Of a stretch of 64,000 nucleotides of DNA, positions 1 to 64,000 are shown in pieces. Position 1 is the stretch's first letter. The number at the start of each line of letters is the position of its first letter. A program made the position numbers and the translations under genes. A model generated the notes under the pieces. It did no database searches. It worked only from the letters and a program-made list of their open reading frames with translations, and was not told the DNA's origin. The DNA comes from an uncultured virus (IMG/VR IMGVR_UViG_3300029787_000004) (lineage: Duplodnaviria > Heunggongvirae > Uroviricota > Caudoviricetes): IMG/VR virus record IMGVR_UViG_3300029787_000004; one strand, 5' to 3'.

Positions 1-707
1 GAGCCTTTGCTCTCATTGGTTTCATGCTTCGACAGTTTGAAATCAGTCGTCTCGTAGGAATTAGACCGTACAATGCTATTGCGTTCTCTGGGCCTATCGC
101 TGTTTTTGTCAGTGTGTTTCTCATCTATCCACTCGGACAGTCCAGTTGGTTCTTTGCACCGTCGTTTGGCGTTGCAGCGATTTTTAGGTTCCTACTCTTC
201 TTACAGGGTTTCCATAACTGGACGCTCAACCCTTTCCATATGATGGGAGTCGCCGGTATCCTTGGTGGTGCATTGTTATGTGCAATCCACGGAGCAACAG
301 TAGAGAACACACTCTATGAAGATGGCGAACAGGCAAATACTTTCAAAGGTTTCGAACCTACGCAAGAGGAGGAGACTTACTCGATGGTTACTGCGAACCG
401 TTTCTGGTCACAGATCTTCGGTATTGCTTTTAGTAATAAGCGTTGGTTGCATTTCTTTATGCTCTTCGTGCCCGTCATGGGTCTCTGGACTAGTTCTATC
501 GGTATTATTGGACTCGCTCTTAATCTACGTGCTTACGACTTTGTATCTCAGGAGATTCGTGCAGCAGAAGATCCAGAGTTTGAGACTTTCTATACCAAGA
601 ACATTCTTCTGAATGAAGGTCTGCGTGCATGGTTGGCACCAGTTGATCAACCACATGAGCAATTCATCTTCCCAGAAGAAGTATTGCCAAGAGGCAACGC
701 ATTGTGA
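1..707 (+). CDS. psbD: Photosystem II D2 protein, 5'-truncated by the window edge
   Basis: Frame open from position 3 ([13 protein letters not shown]); D2 motifs [26 protein letters not shown] and C-terminal [11 protein letters not shown]. Confidence 0.99.
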
Positions 708-958
708 TCAAATCACTTTTTAGTTTCATGTTCGCTGCTCTGATGTGGGTTCAAGTCCCACAATGGAGCGACGACTGGTCTAAATGTTCAGTTGATGTAC
801 CAGACACTGCATGTCATTGGTACATCACTGCCCCTGACAGCACAATGGGTGAGGGGTTTAGTTGGGCTAATGCCCCTTGGTTCAGTGTTGAAGGTCTCCG
901 TGATATTGGAGAACTTCACGACACTATGACATCACTTCAAACTGCGAGCGAAGCATGA
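704..958 (+). CDS. Hypothetical protein with hydrophobic N-terminus
   Basis: GTGA overlap with the psbD stop; 84 aa. Confidence 0.75.
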
Positions 959-1170
959 ATCATTATCTAGTTTTTGTATATGGTGTATGCTTTGCCCTCA
1001 TTGGAGGTGCTGCATTCGCAATGATGTGGTCTAATATCATGTCTATTGACATGAAACCTAAACCAATTGGTAAAAAACATCCTGAGGCACCCGAAGAGGG
1101 GGAGGAGGTCATGTATGTTAATCTCAGTAGAGAACGACTTGAAGACCTTTACAAACAGGATAAAAATTGA
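955..1170 (+). CDS. Small membrane protein (DUF2973-like)
   Basis: N-terminal TM helix then HPEAP; ATGA overlap. Confidence 0.65.
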   Translation: MNHYLVFVYGVCFALIGGAAFAMMWSNIMSIDMKPKPIGKKHPEAPEEGEEVMYVNLSRERLEDLYKQDKN

Positions 1171-1176
1171 TATACT

Positions 1177-1201
1177 AAGAGGGTTACCACCCTCTTTTTT
1201 T
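1177..1201 (+). terminator. Rho-independent terminator
   Basis: AAGAGGGT-TACC-ACCCTCTT followed by a T run. Confidence 0.8.
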
Positions 1202-1465
1202 ATGATTGAGTTTCAGAGTGAAGTCCAAAACATAATTGAAACCCTTGGATGGGAAGATGATGATGATGTTGTCGTTGAAATTGGCGGCACCGTTGTAAGT
1301 GGTATTCATCAGGGTGAGAACTACAATAAAAAATGGTCAACCCCCTATGGTGTGCGTAAGTACAACAAAGATGCATTTATCATCATCAGTAACAACTCTC
1401 GTAGGGATTTGAGTAAGTCTCAACCTATGGACCGGGAACACAAACCACATCACAATACTAAATAA
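1202..1465 (+). CDS. Hypothetical cyanophage protein
   Basis: ATG directly after the terminator; the upstream extension in the ORF track overlaps another gene. Confidence 0.7.
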   Translation: MIEFQSEVQNIIETLGWEDDDDVVVEIGGTVVSGIHQGENYNKKWSTPYGVRKYNKDAFIIISNNSRRDLSKSQPMDREHKPHHNTK

Positions 1466-1485
1466 ATTTCAAGTCAACGGAGACT

Positions 1486-1731
1486 ATGACCTTTACGATT
1501 TATTCGAAGGACAATTGCCAATACTGTACAAAGATTGAACAGTTAATGCAATTTACAGAGGTTAAATATGTTGTCTATAAATTAGACAGAGATTTTACCA
1601 AAGAAGCATTTCATGATGAGTATGGTGAGAAAGCCACCTTTCCCCAAGTAACCTATGGTTCCCAAACTATTGGTGGGTGTGCCGATACCATTAAGTTTTT
1701 GAGAGAACAAAAACAATTGCCAGAGGAATGA
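1486..1731 (+). CDS. nrdC: Glutaredoxin
   Basis: CQYC active site, TFPQV and IGGC motifs; GGAG SD. Confidence 0.92.
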   Translation: MTFTIYSKDNCQYCTKIEQLMQFTEVKYVVYKLDRDFTKEAFHDEYGEKATFPQVTYGSQTIGGCADTIKFLREQKQLPEE

Positions 1732-2069
1732 ACGAACTTTGCTACCTTGTAGAAACCGCCATTGATTATGCATTTAAAGATAAGTTCGTACTGAACATGT
1801 ATCTGTATGCAAAATCTGCTCAGTTAACTAAGAAAGATATGACTCAGTTCATCAATAGTTCTACTGCTGTTGAATTGAACGATCTATGTCTCGAACTTGA
1901 CGAGTACATTAAGGGTGGTTCAGACAATGAGCACAAACAAATTCGTGAGGGGTATGGACACATTCCCAAACCACGTGCTCGTAAGATTAGAAACTATCTT
2001 TATGGAATTTTAGAGGATGCTTTGCGCTATGAAAGAGACAAACGACCTGGCCGTAAGAGAGGATCCTAA
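1728..2069 (+). CDS. Hypothetical cyanophage protein
   Basis: 113 aa, ATGA overlap. Confidence 0.8.
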   Translation: MNELCYLVETAIDYAFKDKFVLNMYLYAKSAQLTKKDMTQFINSSTAVELNDLCLELDEYIKGGSDNEHKQIREGYGHIPKPRARKIRNYLYGILEDALRYERDKRPGRKRGS

Positions 2070-2097
2070 TTTACAAATAAATAAGGGCGTGGAGTTG

Positions 2098-2229
2098 ATG
2101 CTCCGAAACAAAAATAAGAAGGAGGGATCAAAGACTTTCCAGATTAAATTTGGGAAAATGATATCTCTATTCCGTAGAGAACTTCATTTATGCCTAGATT
2201 TTTCACTAGATGTAAAAAAGAAGGAGTAG
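2098..2229 (+). CDS. Small hypothetical protein
   Basis: GGAG SD before ATG 2098. Confidence 0.6.
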   Translation: MLRNKNKKEGSKTFQIKFGKMISLFRRELHLCLDFSLDVKKKE

Positions 2230-2233
2230 ACAC

Positions 2234-2467
2234 ATGGTTGCCACGATCTTGACAATTAGTTCATTAGTCTCTATAATGTTCTTCTTCGTCGGAGGTATGG
2301 TTGGATGGCTAGCAAAAGAGCATGTCATCAAAACAACTCCCTATCATCCAGACACTGTTAATTTACATCCTGAATTCTTTGACGAAAACGGCAATGTACT
2401 TCCAGACCAAGTGCTTGCAGTGAGATTTGAAAATGCCGAAGACTACTATGACAACGAAGACAACTAA
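2234..2467 (+). CDS. DUF2973-like membrane protein
   Basis: TM helix plus HPEFFDENG...LAVRF; AAGGAG SD. Confidence 0.75.
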   Translation: MVATILTISSLVSIMFFFVGGMVGWLAKEHVIKTTPYHPDTVNLHPEFFDENGNVLPDQVLAVRFENAEDYYDNEDN

Positions 2468-2942
2468 GAAGAGTTCAGTTCCTTCTCCCAAGTTAACTGA
2501 TCTCCCACCTAATCCATTCCAAAGTGAAATTCTTGAACTTGTTTCTAAGGCAAGAACTCGCGCAAAAAAGATTGAACTTCTGAAACTGCATCGCAATGAA
2601 GCTCTTGTGTCTTTGCTGATCTGGAACTTTGATGATACTGTCGTCTCTATGCTTCCAGAAGGCACCGTTCCATACAAACCTAACGAGGCACCTAAGGGAA
2701 CAGAGCACACCTCTCTGAGAAGCGAGCAGAGGACGTTCTATAACTTTGTGAAGGGGGGAAACGATAAACTTTCTAAGACCAGACGCGAACTGATCTTTAT
2801 TCAGATGCTGGAAGGTCTTCATCCCGAAGAAGCTGACCTGCTAATCCTTGTTAAAGATAAGGCTCTGATCAACCGTTACAATGTTAATCGTGGACATGTT
2901 GAAGAGGCATATTCTGATATTCAATGGGGTGGACGTTCATGA
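2448..2942 (+). CDS. Conserved T4-like phage hypothetical protein
   Basis: LPEGxVPY and RELIFIQMLEGLHPEEA motifs. Confidence 0.8.
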   Translation: MTTKTTKKSSVPSPKLTDLPPNPFQSEILELVSKARTRAKKIELLKLHRNEALVSLLIWNFDDTVVSMLPEGTVPYKPNEAPKGTEHTSLRSEQRTFYNFVKGGNDKLSKTRRELIFIQMLEGLHPEEADLLILVKDKALINRYNVNRGHVEEAYSDIQWGGRS

Positions 2943-3211
2943 TGGGAATGATTAAACTCATCCATCAAGACTGTGATCCAACATTAGCAGATGATAAGGG
3001 TCTCCCTACAAATTCTTACTTAGTAAAGTATAATGTGGAGGGAACCCTCACTCATGATATTGTGATGGCAAACAAAGCAGTCGATATCTTTGATGAGTAT
3101 TACGATAAGTATAAGAAAGATTTTGTAAGGTTTGATCAGACAGAAGGAAGACTCAGACCTAATTTGTATGGAAACAAACCAAAAACTGACGATAGAAAGA
3201 AGAGACGATGA
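2939..3211 (+). CDS. Hypothetical protein
   Basis: ATGA overlaps on both ends. Confidence 0.75.
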   Translation: MMGMIKLIHQDCDPTLADDKGLPTNSYLVKYNVEGTLTHDIVMANKAVDIFDEYYDKYKKDFVRFDQTEGRLRPNLYGNKPKTDDRKKRR

Positions 3212-3489
3212 ATGATGAGGAACTAAGAGCACAGATTGAAGTGCTAATTCGTGACGAAATTCAAGAGGTCATCAACTCTTATGTCGAAGAACAAAATAAA
3301 AGTTCTGGCGACAGTGGGATTGGTTTTATCACTCCTGAGGAGCAGAAGGAGATGACAGTGAAGATTAAGAATGCAGAGATTGATAAACTCATGAAAGAGT
3401 ATAAACAGATTAAGAAGGAAGAGAAATCAAATATCTCTGAGATCAAGAAACTGGGTCTTGTAGACAAATTTGGCAATCCACTTGACTAA
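3208..3489 (+). CDS. Hypothetical protein
   Basis: 93 aa, in operon context. Confidence 0.75.
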   Translation: MNDEELRAQIEVLIRDEIQEVINSYVEEQNKSSGDSGIGFITPEEQKEMTVKIKNAEIDKLMKEYKQIKKEEKSNISEIKKLGLVDKFGNPLD

Positions 3490-3510
3490 ATAAGAAATGA
3501 GGTCTATAAT
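3482..3510 (+). promoter_or_regulatory. Sigma70-type promoter overlapping a late-promoter-like CTAAATA
   Basis: TTGACT(3482)-N17-TATAAT(3505); predicted TSS ~3517 coincides with the riboswitch 5' end. Confidence 0.85.
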
Positions 3511-3516
3511 AGACCT

Positions 3517-3750
3517 GTCGTTCATCCCGCTACGGGCGGGACGCAAGTAAGTCGCGGAACGGAGTCGTTCATCCCATGATTGAATTTCTTTTATATTCAC
3601 AGCTCAGTTGTTCTGATGCCGATGCAATTATGTTTCGGATGAAGAATAAGAAAAATCTTAACGATCAAGTTAAGATTGAACTAATAGAAGCCGTAAAGGA
3701 ATCTACACCTGAGTGCTATCCATGGGACGCACACGATTGAAGGAACGGGA
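3517..3750 (+). ncRNA. Glutamine riboswitch-like RNA (glnA/Downstream-peptide family), double aptamer
   Basis: Two copies of CGTTCATCCC...GGGACGCA...GGAACGG; AGTA/GAA E-loop halves; lies upstream of a YRG-motif peptide gene. Confidence 0.8.
3576..3740 (+). CDS. 54-aa ORF inside the riboswitch P2 stem (MIEFLLYSQLSCSDADAIMFRMKNKKNLNDQVKIELIEAVKESTPECYPWDAHD)
   Basis: Manually translated open frame; start and end lie in conserved aptamer segments. Confidence 0.6.
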   Translation: MIEFLLYSQLSCSDADAIMFRMKNKKNLNDQVKIELIEAVKESTPECYPWDAHD

Positions 3751-3809
3751 AAACGGATCCATCGAAAGATGAGAAGGTTCAATTTCACCCAACTTTCAGG
3801 AGTAAACTC

Positions 3810-3956
3810 ATGACTACAACAATCACTTATAGAGGGCAGAAGTACGACAAAGATGCGTACAAAGCCAGTGTGTTGGCACAAGCAACACAACAACGCAACC
3901 ACAATCTAATGTATCGTGGTATTAAGGTCGAACGTAAGTTCGCATCGAAGAGCTGA
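3810..3956 (+). CDS. DUF4278-like peptide (48 aa)
   Basis: ITYRGQKY...LMYRGIKV double YRG motif; CAGGAG SD. Confidence 0.8.
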   Translation: MTTTITYRGQKYDKDAYKASVLAQATQQRNHNLMYRGIKVERKFASKS

Positions 3957-3961
3957 TTGTT

Positions 3962-3990
3962 AAGGGAGGTTTCATAACCTCCCTTTTTTT
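3962..3990 (+). terminator. Rho-independent terminator
   Basis: AAGGGAGGTT-TCAT-AACCTCCCTT plus T run. Confidence 0.9.
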
Positions 3991-4101
3991 GTAAATTATT
4001 TCGAGAACTTCATTAAGTTAGCATACGCTGACTAAATACTGATAGAATTGGAGAGCGAATGAACTAAAAGTCTTCGTAATCGTTCTATCAGGAGAATTAT
4101 T

Positions 4102-4284
4102 ATGCATAATCTATTATCGTACAACCAATTAGCAGGATGGAAACAATCTATTGACAAATTAGCAAAAACATTAGATAAGACCATGGAAGAATCGGATCTT
4201 ATCAACGACTATTATGACTGCTTGATTGAATGTGACGAAAACCAAGCTACATGTAAACGTATTTGTAGGAGCGTTCTAGCTTAG
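4102..4284 (+). CDS. Small Cys-rich protein of cyanobacterial type
   Basis: DYYDCLIEC...CKRIC; AGGAG SD; CTAAATA at 4032. Confidence 0.8.
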   Translation: MHNLLSYNQLAGWKQSIDKLAKTLDKTMEESDLINDYYDCLIECDENQATCKRICRSVLA

Positions 4285-4309
4285 TCAATAAACAATTGGA
4301 CCGAAAGGT

Positions 4310-4336
4310 GAGGAGGGTTGACTACCCTCCTTTTTT
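4310..4336 (+). terminator. Rho-independent terminator
   Basis: GAGGAGGGT-TGACT-ACCCTCCTT plus T run. Confidence 0.85.
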
Positions 4337-4347
4337 AATGCTATAAT
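4318..4347 (+). promoter_or_regulatory. Sigma70-type promoter
   Basis: TTGACT-N18-TATAAT with TG extended -10. Confidence 0.75.
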
Positions 4348-4368
4348 ATAGTCTACGATCTAATTTTT

Positions 4369-4533
4369 ATGGATAAAGAAACACTCAAACTGATCGTCAA
4401 AAATTTAAAATCTCTGATCAATGTTCTAGAATCAGAGGTCTATTCTGACGTTGAAGCATATAAATATCAAGAAAGGTCTCCTGAGATTAATGATTATGAT
4501 GAGGTGTTCTATGAGGGAGACGACAATGTGTAG
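4369..4533 (+). CDS. Small hypothetical protein (MDKETLKLIVKNLKSL...)
   Basis: Manually translated 54-aa ORF after the promoter. Confidence 0.7.
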   Translation: MDKETLKLIVKNLKSLINVLESEVYSDVEAYKYQERSPEINDYDEVFYEGDDNV

Positions 4534-4538
4534 TGTTA

Positions 4539-4685
4539 ATGAACGACAAGAAGGCAATCAAAAAAATTATTAAACGTGCTAAGAAACATCCTGAATGGTA
4601 TACACAGGAAGAAGTATTGTATGCTAAACTGATAAAAAAGACACTGAAAAAGAATGAATGCAAAACTGATCACAGCAACTCCTGA
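4539..4685 (+). CDS. Small basic hypothetical protein (MNDKKAIKKIIKRAKKHPEWY...)
   Basis: Manually translated 48-aa ORF. Confidence 0.6.
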   Translation: MNDKKAIKKIIKRAKKHPEWYTQEEVLYAKLIKKTLKKNECKTDHSNS

Positions 4686-5289
4686 TGCCGAAAAAACTAT
4701 GGCATACGTGGCACGTGTGTCGAATCCAAATAATCAGGAGAATGAAAATTATTCTGGTCTTTTAAAATATTGTATCAAGCATCAACACTGGTCTGTGTTC
4801 GAGCAAGCATACATGACATTGGAACTGAGCACGACCAGAGGACTGGCAGCCCAAGTGCTCCGGCACCGTTCATTTACATATCAGGAATTTTCACAACGCT
4901 ATGCTGATAGTTCCCTACTCGCGGAGGAGATCCCTCTACCTGAACTACGCCGCCAAGACACCAAGAATCGTCAGAATTCTATTGATGATATTGACCCGTT
5001 CACACGACAACAGTTCCAAATCAAAATACAAAAACATTTTGAAGAGGGAATGAATCTCTACAAAGAGATGCTTGATGCATCGATTGCAAAAGAGTGCGCT
5101 CGTTTTGTGCTTCCTTTGGCAGTCCCCACCAAAATCTATATGACAGGCTCATGTAGATCATGGATTCATTATATCTCTTTGCGAACTGCTAACGGTACAC
5201 AGCAGGAGCACATGGACCTTGCTAATGATTGTAAGAAAATCTTCATTGAGCAGTATCCTACTGTTGCAGAAGCATTAGAATGGAAGTAA
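4654..5289 (+). CDS. thyX: Flavin-dependent thymidylate synthase
   Basis: RHRSFTYQEFSQRY signature; HWSVFE. Confidence 0.97.
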   Translation: MNAKLITATPDAEKTMAYVARVSNPNNQENENYSGLLKYCIKHQHWSVFEQAYMTLELSTTRGLAAQVLRHRSFTYQEFSQRYADSSLLAEEIPLPELRRQDTKNRQNSIDDIDPFTRQQFQIKIQKHFEEGMNLYKEMLDASIAKECARFVLPLAVPTKIYMTGSCRSWIHYISLRTANGTQQEHMDLANDCKKIFIEQYPTVAEALEWK

Positions 5290-5783
5290 TTGATAATTTT
5301 TTACCAGGGGATATTCACGAAGAATTGGTAGAAAATATATGTTTTAACGCGAGTATGCCATTATACTTTCAACAATGGGTATCTCATCCACCAGAATTAG
5401 AAGAGAATAATGAACTGTGGAATTGGTATGCCACTCATGAGTTTTACAATCATGATAAACCAATGAGTGATCACTGTTCAAAGATTGTTGTTATCTTTGG
5501 TGACAGGATTCCAAATCTTAAATCTCTGATGAGGATTAAATTAAATTTCTATCCACATACAGAGACTTTGAGAGAACATGGACAGCATGTTGATTATGAC
5601 TTTGAATCACATGCTGCCATCTATTCACTGAATACTTGTAACGGTTTTACCAGATTGCAAGATGGAACAAAGGTAGATAGTATAGCAAATAGATTACTAA
5701 TCTTTGATGGTAGTGAACTACATAATTCATCTACTACAACAGATCAAAAGGGTAGGTATAATATTAATTTCAACTACCTTTAA
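5280..5783 (+). CDS. 2OG-Fe(II) oxygenase family protein
   Basis: HVD...LH...R triad with NRLLIFDG. Confidence 0.8.
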   Translation: MEVIDNFLPGDIHEELVENICFNASMPLYFQQWVSHPPELEENNELWNWYATHEFYNHDKPMSDHCSKIVVIFGDRIPNLKSLMRIKLNFYPHTETLREHGQHVDYDFESHAAIYSLNTCNGFTRLQDGTKVDSIANRLLIFDGSELHNSSTTTDQKGRYNINFNYL

Positions 5784-5809
5784 TAAATATTCACACATTA
5801 TGTAAATTT

Positions 5810-6058
5810 ATGGCAACGTATCCTGTAAAAAACAAAGAAACTGGCGAGACAAAAGATGTTGTAATGAGCGTACATGCATGGGATGATTGGATCAAAGAGA
5901 ATCCTGACTGGGAAAGATACTACACACCAGATAATGCTCCTGGGTTTGGTGAGGTAGGAGAGTGGAAAGATAAACTTAGGGTTACTAAACCTGGTTGGAA
6001 TGAAGTCTTAGAAAAAGTACAGAAAGCACCATCTGCCCGTCAAAAATTCAAACTTTAA
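5810..6058 (+). CDS. Conserved cyanophage hypothetical protein
   Basis: ATAAATA at 5783; precedes phoH. Confidence 0.8.
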   Translation: MATYPVKNKETGETKDVVMSVHAWDDWIKENPDWERYYTPDNAPGFGEVGEWKDKLRVTKPGWNEVLEKVQKAPSARQKFKL

Positions 6059-6067
6059 GTTTTAACT

Positions 6068-6823
6068 ATGCCTAGAAGAAAGAAAACGGATGATCCGATT
6101 GGAGTAGGTCTAACGGCAAAGCAAATGCGTCGTAAGAAACCACTTAACACGGATCTCCTGGTTGATATTGAACCACTCACAGATAATCAAGAAAAGTTTT
6201 TTGCTGACTATAAGTCGGGTAAGCATCTGTTTGCATATGGATGTGCGGGTACAGGAAAGACATTCATTGCCCTCTATAATGCCCTGAGAGAGGTTCTTTC
6301 TGGTGAATCACAGTACGAGAAGATCTACATCGTTAGATCGCTTGTAGCTACCAGAGAGATTGGTTTCCTGCCCGGTGATCATGAAGACAAGTCATCTCTT
6401 TATCAGATTCCTTACAAGAATATGGTAAAATATATGTTCGAGTTGCCATCGGAATCTGATTTTGAGATGCTGTATGGTAATTTGAAAACCCAAGGCACCA
6501 TTAGTTTTTGGTCCACGTCATTCATTCGTGGTACTACCTTTGATAATGCTATTGTGATTGTTGATGAGTGCCAGAACCTCAACTTCCACGAACTTGATTC
6601 TATTATTACTCGCGTTGGTGAGAATAGTAAGATTCTATTTTGTGGTGATGGGGTTCAATCTGATCTAACTAAGACACATGAGAGAAATGGAATCTCAGAT
6701 TTCACTCGCATCCTTACAAAAATGGAATCGTTCTCTCTGATTGAATTTGGTATCGAAGATATCGTTCGTTCTGGTCTGGTTAAAGAATACATCCTCGCTA
6801 AGAACGCAATTGGTTTAGTATGA
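6068..6823 (+). CDS. phoH: PhoH-family ATPase
   Basis: GCAGTGKT, IGFLPG, RGTTF, DECQN, GDxxQSD. Confidence 0.97.
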   Translation: MPRRKKTDDPIGVGLTAKQMRRKKPLNTDLLVDIEPLTDNQEKFFADYKSGKHLFAYGCAGTGKTFIALYNALREVLSGESQYEKIYIVRSLVATREIGFLPGDHEDKSSLYQIPYKNMVKYMFELPSESDFEMLYGNLKTQGTISFWSTSFIRGTTFDNAIVIVDECQNLNFHELDSIITRVGENSKILFCGDGVQSDLTKTHERNGISDFTRILTKMESFSLIEFGIEDIVRSGLVKEYILAKNAIGLV

Positions 6824-7503
6824 CCTTTATTCATAATAATTATCTCGGTGACATTGAACTTAACAAAAAAGAAACACCCGGTTGTAGACTATATCAAGTC
6901 CCAAATGGCGACTGGGTTCCTTCTATTACTTCTGTCACTTCTTTCTATAATCGCGAGATTTTTGTCAAGTGGCGCAAGCGAATTGGAGAAGAGGAAGCTA
7001 ACAAAATTACGAGAAAGGCAACTGCCCGTGGAACTGATTACCATGAGGTTGCACAAGCATACTTAGAGAACAAGGAATTGAATTGGGATGATTACCGTCC
7101 CTTATCTAAGTTGATGTTTCATCATAGCAAACCATATCTGGATAAGATAAATAACATACACGCTATTGAACGCACTCTCTTTTCCGAGTACCTTGGATTA
7201 GCCGGAAGAGTTGATTGTATTGCCGAATACGAAGGCGAATTAGCTATCATAGACTTTAAGACATCAGAAAAAATTAAACCAGAGAAGTGGTTGGAAAACT
7301 ATTTCGTTCAGGAAACTGCATACGCTTGTATGTACTATGAGATGACTGGAATTCCAGTTACTAAACTCATTACTATCATGGTCACTCCTGGTGGAGAGGT
7401 CAAAGTATTTGACAAAAGGAACAAAGAAGAGTATATTGTACTTCTAGTTCGTTATATTAAAGAATTTGTCACCAACAATCTATCTCACGCCAATGCCAAA
7501 TGA
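6820..7503 (+). CDS. PD-(D/E)xK exonuclease
   Basis: PSITSV, RGTDYH, AGRVDC...IIDFKTS, QETAYA. Confidence 0.9.
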   Translation: MTFIHNNYLGDIELNKKETPGCRLYQVPNGDWVPSITSVTSFYNREIFVKWRKRIGEEEANKITRKATARGTDYHEVAQAYLENKELNWDDYRPLSKLMFHHSKPYLDKINNIHAIERTLFSEYLGLAGRVDCIAEYEGELAIIDFKTSEKIKPEKWLENYFVQETAYACMYYEMTGIPVTKLITIMVTPGGEVKVFDKRNKEEYIVLLVRYIKEFVTNNLSHANAK

Positions 7504-7750
7504 ACTAGACGAAGCATTTCAGAAAAAGTTTCTGGGTCCTGCTAAATTTGCACAGGAGATTGAGAAACTTGTGCAAGAAAATAAAGAACTGAATTACATT
7601 GATGCTATCGTCGTGTTCTGTGAACAAAATAGTATTGAACTTGAATCAGTACCTAAATTATTATCAAAGCCACTAAAAGAAAAGCTTAAATTTAATGCCA
7701 CCGAGTTGAATTTTCTTAAACGAAGTTCCCGAGCAAAACTACCTATCTAA
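7493..7750 (+). CDS. gp33: Late promoter transcription coactivator
   Basis: YIDAIV.FCE...LKEKL...A.ELNFL; synteny with gp59 and gp32. Confidence 0.9.
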   Translation: MPNELDEAFQKKFLGPAKFAQEIEKLVQENKELNYIDAIVVFCEQNSIELESVPKLLSKPLKEKLKFNATELNFLKRSSRAKLPI

Positions 7751-7751
7751 A

Positions 7752-7976
7752 ATGAACCAAGAGCAGGATCCCAATGAGTATTGGTTCGACTGGTCAATGG
7801 GTATAAATGAAATTCGTATGTTTCATAACCACTTATGCTATGCAGTCGAATCTTGGCCTGGTTCACCTGCTCGTCCTCCGGAAGAGCAAGAGTTTCTAAA
7901 ACATATGAAGCAAAAAACTTTTGCCATGCTGTTGGAGTATCAACTCGATCAACCCTCAGCAGAAAACGACTTTTAG
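7752..7976 (+). CDS. Hypothetical protein
   Basis: 74 aa, WPGSPARPPEEQ. Confidence 0.75.
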   Translation: MNQEQDPNEYWFDWSMGINEIRMFHNHLCYAVESWPGSPARPPEEQEFLKHMKQKTFAMLLEYQLDQPSAENDF

Positions 7977-8037
7977 TTTCAAAAAAAGGCGGAAAAAAAT
8001 CCCGGCAAAAATTTGCTCTATTAGGTTTTTTATTATG
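7957..8037. repeat. A-tract-rich element, copy 1
   Basis: Aligns by eye with 25841-25916. Confidence 0.75.
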
Positions 8038-8598
8038 GAATATTGGTTAGACAATTTAAAGGATGAGTGCCCCGTCATGGTCACTAAACTCCCAAAAGAA
8101 ATAATGGAGGAGATTGATTCCTGGGTAAATTATTGTAGAGAGATCAAGAGTCATCCTCTATTCATGCTTAGAAATCATGAGAACTATGGTGTAAATTCTT
8201 ATCAACTCTCCATTCCTCCTAGGATGCTACAAGAGTCCTTCTGGTTGGCTCTCACTCTAAGGATGACTGCTGCTCTTTGTGGAGGATATCATAGAGACTA
8301 TAAAATTAGAACCTGGGATGGTCATTTTGATTGGTTTGATGTTTGGTTAAATTTTTCATATAAAGGTGACCATAGTCCTCAACATCGACACTCCGGTAGT
8401 CTATCTGGTGTGATATACTGTGAGAATCCTGATCTACATCCAATTCATTTTCCTGAATATAATGTAGAATTTTCAGGAGAACGAGGAAATATGATTTTAT
8501 TTCCTAGTGAAGTTGAGCATGAGGTCAAAGAGCAATTGACTAACAATGAACGTGTCACGATTGCTTTCAATATTATTCATAAAAATGATGCCAATTGA
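8035..8598 (+). CDS. 2OG-Fe(II) oxygenase (TIGR02466-like)
   Basis: WLN...HRH...LSGVIY...FPS...HEV...RVTIAFN. Confidence 0.85.
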   Translation: MEYWLDNLKDECPVMVTKLPKEIMEEIDSWVNYCREIKSHPLFMLRNHENYGVNSYQLSIPPRMLQESFWLALTLRMTAALCGGYHRDYKIRTWDGHFDWFDVWLNFSYKGDHSPQHRHSGSLSGVIYCENPDLHPIHFPEYNVEFSGERGNMILFPSEVEHEVKEQLTNNERVTIAFNIIHKNDAN

Positions 8599-9175
8599 AT
8601 GTTATAAGACATATCTTGCGATGAAGCAGCACTTCACCAAAGATAGTTACGACTACCTCAAATACTGTGGTAGAGTGAAAGCATCTAGTAATGCCTTTAA
8701 TAAAAGAAAGGATAGATATTTCTTCGAGAAAATGTCCAGGCAGAAAAATGATAAAGAAATCGAGCAGTTCTTTGTAGCAAACTTTGCTAGTTGTGATGAT
8801 CCTCAAAGTCTTTATATGGCAGACATTGTTAAGAACGGAGAGAAAGTATATGTTGCTTGGCAGAAGAAAAATCAATCACTCTCTTATATGTTTAGGGGTG
8901 AGATAGAAGAGGTCTTTGGTGACAAGACCTTTGATGACATGTTTTCTATGAAAGAAAACAGTCACCCACAATTAGTCAAAGAATTTTTGAAAGGAAACAT
9001 ATCAATTGAATCATTGATTGTTTTGGATAAGATACTTGGATACAAATCTAAGTTCGATAAGAACATGTCAGACCCTGTGTGGAAACTGATATCCTACCGT
9101 ATACACAAGTATTCTCCCTTTCTAAATATTGACGTATTTCGTTTCAAAAAAATTTTAAAGGAGATTATCCTATGA
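8585..9175 (+). CDS. gp59: Helicase loader
   Basis: YLAMKQHF...YDY.KY.G...KRKDRYFFEK. Confidence 0.92.
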   Translation: MMPIECYKTYLAMKQHFTKDSYDYLKYCGRVKASSNAFNKRKDRYFFEKMSRQKNDKEIEQFFVANFASCDDPQSLYMADIVKNGEKVYVAWQKKNQSLSYMFRGEIEEVFGDKTFDDMFSMKENSHPQLVKEFLKGNISIESLIVLDKILGYKSKFDKNMSDPVWKLISYRIHKYSPFLNIDVFRFKKILKEIIL

Positions 9176-9510
9176 GCTTCTTCGATTCCGAAGTAGTAAG
9201 AGCAGAGATGGCAGAGATCCAAGAACTTCAAGAAGAAGTTTATACAAAGGTCTTTGACTTCCCTTCGATGGATAAAGAAGATAAGATTGGGCATGTTAAA
9301 ATGCTTGAACAACTTCTAGAAAAGCAACGTGTTCTTTATACACGTCTTTCACTCTCCGATGATCCTGAGGCAAAGTTGATGAAGGAGAACATCGTCAAAT
9401 CTGCAAAGATGATGGGGATGCCCGATAACATTGACATGAGTATCGTTTTCGCCAATATGGAAAAGATGCTTAAAACCATGCGCCAACAGGTTGACAGAGA
9501 CCTACCTTAG
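9172..9510 (+). CDS. DUF1825-like protein
   Basis: FFDSEVV...RLSLSDDPEA. Confidence 0.75.
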   Translation: MSFFDSEVVRAEMAEIQELQEEVYTKVFDFPSMDKEDKIGHVKMLEQLLEKQRVLYTRLSLSDDPEAKLMKENIVKSAKMMGMPDNIDMSIVFANMEKMLKTMRQQVDRDLP

Positions 9511-9520
9511 GTCCTATAAT
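9491..9520 (+). promoter_or_regulatory. Sigma70-type promoter for gp32
   Basis: TTGACA-N18-TATAAT. Confidence 0.8.
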
Positions 9521-9558
9521 ATCGAAGTACACACAAGCCAAACTACAAGCCAAATCTA

Positions 9559-10467
9559 ATGTCTTTTTCTGATCTAAAAAAACAGTCCCGTCTGGGATCT
9601 CTTACTTCTAAGCTAGTTGCTGAGGTAGAGAAGACCAATGTTAAGAGCAACGGTTCCGACGAGAGACTGTGGAAACCATCACTCGATAAGAGTGGTAATG
9701 GTTATGCCGTAATTCGTTTTCTACCTGCACCTGAGAGTGAGGATATTCCCTGGGCAAAGGTGTACAGCCATGCTTTCCAAGGTCCTGGTGGATGGTACAT
9801 TGAGAACTCTCTGACTACTATTGGTCAGAAGGATCCTGTATCTGAGCACAATCGTGACCTCTGGAACAGTGGTAATGAAGCGGACAAAGATACTGTCCGT
9901 AAGCAGAAACGTAAGTTGTCCTATTACAGCAACATCTATGTTGTTAAGGATTCAACTAACCCCGAAAACGAAGGAAGAGTATTTTTATTCAAATATGGCA
10001 AGAAAATCCATGACAAGATCCTTGCTGCTATGCAGCCCGAATTTGAGGACGAAACTCCTATCAATCCCTTTGATTTCTGGGAAGGTGCGGACTTCAAACT
10101 CAAAATTCGCAAGTTGGATGGTTACTGGAATTATGACAAGTCAGAGTTTGATTCTGTTGCACCTCTCCTTGATGACGATGATGCACTTGAAGCAATCTGG
10201 AAGAAGCAATACTCCTTAGCAGAGTTTACCTCTCCTGCAAGTTTTAAATCCTATGAGGATCTGGAACGTCGCTTGAATCAAGTCCTACGAGTTCAACAAC
10301 GTCGTGTTGTTGCTGATGAGTCTTATGAAGATGAATCAGAAGGTCGCGGTAGGATTGCTGATGACTTTAATTCCTCTGACATCACCCCATCTGCTCCCGT
10401 TGTGGAGTCAAAGAATGAGGATGAAGATGATGCCCTGAGTTACTTTCAGAAACTCGCTGAGGCATAA
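9559..10467 (+). CDS. gp32: ssDNA-binding protein
   Basis: GNGYAVIRFLP, WYIENS, NYDKSEF, acidic C-terminus. Confidence 0.97.
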   Translation: MSFSDLKKQSRLGSLTSKLVAEVEKTNVKSNGSDERLWKPSLDKSGNGYAVIRFLPAPESEDIPWAKVYSHAFQGPGGWYIENSLTTIGQKDPVSEHNRDLWNSGNEADKDTVRKQKRKLSYYSNIYVVKDSTNPENEGRVFLFKYGKKIHDKILAAMQPEFEDETPINPFDFWEGADFKLKIRKLDGYWNYDKSEFDSVAPLLDDDDALEAIWKKQYSLAEFTSPASFKSYEDLERRLNQVLRVQQRRVVADESYEDESEGRGRIADDFNSSDITPSAPVVESKNEDEDDALSYFQKLAEA

Positions 10468-11127
10468 TTAACCGATGTTGATATTGTCAGCTTTCTTTAA
10501 TTTATCGTTGATATATTGAGAAGATTGAGAGTAAGTCATTACTCTCTCGATGTCATCTAATACTATACCCAAGAAGGCAGGTCTCAAAATGTAGATCTGC
10601 CTTCTTTCATTTTGTAGATTTGTCTCAAATTGTTCATTTGTAATACCATCTGTAATTCCTGACGCAATGACTTCTTTCCCCATTGCCACATCTCTGTAAG
10701 TAACAGTGAAGTCCTCATCAACTTGCAATCCTGCTGGAACAATTACATTGTCTGCTTGATCTCTAACTTCTTCTGTTTCATAGTGATGAATACTACTATA
10801 TGCAGAGATACTACCATACTTATCAATCAAATGATTCTTAAATGAAACATTTGTGAGTGGCCATTCTTCTCTCACATTAATAATATTGTTAATGTATAAT
10901 ATCACCCAATCTAGATCAGCATCTTTATAAAATTTCTGCGCCACGTTGTCTGGTCTTTCATCACCTTTAATTGTATATCGTGTGAAAGCAGTGAAGTTCT
11001 GAAAGAAATCCTCTCTTACCTTTGCTCTCTTAAAAATATTTTTTACTTCAATGTAATCAGAACTAGAAACTTTTTCATCTAGTCTTGAAACGTAATTGAA
11101 GTTGGGTAGTTGTCTGAAATAACCCAT
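10468..11127 (-). CDS. gp53: Baseplate wedge subunit
   Basis: YF..LP, ERPDNVA..FY...LDWVIL..N, HHYE. Confidence 0.9.
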   Translation of the reverse strand: MGYFRQLPNFNYVSRLDEKVSSSDYIEVKNIFKRAKVREDFFQNFTAFTRYTIKGDERPDNVAQKFYKDADLDWVILYINNIINVREEWPLTNVSFKNHLIDKYGSISAYSSIHHYETEEVRDQADNVIVPAGLQVDEDFTVTYRDVAMGKEVIASGITDGITNEQFETNLQNERRQIYILRPAFLGIVLDDIERVMTYSQSSQYINDKLKKADNINIG

Positions 11128-12446
11128 TAGAATCCTGTGCCCTCAGCGCCCTCGTCGTTCTCATAATCTATATCGTATATAGGTTCCATCTCACTGAACG
11201 AAAATTGTAAACTGTATGCCACAGGAGAACCATCTTCATATGTCATGTATGCACCATCAGGTGTGAAGTTTACGCCAAGACCAGTGAGCGCACACGGTTT
11301 GATTTTGTTTAAGAATGGATGGTTCTGACCTTTGTGTATAAAATTAATAAGGAATACATTTGGTGTATATAAGAAGAGAGCACCACCTTTTATCTTAGGT
11401 GCCATTGCCTTCTTAAACATTCTAATAATCTGCTTACAACTCTGTGCTTCTGCTTTGTCTCTGGGAGTCAACTTGTAGTCAAAACTGAACGTTCGTAACT
11501 GAGGACCTTTGAACAAAAGTTCCATGTTACTATTCAGAACTGCACCTGTTGTTCTGGTGAGAAGGTTACCACCACCAACAATATCCTGAGCAATTTTTGC
11601 TCTGAGTGTTTTCTTTGCTTCACTTGCGTTGGCACCTAAGGCACCCATTGCATTATTAACAGCACCACCTACATCACCTGAAATAGCATTTTGAACTATA
11701 TCTCCTAAACCTGCTTGGAATGCATTCATATTGTCGTCTGAGAAATTCACATTATTCTGTGAAGAAATATTCAGTGGCATGGGTAGGATGACTGATCCCA
11801 CTGGACTTTGATTTTTTAATCTTCCTGATGGTCTTCCACCACCACCTGTTGAAATTATACTTTTTAACCCTTCCTCTCCTCCGGGGACATATTCAACGAT
11901 ACTAAACTGAACAAAGTCGTAGTTACCATCAATTTGACTTGCTGGATACCTTACTGTTGCCCCGTCAAGATCTTGAACCTCAGGGGGTTTTTGTACTACT
12001 GGTGCTGCTGGTGATGGTGCAGCAGTATCACTTTCCTGATCACTACCGGTTGATGGTGCTGGTGTCGTATCAATGTCTGGTTCTGCTGGTGTCGTTACAC
12101 CTTTAATGTCGAGTTTATCACCATATCCCATGTCTCTCAGATTTAATTTCTGAGTAGTTGATGCGTTGTTGTTGAGTATTGCTTTATTTTCGTTCTCTAC
12201 TGCACCTTTTACTTTTGATTGTAAATCTTTATTTAAATTTCTACTTCTGCTTCCTGAAAGACCAAGTAATTCTTTTTGTGCTGTTGAATCTCCACCGGAA
12301 AAATTTATATTACCACCAGAAGCAGAGTCTCCGGATCCAATTATTCTACCTTTACTATCCTTTACCGTATAGGCACCATTTTCCAACTCCGTCTCAACAG
12401 TTACTGATTTCCCATTGATGTTTAACTTGGAACTTTTCTTTGCCAC
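11127..12446 (-). CDS. gp48: Baseplate tail-tube cap
   Basis: N.ELLFKGPQLRTFSF...P...EA; ATAAATA on the minus strand at 12462-12468. Confidence 0.88.
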   Translation of the reverse strand: MAKKSSKLNINGKSVTVETELENGAYTVKDSKGRIIGSGDSASGGNINFSGGDSTAQKELLGLSGSRSRNLNKDLQSKVKGAVENENKAILNNNASTTQKLNLRDMGYGDKLDIKGVTTPAEPDIDTTPAPSTGSDQESDTAAPSPAAPVVQKPPEVQDLDGATVRYPASQIDGNYDFVQFSIVEYVPGGEEGLKSIISTGGGGRPSGRLKNQSPVGSVILPMPLNISSQNNVNFSDDNMNAFQAGLGDIVQNAISGDVGGAVNNAMGALGANASEAKKTLRAKIAQDIVGGGNLLTRTTGAVLNSNMELLFKGPQLRTFSFDYKLTPRDKAEAQSCKQIIRMFKKAMAPKIKGGALFLYTPNVFLINFIHKGQNHPFLNKIKPCALTGLGVNFTPDGAYMTYEDGSPVAYSLQFSFSEMEPIYDIDYENDEGAEGTGF

Positions 12447-12464
12447 AACAATCTTTTTAGTTAT

Positions 12465-12821
12465 TTATCCACTGACGCGGAGTTTCTTATATGGTATGGT
12501 GCGAAGAGTTGCGAACTCTTCTGCGTTCACTCTATACATGGCTCCAATAATTTCTGGAAACGTATAGTTTCTCACCATGTTCCAGTGATAATTAAATCCT
12601 TTGAATCCCCAACTTGTAATGTCAACTACTTGCACTAAGGGATGTTCATCATACAATAACTCTGGCGTCTTTGCCTGATAGATGAAAGTATAGTATGCTC
12701 CTATGCTATCAGGTGCATATTCAGTATTATCCAAAGTGTCCATGATATCCATCATCAAATCATCTGGACTTTTCATTCCACTCTTGTCTAAAATTTTAGA
12801 TAGGTTAGATAGGCGGTTCAT
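12465..12821 (-). CDS. gp2: DNA end protector-like protein (short)
   Basis: YTFIY.AKT...YDEHPLV...GF.G.NYH; synteny with gp4. Confidence 0.7.
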   Translation of the reverse strand: MNRLSNLSKILDKSGMKSPDDLMMDIMDTLDNTEYAPDSIGAYYTFIYQAKTPELLYDEHPLVQVVDITSWGFKGFNYHWNMVRNYTFPEIIGAMYRVNAEEFATLRTIPYKKLRVSG

Positions 12822-13243
12822 AAACCTAATTCTTTTTCGGTGATGATTTTGAACTCATACTTACGATCATCACAAAATTCTTGTGCTGCCTTCCACTTTG
12901 CTTCATTGACAGCATATGTTTTCATCTCACTGAGATATCTTTTCGACCTTTTTTTGGGCGGTACAGTCTGTTTAAGCGGTTTAACTTCGATAACGTACCT
13001 CTTAATCCCTCCGTTTCTGGTTCTTGTTCTGACATAGAAGTCGGGAAAATAGCGGTGAATCCTACGATCAACAGGACTAATGTACGGGATTGCAATTTCT
13101 TCACTTCCCCATTCAAGTATATTATTGTTCTTATCACACCAGTTCATGAACTTTAATTCCCAGAGAGATCGATAAATAATCTTAGTGGGGTCACCTTTAT
13201 ATTTCAAGTAGTTGCTTGGTCTAAATTTGCCCTTATAGCTCAT
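12818..13243 (-). CDS. gp4: Head completion nuclease
   Basis: YKG...YRSLWE...WGSE...YFPDF...IEVKP. Confidence 0.95.
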   Translation of the reverse strand: MSYKGKFRPSNYLKYKGDPTKIIYRSLWELKFMNWCDKNNNILEWGSEEIAIPYISPVDRRIHRYFPDFYVRTRTRNGGIKRYVIEVKPLKQTVPPKKRSKRYLSEMKTYAVNEAKWKAAQEFCDDRKYEFKIITEKELGL

Positions 13244-13272
13244 ACATAGTATAGTAGGACTAAGGTATTTAG

Positions 13273-13932
13273 ATGTCAGGTGCAGTTCCGTTTAGAAATC
13301 TAAGCACAAGCGACTTCCTTAAACGTTTTGGTCACCTGGCGCAGACCAGTCAGTTTCGTGCTGTGTTGCAGGTGGGAACTCTACCATTTACTAAGGATTT
13401 TAATCCTCAGGGTGGTAGATTCTATGATGATCTTAGTTTCTTGTGCAATTCTACAACTCTTCCCGGTTCTAGTTTCTCAACTACTGAAAACTTACAGGAT
13501 TATTATGGTATCAATCAAAAGTTTGCATATCGTAGAGACTTTGATGATCTAACTTTGGATTTTTATGTTGATGCGAAGTATCAAACTTTAAAATTCTTTG
13601 AGCAATGGATGGATTATATTTCTAGCACAGATGATTCATATACTGTCCAAACAAATGCCGGTCCAGAGTCTGATGCTGCATTTTATAGATTTAGATATCC
13701 AAAAGAACTATTAGGATATAAGTGTAGGATTGATCTACACAAGTTTGATAAAGACTATGATAGAACTAGAAATGATATGCTTTATACATTCGTTAATGCA
13801 TTCCCAATCAGCATCAGTTCTATTCCAGTATCTTATGATGGAAGTGACTTACTAAAATGTAGTGTTACCTTTACGTTCGATAGATACTTTGCAAATACTT
13901 CAACTAACATCATTCAGAGAAACGCCCTCTAA
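13273..13932 (+). CDS. Tail-tube-fold baseplate protein (gp54/gp19-like)
   Basis: LPG...LTLDFYVD...FFEQW...AFPISI...VTFTF. Confidence 0.75.
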   Translation: MSGAVPFRNLSTSDFLKRFGHLAQTSQFRAVLQVGTLPFTKDFNPQGGRFYDDLSFLCNSTTLPGSSFSTTENLQDYYGINQKFAYRRDFDDLTLDFYVDAKYQTLKFFEQWMDYISSTDDSYTVQTNAGPESDAAFYRFRYPKELLGYKCRIDLHKFDKDYDRTRNDMLYTFVNAFPISISSIPVSYDGSDLLKCSVTFTFDRYFANTSTNIIQRNAL

Positions 13933-13960
13933 ATAATCACACTGAATTGTATAAGACATT

Positions 13961-14680
13961 ATGCCATTACCAAAGATTGCGACACCATATTATGATCTTG
14001 AACTACCCTCTTCTGGGGACAGCATTGAATATAGACCTTTCCTTGTAAAAGAAGAAAAACTTCTAGTCTTGGCTATGGAGAGTCAAGATCAAAAACAGAT
14101 TACCAAAGCAATCAAAGAAGTTATTAGGTCATGTATTCGCGGAGATATTAAAGTAGAATCTCTGCCTACATTTGATATTGAATACCTCTTTCTTAACATT
14201 CGTGGTAAGTCTGTTGGTGAAGAGATTGAACTCAAAATTATTGCACCAGATGATGGTGTGACAGAGATTGATGTTACCATTAACATCGACGATATCAAAG
14301 TCATTAAAGATGACGACCATAATAGAGATGTAGATCTTGGTGGTGGACTCGCATTGAGATTAAAATATCCTTCCCTCGAAGAGTTTATTACAGACAACTT
14401 TGACTTTGATGAGAATTCTTCTAATGTTGAGAAAACATTTGATCTGATTGGTTCTTGTATTGAAACCATTTACAATGAAGAGGAGGCATGGCCTGCTGCT
14501 GATTGTAGCAAGAAAGAGATCAAAGAATTTGTTGATCAACTGAATACCAAACAGTTTCAGGACATTGAGAAGTTTTTCTCTACCATGCCTAAGTTATCAC
14601 ACACTGTTAAGGTAAAGAATCCTAAGACTAAGAAGTCTAGTGAAGTTTTATTGGAGGGATTATCTAGTTTTTTCGCGTAG
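13961..14680 (+). CDS. gp26: Baseplate hub assembly protein
   Basis: MPLPK, YRPFLVKEEK, FDIEYLFL.IRGKSVGE; CTAAATA at 13929. Confidence 0.93.
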   Translation: MPLPKIATPYYDLELPSSGDSIEYRPFLVKEEKLLVLAMESQDQKQITKAIKEVIRSCIRGDIKVESLPTFDIEYLFLNIRGKSVGEEIELKIIAPDDGVTEIDVTINIDDIKVIKDDDHNRDVDLGGGLALRLKYPSLEEFITDNFDFDENSSNVEKTFDLIGSCIETIYNEEEAWPAADCSKKEIKEFVDQLNTKQFQDIEKFFSTMPKLSHTVKVKNPKTKKSSEVLLEGLSSFFA

Positions 14681-14691
14681 CCCTTTCCCAC

Positions 14692-14862
14692 ATGAATTTG
14701 GAGGCATATTTCAGAATTAATTTTGCCCTCATGCAGCATCATAAATATAGCTTGACAGAGATTGAAAATATGATGCCCTGGGAACGGGATGTATACGTTG
14801 AACTTTTAAAACAGCATGTTGAAGAACAAAAGTTAGAGCAAGAGAAACAACGTAATGCTTAG
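14692..14862 (+). CDS. gp51: Baseplate hub assembly catalyst (56 aa; absent from the ORF track)
   Basis: NFALMQHHKYSLTEIENMMPWERDVY. Confidence 0.9.
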   Translation: MNLEAYFRINFALMQHHKYSLTEIENMMPWERDVYVELLKQHVEEQKLEQEKQRNA

Positions 14863-16918
14863 TCTACCACCATCAGGAGGAACTGGTAATAAGATTGTCC
14901 CCGCCAAACTATTTGGCGAGGATAGATATGACAAAATTTACCAGGAACTCATCTCTGATGGTAGGATAGAAGGTGAGAACCTGACACCAGATGAAAGAAA
15001 GGAAGGTGTGAAGGCATACAGAAGAAGTAAGATAGATTTTGAGAAGTTTGTAAATAAAGTTAATACAATTAAAGCAGAAGTTTCTGCGTCAAAACCAGCA
15101 ACACCGCTCACTCCAAAATTAGCATTAGCACCTGCTGCTCCACCTGCTCCGCCTGAGACATCACCATCTCCCGATGTGGTTGAGGATGAAGACATTGGTG
15201 GAATAGATCAGAAATTGGATGATCTTCTCGATGAGATTCGCACTCAAACTGAGATTGAAGAGAAGCAAGGGGAGAGAGAACGAAAGGATAAGGAAAAAGA
15301 AAAGAGAAGTAAGAAAGAAAATAAACTTGAATCGGCAAAGAAATTCTTACTGAAACCAATTACAAAGGCATTGGCACCTGTCAATGATCTTTTCAATAAG
15401 ATTCTTGGTGGACTGTTTAAGATTCTTGCTGCAAAAGCACTGATTAAACTGATTGATTGGTTTACAGATCCAGAAAACAAAGAGAAGATCGATTCAATCG
15501 GTAGGTTTATTAAGGATTTCTGGCCTGCTATTGTTGCTGGATTTCTCTTATTTGGAACGGGTCTTGGTGGTTTAGCGAAACTTCTTATTGGAACTGGTGC
15601 TAAACTAATTGGATCACTATTAAAACTTGCTATCGGTCTAGGAAAAATTACTGCAAAACTAGCAGCGAAAGCAGCAAAGGGTGCTCTTAGACTTGGTAAA
15701 GGTGCTCTTGGTTTAGTGAAAGCTAATCCATTAGCAGCGACTGCTATTCTTGGAACTGCCGCAGCTGGTGTTGCGCTTTATGGTGCAGGAAAAATGTTAG
15801 GAAAAGATAAGGTAGTAGAAAATGAAACTCAAAGACAAGATGCTACTCGTAAGGGATTGAATGCAGCACCTAGCACTAAGGATTTGAGTGCTGGTGATAA
15901 AGAAGCAATGGTCCAGGGCACTAGATTAAGAGATGCAGGTGGACCTGGATCATTAAATGATATGCCAAATATGTTTACCAACCCACTTGGAATTAGTGGT
16001 GGTGGCATGGCACAAGGAACTGATGTTGTTCCTGCTATGTTGACACCGGGTGAATTTATTATGAGTAAAGGTGCAGTGCAGAAGTATGGAACTGATACTC
16101 TTGAATCAATGAACGCTGCTGGTGGCGGCACAAACAAACCTAAGCAGTTGGGTGGCACAACATATGCTGCTGGTGGTGGTAAGATAGATGTAAAGGGAAC
16201 TGGAAACTCTGTCGAAGGAACGTTGAAAATGACAGATGCCAGTGGTAAGCAAGTCGGTAAGACTTATGGTGTCATTAGTGGCACCTATGCTGGCATGAAC
16301 GTACCACAGAATGCCAGATCTACTACTAGAAATGCTCCTATTCCTGATGGTAGTTATAAATTAGTTGGATTTGAGAATCATGGTCCTTATCCTGGACTGG
16401 CTGGTATTGGTGATTGGAGTACATATATTGCAAACAGTAGTGGATCTATTGGTAGTCGTAGTGGATTAATGTTGCATAGTGATATTGGAAGTAACGGAAC
16501 TCTTGGTTGTATTGGTGTTGAACTTGGTGGTAAGGCAGGAACAAAGGCAGAACAGGAGTTCTTAAAAACATACGAAGCAATCAATCCACAGTCTATTAAG
16601 ATTGCATTAGGTGGAGGTGGTGGTGATGCTTCTGAGATTGCATCTGTTGATAGAACTGCATCACCTGATAACTCATCTAGGTTAGCAGCACTACAACCAG
16701 CACAATCAGGATCTCCTAGGGTATCCCCTGGTGCTATCACTCCCCCATCCACAGGGGGTGGTAAAGTAGCACCAGGATCTCAGAGTATCGTTCCCATTCC
16801 TACTGGTGGTGGTGCTAAGAAAGGTGCCAGATCAGATGTGCCAACTCTTGGTAGCGTTGATCCATTGAACATTGCTCATCTTGTGATGCGATCGATGTAT
16901 AATCTGGGTGGTGCATGA
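14855..16918 (+). CDS. Tape-measure/hub-like virion protein with L,D-transpeptidase-like (YkuD/Tlde1-type) domain
   Basis: Coiled-coil and hydrophobic helices; TDVVPAMLTPGEF; LHSDIGSNGTLGCI catalytic-like His/Cys. Confidence 0.7.
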   Translation: MLSLPPSGGTGNKIVPAKLFGEDRYDKIYQELISDGRIEGENLTPDERKEGVKAYRRSKIDFEKFVNKVNTIKAEVSASKPATPLTPKLALAPAAPPAPPETSPSPDVVEDEDIGGIDQKLDDLLDEIRTQTEIEEKQGERERKDKEKEKRSKKENKLESAKKFLLKPITKALAPVNDLFNKILGGLFKILAAKALIKLIDWFTDPENKEKIDSIGRFIKDFWPAIVAGFLLFGTGLGGLAKLLIGTGAKLIGSLLKLAIGLGKITAKLAAKAAKGALRLGKGALGLVKANPLAATAILGTAAAGVALYGAGKMLGKDKVVENETQRQDATRKGLNAAPSTKDLSAGDKEAMVQGTRLRDAGGPGSLNDMPNMFTNPLGISGGGMAQGTDVVPAMLTPGEFIMSKGAVQKYGTDTLESMNAAGGGTNKPKQLGGTTYAAGGGKIDVKGTGNSVEGTLKMTDASGKQVGKTYGVISGTYAGMNVPQNARSTTRNAPIPDGSYKLVGFENHGPYPGLAGIGDWSTYIANSSGSIGSRSGLMLHSDIGSNGTLGCIGVELGGKAGTKAEQEFLKTYEAINPQSIKIALGGGGGDASEIASVDRTASPDNSSRLAALQPAQSGSPRVSPGAITPPSTGGGKVAPGSQSIVPIPTGGGAKKGARSDVPTLGSVDPLNIAHLVMRSMYNLGGA

Positions 16919-19272
16919 TGCTAGCACTCATAGGGAACGTAGCAAGAGGTGTAAGCACAGTTAGATCAGCAACTAAGATGCTGCCAAAGGGGAAGAAAGG
17001 TGGTGCTTTGGTTCCATCTCAACGTCCCGGTCTTAGTCAATTTTATGATCAGGCACGACAAAAGAAGGCAGCAGCTGCTGCTGCACCCACATTAGATAGA
17101 AGTAGTTTTTTCTCTGCGCCAAAGATTGGTGATGCGAAGAAAGGATCAACAAATGTAGAGAGTGCTGAGAATAAAATTAGTCTAATAACTAACTTCATTA
17201 GAAAGGGGAATCAGAAGAGGAGAGAATCTTTTAAATCATATCTAAACACAAAACAAGACGAAAAGAGAAAGGAAAAGGAAGAAAAGAAAGAAAACTTTGC
17301 CAAAGGATTGGTAAAAGGAGTTGCATCAAGAGCACTCGCACCAGTTAAGAGTATCTTTGATAGGATTCTCGATGCTGTTGGTAAGATTATTATTGCTAAA
17401 ATTGCCATGTGGGCAATTGATAATCCAGAAGCCTTCGCAGCAATCATTAAGGGAATTGCTGCCACGATGGAAGTTATTACAGATATCTTTATTGGAACTA
17501 TTGATTTCCTTGGAACAGTTATCAATGAAGGATATAAACTGGTTGATGGATTTGATGATTGGAAGGATACGAATCTAGGTGATGATGTGTCTGCCACATT
17601 AGATGATATTGGGTCTAAGTTTGTAGACTTCCTGAATGCATCTTTGATTGTTGGTGGATTGTTGATGACTCTGGGCAACCAAGAGTTAGGAAAGAAGGAT
17701 GATGTTGATACTAATACACCTGGAAATGCAAAGGTAAAACCAAAAGTAAAAGCAGACAAGAGAACTAGAACGAGAAGAGCAAGTCAAGAGGCACGAAAGA
17801 GATTTGCTAGAAGGTATGGTGGTGACGCTGCTAAGAGGAGATTTGCTGGTCAAACCAGAGGACCTATAAAGAGTTCTATTACTCGTCGTGGTCTCGGAAG
17901 ATCTGTCACACGTCTGGGTATCAAAATGAACCCTGGCATGGTGAAGAGCATGAAGTCTATCTCTAAGTTGGCAAAGGGTATTAAGATTCCTATTATTGGA
18001 CCATTGATCATGGGTGTCACCTCCTACCTGGGTGATGGCAATCTTGGTAGAGCAGTGTTCATTGCTTTGGGAACTGGTCTTGGTGAGTTACTGGGAACTG
18101 CTATTCCAATTCCTATTGTTGGAACACTACTTGGCAGTATACTTGGTGCTTTTGTTGGTGATTTGCTTTACGATTTAATCATTAAGAGAGACCCTGGCGC
18201 AGCATTAGAAAAGGTAAAGGCTGCTGGTAAGAAAATATTTGAGACAGGTAAGGCAGTCTTTGAATGGTTAAAGGGTGGATTTGGTAGGTTCATCGAGAGT
18301 TTCAAGAAGAAGAATCAAATTGGTATTGGGTATGCTAAGACTACTAACTGGCTTGCTCTCTTAAATCCACTAATTACACTCCCTCTGTTGAAGGATGGAT
18401 TCTTCCCACCCAATCCCAACGCACCATCACCTGATCTCAGTAAGTTTAAAGATGGAGCAGCTGCGACTGCTGTTGATGGCGTCACTGGTGGAGCAGTTTC
18501 TGCAACTGTTGGTGGTAGTGAGATGGATTTGTTCAAACGACTTGTTCTTGCAGAATCAGGTGGTGAAGGTGAACTGGGTATGGCATTAGTAGCACGTAGT
18601 GTGATGAATCGTGCCGGACTTATTCAATCTGGTAAGGTTGGTCCTGGAATGTTCATGGCAAATGATAAGAGCATAACTGGCGTCATTATGGGTAAAGGTC
18701 AGTATCAACCAGTTTCTGATGGATCAATTAATACTCAGAGAAGTGATGCACAAATGGCAAAGGCAGCTGCCGCTATTAAACTTGCTAAGAATGTTGATCA
18801 ATTAAAAGCAAAACTTAAAGCTGCTGGCATGTCTACTGATGAGATTAATAAACTTGTAGCATCCACTGGTTTTAGGACTGGTTCTGCATTTAACGATCCA
18901 TCTCAGAATGTTAACGTTGTTAAGTTTAAGAATCATTTCTTTAACACTGCTGGCAATGCTGGACTTACAGCAACCAGTGCTAGGATAAGTACAGAAGATA
19001 ATGCACAACAGGCACAGATTCCTACCAACCCAACACCATCATCTCCATCAGCTGCTGCTGTCTCGACTCTGAGCAGAGGAAGTGGTGGTAGTGGTGCAGG
19101 AGGACCTTCTGGTGGTGGAAAGGCACAGGTAGGTGATCAGGCAATCGTCCCCATACCCATACCATCTCAGCAGGGAGCACCCTCTGGTGGTGCTTTCAGT
19201 ACCGGTGGATCTACTTCGTTAAATAGTCTTTATATGGCTCAACTGTTTGGGTTCTTATATAAACAAGGATAA
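16915..19272 (+). CDS. Tape-measure/hub-like virion protein with SleB/Hydrolase_2-like lytic domain
   Basis: LVLAESGGEG..GM..VA..VMNR...GQYQPV. Confidence 0.72.
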   Translation: MMLALIGNVARGVSTVRSATKMLPKGKKGGALVPSQRPGLSQFYDQARQKKAAAAAAPTLDRSSFFSAPKIGDAKKGSTNVESAENKISLITNFIRKGNQKRRESFKSYLNTKQDEKRKEKEEKKENFAKGLVKGVASRALAPVKSIFDRILDAVGKIIIAKIAMWAIDNPEAFAAIIKGIAATMEVITDIFIGTIDFLGTVINEGYKLVDGFDDWKDTNLGDDVSATLDDIGSKFVDFLNASLIVGGLLMTLGNQELGKKDDVDTNTPGNAKVKPKVKADKRTRTRRASQEARKRFARRYGGDAAKRRFAGQTRGPIKSSITRRGLGRSVTRLGIKMNPGMVKSMKSISKLAKGIKIPIIGPLIMGVTSYLGDGNLGRAVFIALGTGLGELLGTAIPIPIVGTLLGSILGAFVGDLLYDLIIKRDPGAALEKVKAAGKKIFETGKAVFEWLKGGFGRFIESFKKKNQIGIGYAKTTNWLALLNPLITLPLLKDGFFPPNPNAPSPDLSKFKDGAAATAVDGVTGGAVSATVGGSEMDLFKRLVLAESGGEGELGMALVARSVMNRAGLIQSGKVGPGMFMANDKSITGVIMGKGQYQPVSDGSINTQRSDAQMAKAAAAIKLAKNVDQLKAKLKAAGMSTDEINKLVASTGFRTGSAFNDPSQNVNVVKFKNHFFNTAGNAGLTATSARISTEDNAQQAQIPTNPTPSSPSAAAVSTLSRGSGGSGAGGPSGGGKAQVGDQAIVPIPIPSQQGAPSGGAFSTGGSTSLNSLYMAQLFGFLYKQG

Positions 19273-20561
19273 TGGCAGACGAAAAGGCAAACATAAAATC
19301 ATTTGTCATCCAAGCAGCAAAGGATGAGGGGAGAGGTGTAGATGTAAAGAATGGTCTGACTTCATTCTCATTCTATGAAAATATTTTGTCTAATAATATT
19401 ACTGCTCAGGTAAAAGTATTTGATAGTGGCAATAGTATAAAGGATGATAGTGGAAAACTTGTCAGTATTATAGAAGGATTGCCTATTCGTGGTGGTGAAG
19501 AGATAAGATTTGATATTGAGGATGAAAGTAAGAACAAGTTAAAGTATGAGTTATACCTGAATAAGATGATGAATCTTGATCAGTCTACGACTCAGGATAA
19601 TTTTGAGATACATTGTGTATCGAAGGAATGCTATTCAAATGAGATGACGAGAGTCACAAAGAGATACGAGGGAAAGATCTCTGAAAGTGTGACAACGATT
19701 CTTACAGAACGTTTGAAAGCAGAATTCAAACCAGAGAATATTGAGGAGACATCTAATACTTACAATTTTATTGGCAATGATCGTAAACCATTTTATGTTT
19801 GTACATGGTTAGGAACAAAGAGTGTTCCAACAGAGAACTATGGAAAGACTGGTGGATACTTCTTCTATCAAACTCAGGATGGAATGAATTTTAAATCCGT
19901 TGATAATCTTCTGGGTCAAGACGCCAAGAAAAAGTATGTTTATAATGAATCTGATACAGTACCAAATGGGTATGATAGGAAGATTCTAAATTATGATTTG
20001 AAACGTTCAGTTGATTTGCAGTCTAACTTAATGTTAGGTGCATATAAAAATAGAACTCTTTATTGGGATCCATATCAATTCAAATATGAAGCCAAAACTT
20101 TTGATATCACAGAACAGAAAGATGTCAAACATGCTGGATCGTCTGATGATTTTGACTTTGTTAATCCAGTTTTTACGGAAACGCCCACACGACTGATGAC
20201 ATCTATCCTAGATGTTGGTACAATGCCTAGTGGTAAGGACGCAAAGGAACAACTGAAAAGATTCATTGATAAAACAGATGAATCTAACGATAAGGTTATG
20301 GATCGCATGGTTCAGTCCGTCATGCGCTATAATCAATTGTACTCTGTTGTTACATCTATAACTATACCAGGAGATTTCAGCTTACGAGCTGGTGATATGA
20401 TCCAATGTGATTTCCCCAGAGTTTCTGAGGAAACCAAGGATGTTGATAAAAAACTGAGTGGTAAATACTTAATAGCAAGTTTATGCCACTTTGTATCTCC
20501 AAAGGAGTGTTACACACAATTAGGACTGATTAGAGACTCATACGGAAGGAAAACAAGTTAA
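19272..20561 (+). CDS. Baseplate hub protein (gp27-like, putative)
   Basis: YENI, YFFYQT..G.NFKS, IPGDF.LRAG, SGKYLI..L.H; upstream of gp5. Confidence 0.65.
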   Translation: MADEKANIKSFVIQAAKDEGRGVDVKNGLTSFSFYENILSNNITAQVKVFDSGNSIKDDSGKLVSIIEGLPIRGGEEIRFDIEDESKNKLKYELYLNKMMNLDQSTTQDNFEIHCVSKECYSNEMTRVTKRYEGKISESVTTILTERLKAEFKPENIEETSNTYNFIGNDRKPFYVCTWLGTKSVPTENYGKTGGYFFYQTQDGMNFKSVDNLLGQDAKKKYVYNESDTVPNGYDRKILNYDLKRSVDLQSNLMLGAYKNRTLYWDPYQFKYEAKTFDITEQKDVKHAGSSDDFDFVNPVFTETPTRLMTSILDVGTMPSGKDAKEQLKRFIDKTDESNDKVMDRMVQSVMRYNQLYSVVTSITIPGDFSLRAGDMIQCDFPRVSEETKDVDKKLSGKYLIASLCHFVSPKECYTQLGLIRDSYGRKTS

Positions 20562-20788
20562 TGGAAAACATCGAAGCACACGTAAAGAAAGATCAGGAAA
20601 TTCTTGCTGATCCAACTACAAATCCACAGATGCGTCGTCACATTGAGGGCGAATTGCATGAGTTGGAGGTCTATATAGAGAATCATAAGAAAGATATTGA
20701 AGCAGGAGATCATCATGATCCCACAGCACTTGAACTTTTTTGTGAGGTTGAACCAGACGCAGATGAATGTAGAATCTATGACGACTGA
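20561..20788 (+). CDS. cp12: CP12 Calvin-cycle inhibitor
   Basis: C-terminal LELFCEVEPDADECRIYDD. Confidence 0.93.
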   Translation: MENIEAHVKKDQEILADPTTNPQMRRHIEGELHELEVYIENHKKDIEAGDHHDPTALELFCEVEPDADECRIYDD

Positions 20789-23649
20789 TGCTTGAACAAG
20801 GACTCTTAAAAAAGAATTTTGTAGGAAGAGACGGGTTCTTCTGGTGGCTTGGGCAGGTAGTTGATTCCAAAAAATGGAAAGACAACTCACCTGGATTCCC
20901 ATCCAAAGATCTTCCTGGCATGAAACGCCGGGTAAAGGTTCGCATTATGGGATACCATACTGCACAAGTAGAAGAACTTACGGATGATGATCTACCATGG
21001 GCATATTGTATGATGCCTGTCACTGCTGGTGGAAACCAGGGTGGCATGTCTCAGAGTGTGAACTTCTCTGGTGGAGAATGGGTCTTTGGTTTCTTCCTTG
21101 ATGGTGAAGATGGACAACAACCTGTTGTCATGGGAGTCCTTGATAAGTCAAGTCAACTTACATTTCCCAAAGAGATACCTGATGTTGGGTTTACACCGTT
21201 CAGTGGATTTACCAATGGATTAGTAGAATCTCAACATAATATTAAAGAAGACGGAGCTGCATCTGAATCTGATCCGTCACAACCATCTGTTCCTGCTGGT
21301 AGTAGTGGAACAAAGGTCAAACAAACTCTTGCAACTGAGGGAGCACAGTTAGAATCAGTTCGGCAAGATATTCCTGATCATGGAACAAAAGCAGCACATG
21401 AGAACGCAAAGAATACTGGTGAAGTAAAGCCAGCACAAGGATGTGCTGATGATAATCCACAAGCAGGTATTAAACTTGCTATGACGCGCCTTCAAAAACA
21501 GATGGCGTTCATTGAGCAGCAACAGGGCATCTTCCTCGATCCACTGTCACAGAAGTTGGGTGACATTCAGGGTGAGATGGAAAGAGCAACTCAGAATGTG
21601 AATGGATATGTGAAAGACATCATGGACAAAGTTCGTGCTGTTGCTATTACAGAAACTGCTAAGAAAATGGCAGAGGTGTCAATCAATTTACCGATTGATG
21701 CGATGGGTGGATTTAAAGACAAACTTGATGAAGCATTAGAAGGTCTTGGTTGTCTCTTTGAAAATATTATTGGTGGACTGAATAATACCCTCAATGGTCT
21801 ACTACAAGACATGATGGGTAAAGTGACCGGGGTTCTTGACTGTATCGTTAACGATGTGATTGGTGGTATGTTGGATTCTGCCTTGGGCGCAGTAAACAGT
21901 ATCATGAATTCTATCACTGGTATCTTTGATAGTCTTGCTGGTGGTCTTGGCGATGGACTTGGTGGATTGATTGGTGCTATTCAAGTTCCTCTGATTGCAG
22001 CAGTAGATTTTATCTCATCTCTCAAAGCTCTTTTCTCATGTCAGTCCGAGACTGAATGTGCAGACATTGCTCAGGCAAATATGCTGAGTGGTAATGCATC
22101 AGAAGAACCTGGTGATTTCTTAGGTCTCATCAGTTCTGCCATGGGTGGTGGTGGATTAGTTCCAGAACCTGTTGGTTCTGTTCTTAATGCAGCAGAGGGA
22201 ATTAGAGATTCTGTTACTGGTGTTGTTGATGCAGCATCAGGTCTTGTTAATAATGTAGAGTCTGCCATTGATACGGTTGGCAATACTCTTCAAACCGTTG
22301 CTGGTATTCCTGGACAAGCACTTGAAGGACTCAAAGAATGTAATCCATTTGCAGATGAATGTACACCACCACTTGCGGTAATTTTTGGTGGCGGAACAGT
22401 TGCAGCAACTGCTAATACTATTATTAATCAATCGGGAAGAATTCTTGGCGTCGATTTAAATGGTAGTGAGGTATTGAATCGTGTTTATAATTCTGTACCA
22501 TCTATTAATATTAAGAGTAACTGTGGTCAAGGTGGTGGTGCCAGTGGCAAAGTTAGATTAAATCCTGATGGATCTATCAACAAAGTGATTATCGTTAAGT
22601 CAGGAGTTAACTTTCCACCCGCTCCCGATGGATCTGTTGGTGGAAACGGTGGTGTATTTTGTGGTGGTGATAATTGTATCATTAGAACTCCTGATGGAGA
22701 TAACCAAACATTTGTACCTGGTAGGGATGTCACCACTGTTCCTGGTTCTTTGGTTTATGTGCCCAAAGGAACCAGTATTGTTTTCCCTGACGGAACAACA
22801 GATGAAAATGGAGACGATGCTAGCGGACTACAACCGGGCAGAGGATTGACTGTTCCCAATGGATTTGATGTTCCGGTTGAATTTTCTTTCACGACACCGA
22901 CACCAGAACTTGACGATGATGAAGAAATATTGTCAGAAGAACTTGTGTATCCAGTAATTATGGAACTAGATGAGATTGATCTTACAAGAAGTGGAATTTC
23001 TTACAATAATGGTGATACAATTACCGTCAGTGGTGATGGAAATGAATTGACATATACCCCAATTCTTTCTGTGAATGGATCAATTATTGGTGTTGAGATT
23101 CCAGATGGAGATAGGGGTCAAGGATTTACTTCTATTCCTGATGTCACTATAAATACATCTACCGGTGCCGGTGCTCAGCTGACGCCAATTCTTCGTGTTA
23201 AGTATAGGGGAAGAGATAACATTAATGATGTTATTGAATCTGTTAGACAAGATCAAATTATCTCAGTTGTCAATTGTGTTGGTGCAAAACCAGTAGGATA
23301 TGTGAACGGAAAACCATACTATGGTCCTTTCCACGTACATAATGGTAAAAAAATGGTGGGAGCAGAACATACTTCTACTCCTCATGGATTTATCGAAGAT
23401 ACTCCCAATCAAACTTCCCAAAGTTCGACACAGAGAGTAAGAGTACCAAGATATACATCGTCTGGCGTTGGTGGCGGTGGAGCACCAATAGGAGATACGG
23501 GACTTTCAAGAGCAGCATCTTCTTCATCAACACCCAACCCATCACCCACTCCGGCACCATCACCTACCCCGGCACCATCACCCACACCTACACCTAGTCC
23601 ATCCCCCTCACCATCACCAGGTGGTGGAGGATATGGCGGAGGATATTAA
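20788..23649 (+). CDS. gp5: Baseplate hub/central spike protein
   Basis: N-terminal OB fold: WWLGQV, RVKVRIMGYH, LPWA, WVFGFFLDG...QQPVVMG. Confidence 0.88.
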   Translation: MLEQGLLKKNFVGRDGFFWWLGQVVDSKKWKDNSPGFPSKDLPGMKRRVKVRIMGYHTAQVEELTDDDLPWAYCMMPVTAGGNQGGMSQSVNFSGGEWVFGFFLDGEDGQQPVVMGVLDKSSQLTFPKEIPDVGFTPFSGFTNGLVESQHNIKEDGAASESDPSQPSVPAGSSGTKVKQTLATEGAQLESVRQDIPDHGTKAAHENAKNTGEVKPAQGCADDNPQAGIKLAMTRLQKQMAFIEQQQGIFLDPLSQKLGDIQGEMERATQNVNGYVKDIMDKVRAVAITETAKKMAEVSINLPIDAMGGFKDKLDEALEGLGCLFENIIGGLNNTLNGLLQDMMGKVTGVLDCIVNDVIGGMLDSALGAVNSIMNSITGIFDSLAGGLGDGLGGLIGAIQVPLIAAVDFISSLKALFSCQSETECADIAQANMLSGNASEEPGDFLGLISSAMGGGGLVPEPVGSVLNAAEGIRDSVTGVVDAASGLVNNVESAIDTVGNTLQTVAGIPGQALEGLKECNPFADECTPPLAVIFGGGTVAATANTIINQSGRILGVDLNGSEVLNRVYNSVPSINIKSNCGQGGGASGKVRLNPDGSINKVIIVKSGVNFPPAPDGSVGGNGGVFCGGDNCIIRTPDGDNQTFVPGRDVTTVPGSLVYVPKGTSIVFPDGTTDENGDDASGLQPGRGLTVPNGFDVPVEFSFTTPTPELDDDEEILSEELVYPVIMELDEIDLTRSGISYNNGDTITVSGDGNELTYTPILSVNGSIIGVEIPDGDRGQGFTSIPDVTINTSTGAGAQLTPILRVKYRGRDNINDVIESVRQDQIISVVNCVGAKPVGYVNGKPYYGPFHVHNGKKMVGAEHTSTPHGFIEDTPNQTSQSSTQRVRVPRYTSSGVGGGGAPIGDTGLSRAASSSSTPNPSPTPAPSPTPAPSPTPTPSPSPSPSPGGGGYGGGY
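23530..23620 (+). repeat. Pro/Ser/Thr low-complexity coding repeat
   Basis: PNPSPTPAPSPTPAPSPTPTPSPSPSPSP. Confidence 0.85.
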
Positions 23650-23651
23650 TA

Positions 23652-24233
23652 ATGTCAGAACCATCTAATCACTTTACAAGTTGGATTGAAAATAATTATG
23701 GACAAATTGAATTTGGACGTTTAGATCCTGATGAAGTTCGTTCTGCTGTCTATCTTGGAAACAAACAAGATGTAAGGCATAGATTTTACATGGATATTGA
23801 TCGTGACATGGGTGGTGGAACTCACAGTGTCACCACACTTGAATCTCCTGGTGGAATTGTAATAAAGTGTGGACAGGATCGTAAAAGACCTGACGTTACG
23901 TTTAATATTCAAGTTGAGAATGGAAAACTAGCACTCACCTGTCAAACTGGTGATGTTCTAGTGCAAGGAAAGAACGTTGTCATTGAAGCAAAAGGAGATT
24001 CTGGTAATGATGGCAACATTACTTTGAAGGCCAATTCAAAGATTGATCTACAATCTCCAAAGATCGAGATCAATGGTAAACAAAAAGTTGGATGTTATAG
24101 CGAACAAAAGATTGATATTCAATCACAAGGAACTTTGCAGATGTACGGGGCACAAGCAGCCTGCCAGTCTGCATCATCTAGATTTGGACAACGTGGCACG
24201 TCCCAAGAAGCACCAATTACGCCGGAGGATTAA
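23652..24233 (+). CDS. Spike beta-helix-like protein (gp5 C-terminal-like)
   Basis: Alternating beta-strand repeats; follows gp5. Confidence 0.6.
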   Translation: MSEPSNHFTSWIENNYGQIEFGRLDPDEVRSAVYLGNKQDVRHRFYMDIDRDMGGGTHSVTTLESPGGIVIKCGQDRKRPDVTFNIQVENGKLALTCQTGDVLVQGKNVVIEAKGDSGNDGNITLKANSKIDLQSPKIEINGKQKVGCYSEQKIDIQSQGTLQMYGAQAACQSASSRFGQRGTSQEAPITPED

Positions 24234-24235
24234 TT

Positions 24236-24937
24236 ATGGCATGGACTAGTGATGATCAGCAGGTACATAAGCAATTAGTTGTTGGAGGAAAAACTTCCTC
24301 ATCTGTTGGTAAATCTGATGACGAAAAGATTTTAGGTTCCACATACGTTGAGAATGGTGTGCATGTGGGATCACCTGATGCCTTTGATTTGATGGAAGGC
24401 ACTTGCATGGTCAATAAAAGTGCTGAACAACAGGGCGAATTTGCCATGGAAGTTCAGGATGACCAGCACATTCGTGACAATCTTTGGGTAGAACAAGAGA
24501 CCAAGACTAAGACTCTTGTTGCTGATAAGATTGATGTAAGAAAAGCATTTATTACGACGATCAATAAAGGTAGTTGTAATTTTGTAATCGATCATCTTAG
24601 GATTCCTGGTTATAAACTTCGTTATACCTGCATGGAGGGTCCTACCAAGGATGTCTTTGTGCGTGGTAGACTAAAAAATGGTGATACTATTACACTTCCA
24701 GAAGAATGGGAGTGGTTGGTGCATCAAGATACAATCACAGTGAATCTGACTCCTATTGGAGCTCCTCAGATTTTATTTGTGAAAGGGCAGCAGGGAACAA
24801 CAATCAAAGTTGGATCACACTCTGCTCTTCCAATTAACTGCTACTATACAGTCTACGGTGAGAGGGCAGATACTCCTAGGGAACCTAACGTTTTCCCTGC
24901 CGAAGATCTTTTAACTGATAAATTTGTTGGACAATAG
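24236..24937 (+). CDS. Virion structural protein, paralog A
   Basis: LRYTCMEGP...RGR...LPEEW...LTPIG. Confidence 0.7.
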   Translation: MAWTSDDQQVHKQLVVGGKTSSSVGKSDDEKILGSTYVENGVHVGSPDAFDLMEGTCMVNKSAEQQGEFAMEVQDDQHIRDNLWVEQETKTKTLVADKIDVRKAFITTINKGSCNFVIDHLRIPGYKLRYTCMEGPTKDVFVRGRLKNGDTITLPEEWEWLVHQDTITVNLTPIGAPQILFVKGQQGTTIKVGSHSALPINCYYTVYGERADTPREPNVFPAEDLLTDKFVGQ

Positions 24938-24947
24938 GAGGTAAATT

Positions 24948-25601
24948 ATGCCACATGGAGGATGTCAGGGACTGTATCCAGATCCCGAAGCAGGTTGCGG
25001 TGGAGGTTCATGGCAACAGAACAGCACTTTCGGTGCTGCTGATGATAAAGAAGAGGATTGTTGTAACGACATCTCATGTCACCTGAAAAATGGTTTATTT
25101 GAGGCAGACCTTGAAGTTACAGGTGAGATCACATGTGCTACAAAAGTCACCTCTCCTACGTTTCAAGGAAATATTAATGTTCAATCTTGGAAGGGATTTG
25201 ATATTCAACACCCATCTAAGAAAAATCATCGACTGAGATATGTTTGTTTAGAGGGACCAGAGGCTGGTGTTTATGCCAGAGGTCGTATTACGAATACAAA
25301 TATGATTCACCTTCCAGAATATTGGAGAGATTTGGTTGATCCCAACACAATTTCCGTCCATTTGACTCCAATTGGAACGAATCAAAATCTTTGTGTTGAA
25401 GAACTTAAATGGGGAACTCAAATTAAAATTAAGTCTGAGAGTGGTACTAATATTGACTGTTTCTATTCAGTTTATGGTGCCAGAAAGGATGGTGAACCTT
25501 TAATTCCAGAATATGAGGGAGAGTCTCCTGCTGATTATCCAGGTGATTCTACTCAGTTCTCCATCGCAGGGTACGATTACGGACCTGGCACAAAGGGTTG
25601 A
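24948..25601 (+). CDS. Virion structural protein, paralog B
   Basis: LRYVCLEGP...RGR...LPEYW...LTPIG; AGGAGG SD. Confidence 0.7.
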   Translation: MPHGGCQGLYPDPEAGCGGGSWQQNSTFGAADDKEEDCCNDISCHLKNGLFEADLEVTGEITCATKVTSPTFQGNINVQSWKGFDIQHPSKKNHRLRYVCLEGPEAGVYARGRITNTNMIHLPEYWRDLVDPNTISVHLTPIGTNQNLCVEELKWGTQIKIKSESGTNIDCFYSVYGARKDGEPLIPEYEGESPADYPGDSTQFSIAGYDYGPGTKG

Positions 25602-25626
25602 TCTAGTGCCCTGTTTCTGCTATAAT
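25598..25626 (+). promoter_or_regulatory. Sigma70-type promoter
   Basis: TTGATC-N17-TATAAT with TG extension. Confidence 0.75.
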
Positions 25627-25652
25627 ACATAGGTACAGCAAGGCACCGACCC

Positions 25653-25859
25653 ATGCACGAAGACGACTATCTCAGCAGAGTTGTGGTTGACACTTCATCC
25701 CGCAAGTTCAATCTATACAGCGAGAGTGGTGACCAGAAGGTCATTGAATGTGATACGATCGATGAGTTCATGGGTGTTCTTGAATTCTGTCGTGAGATCC
25801 TTGATGATGACGTGTTGGCATACGCAGGTCCGCTTGTAGCCAGCGAAAATTCACTTTAA
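25653..25859 (+). CDS. Hypothetical protein
   Basis: 68 aa after the promoter. Confidence 0.75.
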   Translation: MHEDDYLSRVVVDTSSRKFNLYSESGDQKVIECDTIDEFMGVLEFCREILDDDVLAYAGPLVASENSL

Positions 25860-25916
25860 GTTTTGAAAATAGGGGATAAAAAATCTCGGTAAAAAATTGC
25901 CCTATTACCTTTTATG
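25841..25916. repeat. A-tract-rich element, copy 2
   Basis: Aligns by eye with 7957-8037. Confidence 0.75.
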
Positions 25917-25963
25917 AATAGATACTCAGACAAACTTTATGCGGAAATCCTGGATTTTTACGA

Positions 25964-26155
25964 ATGGAACAGTTTACAGTTGACGAATTCCAACGAGATT
26001 TTGATGCACTTTTTGAAAGAGTTGAAAAAGGAGAAAGTTTCAAAATCACTGCCGGAGAAGGAAAAGCAGTAGTTATCGTTCCAATTGTTTCTGAGGCAAC
26101 AGAGTCAGATTGGGAAGATTTTTGGTATCACGAACAATCACTCTGCGATATATGA
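25964..26155 (+). CDS. Phd/YefM antitoxin-like protein
   Basis: FTVDEFQRDFDALFERVEKGESFKIT...AVVIVP resembles the Phd N-terminal fold. Confidence 0.6.
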   Translation: MEQFTVDEFQRDFDALFERVEKGESFKITAGEGKAVVIVPIVSEATESDWEDFWYHEQSLCDI

Positions 26156-26325
26156 GACCTGAAACTCGTGAATCAATGGAAAATCTTTGGTCCGCAAAAT
26201 GGAACTTACCAAAGGCAGCAAGAAACTGCAATCTGACAGACAAGGAGATGAAAATCACCTTTAACGAGTATTGCGCTTTTCATCCACCAACTTGGGATAT
26301 AAATGAAGCAACTATTCATAGTTGA
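26152..26325 (+). CDS. Hypothetical protein
   Basis: ATGA overlap; MRPETRESME... Confidence 0.7.
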   Translation: MRPETRESMENLWSAKWNLPKAARNCNLTDKEMKITFNEYCAFHPPTWDINEATIHS

Positions 26326-26596
26326 TGTCGGTGATAATGAATGTGTCACTCACGATGGTTATATCCAGATCGGTATCTTTAATCATTCAGTTGAAAAACA
26401 TCTCGAATTAAATCCTATGGTTGACTGGCAGGTAACTTATTGGATGCCTGATATTTGGGCAAATAGGTATAGGAGAGTATCATTTCAAAAAACTGAAAAG
26501 AAAAATGAAGGTTCACCTAGAACTGATAATGCAACAGATAGTCGCCCAAGAGATTTTCCAGATCAACCAACTGTAAGATTAGAGAGAACCCTGTGA
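26303..26596 (+). CDS. Hypothetical protein
   Basis: 97 aa, in operon context. Confidence 0.7.
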   Translation: MKQLFIVDVGDNECVTHDGYIQIGIFNHSVEKHLELNPMVDWQVTYWMPDIWANRYRRVSFQKTEKKNEGSPRTDNATDSRPRDFPDQPTVRLERTL

Positions 26597-26814
26597 TTAC
26601 GCCTCAGACATACATCGATATGAATAAAGAGTTTGAAGAGGATAATATTCCTTTTCGAATCACTATTCCTACACAGGAAGCAATTGATGAGTGGCAGTCA
26701 AAACCACCAGCACATTATCAAACACCACCAGCAGTGGATATGGTTGCTGAGATGTGGGCAGAGCATAATAGAATAGAAGAAGAACGCAAACTACAACTCG
26801 AACTTGATTTATAG
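26593..26814 (+). CDS. Hypothetical protein
   Basis: GTGA overlap. Confidence 0.65.
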   Translation: MITPQTYIDMNKEFEEDNIPFRITIPTQEAIDEWQSKPPAHYQTPPAVDMVAEMWAEHNRIEEERKLQLELDL

Positions 26815-26898
26815 GGAGTGTGGCGGAATCGGTAGACGCACCAGACTTAAAATCTGTTGAGAATTAATCTCGTGGGGGTTCAAGTCCCCCTACTCCCA
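26814..26898 (+). tRNA. tRNA-Leu(TAA)
   Basis: Acceptor GGGAGTG/TACTCCC, D-loop GG, anticodon loop CTTAAAA, long variable arm, GGTTCAAGTCC T-arm; no encoded CCA. Confidence 0.95.
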
Positions 26899-26900
26899 TT

Positions 26901-27344
26901 ATGAAATTAGTAAAAGAAAAATTTTTAGATGAACTAAAATGTAGAGAGATCATTGATCAATACATTTGGAATTATCCACATGCCATAAAACATCGAGATA
27001 CATATGCGTTAAATATGTCGTCGATAACAGGAGTTACTGATACTATTGAATCTATTGCAAAATCAATAGATCCATCTGTTAAACTAGATTTATGCCAAGT
27101 TGTAAAATGGCCATGTAATTCTAAGATGGATCCACATCGAGACACAAATAAAAATGATGTTTTTGCTGCAATAGTTTACCTAAATGATAATTTTGTTGGA
27201 GGCGAAACTTGCCTTGAAGATTTTGTTTGCAAACCAGAAATTGGAAAATTATTAATGTTTTCTAATTCAGAATTGCTTCATTGGGTTAACCAAGTAACAG
27301 AAGGAACACGTTATACAATTGCCCTATGGTTTATACGCGACTAA
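26901..27344 (+). CDS. 2OG-Fe(II) oxygenase (prolyl hydroxylase-like)
   Basis: HRD...YLNDNFVGGET...HWV...GTRY. Confidence 0.9.
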   Translation: MKLVKEKFLDELKCREIIDQYIWNYPHAIKHRDTYALNMSSITGVTDTIESIAKSIDPSVKLDLCQVVKWPCNSKMDPHRDTNKNDVFAAIVYLNDNFVGGETCLEDFVCKPEIGKLLMFSNSELLHWVNQVTEGTRYTIALWFIRD

Positions 27345-27347
27345 ATA
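27341..27347 (+). promoter_or_regulatory. T4-type late promoter
   Basis: CTAAATA before the structural gene; similar sites at 36174, 38135, 39121, 43380, 49120 and 54743. Confidence 0.7.
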
Positions 27348-27376
27348 ACATATAGGAAAATTATGGTCGAAATACA

Positions 27377-30300
27377 ATGGGTCTCAGTAGACTTCAAAAC
27401 TTCTTAAAGAACGCTAAGGGTAATATTTTATATGTGAACCCCAATGATCTAGATGCTACTGATAGCATTGAAAATCAGGGTAACTCACTAACAAGACCCT
27501 TTAAGACAATTCAAAGGGCATTGATCGAGGCAGCAAGATTCTCGTATCAATCAGGACTTGATAACGATAGATTTGGTCAAACTACGGTTTTACTATATCC
27601 TGGTGATCATGTCGTAGATAATAGACCAGGATGGCTTCCTTATGACGATGGAACTACCACAGCAAAATATAGAACCAGAAACGGTGCATCTGGACTGGTA
27701 CTTTCACCGTTTAACCTAACTTCCAACTTCGACCTTTCGGTATCAAATAACGATCTCTATAAGCTTAATAGTATTCATGGTGGTGTAATCATCCCAAGAG
27801 GAACCTCTTTGGTTGGTTTAGACCTGAGAAAAACTAAGATTAGACCGAAATATGTTCCCGATCCCTCTAATGATGCTATTGAGAGAAGCACTTTATTCAG
27901 AGTAACTGGTGCTTCATATTACTGGCAGTTCAGTATCTTTGATGCTGATCCTAATAGCACTGCATATAAAGATTATACGAACAATATCTTTGTTCCTAAC
28001 TTCTCTCACCATAAACTCACCTGTTTTGAGTATGCTGATGGTGTAAACAACGTTGTTATTGATGATGGTTTCCTGGATATCGCAACAGGAAGCACTGATC
28101 TTGATATGTTCTATCAGAAAATCTCTGATGTATATGATGATGCAACTGGTAGACCTATTTCTCCTGATTACCCTGCTGGGAATGTAGATATTCAACCTAA
28201 GATTGATGAATATCGTATTGTTGGTTCAAAAGGTGCCGAAGTTGGAATCTCATCCATCAGAGCAGGTGATGGTGTAAATGCAACTACAACTATCACAGTA
28301 CAAACGACCTCTTCAATCAAGAGCGTTGGTATTGATGTTGATACTCCCATTAGAGTTAGTGGTATTACAGCATCTGGATATAACGGCAACTTTGTTTGTG
28401 CTGGTGTTACAAGCACCACGGAATTTACATATAGTTTGTCAAATGCTCCTGCTATTGCATTAGAAAATCCTGCAAATGCTAATGTTAATGTTGTCGTTGA
28501 CACTGTAACTTCTGCATCACCATACATCTTCAATATCTCTCTGAGATCAGTGTTTGGTATGTGTGGAATGCACGCTGATGGTAATAAAGCCACTGGATTT
28601 AAATCCATGGTTGTTGCACAATTTACTGGTATTGGTCTACAAAAAGATAATAATGCCTTTGTAAAATATAATACTACAACTGGATCATATGATGATTCAA
28701 CTACAATTGCAAATTTATCATCTGACTCACGTGCAATTTATAAACCAGATTATGCAAACTTCCATATCAAGTGCTCGAATGATTCTGTTTTACAGTTAGT
28801 TTCGATCTTTGCTATTGGTTATGCTCAACACTTCGTTGCGGAGTCTGGTGGTGACCAATCTGTTACTAACTCAAACTCTAACTTTGGTGCTAAGTCTTTA
28901 ATTTCTAGTGGATTTAAGAAGAGCGCATTTGCTAAGGATGACGTTGGATATATTACTCATATTATTCCACCAAAAGAAATTGAAGCATCAGATACATCTA
29001 TTGAATTTGATGCAATCGATGTGCATCAAACCGCCGTTGGTGTTGGATCAACTGGTAGATTGTATCTTTATAACAGAATTAACGTAGCAGATAAACCTTT
29101 AAGTGTTATTGAAGGTTATAGAATTGGTGCTAAGGTAAATGATGATCTCAAAGCTCAATTAAGTGTTGGTGGTACTGTAACAGAGTACACAGCAAGAGTT
29201 ACGATGCCCGTTAATGGTATCAGTACAACACAATTTACATCTATTAAAGAGTCATTTGTTGGTAACTCTATTGGATTCAATAGTATTACCTCTAATATTA
29301 TGACTCTGAAAGGCAACCATAGTTTCGTCAATGGCGAATCTATTCGTGTCATTTCTGATGATGGATCACTTCCTGATGGTCTGAGATCTAATAGAATTTA
29401 CTTTGCAATTACAAAAGAAAATCCTAATGCTGGATTTACTGGTGAAAACCAAATCCAAGTTGCAACATCATTAAACTCTGCTCTTTCTGCTGAACCAATT
29501 GGTATTAACAGTCTGGGCGGTAATTTAAAAATTGAATCCAGAGTTTCTGATAAAGTCTCTGGTGATATTGGTCACCCAATTCAATATGATACCTCTGTAA
29601 GTCAGTGGTTTATTAATGTTTCTGGATCTACAACTGATAACAGTTTGCATGGTCAGATTGTTGGTCTTGGAACTGCTAACCTAGGTGAGGCTACACCTAG
29701 AACATTTATTACAAGAAAACAGGATGATAGAGGACTACTAGACACAGTATATCGTGCCAGATATGTAATTCCTGCTGCATCTGGTATTACATCTGCTAGA
29801 CCACCTGTTGATGGTTATGTTCTTCAACAGTCTGGTGATACTTCTGCTTCAACTGATGCAGAAATTCAATCATTGTATGCACCGTCTGTTAAGACACTTA
29901 ATAATGTCAGTGAGTTAAGGAATCCCTCGTTTATCTCTACTTGTACATATGATTCCCCATTCGCCTATATTGATACAGAGAAATCTCACAACCTAACAGT
30001 TGGATCTAAGGTCAGTCTTGTTAATGTCACCAGTACAGATAATACTACTGGTTTAGCTGGTACTGGATTCAACAGAGATTATACTGTTGTTGGTGTTTCT
30101 AGTGCGAAACAATTTGTTGTTGGTCTAAACACAAGTCCTGGTGTATTTACTAATGCTACCAACGTTAGAGGAACTACTCTACCAAGATTTAATGCATTTA
30201 AAACCAATGAAACTCTGAGTCTTTACAGATCCAGAGAGGTAAGTAGATATCAAACTGGACAGCAAGATGGTATCTATCATCTACTGTTAACCAAGAGTTC

Positions 30301-33300
30301 TGTTGCTCCGACCTCTGCACCATTTAGAGGTGACAGGTATAGTCAGAACATTCAGTTCTTCTATCCTCAAACAAATAGAGATAATCCTGTTGCTGATGCA
30401 ACTCCAACGAAATCATATGCTCTAAGGAGTCCTATCGGTGAAGTTACGGTTGATAATCCTCAGGGTAGTTTAACAAAGGAAACAGAGTACAGCAGATTAA
30501 CTCAATTCGGTAACTTAGTTGGACTTGGTGTTACTGATATTCAATCTAATAGCGCCGGTACTGCACATACAATCTTTACGAAGATTGATCATGGTCTGAA
30601 TAGAATTGTATCTGTAAGTATTGCAAGTAGTGGTGGAAATTATGGCGTTGGATCTGGTATCACTGAAAGATATTACAACGCCAAAATTGTTGGATTTGCA
30701 GGATCTACCGTAGGTAAGAATGCAACTGCCAGAGTAACAGTTGAACCTGCTGGTGGTATCAGTGATATTAAAATTATTGATGGTGGTTCTGCATATGGGG
30801 TTGGTAACACTGTTACGATTAATAATCTTCCTAAACTAGCTGGTCAAACAGACGCTGTTCTTCAAATTCAGAAGATCTATGATACAACTAATGAAGTTTT
30901 AGATATTCAAGGCATTAGTTCTGAGTCATATAAGTCTCACAACACCTTGTATAGGATTTCTAGTGTTCCCATTGGACAAGACAGAAAGATTAATGTAGTA
31001 TCTTCCACCACAGTTGGGGGTGCAAATACCATTGGTATTGGATCTGCATCATGTGAAGATGCGATTGTCCTTAATGGTGGTTTAAGTGTTGATGTTTCTG
31101 GGTTTAGTTATGATGCTGGATCTGGTATTGGCACGTTTGCCACAGTTGATCAACACGGTCTGAGTGTAGATAATAAAATTAGAATTAGTGATGCATCTAG
31201 TGCCCTATACAATGGTGACTTTATTGTCAAGAACATCATTGGATTGACATCATTTACTGCATTTATTGGTGCTGGCACAGTAACTCCTGCCACAGGAACT
31301 GCAAAGGTATTGAAGCATGGTTTGACTTCTTACGGTGGATTTGTTACAGGTGAAGATGAGAACATTGATGGTCGCATGATGTATAATTATGCAGGCATTA
31401 CGACTACATTGTCTGCTGCTATTAATAATACAACCACTACCAGTATCTCTCTTCAAAATGTAGAACAAACTGATTTTGAAGTTGGCGACTTTATTCAGAT
31501 CAATGAAGAGTTGATGCGTGTTAAGTCAACAACTGCTACTAGTAGTGTTGATGGTTCATCTGGTGCTCCTTCAAATCCAATCACTGTATTCAGAGGCATC
31601 TTTGGGACAAAATCCTCTGCTCATCCCATTAACAGTATTGTCAGAAGAGTTAAATGTTCTCCTATTGAACTTCGTAGAAACTCTATTATTCGTGCATCTG
31701 GTCACACATTTGAATATGTTGGATTTGGTCCCGGTAACTATTCAACTGCCCTTCCAGAAAGAAATGACAGGAGATTAACTCCTCAGGAAGAACTTTTAGC
31801 ACAATCAACAAAAGTTGATGGTGGTTTAAACGTTTACACCGGTATGAACAATGATGGAGACTTCTTCATTGGTAACAAGAAGGTTAGTTCTGCTACTGGT
31901 CAGGAAGAGGTGTTTGATGCACCAATTCCATCTGTTACTGGTGAGGATGTTACTGATACAGGAGTCAGCGTTGGTTTTGACGTTCTAACTCCACTTGAAA
32001 TTACTATCTCTCGCTCCATCAAAGTTGAAGGTGGACCTGATGGTAGTATCATTTCTGAATTTGATGGTCCTGTTATCTTCAATGATAAGATTACCTCCAC
32101 TTCTTCTAGTGGATTAGAGGCAAATTCTTTGTTCCTACAAGGTTCAACCACTGTTTCTAGAAACTTCTCAGTTGGTGTTACTCAACCTACCTTAGCAGGT
32201 AATGCAGGTGACGTTGTATTCAATGCAAACCCAGTTAAGGGTGGATATATTGGATGGGTTTATACTACCGACAATGATTGGTTCACCTTCGGTAATGTAA
32301 GTGCTTCTAAAACTGAGAATGCTGGTCAATTTGATAGAATTGGAATTGGCACAACAACTGCTGGTAGTTCAGAACTATTCATTAATAGTGGCGGCAGAGC
32401 AATTGTATCTCTGGGTGGATCATTTGGTGTTGGTACTACAATGCCTCAGTATGATCTTCACGTTGAACAGAACATTTATGCTTCTGGATTTATTACTGCT
32501 AGTACGTTCCTCTATGGTGATGGTAGATATATCTCTAACCTACCAACAGATTCTAAGTGGGATGCCACTGAACCTGCATCTGGTGCAAAAGCTGGTATCT
32601 ACACTGGTTCGGAAGCAGGTGACATCTTTGTTGGTATTGGAACCACTACTCCAACTGCACTCCTGACTGTTGGTATTGGAACAACCACCACTAATAAAGC
32701 ATTTATTGTTGAGGATTCTGGTGGAATCGAACTGATTGGAATCACCACTACTGGTAGATTGGGTGTTGGTAACACTAATCCTCAGGGATTACTGGATGTC
32801 AATGGACAATTTATTGCTAATCAATATTCATTGTCTGGGGTCGGCACAATTGCTGCTGGCATCATCACTGCAACTGATACTCTTCAAGCTGGTGTTGGTG
32901 GTACTGTATTCCATGCTTCTGGATCAAGGGTTGGTGTTGGAACCGTTACTCCAAGAGCAACTCTTGATATTGCTGGTAGCACAAGATTACAGTCCTATTT
33001 TGAACCTGCCTTTGCTGTTGGACCAGTTGCTAACGTTGTTAGTATTGACCTTTCACAGGCACAAACATTTAATCTTAACGTTACAGCTACTGTAAACTCT
33101 CTCACTATTCTCAATCCTTCTAGTGAATCATCTTCATTCACACTTAAAGTGACGCAAGATGGAACTGGCGGGTATTCTGTTGGTATAGATACCTTTAAGG
33201 ATAGTGGTGGTGCTTCCATCCCTGTTTATTGGTCGGGATCTGTGATTCCAATTGTTACTACAACTGCCAACAAAACTGATATTTACTCATTCATTACATT

Positions 33301-33352
33301 TGACGGTGGTTCATCATTCTACGGTGTATCAGGAGGACAGAACTTCGGATGA
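27377..33352 (+). CDS. Large virion structural/tail-fibre protein (1991 aa)
   Basis: LYVNPNDLDATD...PFKTIQRA N-terminus; repeated VGIGTT fibre motifs; C-terminal W...P...DIYSF domain. Confidence 0.8.
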   Translation: MGLSRLQNFLKNAKGNILYVNPNDLDATDSIENQGNSLTRPFKTIQRALIEAARFSYQSGLDNDRFGQTTVLLYPGDHVVDNRPGWLPYDDGTTTAKYRTRNGASGLVLSPFNLTSNFDLSVSNNDLYKLNSIHGGVIIPRGTSLVGLDLRKTKIRPKYVPDPSNDAIERSTLFRVTGASYYWQFSIFDADPNSTAYKDYTNNIFVPNFSHHKLTCFEYADGVNNVVIDDGFLDIATGSTDLDMFYQKISDVYDDATGRPISPDYPAGNVDIQPKIDEYRIVGSKGAEVGISSIRAGDGVNATTTITVQTTSSIKSVGIDVDTPIRVSGITASGYNGNFVCAGVTSTTEFTYSLSNAPAIALENPANANVNVVVDTVTSASPYIFNISLRSVFGMCGMHADGNKATGFKSMVVAQFTGIGLQKDNNAFVKYNTTTGSYDDSTTIANLSSDSRAIYKPDYANFHIKCSNDSVLQLVSIFAIGYAQHFVAESGGDQSVTNSNSNFGAKSLISSGFKKSAFAKDDVGYITHIIPPKEIEASDTSIEFDAIDVHQTAVGVGSTGRLYLYNRINVADKPLSVIEGYRIGAKVNDDLKAQLSVGGTVTEYTARVTMPVNGISTTQFTSIKESFVGNSIGFNSITSNIMTLKGNHSFVNGESIRVISDDGSLPDGLRSNRIYFAITKENPNAGFTGENQIQVATSLNSALSAEPIGINSLGGNLKIESRVSDKVSGDIGHPIQYDTSVSQWFINVSGSTTDNSLHGQIVGLGTANLGEATPRTFITRKQDDRGLLDTVYRARYVIPAASGITSARPPVDGYVLQQSGDTSASTDAEIQSLYAPSVKTLNNVSELRNPSFISTCTYDSPFAYIDTEKSHNLTVGSKVSLVNVTSTDNTTGLAGTGFNRDYTVVGVSSAKQFVVGLNTSPGVFTNATNVRGTTLPRFNAFKTNETLSLYRSREVSRYQTGQQDGIYHLLLTKSSVAPTSAPFRGDRYSQNIQFFYPQTNRDNPVADATPTKSYALRSPIGEVTVDNPQGSLTKETEYSRLTQFGNLVGLGVTDIQSNSAGTAHTIFTKIDHGLNRIVSVSIASSGGNYGVGSGITERYYNAKIVGFAGSTVGKNATARVTVEPAGGISDIKIIDGGSAYGVGNTVTINNLPKLAGQTDAVLQIQKIYDTTNEVLDIQGISSESYKSHNTLYRISSVPIGQDRKINVVSSTTVGGANTIGIGSASCEDAIVLNGGLSVDVSGFSYDAGSGIGTFATVDQHGLSVDNKIRISDASSALYNGDFIVKNIIGLTSFTAFIGAGTVTPATGTAKVLKHGLTSYGGFVTGEDENIDGRMMYNYAGITTTLSAAINNTTTTSISLQNVEQTDFEVGDFIQINEELMRVKSTTATSSVDGSSGAPSNPITVFRGIFGTKSSAHPINSIVRRVKCSPIELRRNSIIRASGHTFEYVGFGPGNYSTALPERNDRRLTPQEELLAQSTKVDGGLNVYTGMNNDGDFFIGNKKVSSATGQEEVFDAPIPSVTGEDVTDTGVSVGFDVLTPLEITISRSIKVEGGPDGSIISEFDGPVIFNDKITSTSSSGLEANSLFLQGSTTVSRNFSVGVTQPTLAGNAGDVVFNANPVKGGYIGWVYTTDNDWFTFGNVSASKTENAGQFDRIGIGTTTAGSSELFINSGGRAIVSLGGSFGVGTTMPQYDLHVEQNIYASGFITASTFLYGDGRYISNLPTDSKWDATEPASGAKAGIYTGSEAGDIFVGIGTTTPTALLTVGIGTTTTNKAFIVEDSGGIELIGITTTGRLGVGNTNPQGLLDVNGQFIANQYSLSGVGTIAAGIITATDTLQAGVGGTVFHASGSRVGVGTVTPRATLDIAGSTRLQSYFEPAFAVGPVANVVSIDLSQAQTFNLNVTATVNSLTILNPSSESSSFTLKVTQDGTGGYSVGIDTFKDSGGASIPVYWSGSVIPIVTTTANKTDIYSFITFDGGSSFYGVSGGQNFG

Positions 33353-34662
33353 GTCCCTTAGCATTCCATCGAAAAGTACAAACGAAAGTTAGGTTAAATC
33401 CTCCTACACTTAGTATCGTTACACAACCTGTATCAAGTGGATCCATTGCCAACCTTGGATCTACTTCATTCACTGGATTGGCAACAGTTACTTTCCCAAC
33501 AGTTGGTGGGATAGGAACAATTGGATATGAATGGAGAGATCAAAATGGTGTCATCGGTGTCGGCACTCAATTGACTTTATCCAACTTGACTGCTGTAAAT
33601 GATACTGGTAGAGAGGTATTTCATCGTGCAATTTATTATCCAGATCCTACAAGAACTGGTATTCAAACCTTTGAACCTGGTGCAAATAATTCACCGTTAG
33701 ATTCTAATTCAGTTACTTTGAATGTTAGATCCGTCATTACATTCTCTCAACAACCAACAGCTGAGGGTGGCGAAGATATTGTAGATGAAACCATTAGTAT
33801 TAGTCCTGCAACTCCAAACGGAACATCAACGATTAATTTGGAAAATGGTGATTTTAGTGACTTTGACACGGGTATTTCGTATACACTAACACCTAGTTCA
33901 ACAGTAGTAATCGATGCAACTTTTGGAGGCGGAGAGGGGCAAGCGGGAATACCGAGAGATAGTTCTCGTAATGGTGGAAAAGGTGGAAAGGCGACTGGAC
34001 GAGTCATTTTACAAAAAGGATTTAGTTATATTCTAATAGTTGGTTCAGGATTCGGCAATCATCCAACTCCACCTGATCCTTATCCTTATGGAGATAAACA
34101 GAGTTTAGGACCTGGACCTCTTGATATTAGTGGTGGTGGATATGGTGCTGGAACCGGTGGTGGTAACGGTGGTGGATTCACCGGTCTCTTTGTGACATCA
34201 GTGGTGCAATCTAATGCATTACTAATTGCCGGTGGTGGCGGTGGTGGTGCTGGTGTTGTTGCTCGTGTTGGTGGTCATGGTGGTGGACTAGAAGGCGGTG
34301 ATGAAAATGGATGGGGTGGTCAAGGCACACAAACCGCTCCTGGACCTGGATTCTATGTTGATTATGGAGATCGATATGCATTTTTGAATGGTGAGGCACT
34401 TGAAGGTGGTGATGGGCAAGGATATGAATATGAGGATCAAAGTGGAACTTGGGGATACGGAGCTGGCGCACCCGTTGGCGGTGGTGGAGGCGGCGGTGGA
34501 TACTTTGGTGGTGGTGCCGGTCGTTCTGATAGCAACAGTAACCCTGGTTCTTATGGAGGTGCTGGTGGTTCTGGGTATATTCATCCAGAACTTGTGACAA
34601 ATGGAACATTCGAAGGTGAGAATGCCGGTGCAGGCACAGCAATTCTTTCAAAGGTAAGTTAA
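33349..34662 (+). CDS. Glycine-rich adhesin-like protein with Ig-like N-terminus
   Basis: IAGGGGG and GGGGGYFGGG motifs. Confidence 0.7.
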   Translation: MSPLAFHRKVQTKVRLNPPTLSIVTQPVSSGSIANLGSTSFTGLATVTFPTVGGIGTIGYEWRDQNGVIGVGTQLTLSNLTAVNDTGREVFHRAIYYPDPTRTGIQTFEPGANNSPLDSNSVTLNVRSVITFSQQPTAEGGEDIVDETISISPATPNGTSTINLENGDFSDFDTGISYTLTPSSTVVIDATFGGGEGQAGIPRDSSRNGGKGGKATGRVILQKGFSYILIVGSGFGNHPTPPDPYPYGDKQSLGPGPLDISGGGYGAGTGGGNGGGFTGLFVTSVVQSNALLIAGGGGGGAGVVARVGGHGGGLEGGDENGWGGQGTQTAPGPGFYVDYGDRYAFLNGEALEGGDGQGYEYEDQSGTWGYGAGAPVGGGGGGGGYFGGGAGRSDSNSNPGSYGGAGGSGYIHPELVTNGTFEGENAGAGTAILSKVS

Positions 34663-36177
34663 ATGGCGAATATTAGTAAAATTTTCGCAAAAGGCACTAT
34701 TATTGCGATTACTGCCAAGGCAGAAATTCCTGCGTCTGATTCCAACTTACTTCAATATAGTTGGAGAAAGAATGGGGCAGTTGTTACTAGTGTGCTTACA
34801 TCTGGAACTGCAACGCTTATTACATCAACACCTGGATCTTATGATGTAGTTGTTTCTCACCCCAATGCAGACACAATTACATCTAATAGTTTTAACCTTT
34901 ATTATAGAGAACCGGAAGATATTGTTAGATTGATCTACCAAACAGGTGGTTTTTCTAATATTGATGTTAACAGTGGCAATTTTACATCTTTCCAGGTAAT
35001 TGATTGGAATATTGCTGAAAAAGAATTTGAAATGGGTACTGGTGTACAAGATGCTATTAGATTTGGCAATCCATCTGGTGGTTGGTGGAGAGTATTTGCA
35101 AAGGAAAAAGATCTAAGTTTAGATGTTACTCTCAGAGGATCTTGTGGTGGAAATAATTTGAATTCAGGAACTTCTGGACAGGGTGGAACTGGAACTTTAA
35201 GAAGAACTTTTGAAAGAAATCAATTATATACTATTAGAATTGGTGACAGACGATCTGGTGCAGATAATGATGTCCAAGTTAATGGACCTAACGGTGGTAG
35301 AACTTTCAGTGGTAGTGGAAACTTTGGAGGTGGACCTACTTATATGAAACGTGGTGGAACTCTTATTGCTGTTGCTGGTGGCGGAGGTGGATCTGCGACA
35401 AATGCTAGTGGCGGAGCTGGTGGTGGATTTAATGTACCGGGAGAATCTGGTCAGGGGAATGGAAGACCTGGTGGCAGAGTTGTAAATCCTGGTACTCAGA
35501 TTAGTTACTCTGGATATCCAAGAAATTTTGGTGTTCGTCAAATGACCAGATGTGGACAAGATCCAAGAACTGGGGGAATGTTATGTACCTTTGAAAATAA
35601 TTCAGCTGATAATCAAAATAATGGTGGATTTGGTGAAAACAATGGTGGTGGTGGGGGATCAGGTCTTGAAGGTGGTTATCCTGGAAGATCTTCTAGTGAA
35701 GGTGGTTGTGGTGGATCAGGTTGGGCAAGTAGTGCTGTAACAATTTTATCTGCTTCATTGGGCGGCGGCGGACAGGACCACAATGGTAGTGTTAGAATCA
35801 GACAGACTGGATTTAACAATTATATCGTTCAGTGGTATCATACTACCGGGGTGAGAAGAGGACTTATACCAACGTTTAACATAACTAATAATGGCAACTT
35901 GACTGCAACAGTAACTCCACAAAACGTGGGTTTTGAAACCGGTCAGGGACCAGAGTCTAGTAAACATTACTTAGTTGAATTTGAAGAACCATTCTTAAAT
36001 ACATTGTATAATACTACTTTCACTTTTATTGGAGATTTAACTGCTGCGGGGCATTTGGAACCATCCTTTAACCCAATCATATTTGATAAGCAAGCTGGAT
36101 CGTTTAGAGTTAAATTTGCAGATCGCGATGGAACACCTCATATTAGAGAGACAATCTTCAAAGTAGAACCGGCATAA
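34663..36177 (+). CDS. Glycine-rich adhesin-like protein
   Basis: YSWRKNG Ig-like segment; VAGGGGG; GGGGSG. Confidence 0.7.
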   Translation: MANISKIFAKGTIIAITAKAEIPASDSNLLQYSWRKNGAVVTSVLTSGTATLITSTPGSYDVVVSHPNADTITSNSFNLYYREPEDIVRLIYQTGGFSNIDVNSGNFTSFQVIDWNIAEKEFEMGTGVQDAIRFGNPSGGWWRVFAKEKDLSLDVTLRGSCGGNNLNSGTSGQGGTGTLRRTFERNQLYTIRIGDRRSGADNDVQVNGPNGGRTFSGSGNFGGGPTYMKRGGTLIAVAGGGGGSATNASGGAGGGFNVPGESGQGNGRPGGRVVNPGTQISYSGYPRNFGVRQMTRCGQDPRTGGMLCTFENNSADNQNNGGFGENNGGGGGSGLEGGYPGRSSSEGGCGGSGWASSAVTILSASLGGGGQDHNGSVRIRQTGFNNYIVQWYHTTGVRRGLIPTFNITNNGNLTATVTPQNVGFETGQGPESSKHYLVEFEEPFLNTLYNTTFTFIGDLTAAGHLEPSFNPIIFDKQAGSFRVKFADRDGTPHIRETIFKVEPA

Positions 36178-36210
36178 ATAAAACATAGACTGGGGGGACA
36201 GTGAACTCCA

Positions 36211-36894
36211 ATGGCAATTAACAAGAATTTTGTTGTCAAGAACGGCTTAGAGGTCAATAATGGCCAAATCTTTGCTGATTCTGCGAGTAACAGAGTTGGT
36301 ATTGGTAGTACATTACCCACAGTCGAACTTGACGTTCAAGGTGCCATTGCGGCGACGGATGTAGTTTCTTCTCTTTTGAGAGTTACTGGATATTCGACGC
36401 TTCCCCAAGTCACAGTAAGCAAAAATATGGTTATCAGTGGTATTACCACTGGTGGTCATTTAAATGTATTAGGTATATCTTCATTATCAAATCTTAGAGT
36501 TGTTGGTGTATCAACTTTTGAGAACAACGTCAACCTTGATGGTAACGTTAATGTAACTGGATTTTCAACGTTTGTAGGTTTAACCTCAGTCGCTGGAAAC
36601 TTAAAGGTTGCAGGATTCTCAACATTCTCTAATTATATTCAGGCAACTGGTGGTGTCAACGTAGTTGGTACAGTTACTGCAACTGCTTTTGATGGTTCCT
36701 TTTCTGGTACTGGTATTAATATCGGTATTCAGTCCGAGGGAACCACAGTTAGTACAGCAACTTCAACTATCAACTTTGTTCCCGTCAATGCTTCTGTTCG
36801 GGTTGATGCCTCTGATGGTGGTGCTGGTATCACCACTGTTACATTACAGTCTAGTGGTATCTCACTGGGTCTTGCTATCGCATTAGGCGCTTAA
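36211..36894 (+). CDS. Tail-fibre-like protein
   Basis: NFVVKNGL, RVGIGST, repeated (V/T)GxST. Confidence 0.72.
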   Translation: MAINKNFVVKNGLEVNNGQIFADSASNRVGIGSTLPTVELDVQGAIAATDVVSSLLRVTGYSTLPQVTVSKNMVISGITTGGHLNVLGISSLSNLRVVGVSTFENNVNLDGNVNVTGFSTFVGLTSVAGNLKVAGFSTFSNYIQATGGVNVVGTVTATAFDGSFSGTGINIGIQSEGTTVSTATSTINFVPVNASVRVDASDGGAGITTVTLQSSGISLGLAIALGA

Positions 36895-36925
36895 ACTATT
36901 ATAACTATAATAAAGGACCAAAACA

Positions 36926-37477
36926 ATGGCAGAGTCGTTTGCAAACAAATCCCAAAGGAGAGTAGGTGTGACCACTACGGTCAGAACTGCTTCCATTGGT
37001 GTTGCTACTGATAGAATCACTAATATTTCAACGTTTAACGTTAATCCTGGTGCTTTGGTAGATGCAAATCAGTTTATTGGAGGAACTCGCGTTCTAGCAG
37101 TAAATGTTGCTTCAAACTTTGGTGTCGGTGGATCTATTACAGTAGACTCAACTTCTAATAATGTTGCTGCTGCAACAACTCAAACTGTTGGTTTTAATAG
37201 TGTTACAGCAATTGACACACCTACTGAAAAATCTATTTTAGTTGCCGGGACACTGGCTAACAACACATCGGATCAACTGAAAGCATCTGTTATTCTGTCA
37301 CAACATAATAATGAGCACATTAACATTGTGCATGATGTTCCCATTCCTGCTGGATCTAGTCTAGTTTTATCTGATGCAGGTAAACTGGTTGTAGGTATCG
37401 GTAGCACTGTTTCAGTTTCTGTTAACACAAATTCCGGTGTTGATGTAGCACTTAGTTTCCTGAGAGGGGTAACCTGA
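36926..37477 (+). CDS. Virion structural protein
   Basis: Beta-rich; VPIPAGSSL...GKLV. Confidence 0.65.
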   Translation: MAESFANKSQRRVGVTTTVRTASIGVATDRITNISTFNVNPGALVDANQFIGGTRVLAVNVASNFGVGGSITVDSTSNNVAAATTQTVGFNSVTAIDTPTEKSILVAGTLANNTSDQLKASVILSQHNNEHINIVHDVPIPAGSSLVLSDAGKLVVGIGSTVSVSVNTNSGVDVALSFLRGVT

Positions 37478-37478
37478 T

Positions 37479-38132
37479 ATGGCAAAAATTGGATACGTTG
37501 GTAATACACCGAATGCATCTTCGGTAATTATTGCCAGACAATTTATTGACATTGAAACTGATAACGTTGGTGTTGTAACATTTTCTAGTGGATATACACC
37601 AGGTTATCTGGATGTATATTTGAACGGTATCAAACTAGTAGATGCAACTGACTTTTCTGCTGCTGATGGTGAAACTATTAGTCTCATCACTCCTGCAAAT
37701 GCAGGAGATACCGTTGAGTTAACTGCTTATAAAGCATTAACACTTGGTAAGTCTAATGTTGGTATTAACTCTGGTGGCACAGTAATCGCCGCAGATGGTA
37801 TTCAAACACTCAACTTTGTTGGTGCTGGTAATACTTTCCTGCTTCGTGGAACTGAAATTGATATCTCTATTGAAGGTGGTGGTGCTATTGGTGTTTCATC
37901 CAATAGCTTTAACTCCTTAGTAGGAGCTGGATTTACACATTTCAACTTTGTTGGTGCAGCTGTTACTTCTTTGGGTAGTGGTGATGTAGGTGGTGCTAAA
38001 ACTGCCGTAGTTACTATCAATAAAACTTTAAGTATTGGGAAGAGATCTGGTGGCCCAGTATCCATCAATGTATCTTCTGGTGTCTCTACTATCTCCCTTC
38101 GTGGTGGTGGTATTGGAACAATTACCTTCTAA
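37479..38132 (+). CDS. Tail-fibre-like protein
   Basis: GYVG; DVYLNGIKL...DF; NFVGA repeats. Confidence 0.7.
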   Translation: MAKIGYVGNTPNASSVIIARQFIDIETDNVGVVTFSSGYTPGYLDVYLNGIKLVDATDFSAADGETISLITPANAGDTVELTAYKALTLGKSNVGINSGGTVIAADGIQTLNFVGAGNTFLLRGTEIDISIEGGGAIGVSSNSFNSLVGAGFTHFNFVGAAVTSLGSGDVGGAKTAVVTINKTLSIGKRSGGPVSINVSSGVSTISLRGGGIGTITF

Positions 38133-38160
38133 TCATAAATACTAGCAAATAGTTGGAATC

Positions 38161-38400
38161 ATGGCACAAAGAAATCCTCTAATTTATAATGACAACGCTG
38201 GACAACTTCAAGAAGTTTCCGTAGACGACCAAATTAATGTTGGTATTGTGTCTGCTGTTGCATTTTCTAATGTACAAACGGTTGTGTCACCTGTCTCGTT
38301 AGCTAATACGAGTTATAATTATGCTATGTTTGGACCAATCGCTGTATCGGGTGTAGGAACAATTTCTGTTGCTACTGGTGTAACTTACGCTGTTCTCTGA
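38161..38400 (+). CDS. Small structural protein
   Basis: ATAAATA at 38135. Confidence 0.65.
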   Translation: MAQRNPLIYNDNAGQLQEVSVDDQINVGIVSAVAFSNVQTVVSPVSLANTSYNYAMFGPIAVSGVGTISVATGVTYAVL

Positions 38401-38405
38401 GGATT

Positions 38406-38636
38406 ATGTCTTATTTAAAAGTAAATAAAATTACCAATCTTGCCGACAATGGTGCGGTCAATTTTTCTGCTGGACTAAATCTTGCCGCAGGTGCTGAAAT
38501 TGATGGTGCAGTTGTTGCAAATGTTGGATTTTGTACTGCAACAACGTTATCCGGTAGTGGTGCTGGACTTACTGGTATTGCTGGTATTGGTGCAGGAGTT
38601 GCCGTAGCCATTCCATTCATTGCAGGAGGTATTTAA
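38406..38636 (+). CDS. Mini-fibre paralog 1
   Basis: LKVNKI...TATTLSGSGAGLT. Confidence 0.7.
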   Translation: MSYLKVNKITNLADNGAVNFSAGLNLAAGAEIDGAVVANVGFCTATTLSGSGAGLTGIAGIGAGVAVAIPFIAGGI

Positions 38637-38638
38637 TC

Positions 38639-38869
38639 ATGTCAGTATCAAAAGTTCAAGTTGATAATATTCAATCACTAAGTGGTGGTAAGGTAGAGAT
38701 TCCATTTGGTGCTACTGTTCCTGCTGGAAAAACTCTATCAGCTAGTGGTAACCTGAATGTTTCTGGAATCGTTACAGCAACTTCATTTTCGGGATCAGCA
38801 GCAGGTCTTTCAAATCTACCTACTGTGTTAAGTGCTGCTTCTTTCGGTCGTATGTGGACGAGGATTTAA
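38639..38869 (+). CDS. Mini-fibre paralog 2
   Basis: VQVDNI...TATSFSGSAAGLS. Confidence 0.7.
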   Translation: MSVSKVQVDNIQSLSGGKVEIPFGATVPAGKTLSASGNLNVSGIVTATSFSGSAAGLSNLPTVLSAASFGRMWTRI

Positions 38870-39118
38870 ATGTCATTAATTAAAGTAGATACTATTGTCA
38901 ACTCCACTAACACTGGTTCAGTTTCACTTGAAAAAGGTGGGACTATTCCTGCTGGAAAGGAACTTTCCGTTACTGGTAATATTAATGTTACAGGTATTCT
39001 TACCGCAACATCTTTTACGGGTGATGGTTCTCAACTAACTGGACTTGGTGGATCCCCTACTACCAAAGCTGTTTCTTTTGCATGGGGTATGCTCTTTGGA
39101 AACTACCACCGAGCATAA
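38870..39118 (+). CDS. Mini-fibre paralog 3
   Basis: IKVDTI...TATSFTGDGSQLT. Confidence 0.7.
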   Translation: MSLIKVDTIVNSTNTGSVSLEKGGTIPAGKELSVTGNINVTGILTATSFTGDGSQLTGLGGSPTTKAVSFAWGMLFGNYHRA

Positions 39119-39120
39119 TT

Positions 39121-39128
39121 TATAAATA
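39121..39128 (+). promoter_or_regulatory. T4 late promoter (exact consensus)
   Basis: TATAAATA. Confidence 0.8.
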
Positions 39129-39168
39129 AACTAAGACTAACCCAGACTCTACATTCAATTAAAAAATC

Positions 39169-39549
39169 ATGGCCGCACCAAATATTGTTTCCATTGCTAC
39201 TCTTGTAGGTGTTACCACCTTCACGACACTCGCAAATACTAACGCAACATCAGTTGTGTCTAACGCATCCGCATCAGGAGCTTCGTATAAGATTACTAGT
39301 CTAATCGTATCAAATACATCTAATACAGATGTCAACTACTGTCATGTCTCCTTGAATGATATGGCTGCTGGTGCTGGTAGTAATCGCTATATCCAAAAGA
39401 ACGTTGGTATCGATACCGGAACTTCTTTGGTTGTTCTTGATAGAGCATCTGCTGTATATGTTACCGAAAATCAATCTTTGGTTGTTCAGGCACCTGGAAG
39501 AGCAAGCGTACTTGATGTCACAGCTTCTTACGAATCTATTGAAGACTGA
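39169..39549 (+). CDS. Virion structural protein
   Basis: MAAPNIV...SYE; follows the late promoter. Confidence 0.7.
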   Translation: MAAPNIVSIATLVGVTTFTTLANTNATSVVSNASASGASYKITSLIVSNTSNTDVNYCHVSLNDMAAGAGSNRYIQKNVGIDTGTSLVVLDRASAVYVTENQSLVVQAPGRASVLDVTASYESIED

Positions 39550-39576
39550 TTGATTCCTTAACTCAGCAAAACCATC

Positions 39577-40632
39577 ATGGCAAATAAAAAGTATAAACGC
39601 TTAAAATCACAAACCAGACTAAGTGGTAGGTTTGAAACCGGTGGTATTAGTAAGGTAGCTGTTGCATCACCAGCATCTTCTTTGGGTGTTAGTGGATCTG
39701 ATACTTATTTCAAAGCACCTGCTACCACTACTGTAAGTTGGGAAGTGCAAAATGGAGTTGGATATATTCCATCTCATAGTAGTGGAGTAATTGGAAACAG
39801 CACTAGACTTGCGCGATCAACCGATGGATTTGAATTCGCCCTTCTTTCTGGTGGTGGAGGAGGTCGTCATGGTGGTGGCGGTGGTGGTGGATTTCTAGGA
39901 AATGGTCCAACCACACCGTCACCTTTGAGAAATTCTACGGTTTTAACTGGACCACAATTTGCTGCTAGTTTTCCTGGTGCTAATATTATTAAGAGAATTT
40001 CAGAGAATGCGACTGGCGTAATAGGAGTCTCAACTTCATATGCGGAAACATTAACAGTTGGATCTGGTGGTGCTAGTGGTGCTCAGGGTGCTGACACTTC
40101 GTTCTTTGGTCAGACTGCTGCCGGTGGTGGACGTGGTGGTCCACCCAGTTCTCCTGGACCTGGATCTCCTGGCGGATCCGGTGGCGGTGGTGGTAGAGGT
40201 CCATCGTCCGGTGGTACTGGGTCACAAGGTGGCAATGGATATCAGGGGCATGACCCTAGACCAGGTGGTTGGACCGGTGGTGCAGGTGGTGGAACTGGCG
40301 GAAATGGTTCCGATCCTATCGGTGGTGCTGGTCTTACGTTATCTCTTCCAACCCCTGAATCGGTTGGCGGTGGCGGCGGTGGTGGCGGCGGAGCACCTGG
40401 ATCGCCGTATTGCCAAGGAAACCAGAGACCTGATGGATATTGCTATGGGTCATATGTACCTGGATCGGCCGCGCCAACTTGTGATGGTAACCAACCCTTT
40501 GGTGGTGGTGCCGCTAATAGCAACGCAACGCTTTTAGGTGGTGGCGGCGGCGGTCATCCGCTTTCAGCGCCAAATACATCTAATGGCTCCGATGGTGCTG
40601 CTTGGTTTAAAATCGCTACTAAACTCTTATAA
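39577..40632 (+). CDS. Gly/Pro-rich adhesin-like protein
   Basis: Multiple GGGGG runs; GPPSSPGPGSPG. Confidence 0.72.
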   Translation: MANKKYKRLKSQTRLSGRFETGGISKVAVASPASSLGVSGSDTYFKAPATTTVSWEVQNGVGYIPSHSSGVIGNSTRLARSTDGFEFALLSGGGGGRHGGGGGGGFLGNGPTTPSPLRNSTVLTGPQFAASFPGANIIKRISENATGVIGVSTSYAETLTVGSGGASGAQGADTSFFGQTAAGGGRGGPPSSPGPGSPGGSGGGGGRGPSSGGTGSQGGNGYQGHDPRPGGWTGGAGGGTGGNGSDPIGGAGLTLSLPTPESVGGGGGGGGGAPGSPYCQGNQRPDGYCYGSYVPGSAAPTCDGNQPFGGGAANSNATLLGGGGGGHPLSAPNTSNGSDGAAWFKIATKLL

Positions 40633-40646
40633 ACTCTTAGGGTAAA

Positions 40647-41120
40647 ATGAAAACACAAAGTCCTTCTCATTGGGCCAAAATTGATGCAAGTAATGTTGTT
40701 GTCAGCACTATTGTTGCTGACTTAGATTGGATCAATTCGGGTAAATCTGGAAATCCAGATGACTGGATTGAATATACAAATGGGAAAGGTGATGGAATGC
40801 CTGGTCCATGTGGTATTGGAATGACTTACTCATCTGATTTGGGTCAATTTATTCCAGAAACTCCTTTTGCAAGTTGGGTGCTAAATACCACTACCATGGA
40901 ATGGGAAGCACCTGTTGCTTTACCACAAGAACTTTTTGTTGTGCTTGGAGGACCAATCGGCATTCAAACAACACGTAAACATTATGTGTGGAATGAAAGT
41001 AGCACTTCATGGGACGTAGCAGACACATTTATGATCCCAACAGGTGACAGCGACAATACTTCCGACAATTATATTGCACCAACTAGAACACAATCCGAGG
41101 CAGAAGCAGACGGCGGTTAA
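40647..41120 (+). CDS. Fibre-associated protein
   Basis: WAKID..NVV, GIGMTY, PFASWVL...WEAP. Confidence 0.7.
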   Translation: MKTQSPSHWAKIDASNVVVSTIVADLDWINSGKSGNPDDWIEYTNGKGDGMPGPCGIGMTYSSDLGQFIPETPFASWVLNTTTMEWEAPVALPQELFVVLGGPIGIQTTRKHYVWNESSTSWDVADTFMIPTGDSDNTSDNYIAPTRTQSEAEADGG

Positions 41121-41136
41121 TTAATTATTTCTTGTT

Positions 41137-42105
41137 ATGACTCAACAATCTTTTATTACATCTCATCCTGCTTATGGTCAGAAGCTCTACTTAGATGCTT
41201 GGACTGGAATAAGTGGGATTTTAGATTATGAAGTATCACCAGGACTTGCAAAAGAAAATTTCTTTCAAGACTGGGATTACGATTACATATTAAATAACCC
41301 ACCCAAATATTTTTGGCAAAATCAGGTAATTAAGAAAATTCCTGATGATGCTGTGTTTGGTTGTGCTCCATTTGTTTATGGAGATGCACTGAGCAACACA
41401 ACATATAATGAGAGTGAAAAGGTTGATATGGTGTTCCTTCCAAGAACTGATTGGAGCACACTTCTTGATGAAACTAAGAAGCATAAAATTATAGATGTTT
41501 TGAAGGAATATGAATTTGATGAAGATACTTATTACATATCCTTTCCACCCGATTTAAAAATTTGGCAGGATATAATCCCTAAAAATTTATATACAGTTGC
41601 CACAACACAACATGATGATCGATGGGGAGATCAAATGATTAGATTGATGCGAAAGGCAAAAACTGTATATTGTCCATTATTTTGTAGCACTGTGCTATAT
41701 GCTACTTGGTGTGGTACAAAGACCAAGTTTTATGATGAAAGTAAAATTCACACAAAGTGTCCTGGGTTAATTGAACAAGATGTTCATAAACATTATTCTC
41801 CTCAGGATAAAAGTGACGAGTGGAATCGTGGTATGAAATACCTTGAAGAGGTTTACTCTGATAACGTGTTAAGTGATGAGAAAAAATATTTGACATATCA
41901 ATTTTTGTCGCTAGACTTGGTAGAGAAACCTTGGGACTTATATCAAAAATTGAGATCTCTAAATGAAAGAATTGAGGAAATTGATTATAAGATCCCAGAG
42001 TATAATATTAGATCAGATGATTGTTTTTATTCATTGAAAGAGAAAATTGAACAATTTGAATGTACCCCATCGAGAGAGATAGTTGATTTTTTCTCGAAAT
42101 TGTGA
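41137..42105 (+). CDS. Putative glycosyltransferase-like protein, paralog A
   Basis: Homologous by eye to 52259-53254; function inferred. Confidence 0.45.
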   Translation: MTQQSFITSHPAYGQKLYLDAWTGISGILDYEVSPGLAKENFFQDWDYDYILNNPPKYFWQNQVIKKIPDDAVFGCAPFVYGDALSNTTYNESEKVDMVFLPRTDWSTLLDETKKHKIIDVLKEYEFDEDTYYISFPPDLKIWQDIIPKNLYTVATTQHDDRWGDQMIRLMRKAKTVYCPLFCSTVLYATWCGTKTKFYDESKIHTKCPGLIEQDVHKHYSPQDKSDEWNRGMKYLEEVYSDNVLSDEKKYLTYQFLSLDLVEKPWDLYQKLRSLNERIEEIDYKIPEYNIRSDDCFYSLKEKIEQFECTPSREIVDFFSKL

Positions 42106-42132
42106 TAGTCTACTGTAACGCTTAAATAAAAA

Positions 42133-42753
42133 ATGGCATATCAAGCTCTTTGGCATTATACTAATGTTCCAACAGACGTGGTTGAAATTATTGAGAGAGA
42201 TCTCAAAGAAAATTTTGATCCTCAGATGGCAGATTCCAAACTTCATGGAGATGCATTGAATAAAGATAAAAGAAATTCTAAGAATGCATGGGTTCCCACT
42301 AATCATTGGGTTGCTGGTTTCTTGTGGCATTATATTCAACGCGCCAATCGTGAAAATTTTTTGTATGATTTGAGGTGTATTGATGGCGAATCAATGCAAT
42401 ATACTCGTTATGATGAAGGTCAATTTTATGGATGGCACAATGATGCAGGATTATCAACACAATATAAACCTGTAAGCAATGGTAACCGTGATGATGGTTT
42501 GCACCAAGATTTTGTGAATGAGAATATTGAACTTGTTCGTAAACTATCTTTTGTTCTACAACTTTCTGACCCTGATGACTATGAAGGTGGTAATCTTCAA
42601 TTGCTGAGTGAAGAAGGTTTACCATATTTTGCACCACGTCAACGTGGTACGATTGTATTGTTTGACTCTCGCACACAACATCGAGTTCTTAAAGTAACAA
42701 AAGGAACTCGTAAATCTATTGTTGGATGGGTCGTAGGACCTCGTTGGAGATAA
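42133..42753 (+). CDS. 2OG-Fe(II) oxygenase
   Basis: WHND...RKLS...YEGG...HRV..VTKGTRKS. Confidence 0.92.
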   Translation: MAYQALWHYTNVPTDVVEIIERDLKENFDPQMADSKLHGDALNKDKRNSKNAWVPTNHWVAGFLWHYIQRANRENFLYDLRCIDGESMQYTRYDEGQFYGWHNDAGLSTQYKPVSNGNRDDGLHQDFVNENIELVRKLSFVLQLSDPDDYEGGNLQLLSEEGLPYFAPRQRGTIVLFDSRTQHRVLKVTKGTRKSIVGWVVGPRWR

Positions 42754-42756
42754 ATT

Positions 42757-43380
42757 ATGACAGAATCATGGACTCGCAACGAAGCTTTTGATAAGCATGG
42801 ATTCTTAGTCGTAAGAGATTTATGGAATCCAGAAGAATTGTATAATGAAGTTCCTGCTATCAGAGGGCAACTAAATTATTTTGGTGATCTCTCTCAGTTT
42901 GTACATATAGAAGAAGAGGGACAAGTTTCTGGATCTCTTGCACGTTACTGGTATCCAAAATATCGTGATGCACATACTGGCATTCGTCTTAAATTAGAAA
43001 AAATTATTGGTAGAAAGTTATACAATACATATTACTATGATAGATTTTATTTTACAGGACAAGAATTAGAAAGGCATAGAGACCGTCCTGCATGTGAAAT
43101 TTCTGTTAGTGTGCATGTTAGTAGTAATCTTGATTACTATTGGCCATTCAAAATTGAATCTGTTGATGGGGTAGAAAATGAAGCAGAATTAGATCCTGGT
43201 GATGGTTTAATATATAAAGGGTGTGAGCATACACATTGGAGAGAGCCTCTACAATCTAGACATAATAAAATTTTTAGAAGACTAAAAAGAAATGATGATA
43301 CTTATTATCATCAAATATTTTTTCATTACGTTCTTGCTGATGGAATGTACGCTCACTGTGCATGGGACCGCGCAAGATGA
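42757..43380 (+). CDS. 2OG-Fe(II) oxygenase-like protein
   Basis: HRDRPACEISV...GD.LIYKG...HWR. Confidence 0.8.
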   Translation: MTESWTRNEAFDKHGFLVVRDLWNPEELYNEVPAIRGQLNYFGDLSQFVHIEEEGQVSGSLARYWYPKYRDAHTGIRLKLEKIIGRKLYNTYYYDRFYFTGQELERHRDRPACEISVSVHVSSNLDYYWPFKIESVDGVENEAELDPGDGLIYKGCEHTHWREPLQSRHNKIFRRLKRNDDTYYHQIFFHYVLADGMYAHCAWDRAR

Positions 43381-43406
43381 TAAATAACTAAAAAGTTATC
43401 ATAGAA

Positions 43407-44708
43407 ATGGGATACCTAGGACAAGAAGCTAGTTTTACTGGAACCCAGAATAACCAAAGACTATCAACAACAGCTGCTGGCGGGCAGATTAATTTTAGTG
43501 TTGGTGGAGGGTACTCAATCAATGCTCTTGATGTATATCGAAATGGTATTAAATTATCAGGTGGACGAGATTTTAGAGCATTAGATGGTGTTACTGTAAC
43601 TCTTCTTTCTCCTGCTAATGATGGTGATATTATTGAATTTGTTACCTTTGAGAATTTTAAAAGGGAAGATGTCATCACTGGTGACGGAGATGCTACAATT
43701 AGAGGTAACGTTACTATCTCTGGTGATCTTGGTATCACAGGTAGTCTCAATGCAACGGTAAGTAATACTGCCACCGCAGGATTTGCTACTGTCTCTGGTA
43801 TTTCATCTGCCTTAGGTATTGGTGCAACTGCTGTTGGACTTAATGCATCTGGTATTATCACTGCTATCAGTTTCAGTGGTTCTGGTGCAAACCTCACTGG
43901 TATTGCTGCAACTGATGATGTTAGCACCAATAGTTTAGTTGTTGCTGGTATCTCCACTCTTGCTGCTGCAACATTCTCTGGTGTTTCTACATTCAATGGT
44001 AATGTATTTCTACCTAATAACCAAGATCTCACACTAGGAGATGGGTTAGACGACTCAGGAAAATTTAAGTTATATAATGGAGCTAATGAAGCATTTGAGA
44101 TATTTGGATCTTCAAAAGAAACTTATATTCGTAATACTGGAAGTAATGCAAACGGAATTAACATAAGTGCGAATGCTTCTGTTACATTAGGTGGTGGAGG
44201 AACTGGTAGTTTCTCAGTTCATGCAAATAGTGATGGCACTGCAAGACTTTATGTAAGTTCACTTGAAAAACTAAGAACTGATCCAGGTGGTGTAATCATC
44301 ACTGGTATTGCAACTGCTGATGGTTTCAGTGTAGGTGATAATGAAAAGGCATTGTTTGGTACTGGTGATGACTTACAGATTTATCACGATGGCACCACCA
44401 GCATCATCACCGGAGATAGCTCAGGTGACAATATCTCCATTAGACCTAAAACAGGAGAAAATGGCATATTATTGGTGCCAGATGGAGCAGTAACTCTTTA
44501 TCATGACGACTCAGCTAAACTTGCAACCGCCTCTGGTGGTATTAATGTTGGTGTTGGCATCACCATGGATGGCAACGGAATTGCTGTTTCTGGTATTCTT
44601 ACCTGTAACGGTGTTGCTGTTGGTCAAAATGCCATCGGTGCAAGAACTGTTCAATCTGGTGGATCACCTTCTGGTGGATCCAACGGAGATATATACTACA
44701 TCTACTAA
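43407..44708 (+). CDS. Tail fibre protein
   Basis: DVYRNGIKL, GIITA repeats, FGTGDDLQIYHDG. Confidence 0.8.
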   Translation: MGYLGQEASFTGTQNNQRLSTTAAGGQINFSVGGGYSINALDVYRNGIKLSGGRDFRALDGVTVTLLSPANDGDIIEFVTFENFKREDVITGDGDATIRGNVTISGDLGITGSLNATVSNTATAGFATVSGISSALGIGATAVGLNASGIITAISFSGSGANLTGIAATDDVSTNSLVVAGISTLAAATFSGVSTFNGNVFLPNNQDLTLGDGLDDSGKFKLYNGANEAFEIFGSSKETYIRNTGSNANGINISANASVTLGGGGTGSFSVHANSDGTARLYVSSLEKLRTDPGGVIITGIATADGFSVGDNEKALFGTGDDLQIYHDGTTSIITGDSSGDNISIRPKTGENGILLVPDGAVTLYHDDSAKLATASGGINVGVGITMDGNGIAVSGILTCNGVAVGQNAIGARTVQSGGSPSGGSNGDIYYIY

Positions 44709-44720
44709 GGAAATTAACGC

Positions 44721-45428
44721 ATGACTGCTGGAAGTTGGGTAGAAAATACCGATAAGAGATATTGGTTCCCTGATACTGTTCCCACTAAAACGGATGAGTG
44801 GAATATTGCTCAGGAGAGAAAAAGATATGTAACCAATTACGGCACAACCAGAACACATCCACGTTGGTTGTATGATAACGGTGCTTTTGTTGATGATGAC
44901 TATCTTTATCACAATGAAGAGTGGCGATATGTCACTAATTGGAGTGATGTTCCAACATCTAGCGATATTGAGTTTTATATTAAAGATCCTATTGCAGAGT
45001 GGACAAAGAGTGAGGATGATAAGACATATACTATTACTTGGAAAACATATGCTGTTAAAGAACCAACCATCTCTGACGAAGATACAGTACAATTAAAGGT
45101 TCAGAAAGAAGATACTGACTGGGTATATGATCATTCTGCTTTGACTGTGACCAAAGCATATGATATTACTCGTTATAATACTGATGATCTTAATACTGAG
45201 AAATGGAACGTTCTGAGAGGAACACGTGATTTGTTGATGAAGAATACTGATTGGATTATTACACAGGGCACAGAACGTGGAGTTGGTATTTCCACAGCAA
45301 TGAAGACATATCGTCAAACATTAAGAGATCTTCCAAGCACGATTTCTGATATTTCTGCACATACTCGTTCAGAAATTGCATCAAGAGATTTCTACCCTGC
45401 TGAACCTTCCGCACCTTATTTCTATTAA
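44721..45428 (+). CDS. Tail fibre assembly chaperone-like protein
   Basis: W..LR..RD.L...TDW...YRQ.LRDLP. Confidence 0.78.
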   Translation: MTAGSWVENTDKRYWFPDTVPTKTDEWNIAQERKRYVTNYGTTRTHPRWLYDNGAFVDDDYLYHNEEWRYVTNWSDVPTSSDIEFYIKDPIAEWTKSEDDKTYTITWKTYAVKEPTISDEDTVQLKVQKEDTDWVYDHSALTVTKAYDITRYNTDDLNTEKWNVLRGTRDLLMKNTDWIITQGTERGVGISTAMKTYRQTLRDLPSTISDISAHTRSEIASRDFYPAEPSAPYFY

Positions 45429-45430
45429 TT

Positions 45431-46309
45431 ATGGCAGATACCGCAGTTAAAGATGGTGGAAGTTGGAGAACATCTTCCGAAGTCCACGTTAAAGATGGTG
45501 GAACATGGAGAAGTTCTTCAACTATTCACATTAAAGATGGTGGAACGTGGAGAGAAGTATTTTCATCAGGATCTCCTGGCGTGTTTACTGTTCCATCTGG
45601 TGTTTCTGGACCTGGTGAGATTGATTTCAACTCATCCGTTTTAAATCTGACTACTCCTGCAACTCAGTTCAATATGACTGCTCTGGGTGATTTTACTAAC
45701 CTCAGAATTAGGGCATGGGGTGGTGGTGGACAACAGGCTCCCCAGTATCCGTCAGCTGCGGCAGGTGGTTTTGGTGGTGGATATCTTTCTGGTTCCGCAG
45801 GTGATGTTCTCACAGTGGCAACAAACTTCGGTGTTGTTGGTCCAGCACCTGGTGGTGGTGCGTATGGCATTTTTGTAAACTCTAAGTCACAAGCAAATGC
45901 TAGAATCGTTGCTGGTGGTGGTGGTGCGACAGAAAATGATGATGGTGGTAGAGGTCAGGTAGCAGGTGCTGGTGGTGGTACATCAGGACAACCTGGTACT
46001 GGTTATCAGAGCACTAGCGGTGGTGGTCCTGGATATACATCTTGGCCCCTACAAGGTGGTCCTGGTGCCGGTCATGGTGGCGGATCTGGCGGTGGTTCTG
46101 GTTATTGGGGTGGTCAAGGTGGTCCTGATATTTGTTGTCTTGCTGCTACTGGTGGCGGTGGAGGAAACACATATATTCACCCATCAGTAGGAACACCTCA
46201 AAATCAAGGTGGGAATAGAGGAACTGTTGGCAATCCTAGTGACCCAGTAAGAGGCCCTGCTGGTAATATTCAAGTGCCAGGTAGAATTTATATTAACGGA
46301 CCTGCATGA
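45431..46309 (+). CDS. Gly/Pro-rich adhesin-like protein
   Basis: 3x KDGG(S/T)WR N-terminus; AWGGGG; GGGSGYWGG. Confidence 0.75.
   Translation: MADTAVKDGGSWRTSSEVHVKDGGTWRSSSTIHIKDGGTWREVFSSGSPGVFTVPSGVSGPGEIDFNSSVLNLTTPATQFNMTALGDFTNLRIRAWGGGGQQAPQYPSAAAGGFGGGYLSGSAGDVLTVATNFGVVGPAPGGGAYGIFVNSKSQANARIVAGGGGATENDDGGRGQVAGAGGGTSGQPGTGYQSTSGGGPGYTSWPLQGGPGAGHGGGSGGGSGYWGGQGGPDICCLAATGGGGGNTYIHPSVGTPQNQGGNRGTVGNPSDPVRGPAGNIQVPGRIYINGPA
45446..45560 (+). repeat. Three 42-bp-period repeats
   Basis: TTAAAGATGGTGGAA at ~45447, ~45489 and ~45531. Confidence 0.85.
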
Positions 46310-46845
46310 TTTTTGAAAAATACAATGCACTTTCACAAGCAGATTGTGAAAATTTGATTAGATTATTTGAAAGACATAAAGCATATCACCATCAGGGTCG
46401 GACAATCGGGGGAGTAAATCCATCTGTAAAAGATTGTACAGAGGTTTTATTTACCCCAGAATACTATCAAATGACTCCTCTACTTGAAGCAGTACAGGAA
46501 GGTTTAGTTGAGTATGAAAAGAGATATCCCTTTTTAAAGACTATGAATAGATATGGACAGGTTGAAAATATTTCATTTAAACGCTATAATCCCAATCAGG
46601 CATATCATGGATTGCATTGTGAGAGGTCATCTCTCAAAACATGTGCTAGAATGTTGGTGTGGATGTTCTACTTGAACACAGTTCATGATGGTGGAGAAAC
46701 TTTCTTTGCTCATCAAGATCAAAAGATAACAGCAACACAGGGAAAACTTGTTATCTGGCCCTCAGACTGGACACATGCACACAAAGGACTAGTCTCACCT
46801 ACTGAGACCAAATATATTACTTCTAGTTGGTTAAGTTTCTTATGA
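46306..46845 (+). CDS. 2OG-Fe(II) oxygenase
   Basis: HCE...WMFYLN...GGET...WTHAHKG...KY. Confidence 0.9.
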   Translation: MIFEKYNALSQADCENLIRLFERHKAYHHQGRTIGGVNPSVKDCTEVLFTPEYYQMTPLLEAVQEGLVEYEKRYPFLKTMNRYGQVENISFKRYNPNQAYHGLHCERSSLKTCARMLVWMFYLNTVHDGGETFFAHQDQKITATQGKLVIWPSDWTHAHKGLVSPTETKYITSSWLSFL

Positions 46846-47357
46846 TTACTGTTATTGATAATATATTAAGTAATAAAGAGAATCAAAATCTTTATGACTT
46901 TGTGAGTAGTGATGATTTTGTTTGGCATAAGATTGATGACTATAAAAAACAAAAACAAAAAGTTAAGAGGATGTCTTTTGGCAATTTAATTAGACAACCT
47001 AAACTTAAAGACATCATGAATGAAGATCCCATGATCAGTTTTTTGACTCAAAGAGTGAAGGAAAGAAGAATTCCAGATACAGTAAATTTGTACAAGGTTA
47101 CTGTCAACTGTATCAAACCACATGAACACTTTGAATATCATACCGATGAATGGGGTAGTACAGTGATATTTTATATCAATCCAACATGGAAATGGCATTG
47201 GGGTTCTGGAACTACGTTTAAGGGTGGTAGAACTGTGAGACCAAAACCTGGTAGAGCTGTTATTTTTAATGGAAAATTGCCACATAAAATTTTACCACCA
47301 ACACCATTCATGAATGATTTTGGTAGATTGTCAATTGCATTACAATATAATCCATGA
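46842..47357 (+). CDS. 2OG-Fe(II) oxygenase
   Basis: HTD...PKPGRAVIF...PH...R; ATGA overlap. Confidence 0.85.
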   Translation: MITVIDNILSNKENQNLYDFVSSDDFVWHKIDDYKKQKQKVKRMSFGNLIRQPKLKDIMNEDPMISFLTQRVKERRIPDTVNLYKVTVNCIKPHEHFEYHTDEWGSTVIFYINPTWKWHWGSGTTFKGGRTVRPKPGRAVIFNGKLPHKILPPTPFMNDFGRLSIALQYNP

Positions 47358-47923
47358 TATTTTTTGAAAAAGAAAATGCTGTACCTGATGATGTCATGAG
47401 ACAAATTAATCATCATGTGCTTACAAATGCAAACTTTCCTTTTTATTTTCGTCCGACATATACTACCAAGAACTTTCCATTTTTTAGTCATTCATTAATG
47501 CCGAGAATTGAATTAGAAGATGAAACCCCAAGGACATCAGAATATTTTCCTTTCTGGAATGATATTGCAGTGAGATTTGCATATGAGAATGGTATCAACA
47601 TCACCAAGATGATGCGAGCAAATGTAAATGCAACCATTCATCATCCAGTTCCATTTTCTGAACCACATGTAGATTACACTGAGAATCATTATGTGGTTAT
47701 AATATATCTCAATGATTGTGATGGTGATACGATCATATTTGATAAAACATATGATACTGGACCCACATATTTGTCCGTTGAAGATGGACTAGAATTAGGT
47801 ATCGTAAAAAAGGTAACACCAAAGGCAGGAAAGATATTACTATTTGATGGTAAGTATTTTCATACCAATGAGTTTCCATCTCCTGGTCAGTTTAGATTTA
47901 TCTGTGCTTTCTTATGTTCTTAA
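47354..47923 (+). CDS. 2OG-Fe(II) oxygenase
   Basis: PHVD...YLND.DGDT...FDG..FH...R. Confidence 0.85.
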   Translation: MIFFEKENAVPDDVMRQINHHVLTNANFPFYFRPTYTTKNFPFFSHSLMPRIELEDETPRTSEYFPFWNDIAVRFAYENGINITKMMRANVNATIHHPVPFSEPHVDYTENHYVVIIYLNDCDGDTIIFDKTYDTGPTYLSVEDGLELGIVKKVTPKAGKILLFDGKYFHTNEFPSPGQFRFICAFLCS

Positions 47924-48498
47924 CATTTTCATGTCCAATTCATACCATACATCTCGATATACCTAATATTGATGAGTTGGTTCAATATGCATACCAAGAG
48001 AGTAAAATAAGTGAGGGTGTGAAGAAATCAAATGCCGGTGGTTGGCAATCCTTTGATGATTATCATGGTGTTGATAATCCCATCAGTAAAGTAATACATT
48101 TATATCTACAAGAATTTTTTAATAATAGAGAAATTTTTAGTAAAAATTCGACTATGAAGATGAATAGTATGTGGATTAATATTAATAATCCAGGAAATTA
48201 TAATCACTCCCATAATCATCCTGGATCTGATTTATCTGGTGTCTTATGGTTGAAGGTTCCGAAAGATAGTGGTAATATTGTCTTTGAATCTCCCAATAGT
48301 TTTGCACAAGCTAAATTGATGGAAGCATACTCCCAGAAATTTAAAGACGAACATACATTACATGACTGGTTCTTCATGCAACCACAAGTAGGTCTTTTGA
48401 TATTATTTCCATCGCACTTAAATCACTCTGTAACTAAAAATGATTCCGATAAAGATAGAATTTCAGTTGCTTTTAATGTGAGTGTGCATCATGAGTGA
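47914..48498 (+). CDS. 2OG-Fe(II) oxygenase (TIGR02466-like)
   Basis: WININ...HNHP...LSGV...FPS.L.HSV...RISVAFN. Confidence 0.9.
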   Translation: MFLTFSCPIHTIHLDIPNIDELVQYAYQESKISEGVKKSNAGGWQSFDDYHGVDNPISKVIHLYLQEFFNNREIFSKNSTMKMNSMWININNPGNYNHSHNHPGSDLSGVLWLKVPKDSGNIVFESPNSFAQAKLMEAYSQKFKDEHTLHDWFFMQPQVGLLILFPSHLNHSVTKNDSDKDRISVAFNVSVHHE

Positions 48499-49120
48499 TC
48501 TTATTCCTATTTTTGCTACACCTCTGATGATTGAAGATGTAAATCATCTGATCACACCAGAGATAAAAAATCATATAAAAAAATTAAATTATGAACGTGT
48601 GCATATTGGCACGGGTGATTGGTCATCAGATGAAGATAGAAATATTCTTCAAACGGAGATGTTCTCTGATATAAAAGAGTATGTTCTTAAATCAGTCCAA
48701 AAACTATCAAAAGATGTATATCTGATTGATGATGATATTGAATTTGTTATTATCTCATCATGGGTATTGAGGCATGGATATGGACATGAATGTGTCATGC
48801 ATAATCATACCGGATCACTTTATAGTGGTGTCCTATATTTGGACGCGCCAGAAAGATGTGGGGATATTAGATTCCATGAACCACATGCATTAGGATCTTC
48901 TCATGCATATCATCAAGTTTCTATACCATTTAAGCAAAGTAGATACAATGCTTTTAATGCTCCTCACTATAATGTGCCAGCAAAGACTGGTACATTGTTG
49001 ACATTTAGTTCTGGACTATTACACTCTGTACCACCTAATATGTCACATGAACATCGATATTCATTATCATTTAACGTGTTGCCAAAACAGATGGTTAATA
49101 TTAAAGAGATTACTGTCTGA
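48491..49120 (+). CDS. 2OG-Fe(II) oxygenase (TIGR02466-like)
   Basis: HNH...SGVLY...LHSV...RYSLSFN. Confidence 0.88.
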   Translation: MSDLIPIFATPLMIEDVNHLITPEIKNHIKKLNYERVHIGTGDWSSDEDRNILQTEMFSDIKEYVLKSVQKLSKDVYLIDDDIEFVIISSWVLRHGYGHECVMHNHTGSLYSGVLYLDAPERCGDIRFHEPHALGSSHAYHQVSIPFKQSRYNAFNAPHYNVPAKTGTLLTFSSGLLHSVPPNMSHEHRYSLSFNVLPKQMVNIKEITV

Positions 49121-49147
49121 TAAATAATTAGAAAATTAGTGTCAGCA

Positions 49148-50434
49148 ATGGCGATAACAAGAGCAACTAATCTGGCAGATATTGGTTCGGGTATTGGCAC
49201 CAATCCAACTCAAACTATTGGTATTGGTCCTGGTATCCAAATGGATGGTTCATCCACTGGTATCATTACTGCAACCACATTTAGTGGAACTGCAACAAAT
49301 GCAGGTACGGCAGTAAATTTGGGTATTGGTGCAACTGGATATGGTCTTGTTTTAAGTGGAAATTTAACTGGTATTGCTGCCACATTTACTGGTAACGTCA
49401 CAGTTGGTGGCACACTGACATATGATGATGTAACTAATATCGATTCAGTTGGACTCATCACTGCAAGAAATGGTCTTCAAGTTCTTGCTGGTATCACTAC
49501 TATTTCGGGTCAGTCTAATTTAGCGAATGTTAATGTTTCTGCCGCAGCATCTTTTGGTGGAAATGTATCAATCGCAGATTCAATCTTCCACACTGGTGAT
49601 ACTAATACTTCCATTAGATTCCCTGCTGCTGATACATTTACAGTAGAAACTGCCAGTGTTGAAGCAGTTCGTGTAGATTCTAGTCAACGATTATTAGTTA
49701 ACAAAACAACGAGTGCAAATAATAATATTGGAGGAATTGGTTATGCAAACGTAGTTCAAATTGAAGGTGCAGCTGTTGGTGCGGGATTGGACGTTAGGAA
49801 TGATGCCGAAACTGCGAGAATAAACATCACATGGAAAGAAACTGAGTCTAATTTAAGTGATGGAGATAAATTAGGGCATCTATCATTTGGAGCAGGAGTT
49901 ACTAATGCTGTTGAGAGAGCAAGAATAGAATGTAACGCACAAACCACCAACGCCAATGGGCGTGGGGGACAATTAGTGTTCATGGTTTGTGCGGATGGTG
50001 GTCACGATCCAGTAGAAAGACTTCGTATAAGTAATACTGGCACAGCACTCTTTAAGGGTGGACTTGCTGAGAAATATGAAAACGCAGGAACAACTCTTGG
50101 ATCACAGACAAACAATCCACTATCAGATGGTAATGTAATTCTATTCGGCGGTAATGAATCAGGAGACTTAACCATTAACTTCACCGAAGTTCATGCCGCA
50201 CTATCAACAGGTGAAACTGTTTCCTTTACTGTTATTCTAACACCAAATAACTCTGGTAAAATTACAGCAGTACAGATAGATGGACAAACCCCAGCTGGCG
50301 GATTAAAATGGTCTGGTGGTTCAGCACCTTCTGCTGGTGCTTCTGGACAAGACATATATACATTCCAAATTTTGAAAACTGCAACAGGAGTAACAAATTA
50401 CACCGTATATGGTGCTGCAACCAACTACGCTTGA
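49148..50434 (+). CDS. Tail fibre protein
   Basis: GTLTYDDVTNIDSVG, IRFPAADTFTVET; C-terminal WSGG..P...DIYTF. Confidence 0.8.
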   Translation: MAITRATNLADIGSGIGTNPTQTIGIGPGIQMDGSSTGIITATTFSGTATNAGTAVNLGIGATGYGLVLSGNLTGIAATFTGNVTVGGTLTYDDVTNIDSVGLITARNGLQVLAGITTISGQSNLANVNVSAAASFGGNVSIADSIFHTGDTNTSIRFPAADTFTVETASVEAVRVDSSQRLLVNKTTSANNNIGGIGYANVVQIEGAAVGAGLDVRNDAETARINITWKETESNLSDGDKLGHLSFGAGVTNAVERARIECNAQTTNANGRGGQLVFMVCADGGHDPVERLRISNTGTALFKGGLAEKYENAGTTLGSQTNNPLSDGNVILFGGNESGDLTINFTEVHAALSTGETVSFTVILTPNNSGKITAVQIDGQTPAGGLKWSGGSAPSAGASGQDIYTFQILKTATGVTNYTVYGAATNYA

Positions 50435-50448
50435 TAGGAGGTAGATAA

Positions 50449-51273
50449 ATGTTTAACTGGAATAAAAAAGAAAAACCCCTGCTTGGATTAACTGGTACAG
50501 GTGGAGGACTTGGTTATTTGGCAGGTGGCGGTGCTGCTGCATTCACCGCCACTGGTGGCACTATTGCAACGCCTGGTGATGGATATACTTATCATGTCTT
50601 TGATTATCCTACATCGGATAATTTTGAAGTAACCGGAGGAACTGCTTCGATTGAAGTTCTTCTTCAAGGCGCAGGCGGAGGCGGCGGCGGTGGTGCTGGT
50701 GATGGTGGTAATGGTCCTGGTGGCGGCGGTGGCGGCGGCGGTGGGACATTAGTCGGCACTATTGCAGATTTGGGAACAGGAACATATCCTATACAAGCAG
50801 GTAATGGTGGCAGCGGTGGTTCTGGTGGTCCCGGTAGTAATGGAAGTCTTGGTGGATATTCTAGATTTACTTTACCCTTTGGATATTTACAAGGTAGTGC
50901 TGGTGATGGTGGGGGATCTCCTGGTGCTGGTGAGGGTGGCGTCAACCAGGATCCTGCTACCCCCAATCCAACTGTAACAATTAATAACAACTACACCGGT
51001 GGCACCGGCACAGGGAGAACTCCCGCTTATAATGGACGCGGTTCTGGCGGAGCGGGTGGAGCTCCACAACCTTCTGGTAACTGGTGGAAACCATATATGG
51101 CACCAGGTGCCGGTAGAGGGACAGGTGGACACAATGGATTCGGCGGGCCCGCTGCTGATGGTAATAATTATGGCGGCGGCGGAGGCGGCGGCGGTGGTTC
51201 CTACGATGGTGGCGGCGGTAGTCCTGGTGGAGCTGGCGGTAAAGGTAGAGTTGTGGTAAGATACCCAGTATAG
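50449..51273 (+). CDS. Glycine-rich adhesin-like protein
   Basis: ATGG...YTYHVF, GAGGGGG, GRVVVRY; AGGAGG SD. Confidence 0.78.
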   Translation: MFNWNKKEKPLLGLTGTGGGLGYLAGGGAAAFTATGGTIATPGDGYTYHVFDYPTSDNFEVTGGTASIEVLLQGAGGGGGGGAGDGGNGPGGGGGGGGGTLVGTIADLGTGTYPIQAGNGGSGGSGGPGSNGSLGGYSRFTLPFGYLQGSAGDGGGSPGAGEGGVNQDPATPNPTVTINNNYTGGTGTGRTPAYNGRGSGGAGGAPQPSGNWWKPYMAPGAGRGTGGHNGFGGPAADGNNYGGGGGGGGGSYDGGGGSPGGAGGKGRVVVRYPV

Positions 51274-51291
51274 TGACATTTTTATTCCTTC

Positions 51292-51855
51292 ATGGACTTT
51301 ATTGAAAAATATGATAAAGTATTATCAAAACAAAAGTGTGAACAATTAATTTATATTTTTGAATCAAATTCACCACTTCATGAAGTGGGTTTAGCGGGTG
51401 GTTTGGTAGATTTAAATAAGAAGAAAAGCACGAGTTTAGATTTTACTTTTGATCGTTCTAAAATGCAATCAAAAGATATGTTCTTTGCTGATGCATTGGG
51501 TACACCCTTGTTAAATGGAATAGAAAGATATAAAAAGAAGCATAAGTATTTGAATGATGTGACACAGTGGAGTCTTAATGTTGACTATCACATGCAAAGA
51601 TTTGATAGAGATGATGGATATTTTGCCACTCATTGTGAACAAGAAGGGCACACCTCTAAACGTATTATTGCATGGATGTTCTACTTAAATGATGCAAAAT
51701 GTGGCACTAAGTTCTACTATCAAAATAAAACTTTTAAGGCAAAACAGGGGAGAATGTTAATTTGGCCCGCAGCGTGGACACACATGCACTCTGGTATTAT
51801 CCCCAATTTAAACAGAAAATACATCATTACTGGTTGGTACAGTTTTGTTTCTTGA
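51292..51855 (+). CDS. 2OG-Fe(II) oxygenase (paralog of 46306)
   Basis: HCE...WMFYLN...WTHMHSG...KYIITGW. Confidence 0.9.
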   Translation: MDFIEKYDKVLSKQKCEQLIYIFESNSPLHEVGLAGGLVDLNKKKSTSLDFTFDRSKMQSKDMFFADALGTPLLNGIERYKKKHKYLNDVTQWSLNVDYHMQRFDRDDGYFATHCEQEGHTSKRIIAWMFYLNDAKCGTKFYYQNKTFKAKQGRMLIWPAAWTHMHSGIIPNLNRKYIITGWYSFVS

Positions 51856-51880
51856 CATTCTAATCAAACCGATATATACT
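51852..51880 (+). promoter_or_regulatory. Sigma70-type promoter for the sugar cassette
   Basis: TTGACA-N17-TATACT. Confidence 0.8.
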
Positions 51881-51890
51881 AGACACATCA

Positions 51891-52262
51891 TTGTTGGTGA
51901 ATATGAAGACGCTGTGCAACGAGTTAGAAGAGAGCGTATATCTTTTTCCAGACTTTATCCCCATTCGTTTTGATGATGATATGGGACAGTGGTGGATTAA
52001 AGATGAGATGATTTCTGAGTTGCCACACTACTATGTGTTGCATGAAAATGTAGAAGAACCAAAGAATTGGTATCAGAAAAAATATAAGTTTAATCCAGAA
52101 GATGGGTGGCGTTTCAATCCTGATTGGGACGGTGAAGATATGCAACTACAAAAGAATTTGAATAGAAAATTGAATAAGATGTTGAAAGTATTCTATCGTA
52201 AGAAGATCTTAACGAAGAAAGAGATGCTTGCCCTGTTCAACACAGACGAAAAGACATTATGA
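51891..52262 (+). CDS. Hypothetical protein
   Basis: ORF after the promoter; start codon uncertain. Confidence 0.65.
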   Translation: MLVNMKTLCNELEESVYLFPDFIPIRFDDDMGQWWIKDEMISELPHYYVLHENVEEPKNWYQKKYKFNPEDGWRFNPDWDGEDMQLQKNLNRKLNKMLKVFYRKKILTKKEMLALFNTDEKTL

Positions 52263-53254
52263 GTCGTTTTGGAACAAAAGAGATCCTTAATTATTGGGCA
52301 GGAACAGATCAATACCTAGATTATAATTTTATTCCTGGTGTCCAGACAGAAACAATGGGTCGGCAGGAATTTTATGCTGACTTCATGTGCTCCACTGTAT
52401 ATGCATGGAGTGAATATCTTCCCGACAAACTTGTTAAGAATGATAAGTATGTTCATCTAGGTGCATGTCCATTTCTATATGCTGATGCACTTGTGCCAAG
52501 ACAAGAAAGACAGGGAACATGTATCTTTCTACCTAAGATTGATGTTGCAACCGGTGTTGATTTCAATCAGGTAAATTATGATGCCATTAGAACATTAGTA
52601 GAAAATGCACCTAGACCTGTTATTGCAATGGCACCAGCAGAACAGAAGCAAGACTGGTACTATGCTTTTGCATATGAGGGATTGAAAGACTTACATATCA
52701 TGAGTATCTTTGATGATCCTGGTGTAGAAGAGTGGCAGTTGGGTCTTGCTGTTGCAATGGGAAGATTTCAGGCATTTTACTTTCCAATGTTCACATCTGC
52801 GACCATGTACGCATATTATAGTGGTGCTCATGTTCGTTACTATGATGCAGGGGATATTTACTATGAGACCACAACAAGTTCAGTTAATAGCTATGCTAAG
52901 TTAGAAGATATTCATAGTAAGTTTGAGAACTTATGGATAGACAGGTGTGATGATCGTAGTGTCATCATGAGTATGATTAAGTTATTCCTATGTCCGCATA
53001 AGAGACAAACACCCGATGAACTATTAGAATCGTTATATATGCTCAATTTTAGATCAAATATGATGACTGAAAAACATGGTAGACATTGGGATGATTGGTT
53101 CTATGGTAACTCTACTGGAAGAATCATAACTGATGCTGTGCCATTGGAATTGTATTCCAAAGATAAAGCATTGGATAAACTGAATGCAAAGTGCAAAATC
53201 TATGATACAATAGAGTATCATCCCTCTGTAAGAAAGTTAATCTCTGAGTTATGA
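52259..53254 (+). CDS. Putative glycosyltransferase-like protein, paralog B
   Basis: Homologous by eye to 41137-42105; coupled to kdsB. Confidence 0.45.
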   Translation: MSRFGTKEILNYWAGTDQYLDYNFIPGVQTETMGRQEFYADFMCSTVYAWSEYLPDKLVKNDKYVHLGACPFLYADALVPRQERQGTCIFLPKIDVATGVDFNQVNYDAIRTLVENAPRPVIAMAPAEQKQDWYYAFAYEGLKDLHIMSIFDDPGVEEWQLGLAVAMGRFQAFYFPMFTSATMYAYYSGAHVRYYDAGDIYYETTTSSVNSYAKLEDIHSKFENLWIDRCDDRSVIMSMIKLFLCPHKRQTPDELLESLYMLNFRSNMMTEKHGRHWDDWFYGNSTGRIITDAVPLELYSKDKALDKLNAKCKIYDTIEYHPSVRKLISEL

Positions 53255-53958
53255 CTGTTACATGTGTTATCCCGTCAAGATTAGGATCTACAAGATTTCC
53301 TGGTAAACCATTGTATAAAATCAATGGAAAAGAAATGATTCTGCATGTCATTGATCGTGCAACAGAATGTAAGTATATTGATAATATTGTTGTTGCAACA
53401 CCTGATGAAGAAATCTATAATGTAGTAAAACAATATAACTGTGATGCTATAATTACAGACTCTTGTTCTACATGTACTCATAGAGTCTCTGATGCCGTTC
53501 GATTACTAGAACATAAACCGCGTTGGGTTGTTAATCTCCAAGGAGATGAACCCGTGATGAATCCAGAATCCATTGATGATATGATTGGTCATGCAATGTC
53601 AAACAAGACTCAGATGTTGCAAGCAATTTATAACATCAATCAAACTGACGTTGATGATAAGGATTGTGTCAAAGCAGTTATCAATAATGATAATGTAATT
53701 TGGATCACTCGTACACCAGAACCAGAGTGGATTATTAATCGACATATCTTTGGAATCTCTGGACTATATGTCTATGATTATGATACTATTGCAAATTTCA
53801 GATCATATGATTTGAAAATGGTTGAGGACTGTGCTAGTCTTGACACCCTAGGTTTCATTGGTAAAATACCTGTGACTCCATTTAATATCGGCATGAGAAC
53901 ACATGCTGTTGATCGCCCATCAGACATTGAGATTGTTAAATATGAGATACGTTGTTGA
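53251..53958 (+). CDS. kdsB: CMP-Kdo synthetase-like cytidylyltransferase
   Basis: VIPSRLGSTRFPGKPL, VVAT, NLQGDEP, AVD...D. Confidence 0.85.
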   Translation: MTVTCVIPSRLGSTRFPGKPLYKINGKEMILHVIDRATECKYIDNIVVATPDEEIYNVVKQYNCDAIITDSCSTCTHRVSDAVRLLEHKPRWVVNLQGDEPVMNPESIDDMIGHAMSNKTQMLQAIYNINQTDVDDKDCVKAVINNDNVIWITRTPEPEWIINRHIFGISGLYVYDYDTIANFRSYDLKMVEDCASLDTLGFIGKIPVTPFNIGMRTHAVDRPSDIEIVKYEIRC

Positions 53959-54292
53959 CATTGACGGTACAATTTGCGAACATTTCAATGGTCCAAACTT
54001 TGGATCAGGTGAAGTTTATTATGATCGAATTGAAAAGATGAATAAATTATATGATGAGGGTCATGAGATTATATACATGACTGCAAGAGGAATGGGTCCA
54101 AAGAATAATCCAGAAGGAAATTTTGATGAGGAATCGATGAATCGTGCAAGACAAAAGTATGGTAGAATGACAGAACAACAGTTGGATGATTGGGGATGCA
54201 GGTATACTAAACTGTTTCTCGGAAAATATTCTGGCGACATTTACATTGACGACAAAGGTATTCACAGTGACACTTTCTTCAACGCTAATTGA
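53942..54292 (+). CDS. HAD-family phosphatase
   Basis: DIDGT, TARG, K...YIDDK. Confidence 0.88.
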   Translation: MRYVVDIDGTICEHFNGPNFGSGEVYYDRIEKMNKLYDEGHEIIYMTARGMGPKNNPEGNFDEESMNRARQKYGRMTEQQLDDWGCRYTKLFLGKYSGDIYIDDKGIHSDTFFNAN

Positions 54293-54743
54293 ATCGGTAA
54301 AACAATCAAAAAGTATTGCAATCATAGGTAATGGCGGCAATCTTGCTATTGCTAACCATGTTGGTAGTGATATGAATAGATATTTGGGTAAATTTACATT
54401 TTATCCAGATGCTGTGCATTTAAGTGCATTAAGTAAGGATCAACCATGGCATAAACCATGGATTGAGTATGCTTCACAACATGCAGATTTGATCCTTGGT
54501 ATTACAACCAGGGCTAAATCTCCTATTGCTGATGCACTAGCATCTCTACCTGATGATTTTGATTGTTACTTATTCTGTCCAGAACAGCATCCAACTGTTC
54601 CAACGGTGTTAATTGATAAGGATAAGTGTAGAAGAATTGATGATCGGAAAGAAGATCTCACATTCCATGAGTTTGAAGTAGAAGTATTATGGCAATTTTA
54701 TATGCTGTTTCATGAGTGTGGTGCAGACCTAATGACAATTTGA
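54267..54743 (+). CDS. SIS-domain sugar-phosphate isomerase (GmhA-like)
   Basis: IIGNGGN.AIA.H...D; GTG start inferred. Confidence 0.7.
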   Translation: MTLSSTLIESVKQSKSIAIIGNGGNLAIANHVGSDMNRYLGKFTFYPDAVHLSALSKDQPWHKPWIEYASQHADLILGITTRAKSPIADALASLPDDFDCYLFCPEQHPTVPTVLIDKDKCRRIDDRKEDLTFHEFEVEVLWQFYMLFHECGADLMTI

Positions 54744-54770
54744 TAAATAACTAGAAACTAATTGTGTGCG

Positions 54771-56186
54771 ATGTCAAGAGCAAGAGAATTAGCAAAACTT
54801 GGCAATACTGATGCCCTTGGCATTGATGGTGTTGACCTGAGAGCAGGATCAATCAGCAAGGGCACCAATCTAGATGTTGCTACTGATGTTAAGGTCGTCG
54901 GTGTTATCACTGCAACCAACTTTTTTGGGGAGGGATCTGGATTAACCGGTCTCGCTGCTGTTGGTGCCGGTGTTACTGTCATGAGAGAAAATAACTCTGT
55001 CGGTGCTGCTACTAAAATAAACTTTGATGGTACTTTTGGAGTATCTGCGTTAGCATCAGGTATCACCACTATTACATCCGGTGTTACTACTGCTGACCCT
55101 AGATCTGCATCGTTAGTTGTTATTGGTGTATCTACACTAGGTAACGTTAATGCTGGTATATTAACTGCAAATCAATTAAGTGGTCCACTTACTGGAACTG
55201 CTGTTACTGTTACCAGTGTATCTGCATCAGGTGATAGTAATTTTAATAATGCAAGTATTACTAACATCACTGGTGGCACAACAGTTGTTGGAATTGTAAC
55301 TGCTACCACGATTGCAAGTAATAATATTACAGGTAGCGCACAACTCACTCAGTTATCTGTTAGTGGTATTTCTACTGCTGAGGGTCAACTTAACTTATCA
55401 AACACCAATGTAATAAGTGGTATTCTTACTGCTGGTGGACAGGTTAATTTATCAAACACCAATGTAACGAGTGGTATTCTTACTGTTGGTGGGCAAACAA
55501 ATCTTACAAATCTAAATGTAGGTGTCGCTGCTACTCTTACTGAATTAAATATCGGTATTGGTGGTGCTGAAATTGCAGGATTTACTACCATTACTAATGG
55601 TGGCGTTAGTGCTGTTGGCATGGTCACAGCTTTTGCTGGATTCAAAACACCGACTGGCACTGTAACTTTTGCTAAACTTGACGGTGGTGATGCTACACAA
55701 GAGATCACATTTAATCGTGGATTAGGTTTAAAAGTTAGCGGACAATCTTCATATACAGGTATTGCTACCTTCGCATCTATTAATATCTCAGGTATTATTA
55801 CAGCGGGTGGTCACGTTAATACTGGTGTAACCACATATTATGGTGACGGATCATATTCTGCATCGATGCGTTGGGTATTAACAGCAGATGGTTCAAGTAA
55901 CTATATCTTTACTGGTCCTGGTTTTGGTCACTCAACAGCGACTGATCCCACTCTATATCTCAAACGCGGACATACTTACATGTTTGAGAATAAGATGGGA
56001 GCACACCCATTCCGTATTCAAAGCACGACAAATGGTGCTGCTGGTACAGCATGGAACGTAGGAGTTACCAATAATGATGTTGCAAATGGTGTTCTAATCT
56101 TTGAGGTTCCATTCGTAACTCCTGATACTTTATATTATCAATGTACTGCACACGCTGCAATGGGTGGAGTAATTAACATCACCTGA
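54771..56186 (+). CDS. Tail fibre protein
   Basis: MSRARELA; GI.TA repeats; C-terminal PTLYL.RG.TY...HPF.I...LYYQCT.H..MGG domain. Confidence 0.8.
   Translation: MSRARELAKLGNTDALGIDGVDLRAGSISKGTNLDVATDVKVVGVITATNFFGEGSGLTGLAAVGAGVTVMRENNSVGAATKINFDGTFGVSALASGITTITSGVTTADPRSASLVVIGVSTLGNVNAGILTANQLSGPLTGTAVTVTSVSASGDSNFNNASITNITGGTTVVGIVTATTIASNNITGSAQLTQLSVSGISTAEGQLNLSNTNVISGILTAGGQVNLSNTNVTSGILTVGGQTNLTNLNVGVAATLTELNIGIGGAEIAGFTTITNGGVSAVGMVTAFAGFKTPTGTVTFAKLDGGDATQEITFNRGLGLKVSGQSSYTGIATFASINISGIITAGGHVNTGVTTYYGDGSYSASMRWVLTADGSSNYIFTGPGFGHSTATDPTLYLKRGHTYMFENKMGAHPFRIQSTTNGAAGTAWNVGVTNNDVANGVLIFEVPFVTPDTLYYQCTAHAAMGGVINIT
55383..55520 (+). repeat. 54-bp tandem coding repeat
   Basis: GQLNLSNTNVISGILTAG / GQVNLSNTNVTSGILTVG / GQTNLTNLNV. 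Confidence 0.8.
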
Positions 56187-56187
56187 T

Positions 56188-56246
56188 GTGACAATCAAAT
56201 AAGTGTACCAGACCCCGCTCAGATCGCCTGTGTGGGGTCTTATACT
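56188..56246 (+). promoter_or_regulatory. Early-type promoter with 22-bp motif
   Basis: GTGACAAT-N6-AGTGTACC; TATACT at 56241. Confidence 0.7.
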
Positions 56247-56351
56247 GTGTGGAGTACATAATCACCTCTTTGACTGTAAATCAAAAACTATTGTTCATTG
56301 TGTCGTTTATGGCGTTTATGAACTGGGGAGTCCGTGTAACTTCCTTGTTAC

Positions 56352-56380
56352 TTGACAAGATTCTAATTTATGTGTAGACT
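56352..56380 (+). promoter_or_regulatory. Sigma70-type promoter
   Basis: TTGACA-N17-TAGACT. Confidence 0.7.
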
Positions 56381-56407
56381 CTGTTTGTTAAGGGTGATGA
56401 GAATCTT

Positions 56408-56572
56408 ATGAATGATCCTGTTACCTATCTACGTCTCATCTCTGAACTTGAAGGATCTTCTCAATTATTAAATCTCCTTAATGAACAAGAAGACAAAGAA
56501 CTAATTGACTTACTTAAACGTAAGTATTATAAACTTTATTTTATTACTAAGAAAGATGCCAAAGAAACTTGA
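56408..56572 (+). CDS. Small hypothetical protein
   Basis: Manually translated MNDPVTYLRLISELEGS... Confidence 0.6.
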   Translation: MNDPVTYLRLISELEGSSQLLNLLNEQEDKELIDLLKRKYYKLYFITKKDAKET

Positions 56573-56726
56573 TCCAGAGACATCAGCAATGATGATGGAT
56601 ATGCAACTGAGTAATATTGCACATGTTCTTGATGGTGAGGTTAAACACTTTACTGGGTGCAATAGAACACATAAATGGAAGAAGATTGAGATTGTATATG
56701 ATTACGGTACGAAAGAGGATACATAA
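56556..56726 (+). CDS. Small hypothetical protein
   Basis: MPKKLDPE... Confidence 0.6.
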   Translation: MPKKLDPETSAMMMDMQLSNIAHVLDGEVKHFTGCNRTHKWKKIEIVYDYGTKEDT

Positions 56727-56748
56727 TTATGAACAGAGGACTAATCTC

Positions 56749-56913
56749 ATGAATCCTGATGATATTACCTTAGACAAACCATCTAAGAGTTTTCAATACG
56801 AGAAGATCTCACGTGATATTGAAAAGATGGAGGATATTGAACTTGTAAAGAATATGGCACGATGTTGGGTCAAACTTTACTTAAAGCAACAAGAAACGCT
56901 AGCAATGATGTAA
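56749..56913 (+). CDS. Small hypothetical protein
   Basis: MNPDDITLD...FQYEK.SR; GAGGA SD. Confidence 0.65.
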   Translation: MNPDDITLDKPSKSFQYEKISRDIEKMEDIELVKNMARCWVKLYLKQQETLAMM

Positions 56914-56954
56914 ACTTGCATAGATACCTTTGGTATCGGTGTGCTGATAGCTCT

Positions 56955-57012
56955 AAGACAATTTTAGAAGTGTCACAGCGTCCTTGACAGGGCGCTTTTT
57001 TCATGCCATACT
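56955..57012 (+). promoter_or_regulatory. Early-type promoter with 22-bp motif
   Basis: AAGACAAT-N6-AGTGTCAC; TTGACA-N17-CATACT. Confidence 0.8.
56977..57001 (+). terminator. Rho-independent terminator
   Basis: AGCGTCCT-TGAC-AGGGCGCT plus T run. Confidence 0.75.
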
Positions 57013-57033
57013 ATATTCATATCAGAGATCTTC

Positions 57034-58221
57034 ATGCAACTGCGTCCCCACCAGATTCGTATTCTTAATCGTATGCGGAACTACAACAAAGGGCAGGTGA
57101 TTGTCCCCACTGGTGGTGGTAAGACGATGTGCATGATTCAAGATGCCGCACATTCTCAACAATCAAAGTGTGGTTCTACCACCATTGTTGTTGCTCCTCG
57201 TATTCTCCTTGCAGAACAACTTTGCAGTGAGTTTCTGGAAGTTTTGAACGTCAAATATACTCACGTGATGCACGTTCACAGTGGTGAGACACATCACTAT
57301 TCTACAACAAAAGCAGATGACATTCATGTATTTGCTAACACTGCCCGCGAGGTTGGTGAGGATGTTCTAATCTTCACCACATACAATTCATTGCATCGTG
57401 TGATGGAGGCAGATATTGAGGTCAACACAATATACTTTGACGAGGCACACAACAGCGTCAAGCGTAACTTTTTCCCTCCCACTGAGTTCTTCTCTTACGA
57501 GGCAGATCGTTGCTACTTCTTCACAGCTACACGTAAGACTTCGGTCACTATCAATAAACCAGGCATGAATGATGAGGCAGTCTATGGTCAAATCATTGCC
57601 CGTGTTTCTGCTCCTGAGTTGGTAGAAGGTGGATACATCATCCCTCCACGTATTCAAGCAAAGATGTTTGATATTCACAAGAACTCACGGATGATCTCGT
57701 GCGAGACTGATTCAGAGAACGTGATGGATACAATCGATGAGACTGACACGAAGAAGATTCTAGTATGTGTCAAGACTTCACGTCAACTCATCAACTTGAT
57801 GGCACACACTGACTTTGCCAAAGATCTTGGTGTCCGTGGTTATTCATGCCTCTACATTACATCCAAGACGGGTGCAGTCATCGATGGTAAGAAAGTCAAT
57901 CGCGAGGTATTCTTCGAGACGTTGAATGCTTGGGGTCGCGATCCTGAGAAAAAGTTTGTTGTTCTGCATCGTTCTATTCTCTCTGAGGGTATCAACGTCA
58001 GCGAACTGGAAACTGTCATCTTCCTTCGCAACATGAACGTGATTGAGATGACACAGACTATCGGTCGTGTATTGCGTACAGGCAACGAATCTAAAACGTT
58101 TGGTTTGTGTGTCGTGCCTGTATATTCTCAGGTTGGTGTTGCTACCGAGCGTGCATTGCAGTCGGTTGTTAACACCGTCTTTGAGAAAGGTGAGATGTTA
58201 GATAGTGTGGTGCGTCGATGA
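57034..58221 (+). CDS. Superfamily 2 DEAH helicase (ResIII-like)
   Basis: LRPHQ, PTGGGKT, DEAH, TAT, LSEGIN, QTIGRVLR. Confidence 0.92.
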   Translation: MQLRPHQIRILNRMRNYNKGQVIVPTGGGKTMCMIQDAAHSQQSKCGSTTIVVAPRILLAEQLCSEFLEVLNVKYTHVMHVHSGETHHYSTTKADDIHVFANTAREVGEDVLIFTTYNSLHRVMEADIEVNTIYFDEAHNSVKRNFFPPTEFFSYEADRCYFFTATRKTSVTINKPGMNDEAVYGQIIARVSAPELVEGGYIIPPRIQAKMFDIHKNSRMISCETDSENVMDTIDETDTKKILVCVKTSRQLINLMAHTDFAKDLGVRGYSCLYITSKTGAVIDGKKVNREVFFETLNAWGRDPEKKFVVLHRSILSEGINVSELETVIFLRNMNVIEMTQTIGRVLRTGNESKTFGLCVVPVYSQVGVATERALQSVVNTVFEKGEMLDSVVRR

Positions 58222-58223
58222 CT

Positions 58224-58282
58224 GTGCCAATCCGCAAACCGGTCCCCTTACCTATGCAACAGGGTGAGGGTGCTGCTATGAT
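58224..58282 (+). promoter_or_regulatory. Early-type promoter with 22-bp motif
   Basis: GTGCCAAT-N6-ACCGGTCC; TG-extended TATGAT at 58277. Confidence 0.65.
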
Positions 58283-58304
58283 AGTACCAACAAACAAAAC
58301 ACCG

Positions 58305-58895
58305 ATGCCATTCCTCTCCGAGTTCCTGACTACTTCATTTCAGAACGTTCGTAGCAGCAAGCGTACTGATGAACTGCACAAAGCATTGCTAAATGAGATT
58401 CTCAACGCTAATCCTGAGATGGCAGAGTATCGTTGGGAGTTTGAATATCAACTGAAAGAAGATGCCTTCGGTGGCACATTTGATATTGACATCGTAGGAT
58501 TTGATGCTGATGATAACATGAAGGTGGCAATTCTTGCCAAGGCTATCAACAGCAACGTGAACAAAAATATCAAAAACTATGCAAATACTACGATCGGTGA
58601 GGCAGCACGACTCTATTATGCTCCTGGATGTAACACCATCGAGAAGATTCTCTTCGTAAGTGTATTGCCACGTATTGCACCACGATTCAACACAGCAGGC
58701 GATGTTGTTGGGTTTGATGATGTGATTGGTGCTAAGAATCGTACCAAATTGGATGATGTTCTCTCCCGTCAATATAATGGCACCGTTGAGACAATGGATC
58801 TATACTTTGACATTGAGAATGTAACTGAGCAGAAGAATAAGGTAGACTACAATACAATCAACCCAATCAACCTCACCCCTATGCCAGTTGTCTAA
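58305..58895 (+). CDS. Hypothetical protein, possible restriction-endonuclease-like fold
   Basis: FEYQL...FDIDIV...AILAK; start set downstream of the promoter. Confidence 0.55.
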   Translation: MPFLSEFLTTSFQNVRSSKRTDELHKALLNEILNANPEMAEYRWEFEYQLKEDAFGGTFDIDIVGFDADDNMKVAILAKAINSNVNKNIKNYANTTIGEAARLYYAPGCNTIEKILFVSVLPRIAPRFNTAGDVVGFDDVIGAKNRTKLDDVLSRQYNGTVETMDLYFDIENVTEQKNKVDYNTINPINLTPMPVV

Positions 58896-58938
58896 GTGGA
58901 CACCATCGCTTGACTTTCACCCCATTCCATGGCATACT
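58881..58938 (+). promoter_or_regulatory. Early-type promoter with 22-bp motif
   Basis: ATGCCAGT-N6-AGTGGACA; TTGACT-N17-CATACT. Confidence 0.8.
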
Positions 58939-58944
58939 AATAGT

Positions 58945-59853
58945 ATGAAAAACACACACCTCCAACACCCCGAAGATTCTATTTTGTCGGGTGACTTGTC
59001 TGCGCTTGATTGGTTAACATCAGGCGAAGATTTTCATCTATCAGTCAAGATTGATGGCGCTCCTGCTATTGTTTGGGGCACTAATCCTGCTAATGGCAAA
59101 TTCTTTGTTGGCACAAAGTCTGTATTCAACAAAGTCAAGATCAAGATCAATCACTCGCATGATGAGATCGATCAGAATCATTCTGGTGAGGTAGCAATCA
59201 TTCTCCATGCTTGTTTTGCTAATCTTCCACGAACAAATCGCATTCTTCAAGGTGATTTCATTGGCATTGGAGGTGATGACACATATACTCCCAATACGAT
59301 TACTTACGTTTTTGACGATGTAATCGATCAGACTATCATTATTGCACCGCATACAATCTACACAGCAGACAAAGATCTGCGTGATGCTGTTGCTCACCCT
59401 CTGCAATATCTTCCATACAAAGACAGCGATCAAGTCAAATGGGTCCATCCTAAGTGTTGGGTACAGCAGACACAACGCAGTCATAAGGTTGCATTTGCAC
59501 GTCAAATGTCTACCACGTGTGAGTTCTTGGATTCTAAGGACTCTGCATCTCTTCAAAAACAATTCAATGGCATCATTCGGTCAGGTCTTAACATCGACGA
59601 CATTACACTTGATGCCCTTGCACATGCAAATCAGGTTGATGTAAATACTCTGCGTTTGTGGCAGTTAGTTGCATCAATCAAGATGGATATGCTGATGCAA
59701 TGCCGCAACAATGGTCCCAAAGCATATGTTGACGGTCGTCAATGTCGTGGTGAGGGTTATGTCATGGTGAATCAATTTGGTGTGTTCAAACTCGTTGATC
59801 GCTTTCAATTCTCTCGTGCTAACTTCAACAACGACAAATTTGCCAATGTCTGA
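58945..59853 (+). CDS. DUF6267-like, ligase/nucleotidyltransferase-fold protein
   Basis: KNTHL.H.ED, VKIDGAP (KxDG), QGD, EGYV, KLVDR. Confidence 0.7.
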   Translation: MKNTHLQHPEDSILSGDLSALDWLTSGEDFHLSVKIDGAPAIVWGTNPANGKFFVGTKSVFNKVKIKINHSHDEIDQNHSGEVAIILHACFANLPRTNRILQGDFIGIGGDDTYTPNTITYVFDDVIDQTIIIAPHTIYTADKDLRDAVAHPLQYLPYKDSDQVKWVHPKCWVQQTQRSHKVAFARQMSTTCEFLDSKDSASLQKQFNGIIRSGLNIDDITLDALAHANQVDVNTLRLWQLVASIKMDMLMQCRNNGPKAYVDGRQCRGEGYVMVNQFGVFKLVDRFQFSRANFNNDKFANV

Positions 59854-60052
59854 GTATACCAAAGAACAACTGATTGATGCCCTTGTTCATGAGTGGGAGT
59901 ATCTCTGCCATGATGACTATGACCCGCAAGATCCAACACCAGAAGAATATCGAAAAGACATGGAATCACTCACCATTGAGGAACTAATCGAAGAAACATC
60001 AACTGACGAAGGTTACACTTTGGATGAGTTCATGGAGAATCATGGATCATGA
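59846..60052 (+). CDS. Hypothetical acidic protein
   Basis: MSEYTKEQLIDAL... Confidence 0.7.
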   Translation: MSEYTKEQLIDALVHEWEYLCHDDYDPQDPTPEEYRKDMESLTIEELIEETSTDEGYTLDEFMENHGS

Positions 60053-60189
60053 AATGGGAAGTTAAGTTATACGTTGGCGGCACAATCTTCAAAGAAGAAG
60101 TACATGCCACCAGTCATAAGGACGCCAAAGAAACAGCTTTGGCACGAAATCCTACTGCCAAAGTAATAGGAGTAAATCCTATCGTGTGA
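60049..60189 (+). CDS. Small hypothetical protein
   Basis: Manually translated MKWEVKLYVGG...ARNPTAKVIGVN; ATGA overlap. Confidence 0.7.
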   Translation: MKWEVKLYVGGTIFKEEVHATSHKDAKETALARNPTAKVIGVNPIV

Positions 60190-60242
60190 CAGTTGGCAAG
60201 GTGCCCACTGATCCCCCCACAGGGGTCAAAATCGTGTATTAT
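60186..60242 (+). promoter_or_regulatory. Early-type promoter with 22-bp motif
   Basis: GTGACAGT-N6-GGTGCCCA; TATTAT at 60237. Confidence 0.7.
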
Positions 60243-60271
60243 TAAAGAGTCAAAGGAACGGATTCAACTCG

Positions 60272-60526
60272 ATGCAACTCACAGCAAACGGCGCTCACAT
60301 GGTTGTTGACTTCTATCCCGTCAAATATGCTGATGGAACTATCAGCGAGCGTCTAATGTATAAGACCGTCACATTCTGCGACAAAATGCAGTCTAAGTCT
60401 TATATCAATAAGTGTATGTTTGAGAAAGAGGTTGAGAGTCGTGTTGAGGGTTACAAGTATGAAGTGACTGATATGCACACAGAACCACAACTTTTCAATT
60501 CTGCACTGATTCAAACTCGTTGGTGA
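60272..60526 (+). CDS. Hypothetical protein
   Basis: 84 aa after the promoter. Confidence 0.7.
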   Translation: MQLTANGAHMVVDFYPVKYADGTISERLMYKTVTFCDKMQSKSYINKCMFEKEVESRVEGYKYEVTDMHTEPQLFNSALIQTRW

Positions 60527-60618
60527 TTCGCTTCACTAAGTAACACTCTGGGCACGTTAGCGTTGCATCGGTAAGTCCCAGACAATCACTTCACTATCTA
60601 ACATCATTCACTCTAATC

Positions 60619-60900
60619 ATGAATTACACTCTCAAACAACTTCAAGACAAAGTATCACGAATGATTGAAGAACAGGGAGAAGATGCAGAATGTGGCGCAT
60701 GGATTTTTACCAAGAATGATTGTCATTTAAAGGATGAAGATGGCAACATTGATTATAACAATAACGTAGAAGATCCTGCATTGATTGCACGTATCTTTGA
60801 TGATGTAGGAAACAATGATTACATCTATCAGGTGATTCAAGAGAGTGTGGATGAGATCACAGAAGAGAATCTTATGTCACTTCAACAGGAGTTAGTTTGA
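60619..60900 (+). CDS. Hypothetical protein
   Basis: 93 aa. Confidence 0.72.
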   Translation: MNYTLKQLQDKVSRMIEEQGEDAECGAWIFTKNDCHLKDEDGNIDYNNNVEDPALIARIFDDVGNNDYIYQVIQESVDEITEENLMSLQQELV

Positions 60901-61266
60901 TGATTGACTTCCCTATCTACAAGAAACAACTTCCACAAATCTGGATGGAAGATGGTAAGTTCGTGATCGAATCATCATCGTTTCGATATGTTATCGAAGA
61001 TGACTTAAAACTTTTGTTTAAGTTATGCCGACGCTTCAAGACTGATGCAATCAAGCAAACATATGTCACTAATTAAACAATATCTCTACAATCTTCGTGA
61101 ATCCTCAAATCCTGGACCCACATCCCCCGATAGTATGCAAGTGCGGCAATCACGTCGCGATGCCTATCAAGAAGTCGATGTATGTTGCTCTGACGGAGTT
61201 AGGAACAAAGAACGCAATGAGGAGATTTCGTAATCACTCCACGGCATGGACTTACATCCGTGAGAT

Positions 61267-61464
61267 ATGCAAAAAAGAGAAATCTATGGTAAAATGATGG
61301 AGTCAACCCTATCCAAGTCAATGCTCAAAGTTACACTCTCACCTGACCAAATCGATCTTATCACCTATTGCTTAGAGCAACAGGAATACGACTTTGATGA
61401 GATTGAGCAGAGAGACTATCAAGAGATTCTTAAAGCAATCAAGTACCCAGAACCCGCAAACTGA
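61267..61464 (+). CDS. Hypothetical protein
   Basis: Start uncertain; coupled to the next ORF. Confidence 0.5.
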   Translation: MQKREIYGKMMESTLSKSMLKVTLSPDQIDLITYCLEQQEYDFDEIEQRDYQEILKAIKYPEPAN

Positions 61465-61817
61465 TGTTATTCACTTCCGGCAGATCAATGAACTATCCCA
61501 CACAGGAGGTTTTTGACTTCTTCACATCACAATATCCCATCCAAAGTGATGTTGAGGTATTTCACACCGATCTTAGTTGCGAAAATGCCCTAGGGTTCAC
61601 CGAGACAAATGGAAATGAGCAATTTATCCAGATTGATAAAAACTTGAACGAATCCGACTATATTACTACTTTATTGCATGAATTGGTGCATGTAATACAA
61701 AACGAATCAGGCATTTTGACTGAAAGAGTGAGAGAAGATCAAGCATATCACATGGAGAGTATACTTTACGACCGTTGGTGTGACAGTCGCCAAAGTGGTC
61801 TAATCCCCGTTGCGTGA
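61464..61817 (+). CDS. HExxH metallopeptidase-like protein
   Basis: TTLLHELVHVIQ...E..AY. Confidence 0.7.
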   Translation: MLFTSGRSMNYPTQEVFDFFTSQYPIQSDVEVFHTDLSCENALGFTETNGNEQFIQIDKNLNESDYITTLLHELVHVIQNESGILTERVREDQAYHMESILYDRWCDSRQSGLIPVA

Positions 61818-61837
61818 CGCCCAAAATCGTGTATTAT
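61780..61837 (+). promoter_or_regulatory. Early-type promoter with 22-bp motif
   Basis: GTGACAGT-N6-AGTGGTCT; TATTAT at 61832. Confidence 0.7.
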
Positions 61838-61871
61838 TAAAGAGTCAAAGGAACACCACTCAAAACCTCTC

Positions 61872-62219
61872 ATGCGTAAGATCGAATCCCAAATGAACGC
61901 CGCCATCCAGGCAAACAAAAATTGGACCTCAGGCAACACGGCAGTTTATTTTGATGAGACCTCAGGCGTCAGCGTCGTTCGTCTCCACGGCAACAAAATT
62001 GCTGAGATCGATGACAACTCTATGACAATCTTCGATGGCGGTTGGCAGTCTACCACCACAAAATCACGCCTTAATGCACTTTGCGAAGAATTCTGCATCG
62101 ATGGAGAGGGAGTTTTTCAGAAAAACTTCAAGTGGTTTGTCCGTAAGTTCGTAGGAATGGCAGGACAAAGCAAAGTTTACAACGTCGATGATTTCTCCAA
62201 CGGTTACATCTTCGCCTGA
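61872..62219 (+). CDS. Conserved phage hypothetical protein
   Basis: MRKIE..M..AI, LHGNKIA, GWQSTTTKSRLNAL. Confidence 0.8.
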   Translation: MRKIESQMNAAIQANKNWTSGNTAVYFDETSGVSVVRLHGNKIAEIDDNSMTIFDGGWQSTTTKSRLNALCEEFCIDGEGVFQKNFKWFVRKFVGMAGQSKVYNVDDFSNGYIFA

Positions 62220-62227
62220 TTCTTACC

Positions 62228-62395
62228 ATGCTTAAAAAGACTCTGATTCGTGTCGTTGGTGAGACTGCCAACGGCGTTGATTCTAAGATGACGCGATTAG
62301 AAAAATTCGACGTTTTCTGCCGCGTTTGTGATAATCTACTAGAAGACGGTAGAATCACCACTGCCCAACATTCATCATGGACAAACATTTTCTAA
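62228..62395 (+). CDS. Small hypothetical protein
   Basis: Manually translated; resembles 63422-63604 (D.L...G.I......W..F). Confidence 0.6.
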   Translation: MLKKTLIRVVGETANGVDSKMTRLEKFDVFCRVCDNLLEDGRITTAQHSSWTNIF

Positions 62396-62692
62396 TGAAA
62401 GATCCTTGCACTATGGCACTCGAAAGCGATCAAGAGCTAATGTCACTTTATGAGAAGTGGGATGAACAACAAGTTGAGGAATTCTTCAACGACGTTGATA
62501 CTATGAACATCAAATGCGACGAATTCAGTCAGGAGCAATTTACAGTATGATGGAAACTACTATCGAAGAAGATCTGCACTATCTAACATGGGTCATCGAA
62601 GATCTATCAGAGGATCAGATCGATGAAATCATGACAAAAGCAGAGGAATTAAAGATCTCTGCCCGCTATTATGTCGAGGAGTTCACTACACT

Positions 62693-62944
62693 ATGAAAGA
62701 CAACATCGTTGATCGTGATGCACTACAAGAGCAACTAATCATGAATCAGATTGATGACATGGATCTCAAAACGATGAGATACGTGTTATTCAGTTACTTC
62801 AATTCATTGTATGATGAGTATGATCTCGATCGATTGATTGAAGAAGCAGAGGGATACTATCCAGGCATATGTTTAAAAGAGAATGTAACATTGTTCTCTG
62901 CATTGGAGTCTACCGCAGATGATCCCATGGGAATCGGTAAGTGA
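62693..62944 (+). CDS. Hypothetical protein
   Basis: 83 aa; GAGGAG upstream. Confidence 0.65.
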   Translation: MKDNIVDRDALQEQLIMNQIDDMDLKTMRYVLFSYFNSLYDEYDLDRLIEEAEGYYPGICLKENVTLFSALESTADDPMGIGK

Positions 62945-63000
62945 ACCAGTTGGGAGAGTGTCCACTATCGCTTGCAATTCTCCCTCAGATCTGCCATACT
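62943..63000 (+). promoter_or_regulatory. Early-type promoter with 22-bp motif
   Basis: GAACCAGT-N6-AGTGTCCA; TTGCAA-N17-CATACT. Confidence 0.75.
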
Positions 63001-63051
63001 ATCAGTATGAACAAAACAAATTTCCGTCTCACCGATCCCGATTTCATCCAG

Positions 63052-63061
63052 NNNNNNNNNN
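63052..63061. other. Assembly gap (10 N) with duplicated flanks
   Basis: 62896-62944 repeats at 63062-63110; 62988-63051 repeats at 63191-63254. Confidence 0.95.
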
Positions 63062-63209
63062 CTCTGCATTGGAGTCTACCGCAGATGATCCCATGGGAAT
63101 CGGTAAGTGATCCACATCCAAGATCGTCACAAGCAACCTTAATGTTTTCTTCCTGAGTTTTGTATCCGCATGAACTACCGGATCCCACAGGATCTGCCAT
63201 ACTATCAGT

Positions 63210-63416
63210 ATGAACAAAACAAATTTCCGTCTCACCGATCCCGATTTCATCCAGGCACTGCGTGACCTGCCTGCCTTCCTACTCAGCACCGATGCTGACC
63301 TGGATATGGCATATGATTGGGTCTGCGAAATGTCTGCGCCGTTTGCAAACGATTTAGCAGCATTTGACCTCTTTTATGATGTTTACAACGAAACATTCGA
63401 TCAGGTAGGTAACTGA
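63210..63416 (+). CDS. Hypothetical protein
   Basis: Complete copy of the ORF that begins at 63007. Confidence 0.65.
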   Translation: MNKTNFRLTDPDFIQALRDLPAFLLSTDADLDMAYDWVCEMSAPFANDLAAFDLFYDVYNETFDQVGN

Positions 63417-63421
63417 AACTC

Positions 63422-63604
63422 ATGATTACTAAATCACAAGCTCTCTCACAATTCCGCTACAATTGGAAAGTCGCAATTCAGCAAAATCCAGAGGTAGATA
63501 ACATTCATGCAAAACGTGAGGCATGGGGAATCTTTACTGATGATCTTTGTCGTGAGGGTTATATCAGCATGAAGAAATATGAGTCATGGAGTGCCCCATT
63601 TTGA
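63422..63604 (+). CDS. Hypothetical protein
   Basis: KREAW..FTD.LC.EG.I...YESW..PF. Confidence 0.7.
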   Translation: MITKSQALSQFRYNWKVAIQQNPEVDNIHAKREAWGIFTDDLCREGYISMKKYESWSAPF

Positions 63605-63657
63605 ACGTTAAATCTGCCCTTTCTAAGTTGACATTACTGACCCCAATCAAACCAGAT

Positions 63658-63846
63658 ATGGATAGAGTCGAGATCAATAAGTCTATCATGGAGTTGAACT
63701 TCAAGAAAGAAGAGTTACAGAAGGAGATTGATAGTATGAACGCATCAATTCAGTTTCTCGTGAAGCAACGTGATATGATAGATGATGCTGATGATGATCT
63801 TTTTTATAAGATGTTTCCACCTGATGAGTCTACCGGATGGAACTAG
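63658..63846 (+). CDS. Hypothetical coiled-coil protein
   Basis: MDRVEINKSIMEL...; start inferred. Confidence 0.55.
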   Translation: MDRVEINKSIMELNFKKEELQKEIDSMNASIQFLVKQRDMIDDADDDLFYKMFPPDESTGWN

Positions 63847-64000
63847 AATTACCACCTGATTTCCATCACATTGCACCCAAAGGTTTCTCTTATGAAGTTA
63901 AACAATTCAAGTCTAATCTTTCTAGTATCTGGTTGCTTAATCATGCTTTCTTTTCTTATACCAGTGAAGTTCCAAGGACAATCTGGGGGTTCTATGATAG

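Follow-up and report, generated by a model that had tools for sequence, protein, structure and literature searches.

The window, i.e., the whole stretch of DNA that was analysed, comprises 64,000 nucleotides of an uncultured virus (IMG/VR IMGVR_UViG_3300029787_000004). Its positions 3482-3995 form a promoter-to-terminator unit with a putative riboswitch at the 5' end, and this is probably a short transcription unit of early type from a T4-like cyanophage. The unit includes an ORF enclosed by the leader RNA and a DUF4278 gene downstream of it.

3482..3510, + strand: sigma-70-type promoter, TTGACT-17 nt-TATAAT, 11 of 12 consensus positions matched
3500..3516, no strand: palindrome AGGTCTA-TAA-TAGACCT, 7 bp, centred on the -10 box
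3576..3740, + strand: enclosed ORF of 54 codons, phrog_504; its stop codon TGA (3738-40) lies inside P3/E-loop
3747..3789, + strand: spacer stem-loop (long form) seen in the predicted fold, with the inner hairpin CATC-GAAA-GATG at 3760-3771
3793..3802, + strand: CTTTCAG (3793-99), predicted to pair with 3737-43 in the ligand-free fold, and the Shine-Dalgarno sequence AGGAG (3798-3802)
3810..3956, + strand: DUF4278 gene for a 48-aa IF17-like protein, phrog_5049 (26.2 bits, cut-off 25.3)
3962..3995, + strand: intrinsic terminator, 10-bp stem and T run

Transcription is predicted to start at about 3516-3518, i.e., at the first base of the aptamer, and in the relatives TTGACT...TATAAT likewise lies 7-9 nt upstream of CGTTC. 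The arms of the palindrome covary among relatives (GGTCTA/TAGACC, GTGTTA/TAACAC, GAGTC/GACTC). No NtcA-type box GTA-N8-TAC is present near the promoter. The nearest one, at 3693, is located within the enclosed ORF, and the count of this motif over the 64-kb window is at chance level.

The leader contains two cores resembling glutamine aptamers. All motifs listed in a preliminary description of this DNA are found where it had placed them, and the elements of the proposed fold are the following, with row counts referring to an alignment of 52 distinct sequences.

3519..3523, + strand: outer P1, 5' strand CGTTC; partner strand 3743-3747, with 52 of 52 rows paired and no variation
3525..3541, + strand: P2 hairpin of the outer core, TCCCGC-TACGG-GCGGGA, strands 3525-30 and 3536-41
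3542..3545, + strand: linking strand CGCA of the outer core, invariant; C3544 is the predicted long-range partner of G3748
3546..3549, + strand: 5' half of the E-loop, AGTA, aligning to AGUA of RF01739 and to the E-loop of the solved aptamer
3550..3554, + strand: P3, 5' strand AGTCG; pairs with 3734-3738, covarying
3557..3570, + strand: inner P1' hairpin GAACG-GAGT-CGTTC; 3557:3570 reads G:C in 46 rows and C:G in the other 6; a long-range pair of G3562 with C3730 is predicted
3572..3578, + strand: P2', 5' strand TCCCATG, including the ATG of the enclosed ORF; pairs with 3721-3727, by covariation and minimum free energy (MFE)
3721..3727, + strand: P2', 3' strand CATGGGA, containing codons for the C-terminus of the ORF product; covarying
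3728..3731, + strand: linking strand CGCA of the inner core
3734..3738, + strand: P3, 3' strand CGATT, covarying
3739..3742, + strand: 3' half of the E-loop, GAA(G), with GAA at 3739-41; overlaps the anti-SD strand 3737-3743
3743..3748, + strand: outer P1, 3' strand GAACG, plus G3748

The 10-mer CGTTCATCCC occurs twice in the 64-kb window (0.07 expected; none of 100 shuffles reaches two), as does GGGACGCA-N10-GGAACGG, with identical spacing (0.00 expected). These repeated motifs with the same spacing indicate that the locus is one unit present twice, the second copy being split after ten bases. In the proposed fold, the outer core would display the canonical connectivity of P1, A3524, P2, CGC 3542-44, E-loop, and P3. 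P3, which includes one wobble (G3551-T3737), would not be capped by a loop; it would open into a second three-way junction, in which the core is repeated in permuted order. This inner core would consist of P1' (3557-70), A3571, P2' closed over 142 nt that encode the 54-aa protein, and CGC 3728-30. Each predicted glutamine site would be composed of strands from both repeats. Since the pockets share the P1 strands of both repeats, the sites would form only jointly and be interdependent by construction. Neither unit has its own P3 or a complete E-loop, in agreement with the earlier claim that each holds only half of them. The arrangement had also been called two-fold symmetric. Two cores are present, but their symmetry is a pseudo-symmetry, with the E-loop found on the outer side only; in the inner core, CA and CG replace AGUA and GAAG.

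Relatives of the element were collected in several ways. An 801-nt query matched 422 phage records, nearly all of them from Synechococcus and Prochlorococcus myophages. Under the best 40 of the 422 matches, the annotated features are proteins only, mostly hypothetical, and never a riboswitch. A search of IMG/VR with the enclosed-ORF protein yielded 155 stretches with relatives; 80 of these constitute the protein-found set, and 78 were parsed. In 78 of the 80, the four P1-type strands, ACGCAAGTAAGTCG, and TGGGACGCA..ACGACT.AAGGAACGG are essentially invariant, the two exceptions, L041 and L058, proving informative, and the first P2 hairpin varies freely in sequence with its pairing kept. Furthermore, two pattern scans of at least 120 loci each were performed, one selecting loci by a fixed 3' half (L081-L200) and one by a fixed 5' half (L321-L440), with the invariance of the fixed half given by construction. 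Among the 120 loci listed for the 5'-anchored scan, 108 carry a second CGTT(C/G) directly after the first GGAACGG, five have too little downstream sequence, and seven lack the inner hairpin, six of which are evident chance matches. A scan of genome contigs for CGGAACGG-N1-6-CGTTCA returned chance matches, with the riboswitch core in none of the 120 matches listed. Compact forms without an ORF account for 21 of 192 parsed loci. In these forms, P2' is an ordinary hairpin, e.g., TCCC-TTCG-GGGA, and the nested element spans 85-95 nt overall. As the compact forms share the same fold, the gene has been inserted into the loop of an RNA structure that already existed.

At the gathering threshold, an Rfam search gave no match at the locus. 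The comparison with the glnA and Downstream-peptide models, suggested in the preliminary description, yielded weak matches in a permissive search, which were the only specific ones but remained below the cut-offs: RF01739 (Glutamine) reached 25.1 bits at 3517-3565 (cut-off 35), and RF01704 (Glutamine-II) 21.4 bits (cut-off 33), the aligned 3' hairpin of the latter containing non-standard pairs. Both matches start at 3516/3517 and use 3557-61 as the closing strand. The element escapes the Rfam cut-offs because the gene interrupts it. In compact relatives, RF01739 covers the entire nested element with 39.6-43.6 bits in 4 of 13 and unit 2 alone with 35.0-35.1 bits in 3 of 13. A covariance model built from the 13 compact forms (R1) does not bridge the enclosed ORF and gives two separate weak hits, 3517-3589 with 23.3 bits and 3660-3750 with 17 bits; ORF-bearing loci were therefore aligned with MAFFT and parsed by regex. 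G001, the nearest virus record (a 24.7-kb fragment), has no RF01739 match. Regarding the traits of RF01739, the window contains P1 CGUUC/GAACG followed by an unpaired A and the P2 hairpin, the AGUA/GAA E-loop at the base of P3, whose strands are 180 nt apart here, and the leader position in front of DUF4278/IF17, as the downstream ORF encodes a DUF4278 protein. In RF01704, the 5' CGUUC forms a pseudoknot with a 3' hairpin through the GGAACGG loop of that hairpin; no such pseudoknot is found here, and the supported fold is nested.

The four P1 strands, namely el1 (3519-23), el2 (3557-61), el3 (3566-70), and el4 (3743-47), are identical in sequence, so that two registers are possible. The nested register pairs el1 with el4 and el2 with el3, and the side-by-side register pairs el1 with el2 and el3 with el4. 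In the side-by-side register, the locus would harbour two ordinary glutamine aptamers (3519-3561 and 3566-3747), each with its own P1, which would act as an independent, pseudo-cooperative tandem. Both registers can form in most sequences, and the Rfam models align unit 1 alone with 3519-23/3557-61 as P1, as well as unit 2 alone in nine relatives (30.9-35.1 bits). Moreover, the glnA alignment of 2010 has one or more unit-1-only rows, ending in ...AAGUA AGU..CA CGGAACGGAGC, in the portion available (PMC2864571), and a 2022 review describes 157 doublets and four triplets as pseudo-cooperative sets of separate riboswitches (PMC9481103).

The registers were counted in the alignment of 52 distinct ORF-bearing sequences, which includes the window. 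In the nested register, 93.8% of cells are paired and seven pairs are changed on both sides, compared with 32-54% paired cells in slid-partner controls. The covariation score is 0.134 versus 0.064 for shuffled alignments and is reached in none of 500 shuffles, although such controls overstate significance, as the sequences are related. The outer P1 shows zero variation in 52 of 52 rows and hence contributes no covariation. The inner hairpin does vary: the six rows with C:G at 3557:3570 keep this pair in the nested register, and in the side-by-side register they are left with one unpaired position in both P1 helices. This compensatory swap speaks for the nested register. Rows that carry it are scattered over the ORF tree, with the changed bases 9-13 nt apart, and a single event spread by recombination would give the same scatter. 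Nesting is further favoured by the canonical connectivity of the outer core (P1-A-P2-CGN-AGUA-P3...P3-GAAG-P1), as in the solved aptamer, by the fact that no pseudoknot is needed, and by the whole-element RF01739 scores of the 4 of 13 compact relatives, which are the highest. Side by side, in contrast, neither unit would own a P3 or a complete E-loop, the covarying cross-unit P3 would become a pseudoknot, and two aptamers would have to share a single expression platform. The choice of register thus rests on the six swap rows, the canonical connectivity, and the whole-element Rfam matches, which leave two independent aptamers as an improbable account of the locus.

Covariation of the cross-unit pairing 3550-54/3734-38, whose absence would have spoken against the preliminary description, is indeed found. 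Variants of P3 include AGTCG/CGACT, AGTTG/CAACT, AGTCA/TGACT, and GGACGG/CCGACC, in addition to an eight-position class, AGCCGACT/AGCCGACT, in which the last pair alternates between U:A and A:U. In the 5'-anchored scan, where the 3' half is free, 88 distinct sequences were parsed among the loci listed. P3 covaries at positions 1, 4, and 5, with AU in 77, GC in 9, and GU in 2 sequences at position 1, and GC in 78, GU in 5, AU in 3, CG in 1, and GG in 1 at position 5. At position 3, 48 of the 88 have a mismatch, C.A or A.C, and 37 have U:A, meaning that the helix has a tolerated weak spot. Within P2', position 4 is CG in 32, UA in 12, UG in 6, and AU in 3 of 53 distinct ORF-size forms, and position 5 is AU in 35, UA in 7, CG in 3, and UG in 3, with five mismatches. 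P2 has both sides changed in three of four scored pairs of the 52-row alignment, and the nested structure is 96.2% paired in the compact forms (n=13). Covariation in the cyanophage relatives thereby supports the long-range P2', the cross-unit P3, and P2. The structural core of the preliminary description, a nested, phage-encoded relative of glutamine riboswitches with two cores sharing one P3/E-loop, holds in view of this covariation and the swap in the inner hairpin. The nested fold is a real, widespread, and well-supported RNA structure, and it is a new architecture within a known riboswitch class.

P2' closes around a real conserved gene (3576-3740), which had been overlooked in the preliminary description. 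The enclosed ORF matches phrog_504 from end to end (E 3e-26), and 168 loci carry an intact ORF, 49-69 codons long, with 132 distinct proteins among them. The position of the stop codon with respect to AAGGAACGG is identical in 166 of the 168 ORF-bearing loci. Column entropy follows a coding pattern, decreasing from the third over the first to the second codon position (1.25/1.03/0.72 and 1.24/0.92/0.46). In the protein, two cysteines as well as W-D-A at the C-terminus show full or nearly full conservation, and an AlphaFold model predicts a two-helix hairpin (pLDDT 76.6). The codons for W-D-A coincide with TGGGACGCA of the RNA, and in the 78 parsed protein-found loci their synonymous sites never vary. 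As 3721-3740 is coding, the 3' motif might be conserved only as the protein C-terminus (WDAHD*), the likeness to an aptamer being accidental. This is hardly conceivable: the invariant block continues beyond the stop codon (AAGGAACGG), synonymous sites are frozen within the block while codons just upstream vary, the same sequence is present in ORF-less forms, and its pairing partners covary. As far as sequence data reach, conservation for the C-terminus alone is refuted.

The loop of P1' contains GGAG (3561-64), a possible Shine-Dalgarno sequence for the enclosed ORF. P1' loops starting with GAG, which place GGAG 10-11 nt before the ATG, are found in 53 of 85 distinct ORF-bearing sequences versus 0 of 17 compact forms, and in the 5'-anchored set in 27 of 53 versus 0 of 35, counts in which related sequences share the feature by descent. 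This distribution hints at the P1' loop being the ribosome-binding site of the enclosed ORF. Two G residues of this candidate site, G3561 and G3562, are also the predicted ligand contact and long-range partner, respectively. When the inner core folds, it may bury the ATG in P2' and GGAG in the P1' loop, a more tentative step of the proposed mechanism. If both are buried, translation of the ORF and sensing would be mutually exclusive, and the two small proteins are perhaps reciprocally controlled.

In the solved aptamers, glutamine forms bonds with the first C:G pair of P1, the C of the second pair, and a G of the linking strand (PMC6698751). The pocket is capped by a long-range pair between the next base of the linking strand and the base following GAACG, and the pockets of types I and II are described as virtually identical (PMC6698751). 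The corresponding nucleotides are present in the outer core (C3519:G3747, G3520:C3746, CGC 3542-44, and G3748) as well as in the inner core (C3566:G3561, G3567:C3560, CGC 3728-30, and G3562), and they are conserved in both cores among the relatives. The nucleotides of the predicted long-range pairs, C3544/G3748 and C3730/G3562, are invariant and hence give no covariation signal. The junction-adjacent pair C5:G36 is outside the positions conserved by more than 97% (PMC6698751), and the natural swap at 3557:3570 falls exactly on this less-conserved pair position. The crystallised type-I construct itself reads CGUUG...CAACG (PMC5393176). By homology, the nested element would thus bind glutamine. 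Since the nucleotides that contact the ligand in the solved structures are retained in both cores, the cooperative two-site sensor of host nitrogen proposed in the preliminary description is plausible. In the window, the two cores with complete contact nucleotides are accompanied by a single anti-SD platform.

The unconstrained MFE structure (-86.7 kcal/mol) contains P2, P1', P2', and an anti-SD helix between 3737-43 and 3793-99. When the nested aptamer is forced, the energy is -79.7 kcal/mol, 7 less stable than the MFE, and the Shine-Dalgarno site is freed. Such a gap would be expected of a switch and is consistent with one, without proving it. An equivalent helix of 6 bp is 96.8% paired in 84 distinct short-spacer relatives, in which the E-loop G/A pairs as GC in 31, AU in 25, GU in 25, and otherwise in 2. 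Over 147 distinct sequences, the partner of A is T in 56 of 56, and the partner of G is C in 56, T in 30, and another base in 5; the rows with A, 56 of the 147, come from several regions of the ORF tree. The spacer of this locus is of the longer kind found in a minority (13 distinct sequences), in which the inner spacer hairpin covaries (CATC/GATG, CTCG/CGAG, CAGC/GCTG, CTGC/GCAG). The comparative data support both the nesting and the expression platform. That the 3' strand of P3/E-loop can pair beside the DUF4278 Shine-Dalgarno sequence had escaped the preliminary description, as had the DUF4278 gene itself, the promoter, and the Rfam scores below the cut-offs.

In the absence of glutamine, 3737-43, which comprises the end of P3, the 3' half of the E-loop, and the first G of P1, would pair with 3793-99 and cover the start of the Shine-Dalgarno sequence. 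Glutamine would stabilise P1, P3, and the E-loop, free the Shine-Dalgarno sequence, and turn on translation of the IF17-like protein. We regard a translational ON switch as the probable mode of action, in line with the glutamine switches of types 1 and 2, which precede DUF4278/IF17 genes and turn translation on with glutamine; the DUF4278 family includes the glutamine-synthetase inhibitor IF17 (PMC6212724). Transcription attenuation was also considered and rejected, as there is no terminator between the aptamer and the DUF4278 gene.

As the stop codon of the ORF lies inside the anti-SD strand, a terminating ribosome would open the anti-SD helix as well. This allows for a reading in which the fold is real, one or both cores do not bind glutamine, and the leader couples translation of the enclosed ORF to that of the DUF4278 gene, with the ribosome ending at 3738-40 melting the anti-SD helix. 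The position of the stop codon in 166 of 168 ORF-bearing loci agrees with such coupling, as do the inner core without an E-loop, the replacement of the E-loop G by A in 56 of 147 relatives, and the scores of the window below the Rfam cut-offs. Coupling alone would not account for contact and linking nucleotides that are invariant in both cores, synonymous codon positions included, as exemplified by TGG GAC GCA in the 78 protein-found loci parsed, nor for ORF-less compact forms that keep the same cores and in part pass the Rfam cut-off. A coupling leader devoid of glutamine binding in at least one core is therefore considered unlikely. The leader of the unit 3482-3995 is instead probably a glutamine riboswitch of the glnA/type-1 kind with two nested, strand-swapped cores, operating together with the switch proposed above, and may let the virus adjust two small proteins to the nitrogen status of its host.

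The closest known system is Glutamine-I (RF01739), represented by the gifB/IF17 leader of Synechocystis (PMC6212724) and the Synechococcus aptamer (Ren et al. 2015, PMC5393176). It has in common with the nested element P1 CGUUC/GAACG, the unpaired A, the P2 hairpin, the CGN strand, the AGUA/GAA E-loop, and the P3 start AG...CU. The location in the 5' leader of DUF4278 is shared as well, along with a likely translational ON mechanism via an anti-SD strand that overlaps the aptamer on its 3' side. Unlike in Glutamine-I, P3 of the nested element ends not in a loop but in a second three-way junction that resembles an aptamer, and one junction helix is a long-range pairing around a protein-coding gene. 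In addition, the linking strand CGC together with GAACGG has a type-II flavour, and the score is below the family cut-off.

Glutamine-II (Downstream-peptide motif, RF01704) shares the core nucleotides CGUUCA, CGCA, and GGAACGG, the site predicted for the nested element, composed of a helix and a third strand and closed by a long-range C:G pair (PMC6698751), and, with the inner core, the lack of an E-loop. In contrast to Glutamine-II, the fold considered here is fully nested and surrounds GGAACGG with neither an H-type pseudoknot nor a P2 hairpin. The crystal form of Glutamine-II is a strand-exchanged dimer in which each site is built from two molecules (PMC6698751), and we infer that the proposed nested fold resembles an intramolecular version of it.

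The catalogued tandem glutamine riboswitches (Weinberg 2010, PMC2864571; Sherlock 2022, PMC9481103) and the compact nested elements are probably one and the same, so that the compact form is likely to have been observed before and interpreted as two aptamers. In the 2010 supplement as available (PMC2864571), contiguous el2-loop-el3 strings were not found, and a shorter string gave a single unit-1-only row. The catalogue describes separate aptamers with several expression platforms (PMC9481103), whereas the data presented here favour one interlocked domain with one platform. In this respect, the element would be comparable to the tandem glycine riboswitch and ydaO/c-di-AMP (via PMC9481103 and PMC5393176), each with two homologous sites in one domain with one platform, an arrangement that can give a steep response. 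Their folds and ligands are unrelated to those discussed here, and their sites touch by tertiary contacts, whereas the cores of the nested element share a helix and swap P1 strands.

Glutamine riboswitches of two types, their association with DUF4278, and their presence in some phages are established (PMC6212724, PMC9004378, PMC9964418). The available text of a 2017 survey reports only two glutamine aptamers in cyanophage genomes (PMC5473149). Within the text available from the literature on glutamine riboswitches, cyanophages, tandem riboswitches, and DUF4278 in phages, a comparison to which Ames & Breaker 2011 does not belong, neither the nested fold nor a gene within an aptamer is described. 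Likewise, gene-enclosing forms do not appear in the accessible parts of PMC9004378, PMC9964418, PMC6212724, PMC2864571, PMC5473149, PMC9481103, PMC12452182, and PMC5393176.

Standard searches call phage riboswitches rare, and 422 phage records contain a match to this element. If the nested reading is true, tandem glutamine riboswitches would be a single two-site domain and not independent units. A natural aptamer helix would then surround a translated gene, directly coupling metabolite sensing to translation, and abundant ocean viruses would carry a read-out of host nitrogen linked to a protein homologous to a glutamine-synthetase inhibitor. The compact natural forms of 85-95 nt are handy for binding and structural work.

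A broader joint reading is speculative and, taken as a whole, rather doubtful. It holds that each "tandem" switch of cyanophages, and possibly also of marine cyanobacteria, is a single strand-swapped domain with two sites, whose P2 helix or helices have been stretched round genes in most cyanomyophages, and that one RNA integrates glutamine and ribosome traffic to set two or three small proteins reciprocally. As part of this same tentative reading, high glutamine would turn the enclosed ORF off and the IF17-like protein on, with enclosed genes starting in a helix and stopping in the aptamer. Relatives of the conserved cores are present in assembled contigs of marine metatranscriptomes, including one compact-form joint (run X20). 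In some relatives (L018, L107, and L082), the first P2 encloses a different small ORF, with the ATG in its 5' strand and the stop codon in its 3' strand.

In some relatives of the nested glutamine-riboswitch-like leader, the first P2, which is the hairpin of the outer core, also wraps around an entire ORF, and this ORF belongs to another family than the one enclosed by the inner-core helix P2'. This arrangement is found in the related loci L018 (250-470), L107, and L082, where the ORF lies upstream of the CGCAAGTA core and encodes a protein of approximately 65-70 aa containing ...PYGWHMSCERF.... The ATG is located in the 5' strand of the helix (CGTTCATCTCATG), and the stop codon in the 3' strand (..TATGAGACGCA). 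As the first P2 too encloses an ORF in some relatives, two genes within two aptamer helices are possible in one leader.

In the protein family enclosed by P2' (window 3576-3740 and relatives), the N-terminus is hydrophobic and closes with a conserved Cys at position 12. A second Cys is located seven residues before the C-terminal end. The two residues may link a small helical hairpin, either through a disulfide or through a metal.

The pattern scan fixing only the 5' half of the element yielded a divergent nested form, L362. Here P3, the helix between the two units, is wholly different in sequence (GAGCATA/TATGCTC, 7 bp), and P2' differs from all other forms. If homology is confirmed, this P3 would provide strong independent covariation.

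The long-form spacer of the window (3753-3780), between the aptamer and the DUF4278 Shine-Dalgarno sequence, reads ACGGATC-hairpin-AGAAGGTT, similar to ACGGA...GAAGG in the type-I core. It includes a second GAAGGTT, complementary to AACTTTC at 3791-97. The spacer may be what is left of a third core, now decayed, or may provide a second anti-SD strand.

Further features were noted at the promoter, elsewhere in the window and in two relatives:

Window 3500-3516: 7-bp palindrome, centred exactly on the -10 box TATAAT
Window 4654-5289: 211-aa ORF, ~700 nt downstream of the riboswitch unit
Window 26814-26898: tRNA gene whose variable arm is long (RF00005, 57.4 bits)
L177, 1-71: truncated manA RNA motif (54 bits, below the cut-off of 55.2)
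L131, 84-155: tRNA

Sequence comparison among relatives indicates that the palindrome arms covary (GGTCTA/TAGACC, GTGTTA/TAACAC, GAGTC/GACTC), with TATAAT remaining constant. On the minus strand, the promoter/terminator scan also marked the palindrome as terminator-like. The palindrome could serve as an operator or could form a hairpin in read-through RNA that conceals the promoter-proximal leader.

The window tRNA is read as Leu-UAA from its anticodon loop CUUAAAA. In two relatives, the manA motif (L177) and the tRNA (L131) lie no more than a few hundred bases from compact nested riboswitches, i.e., forms without the enclosed ORF. The 211-aa ORF is similar, by sequence match, to DNA labelled thymidylate synthase in related cyanophages.

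Follow-up and report, generated by a model that had tools for sequence, protein, structure and literature searches.

Group I and group II introns house protein genes in their loops, and the homing endonucleases and maturases that these genes encode serve mobility or splicing. Leader-peptide ORFs, such as mgtL in the Mg2+ leader of Salmonella mgtA and those of the classical attenuators, act through the position of the ribosome, which selects alternative RNA folds. A short translated uORF is contained in the B12 aptamer of Mycobacterium tuberculosis metE, and mutation of its start codon is reported to shift downstream expression more than 10-fold (Kipkorir et al., 2024, PMC11260477). Glutamine riboswitches of type I (the glnA RNA, RF01739) are described from cyanobacteria, where they stand singly or in tandem before gifB/IF17 or DUF4278 genes (PMC6212724, PMC2864571). 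DUF4278/IF17-like genes are given as the usual cargo of glutamine riboswitches (PMC6212724). Both types are presented as switches that turn ON the translation of IF17 or IF17-like genes, with a 3' segment of the aptamer masking the ribosome-binding site until glutamine binds (PMC6212724, PMC6698751). One survey, which counted only two glutamine aptamers across two cyanophage genomes, reached the conclusion that riboswitches are seldom used by phages (PMC5473149), and in the portions available of cyanophage genome papers glutamine riboswitches appear in passing only (PMC9964418, PMC9602691).

The window (the whole stretch of DNA analysed, 64,000 nucleotides) belongs to a T4-like cyanomyovirus. 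It contains a locus that we read, with confidence slightly above even, as a small-protein gene nested in the P2 loop of the second of two tandem type I glutamine-like aptamers, with an IF17-like gene last and under the model of control set out below. Bases 3482-3985 are one small promoter-to-terminator unit, in which a glnA-type aptamer is followed by a second aptamer, whose halves lie 143 nt apart, and by a DUF4278 (IF17-like) gene, all on the + strand. The unit begins with a sigma-70-type promoter-like site, TTGACT-17 nt-TATAAT (3482..3510, 11/12 matches), and relatives show the same -10 box just 5' of CGTTCA. The transcript is predicted to start at about 3516-3518, on the first base of aptamer 1 (3517..3565). 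The second aptamer has its 5' half at 3566..3578 and its 3' half at 3721..3748, and the nested ORF occupies 3576..3740. A 60-nt linker precedes the Shine-Dalgarno (SD) sequence AGGAG (3798..3802) of the downstream gene. The expression platform (3737..3799) includes a linker hairpin at 3755-3780 with a GAAA-capped stem at 3760-3771, of which relatives carry stem variants. The DUF4278 gene (3810..3956) encodes an IF17-like, YRG-motif protein of 48 aa that matches PF14105 with 26.2 bits against a cut-off of 25.3 and is assigned to phrog_5049; both aptamers lie in its 5' leader, the placement expected of glutamine riboswitches. An intrinsic terminator-like hairpin with a T run (3962..3992, the hairpin being at 3962-3985) closes the unit.

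Searching with 801 nt from around the locus gave matches to 422 phage records, which by the first word of the organism name are Synechococcus (351), Cyanophage (63), Prochlorococcus (6) and Marine (2). The same layout is found, base by base, in four named phages of four genera (ACG-2014b, S-SKS1, S-SSM5 and S-SM1) and in 80 IMG/VR loci; three of the named phages annotate the ORF as a hypothetical protein ('T4-like GC 430'). A scan of genome contigs for host copies found no cyanobacterial copy of the locus and returned two loci, on MAG contigs labelled Verrucomicrobiales and Euryarchaeota, which we infer to be mis-binned phage DNA. Contigs from RNA libraries (four metatranscriptome runs) touch parts of the unit. 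One of them, with 1 difference, covers 3674-3837 and bridges the ORF end, the 3' half of the aptamer, the linker and the start of the next gene, and two others cover 3737-3900 and 3538-3578 with 0 differences each. These contigs lend weak support to transcription and none to translation; they do not show strand or level, and DNA is a possible source. No contig of the four runs lies on 3300-3515 and only one run extends beyond 3974, an absence that is uninformative on the transcript ends.

An earlier note on this DNA, made from the letters alone, had described a 54-codon ORF filling the loop of a riboswitch stem, and had held that frameshifts or stops in homologous loops, together with a lack of ribosome occupancy, would speak against it. 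Its coordinates are all correct. The ORF runs on the + strand from the ATG at 3576-3578 to the TGA at 3738-3740, has 54 codons and reads MIEF...PWDAHD, with GGAG at 3561-3564. Among the second aptamers with a long loop, the ORF is intact from the P2 5' strand to the 3' half in 143 of 144, which opposes the refutation that the note had named. An IMG/VR scan gave 155 stretches encoding a relative of the ORF, of which the best 80 were read. An open frame of 53-56 codons is kept in the window and in 84/84 other loci, the length differences are whole codons in every case, and the other two frames are closed by stops in 58/58 distinct nucleotide sequences (from a set of 85). Entropy at the three codon positions of these 58 is 0.56/0.24/0.75. 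The residues Y7, C12, E36, L37, E39, E43, P46 and C48 (alignment columns) are invariant and their third positions are variable. The dN/dS comparison across homologous loops that the note had proposed gave a Nei-Gojobori median of 0.24 (1464 of 1653 pairs with usable dS). By these sequence comparisons, the nested ORF is a genuine conserved gene under purifying selection.

The encoded protein belongs to phrog_504 (E 3.1e-26, residues 1-54 on profile positions 1-53 of 53), a PHROGs family of unknown function. A profile search of 1.84 billion representatives gave 127 protein clusters, nearly all of 50-60 aa, and in the ESM Atlas the protein matches unnamed viral clusters only. AlphaFold models a two-helix hairpin (pLDDT 84.5, helices 12-23 and 30-43, conserved Cys 12 and 47). 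A Foldseek search against the PDB found no solved fold at E <= 0.001, the best hit having an E of 4.3. Paralogues ending in ...PECFNEGS are found at 15 loci, where they lie in an ordinary operon without aptamer halves, so that the nested family exists independently of the riboswitch. It could still be argued, from a protein that has no Pfam family above cut-off, that the ORF is untranslated and that its conservation reflects RNA structure only. We give this next to no probability: the dN/dS value and the variation by codon position oppose it, as do the paralogues in ordinary operons and the confident predicted fold, and RNAalifold (31 sequences) predicts P1 and P2 of aptamer 2 and almost no conserved structure within the ORF.

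Aptamer 1 pairs 3519-3523 with 3557-3561 as P1, and 3525-3531 with 3535-3541 as a P2 hairpin. Its P1 and GACGCAAGUA are present, CGCGG stands in place of GAAGG, and its P2 covaries with compensation, the first pair being U-A 87 times, A-U 8 times and C-G 3 times. It scores 25.1 bits against RF01739 and so misses the gathering score of 35. First-position aptamers elsewhere score 24.9-27.8 bits, all below threshold, and are reported by cmscan in 6/11 loci. A Rfam scan of the whole window at the gathering threshold returned a tRNA only, and a permissive scan added aptamer 1 only. For the split aptamer (3566-3748) cmscan is silent at the RF01739 threshold (35 bits) and even at E up to 10; a 143-nt loop exceeds what the RF01739 model allows.

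By pattern counts, the layout is not a product of chance. The pattern of the 3' half, ACGCA-N10-GGAACGG, occurs twice in the 64 kb (at 3541 and 3727, both on the + strand) where 0.03 occurrences are expected, and twice in 0/100 shuffles. The 5' motif CGTTCAYC occurs at 3519 and 3566 only, which with 2.32 expected is not significant alone. P1 pairs CGUUC (3566-3570) with GAACG (3743-3747), and P2 pairs UCCCAUG (3572-3578) with CAUGGGA (3721-3727) over a loop of about 143 nt, where about 4-20 nt is usual for the RF01739 aptamer. The core follows the consensus GACG(C/G)AA ... GAAGGAACG, the window having GGGACGCACACGATTGAAGGAACGG, and aligns to the consensus in ORF-free relatives; in the 3' half it reads CGCACACGAUUGAAGG. 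The note had placed the start codon in the 5' strand of this stem and the final codons in the 3' strand and beyond, and both placements can be read directly from the letters and are the same in relatives. The ATG (3576-3578) ends the stretch CGTTCATCCC-ATG (3566-3578). The last codons, CCA TGG GAC GCA CAC GAT TGA, form the 3' strand of the helix and the aptamer core, ACGCACACGATTGAAGGAACGG (3727-3748), and the string TGGGACGCACACGATTGAAGGAACGG contains the last codons plus the stop. The 3' half encodes W-D-A-H-D-stop, and the WDA(N/H)D tail is the part of the nested protein that the aptamer dictates. The codons TGG GAC GCA have zero third-position variation, unlike the rest of the gene, and the non-coding GAAGGAACGG 3' of the stop is invariant.

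The P2 helix that encloses the start codon shows compensatory changes across about 150 nt. In the 85 sequences both sides change in 5/7 pairs; pairs 3 and 4 go from C-G to U-A and A-U, and pair 1 from U-A to C-G. Compensatory cells number 35 against 10.2 +/- 2.7 in shuffles (0/500), and contiguous P2 stacks average 5.61, compared with 4.25 +/- 0.10 after random re-pairing of the strands (0/2000; 88 distinct strand combinations), both being controls that leave shared ancestry in place. When the partner strand is slid by 1-3 columns, at most 10 compensatory cells are found. About 40% of sequences leave pairs 6 and 7 (the U and G of AUG) open, and in many phages the AUG contributes only its A to the helix. 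P1 is paired in 99.8% of cells (85 sequences), and covariation is uninformative on it because it is invariant.

The silence of cmscan, the lack of P1 covariation and the weakness, taken alone, of a 4-7 bp helix closing about 143 nt would each fit a second aptamer that no longer binds glutamine, its halves persisting as protein ends, as a partner for P1 of aptamer 1 and as a mask for the SD. We consider such a relic very unlikely. It does not account for the compensatory changes in P2, among which the U-A to C-G change is made at the cost of the conserved Asp of the protein tail (WGAND, in three distinct sequences, including those of loci L122 and L147), nor for the invariant bases after the stop. 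Additionally, a scan for the junction between two aptamers gave at least 119 stretches, and these matches include ORF-free second aptamers with loops of 11-27 nt whose halves are identical to those that flank the ORF. Such ORF-free second aptamers score 35.0-39.4 bits against RF01739 in 8/11 loci, at or above the Rfam threshold, and 34.2, 31.2 and 30.1 bits in the rest. The split aptamer looks real, on evidence that is good but indirect and drawn from sequence comparison.

The arrangement recurs. A survey of 206 parsed loci gave 271 distinct aptamers. At the second position an ORF of 49-66 aa (median 54) fills the loop in 143/159, 15 have short loops, and one has a long loop in which an intact ORF ends about 30 nt early. 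At the first position 23/112 carry an ORF of 59-75 aa. These ORFs have no SD and begin about 18 nt from where the transcript is predicted to start, and their stop usually stands directly before GACGCAAG. Upstream of the second-aptamer ORFs, GGAG is kept in 127/143 and is GGAA in 15/143; together with the first-aptamer ORFs that have no SD, this means that the design does not depend on an SD. BLAST groups the 160 distinct nested proteins into clusters of 138, 20, 1 and 1, and 20/23 of the first-aptamer ORFs cluster with the phrog_6471 family. For P0091 no relatives were found among viral contigs. The two large families match each other in hhalign (79% probability, E 1.6e-5, both Cys matched), which suggests, as far as sequence similarity can tell, that an aptamer-plus-gene unit was duplicated.

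A simpler account would make the ORF a passenger. The second aptamer would then serve the downstream IF17-like gene only, the ORF would sit in an insertion-tolerant loop much as homing-endonuclease genes sit in intron loops, its overlap with the aptamer would have no regulatory meaning, and its translation would be set by aptamer 1 or by GGAG. Several observations agree with this: the P2 loop of ORF-free relatives varies in length, up to 47 nt; second aptamers without an ORF exist; the protein family is also found outside riboswitches; and different ORF subfamilies occupy either aptamer. A passenger, however, would be expected to have its own ribosome-binding site and an arbitrary position in the loop. 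The ATG instead abuts P2, lying 4 nt after CGTTCA in 132/143 and 3-5 nt after it in 142/143, and the same geometry is repeated in aptamer 1, with the ATG at 4-5 nt in 23/23. At the other end, the ORF passes through the 3' strand into the core in 139/143, with the stop starting 10 nt into the core in 124 and 13 nt into it in 15. The latter form a clade with a core longer by 3 nt and the ending DAKAD (15/143), and in 4/143 the stop lies just before the 3' strand. We therefore regard the passenger account as rather unlikely, though it is the foremost competitor of the nested, regulated gene that we favour.

Beyond the aptamer, the unconstrained fold pairs UUGAAGG (3737-3743), which contains the stop codon and the first base of P1, with CUUUCAG (3793-3799), which runs into the SD. 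This pairing was followed through 99 distinct combinations of core, pre-SD segment and linker, of which 73 have AGGAG within 130 nt and 26 do not. In the set of 73, a UAAAGG core goes with CUUUAGGAG in 18 combinations, with UUCAGGAG in 0 and with another segment in 1, and a UGAAGG core goes with UUCAGGAG in 34, with UUUAGGAG (a G-U wobble) in 20 and with another segment in 0. The second base of the stop codon thus covaries with the base before AGGAG (Fisher p 9e-7, kinship not removed). One short segment is stop codon, aptamer core and SD mask at once. A mask that includes the stop codon matches the published idea of an ON switch in which the ribosome-binding site is hidden. It also contradicts purely reciprocal control of the two genes: because the stop codon sits in the helix that masks the SD, a terminating ribosome could open the downstream gene, and translation of the nested gene could turn that gene ON, which is coupling and not reciprocity.

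A second possible helix lies between the aptamers. In the minimum-free-energy fold (our folds are purely thermodynamic and include neither ligand nor tertiary contacts), the 3' strand of P1 in aptamer 1 pairs with the 5' strand of P1 in aptamer 2 as GAACG-GAGU-CGUUC (3557..3570). The earlier note had taken GGAG for a possible SD within the inner hairpin of the aptamer. The position 3561-3564 is right, but the motif does not lie inside an inner hairpin of the aptamer; it belongs to the 3' tail of aptamer 1 and to the stem end and loop of this possible inter-aptamer hairpin. Such a hairpin, if it forms as modelled, may link both aptamers and hold GGAG in a small loop. In one relative (L062) the double change CAACG/CGTTG preserves it and breaks one pair in each P1. 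The case for the hairpin rests on one or two sequences, because its strands are conserved anyway as P1 strands.

These two helices are the grounds for a model of positive coupling, in which ribosomes that reach the end of the nested gene open the UGAAGG/CUUUCA mask, making translation of the IF17-like gene depend largely on that of the nested gene, and in which glutamine, acting upstream through aptamer 1 and the hairpin, turns both genes on together. The stop codon within the mask helix and its covariation with the mask fit this model. When aptamer 1 is unbound, the inter-aptamer hairpin would keep GGAG in a loop of 3-4 nt, and the double change in L062 is in keeping with it. The downstream AUG, however, lies 70 nt past the stop, far for classical coupling, the start codon built into P2 is left unexplained, and few sequences bear on the hairpin for the reason just given. 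We judge positive coupling to be unlikely, though more probable than the relic and the untranslated ORF.

For the nested gene under glutamine control, the reading that we prefer, the argument starts from geometry. Given the general footprint of ribosomes, a 30S subunit on the AUG at 3576 spans GGAG and the 5' strands of P1 (3566-3570) and P2, and a ribosome terminating at 3738-3740 spans the 3' strands of P1 and P2 together with the core and the mask. The suggestion, made before from the letters, that a translating ribosome would unfold the aptamer follows from this geometry, with a 30S on the 5' strands of P1 and P2 and a terminating ribosome on the core. For the same reason, translation of the nested gene and a folded aptamer 2 exclude each other on any one RNA molecule. 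Under the proposed mechanism, binding of glutamine would let aptamer 2 close P1 and P2 over the start codon, which would lower initiation at the nested gene. UGAAGG would at the same time be taken up by aptamer 2, which would free the downstream SD and set the IF17-like gene ON, in line with what is published on glutamine riboswitches. Without glutamine, the 3' strand of aptamer 1 would hold the 5' half of aptamer 2 or leave it free, UGAAGG would mask the downstream SD, and the nested gene would be readable. Each terminating ribosome would briefly reset aptamer and mask. The direction of control, reciprocal or coupled, is something that we infer. The earlier note had proposed that ligand-bound folding hides the start and that two peptides come under reciprocal control; the structural half of its interpretation is supported, and the regulatory half is plausible and has a concrete alternative in coupling.

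A broader reading is that cyanophages carry an 'aptamer with a gene inside' as a cassette that has been duplicated in tandem, each copy gating the gene in its loop and the gene behind it. We offer this tentatively, as a possibility that we hold to be less probable than the single nested gene and more probable than any of the rivals above. If it is true, the proteins made from one short mRNA would differ between low, middle and high glutamine, and every passage of a ribosome would be followed by a reset of the sensor. It would also mean that whole genes can split aptamers, and that covariance-model scans miss such aptamers systematically, above all in phages. The split form and the sub-threshold first aptamer would explain an undercount of cyanophage aptamers; with 422 records matched and 143/159 second aptamers split by a gene, the low riboswitch count for phages may be partly a search artefact. 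The three-way overlap of nucleotides (start codon in a helix, stop codon in core and mask) offers a natural system for the competition between ribosomes and riboswitch folding. Moreover, the finding ties the widespread phrog_504 and the related phrog_6471 to the nitrogen status of the host and to IF17-like peptides, and makes it possible to test how glutamine metabolism is read and manipulated by cyanophages.

A full-text literature search turned up no account of a gene within a glutamine aptamer, and Ames and Breaker (2011, RNA Biol 8:82) may mention large insertions. Strings typical of the ORF-bearing form had no matches in the supplementary alignments of Weinberg et al. (2010, file 5). GGGACGC occurs 117 times in that file, and the 12 matches listed belong to the alignments of other motifs. 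In the glnA alignment of the same study, the loop columns are very wide.

Compared with the described systems, the locus resembles intron ORFs in that a structured RNA carries a gene in one of its peripheral loops and still has to form its long-range helices. It differs from them in that the host RNA is a putative metabolite sensor and in that the start and stop codons overlap functional strands. Leader peptides, by contrast, sense the speed of translation; they are not conserved folded proteins and do not lie inside the hairpin of an aptamer. The closest precedent that we found is the uORF in the metE B12 aptamer of M. tuberculosis. Both ORFs lie within an aptamer domain, and for metE translation is argued to affect folding and downstream expression (PMC11260477). 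The metE uORF, however, has about 16 codons and, in the part of that report available, no shown protein conservation or compensation in an enclosing helix, whereas the ORF described here represents a family of 49-66 aa under purifying selection that is found in 143/159 second aptamers and twice in tandem. None of the systems compared combines a conserved folded protein, a geometry in which the gene fills the loop, compensation in the enclosing helix and recurrence in tandem. The arrangement is a variant of the glutamine riboswitch, a known class. It shares with type I (RF01739) the CGUUC/GAACG P1 with an adjacent P2 hairpin, the GACGCAA...GAAGGAACG core, the tandem aptamers and the downstream DUF4278 gene, as well as an aptamer 3' segment that can pair with the ribosome-binding site, as proposed by Klahn et al. 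(PMC6212724, PMC2864571). It departs from type I in that it is borne by a phage, in that its first aptamer has CGCGG for GAAGG and falls below threshold, and in that a P2 loop of about 143 nt encodes a conserved protein whose start and stop codons are built from the strands of the aptamer.

The P2 loop of the first aptamer in a tandem glutamine pair can also house a gene, as in locus L022 (253-487), one of the numbered relatives of the window's locus, and the arrangement recurs in L096, L101, L106, L116, L118, L139, L146, L148, L153, L161 and others. Among 112 distinct first-position aptamers, 23 bear such an ORF. The encoded proteins are 59-75 aa in length; the phrog_6471 family accounts for most of them, 20 of 23. 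These genes follow CGTTCA, with the ATG 4-5 nt further on. Some 18 nt separate this start codon from the 5' end predicted for the transcript, and no Shine-Dalgarno sequence precedes it. The stop codon, TAG or TAA, is usually followed immediately on its 3' side by GACGCAAG.

Where both aptamers carry a gene, the two nested genes can be fused. In a single protein cluster, P0018, Q stands where the first nested gene would otherwise stop, and the frame continues across the 3' half of aptamer 1 (DASKSRNGVVHP) and on into the second nested gene. The spacer variant GGAG-N-CGTTC, with a spacer of 1 nt, puts the first and second nested genes in a common frame. At the same junction, loci L062 (440-500) and L045 (60-100) differ on both sides: aptamer 1 has CAACG instead of GAACG in its 3' strand, and aptamer 2 has CGTTG instead of CGTTC in its 5' strand. 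This double substitution preserves a possible inter-aptamer hairpin and costs both aptamers the innermost pair of P1, their outer helix.

Relatives of the 54-aa nested protein also occur outside riboswitches. Paralogues ending in PECFNEGS (L206-L220) lie in an ordinary operon without flanking aptamer halves, and they overlap the end of the upstream gene. Only two matches to the nested protein were found in genome_contigs, L085 and L086. They lie on MAG contigs of 25 kb that bear the labels Verrucomicrobiales and Euryarchaeota; these contigs are probably phage DNA that was wrongly binned.

In L135 (586-739), and likewise in L176 (1-35), an ORF-free tandem glutamine aptamer pair is followed after about 230 nt by a manA RNA motif (RF01745, 129 bits), which the locus end truncates. 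The sole Rfam match at gathering threshold in the window is a tRNA of 85 nt whose variable arm is long (26814-26898, + strand, 57.4 bits). Synechococcus phage Sf-CH5 matches the locus in two pieces about 1.1 kb apart, with a homing endonuclease gene annotated under or beside the match.

The linker between aptamer 2 and the AGGAG of the DUF4278 gene contains a hairpin (window 3755-3780) with a GAAA-capped stem, CAUC/GAUG, at 3760-3771. This stem appears to be conserved by compensation, because the stems of relatives read CAGC/GCUG, CUCG/CGAG or CUGC/GCAG. The linkers of other phages are shorter and quite unlike that of the window.
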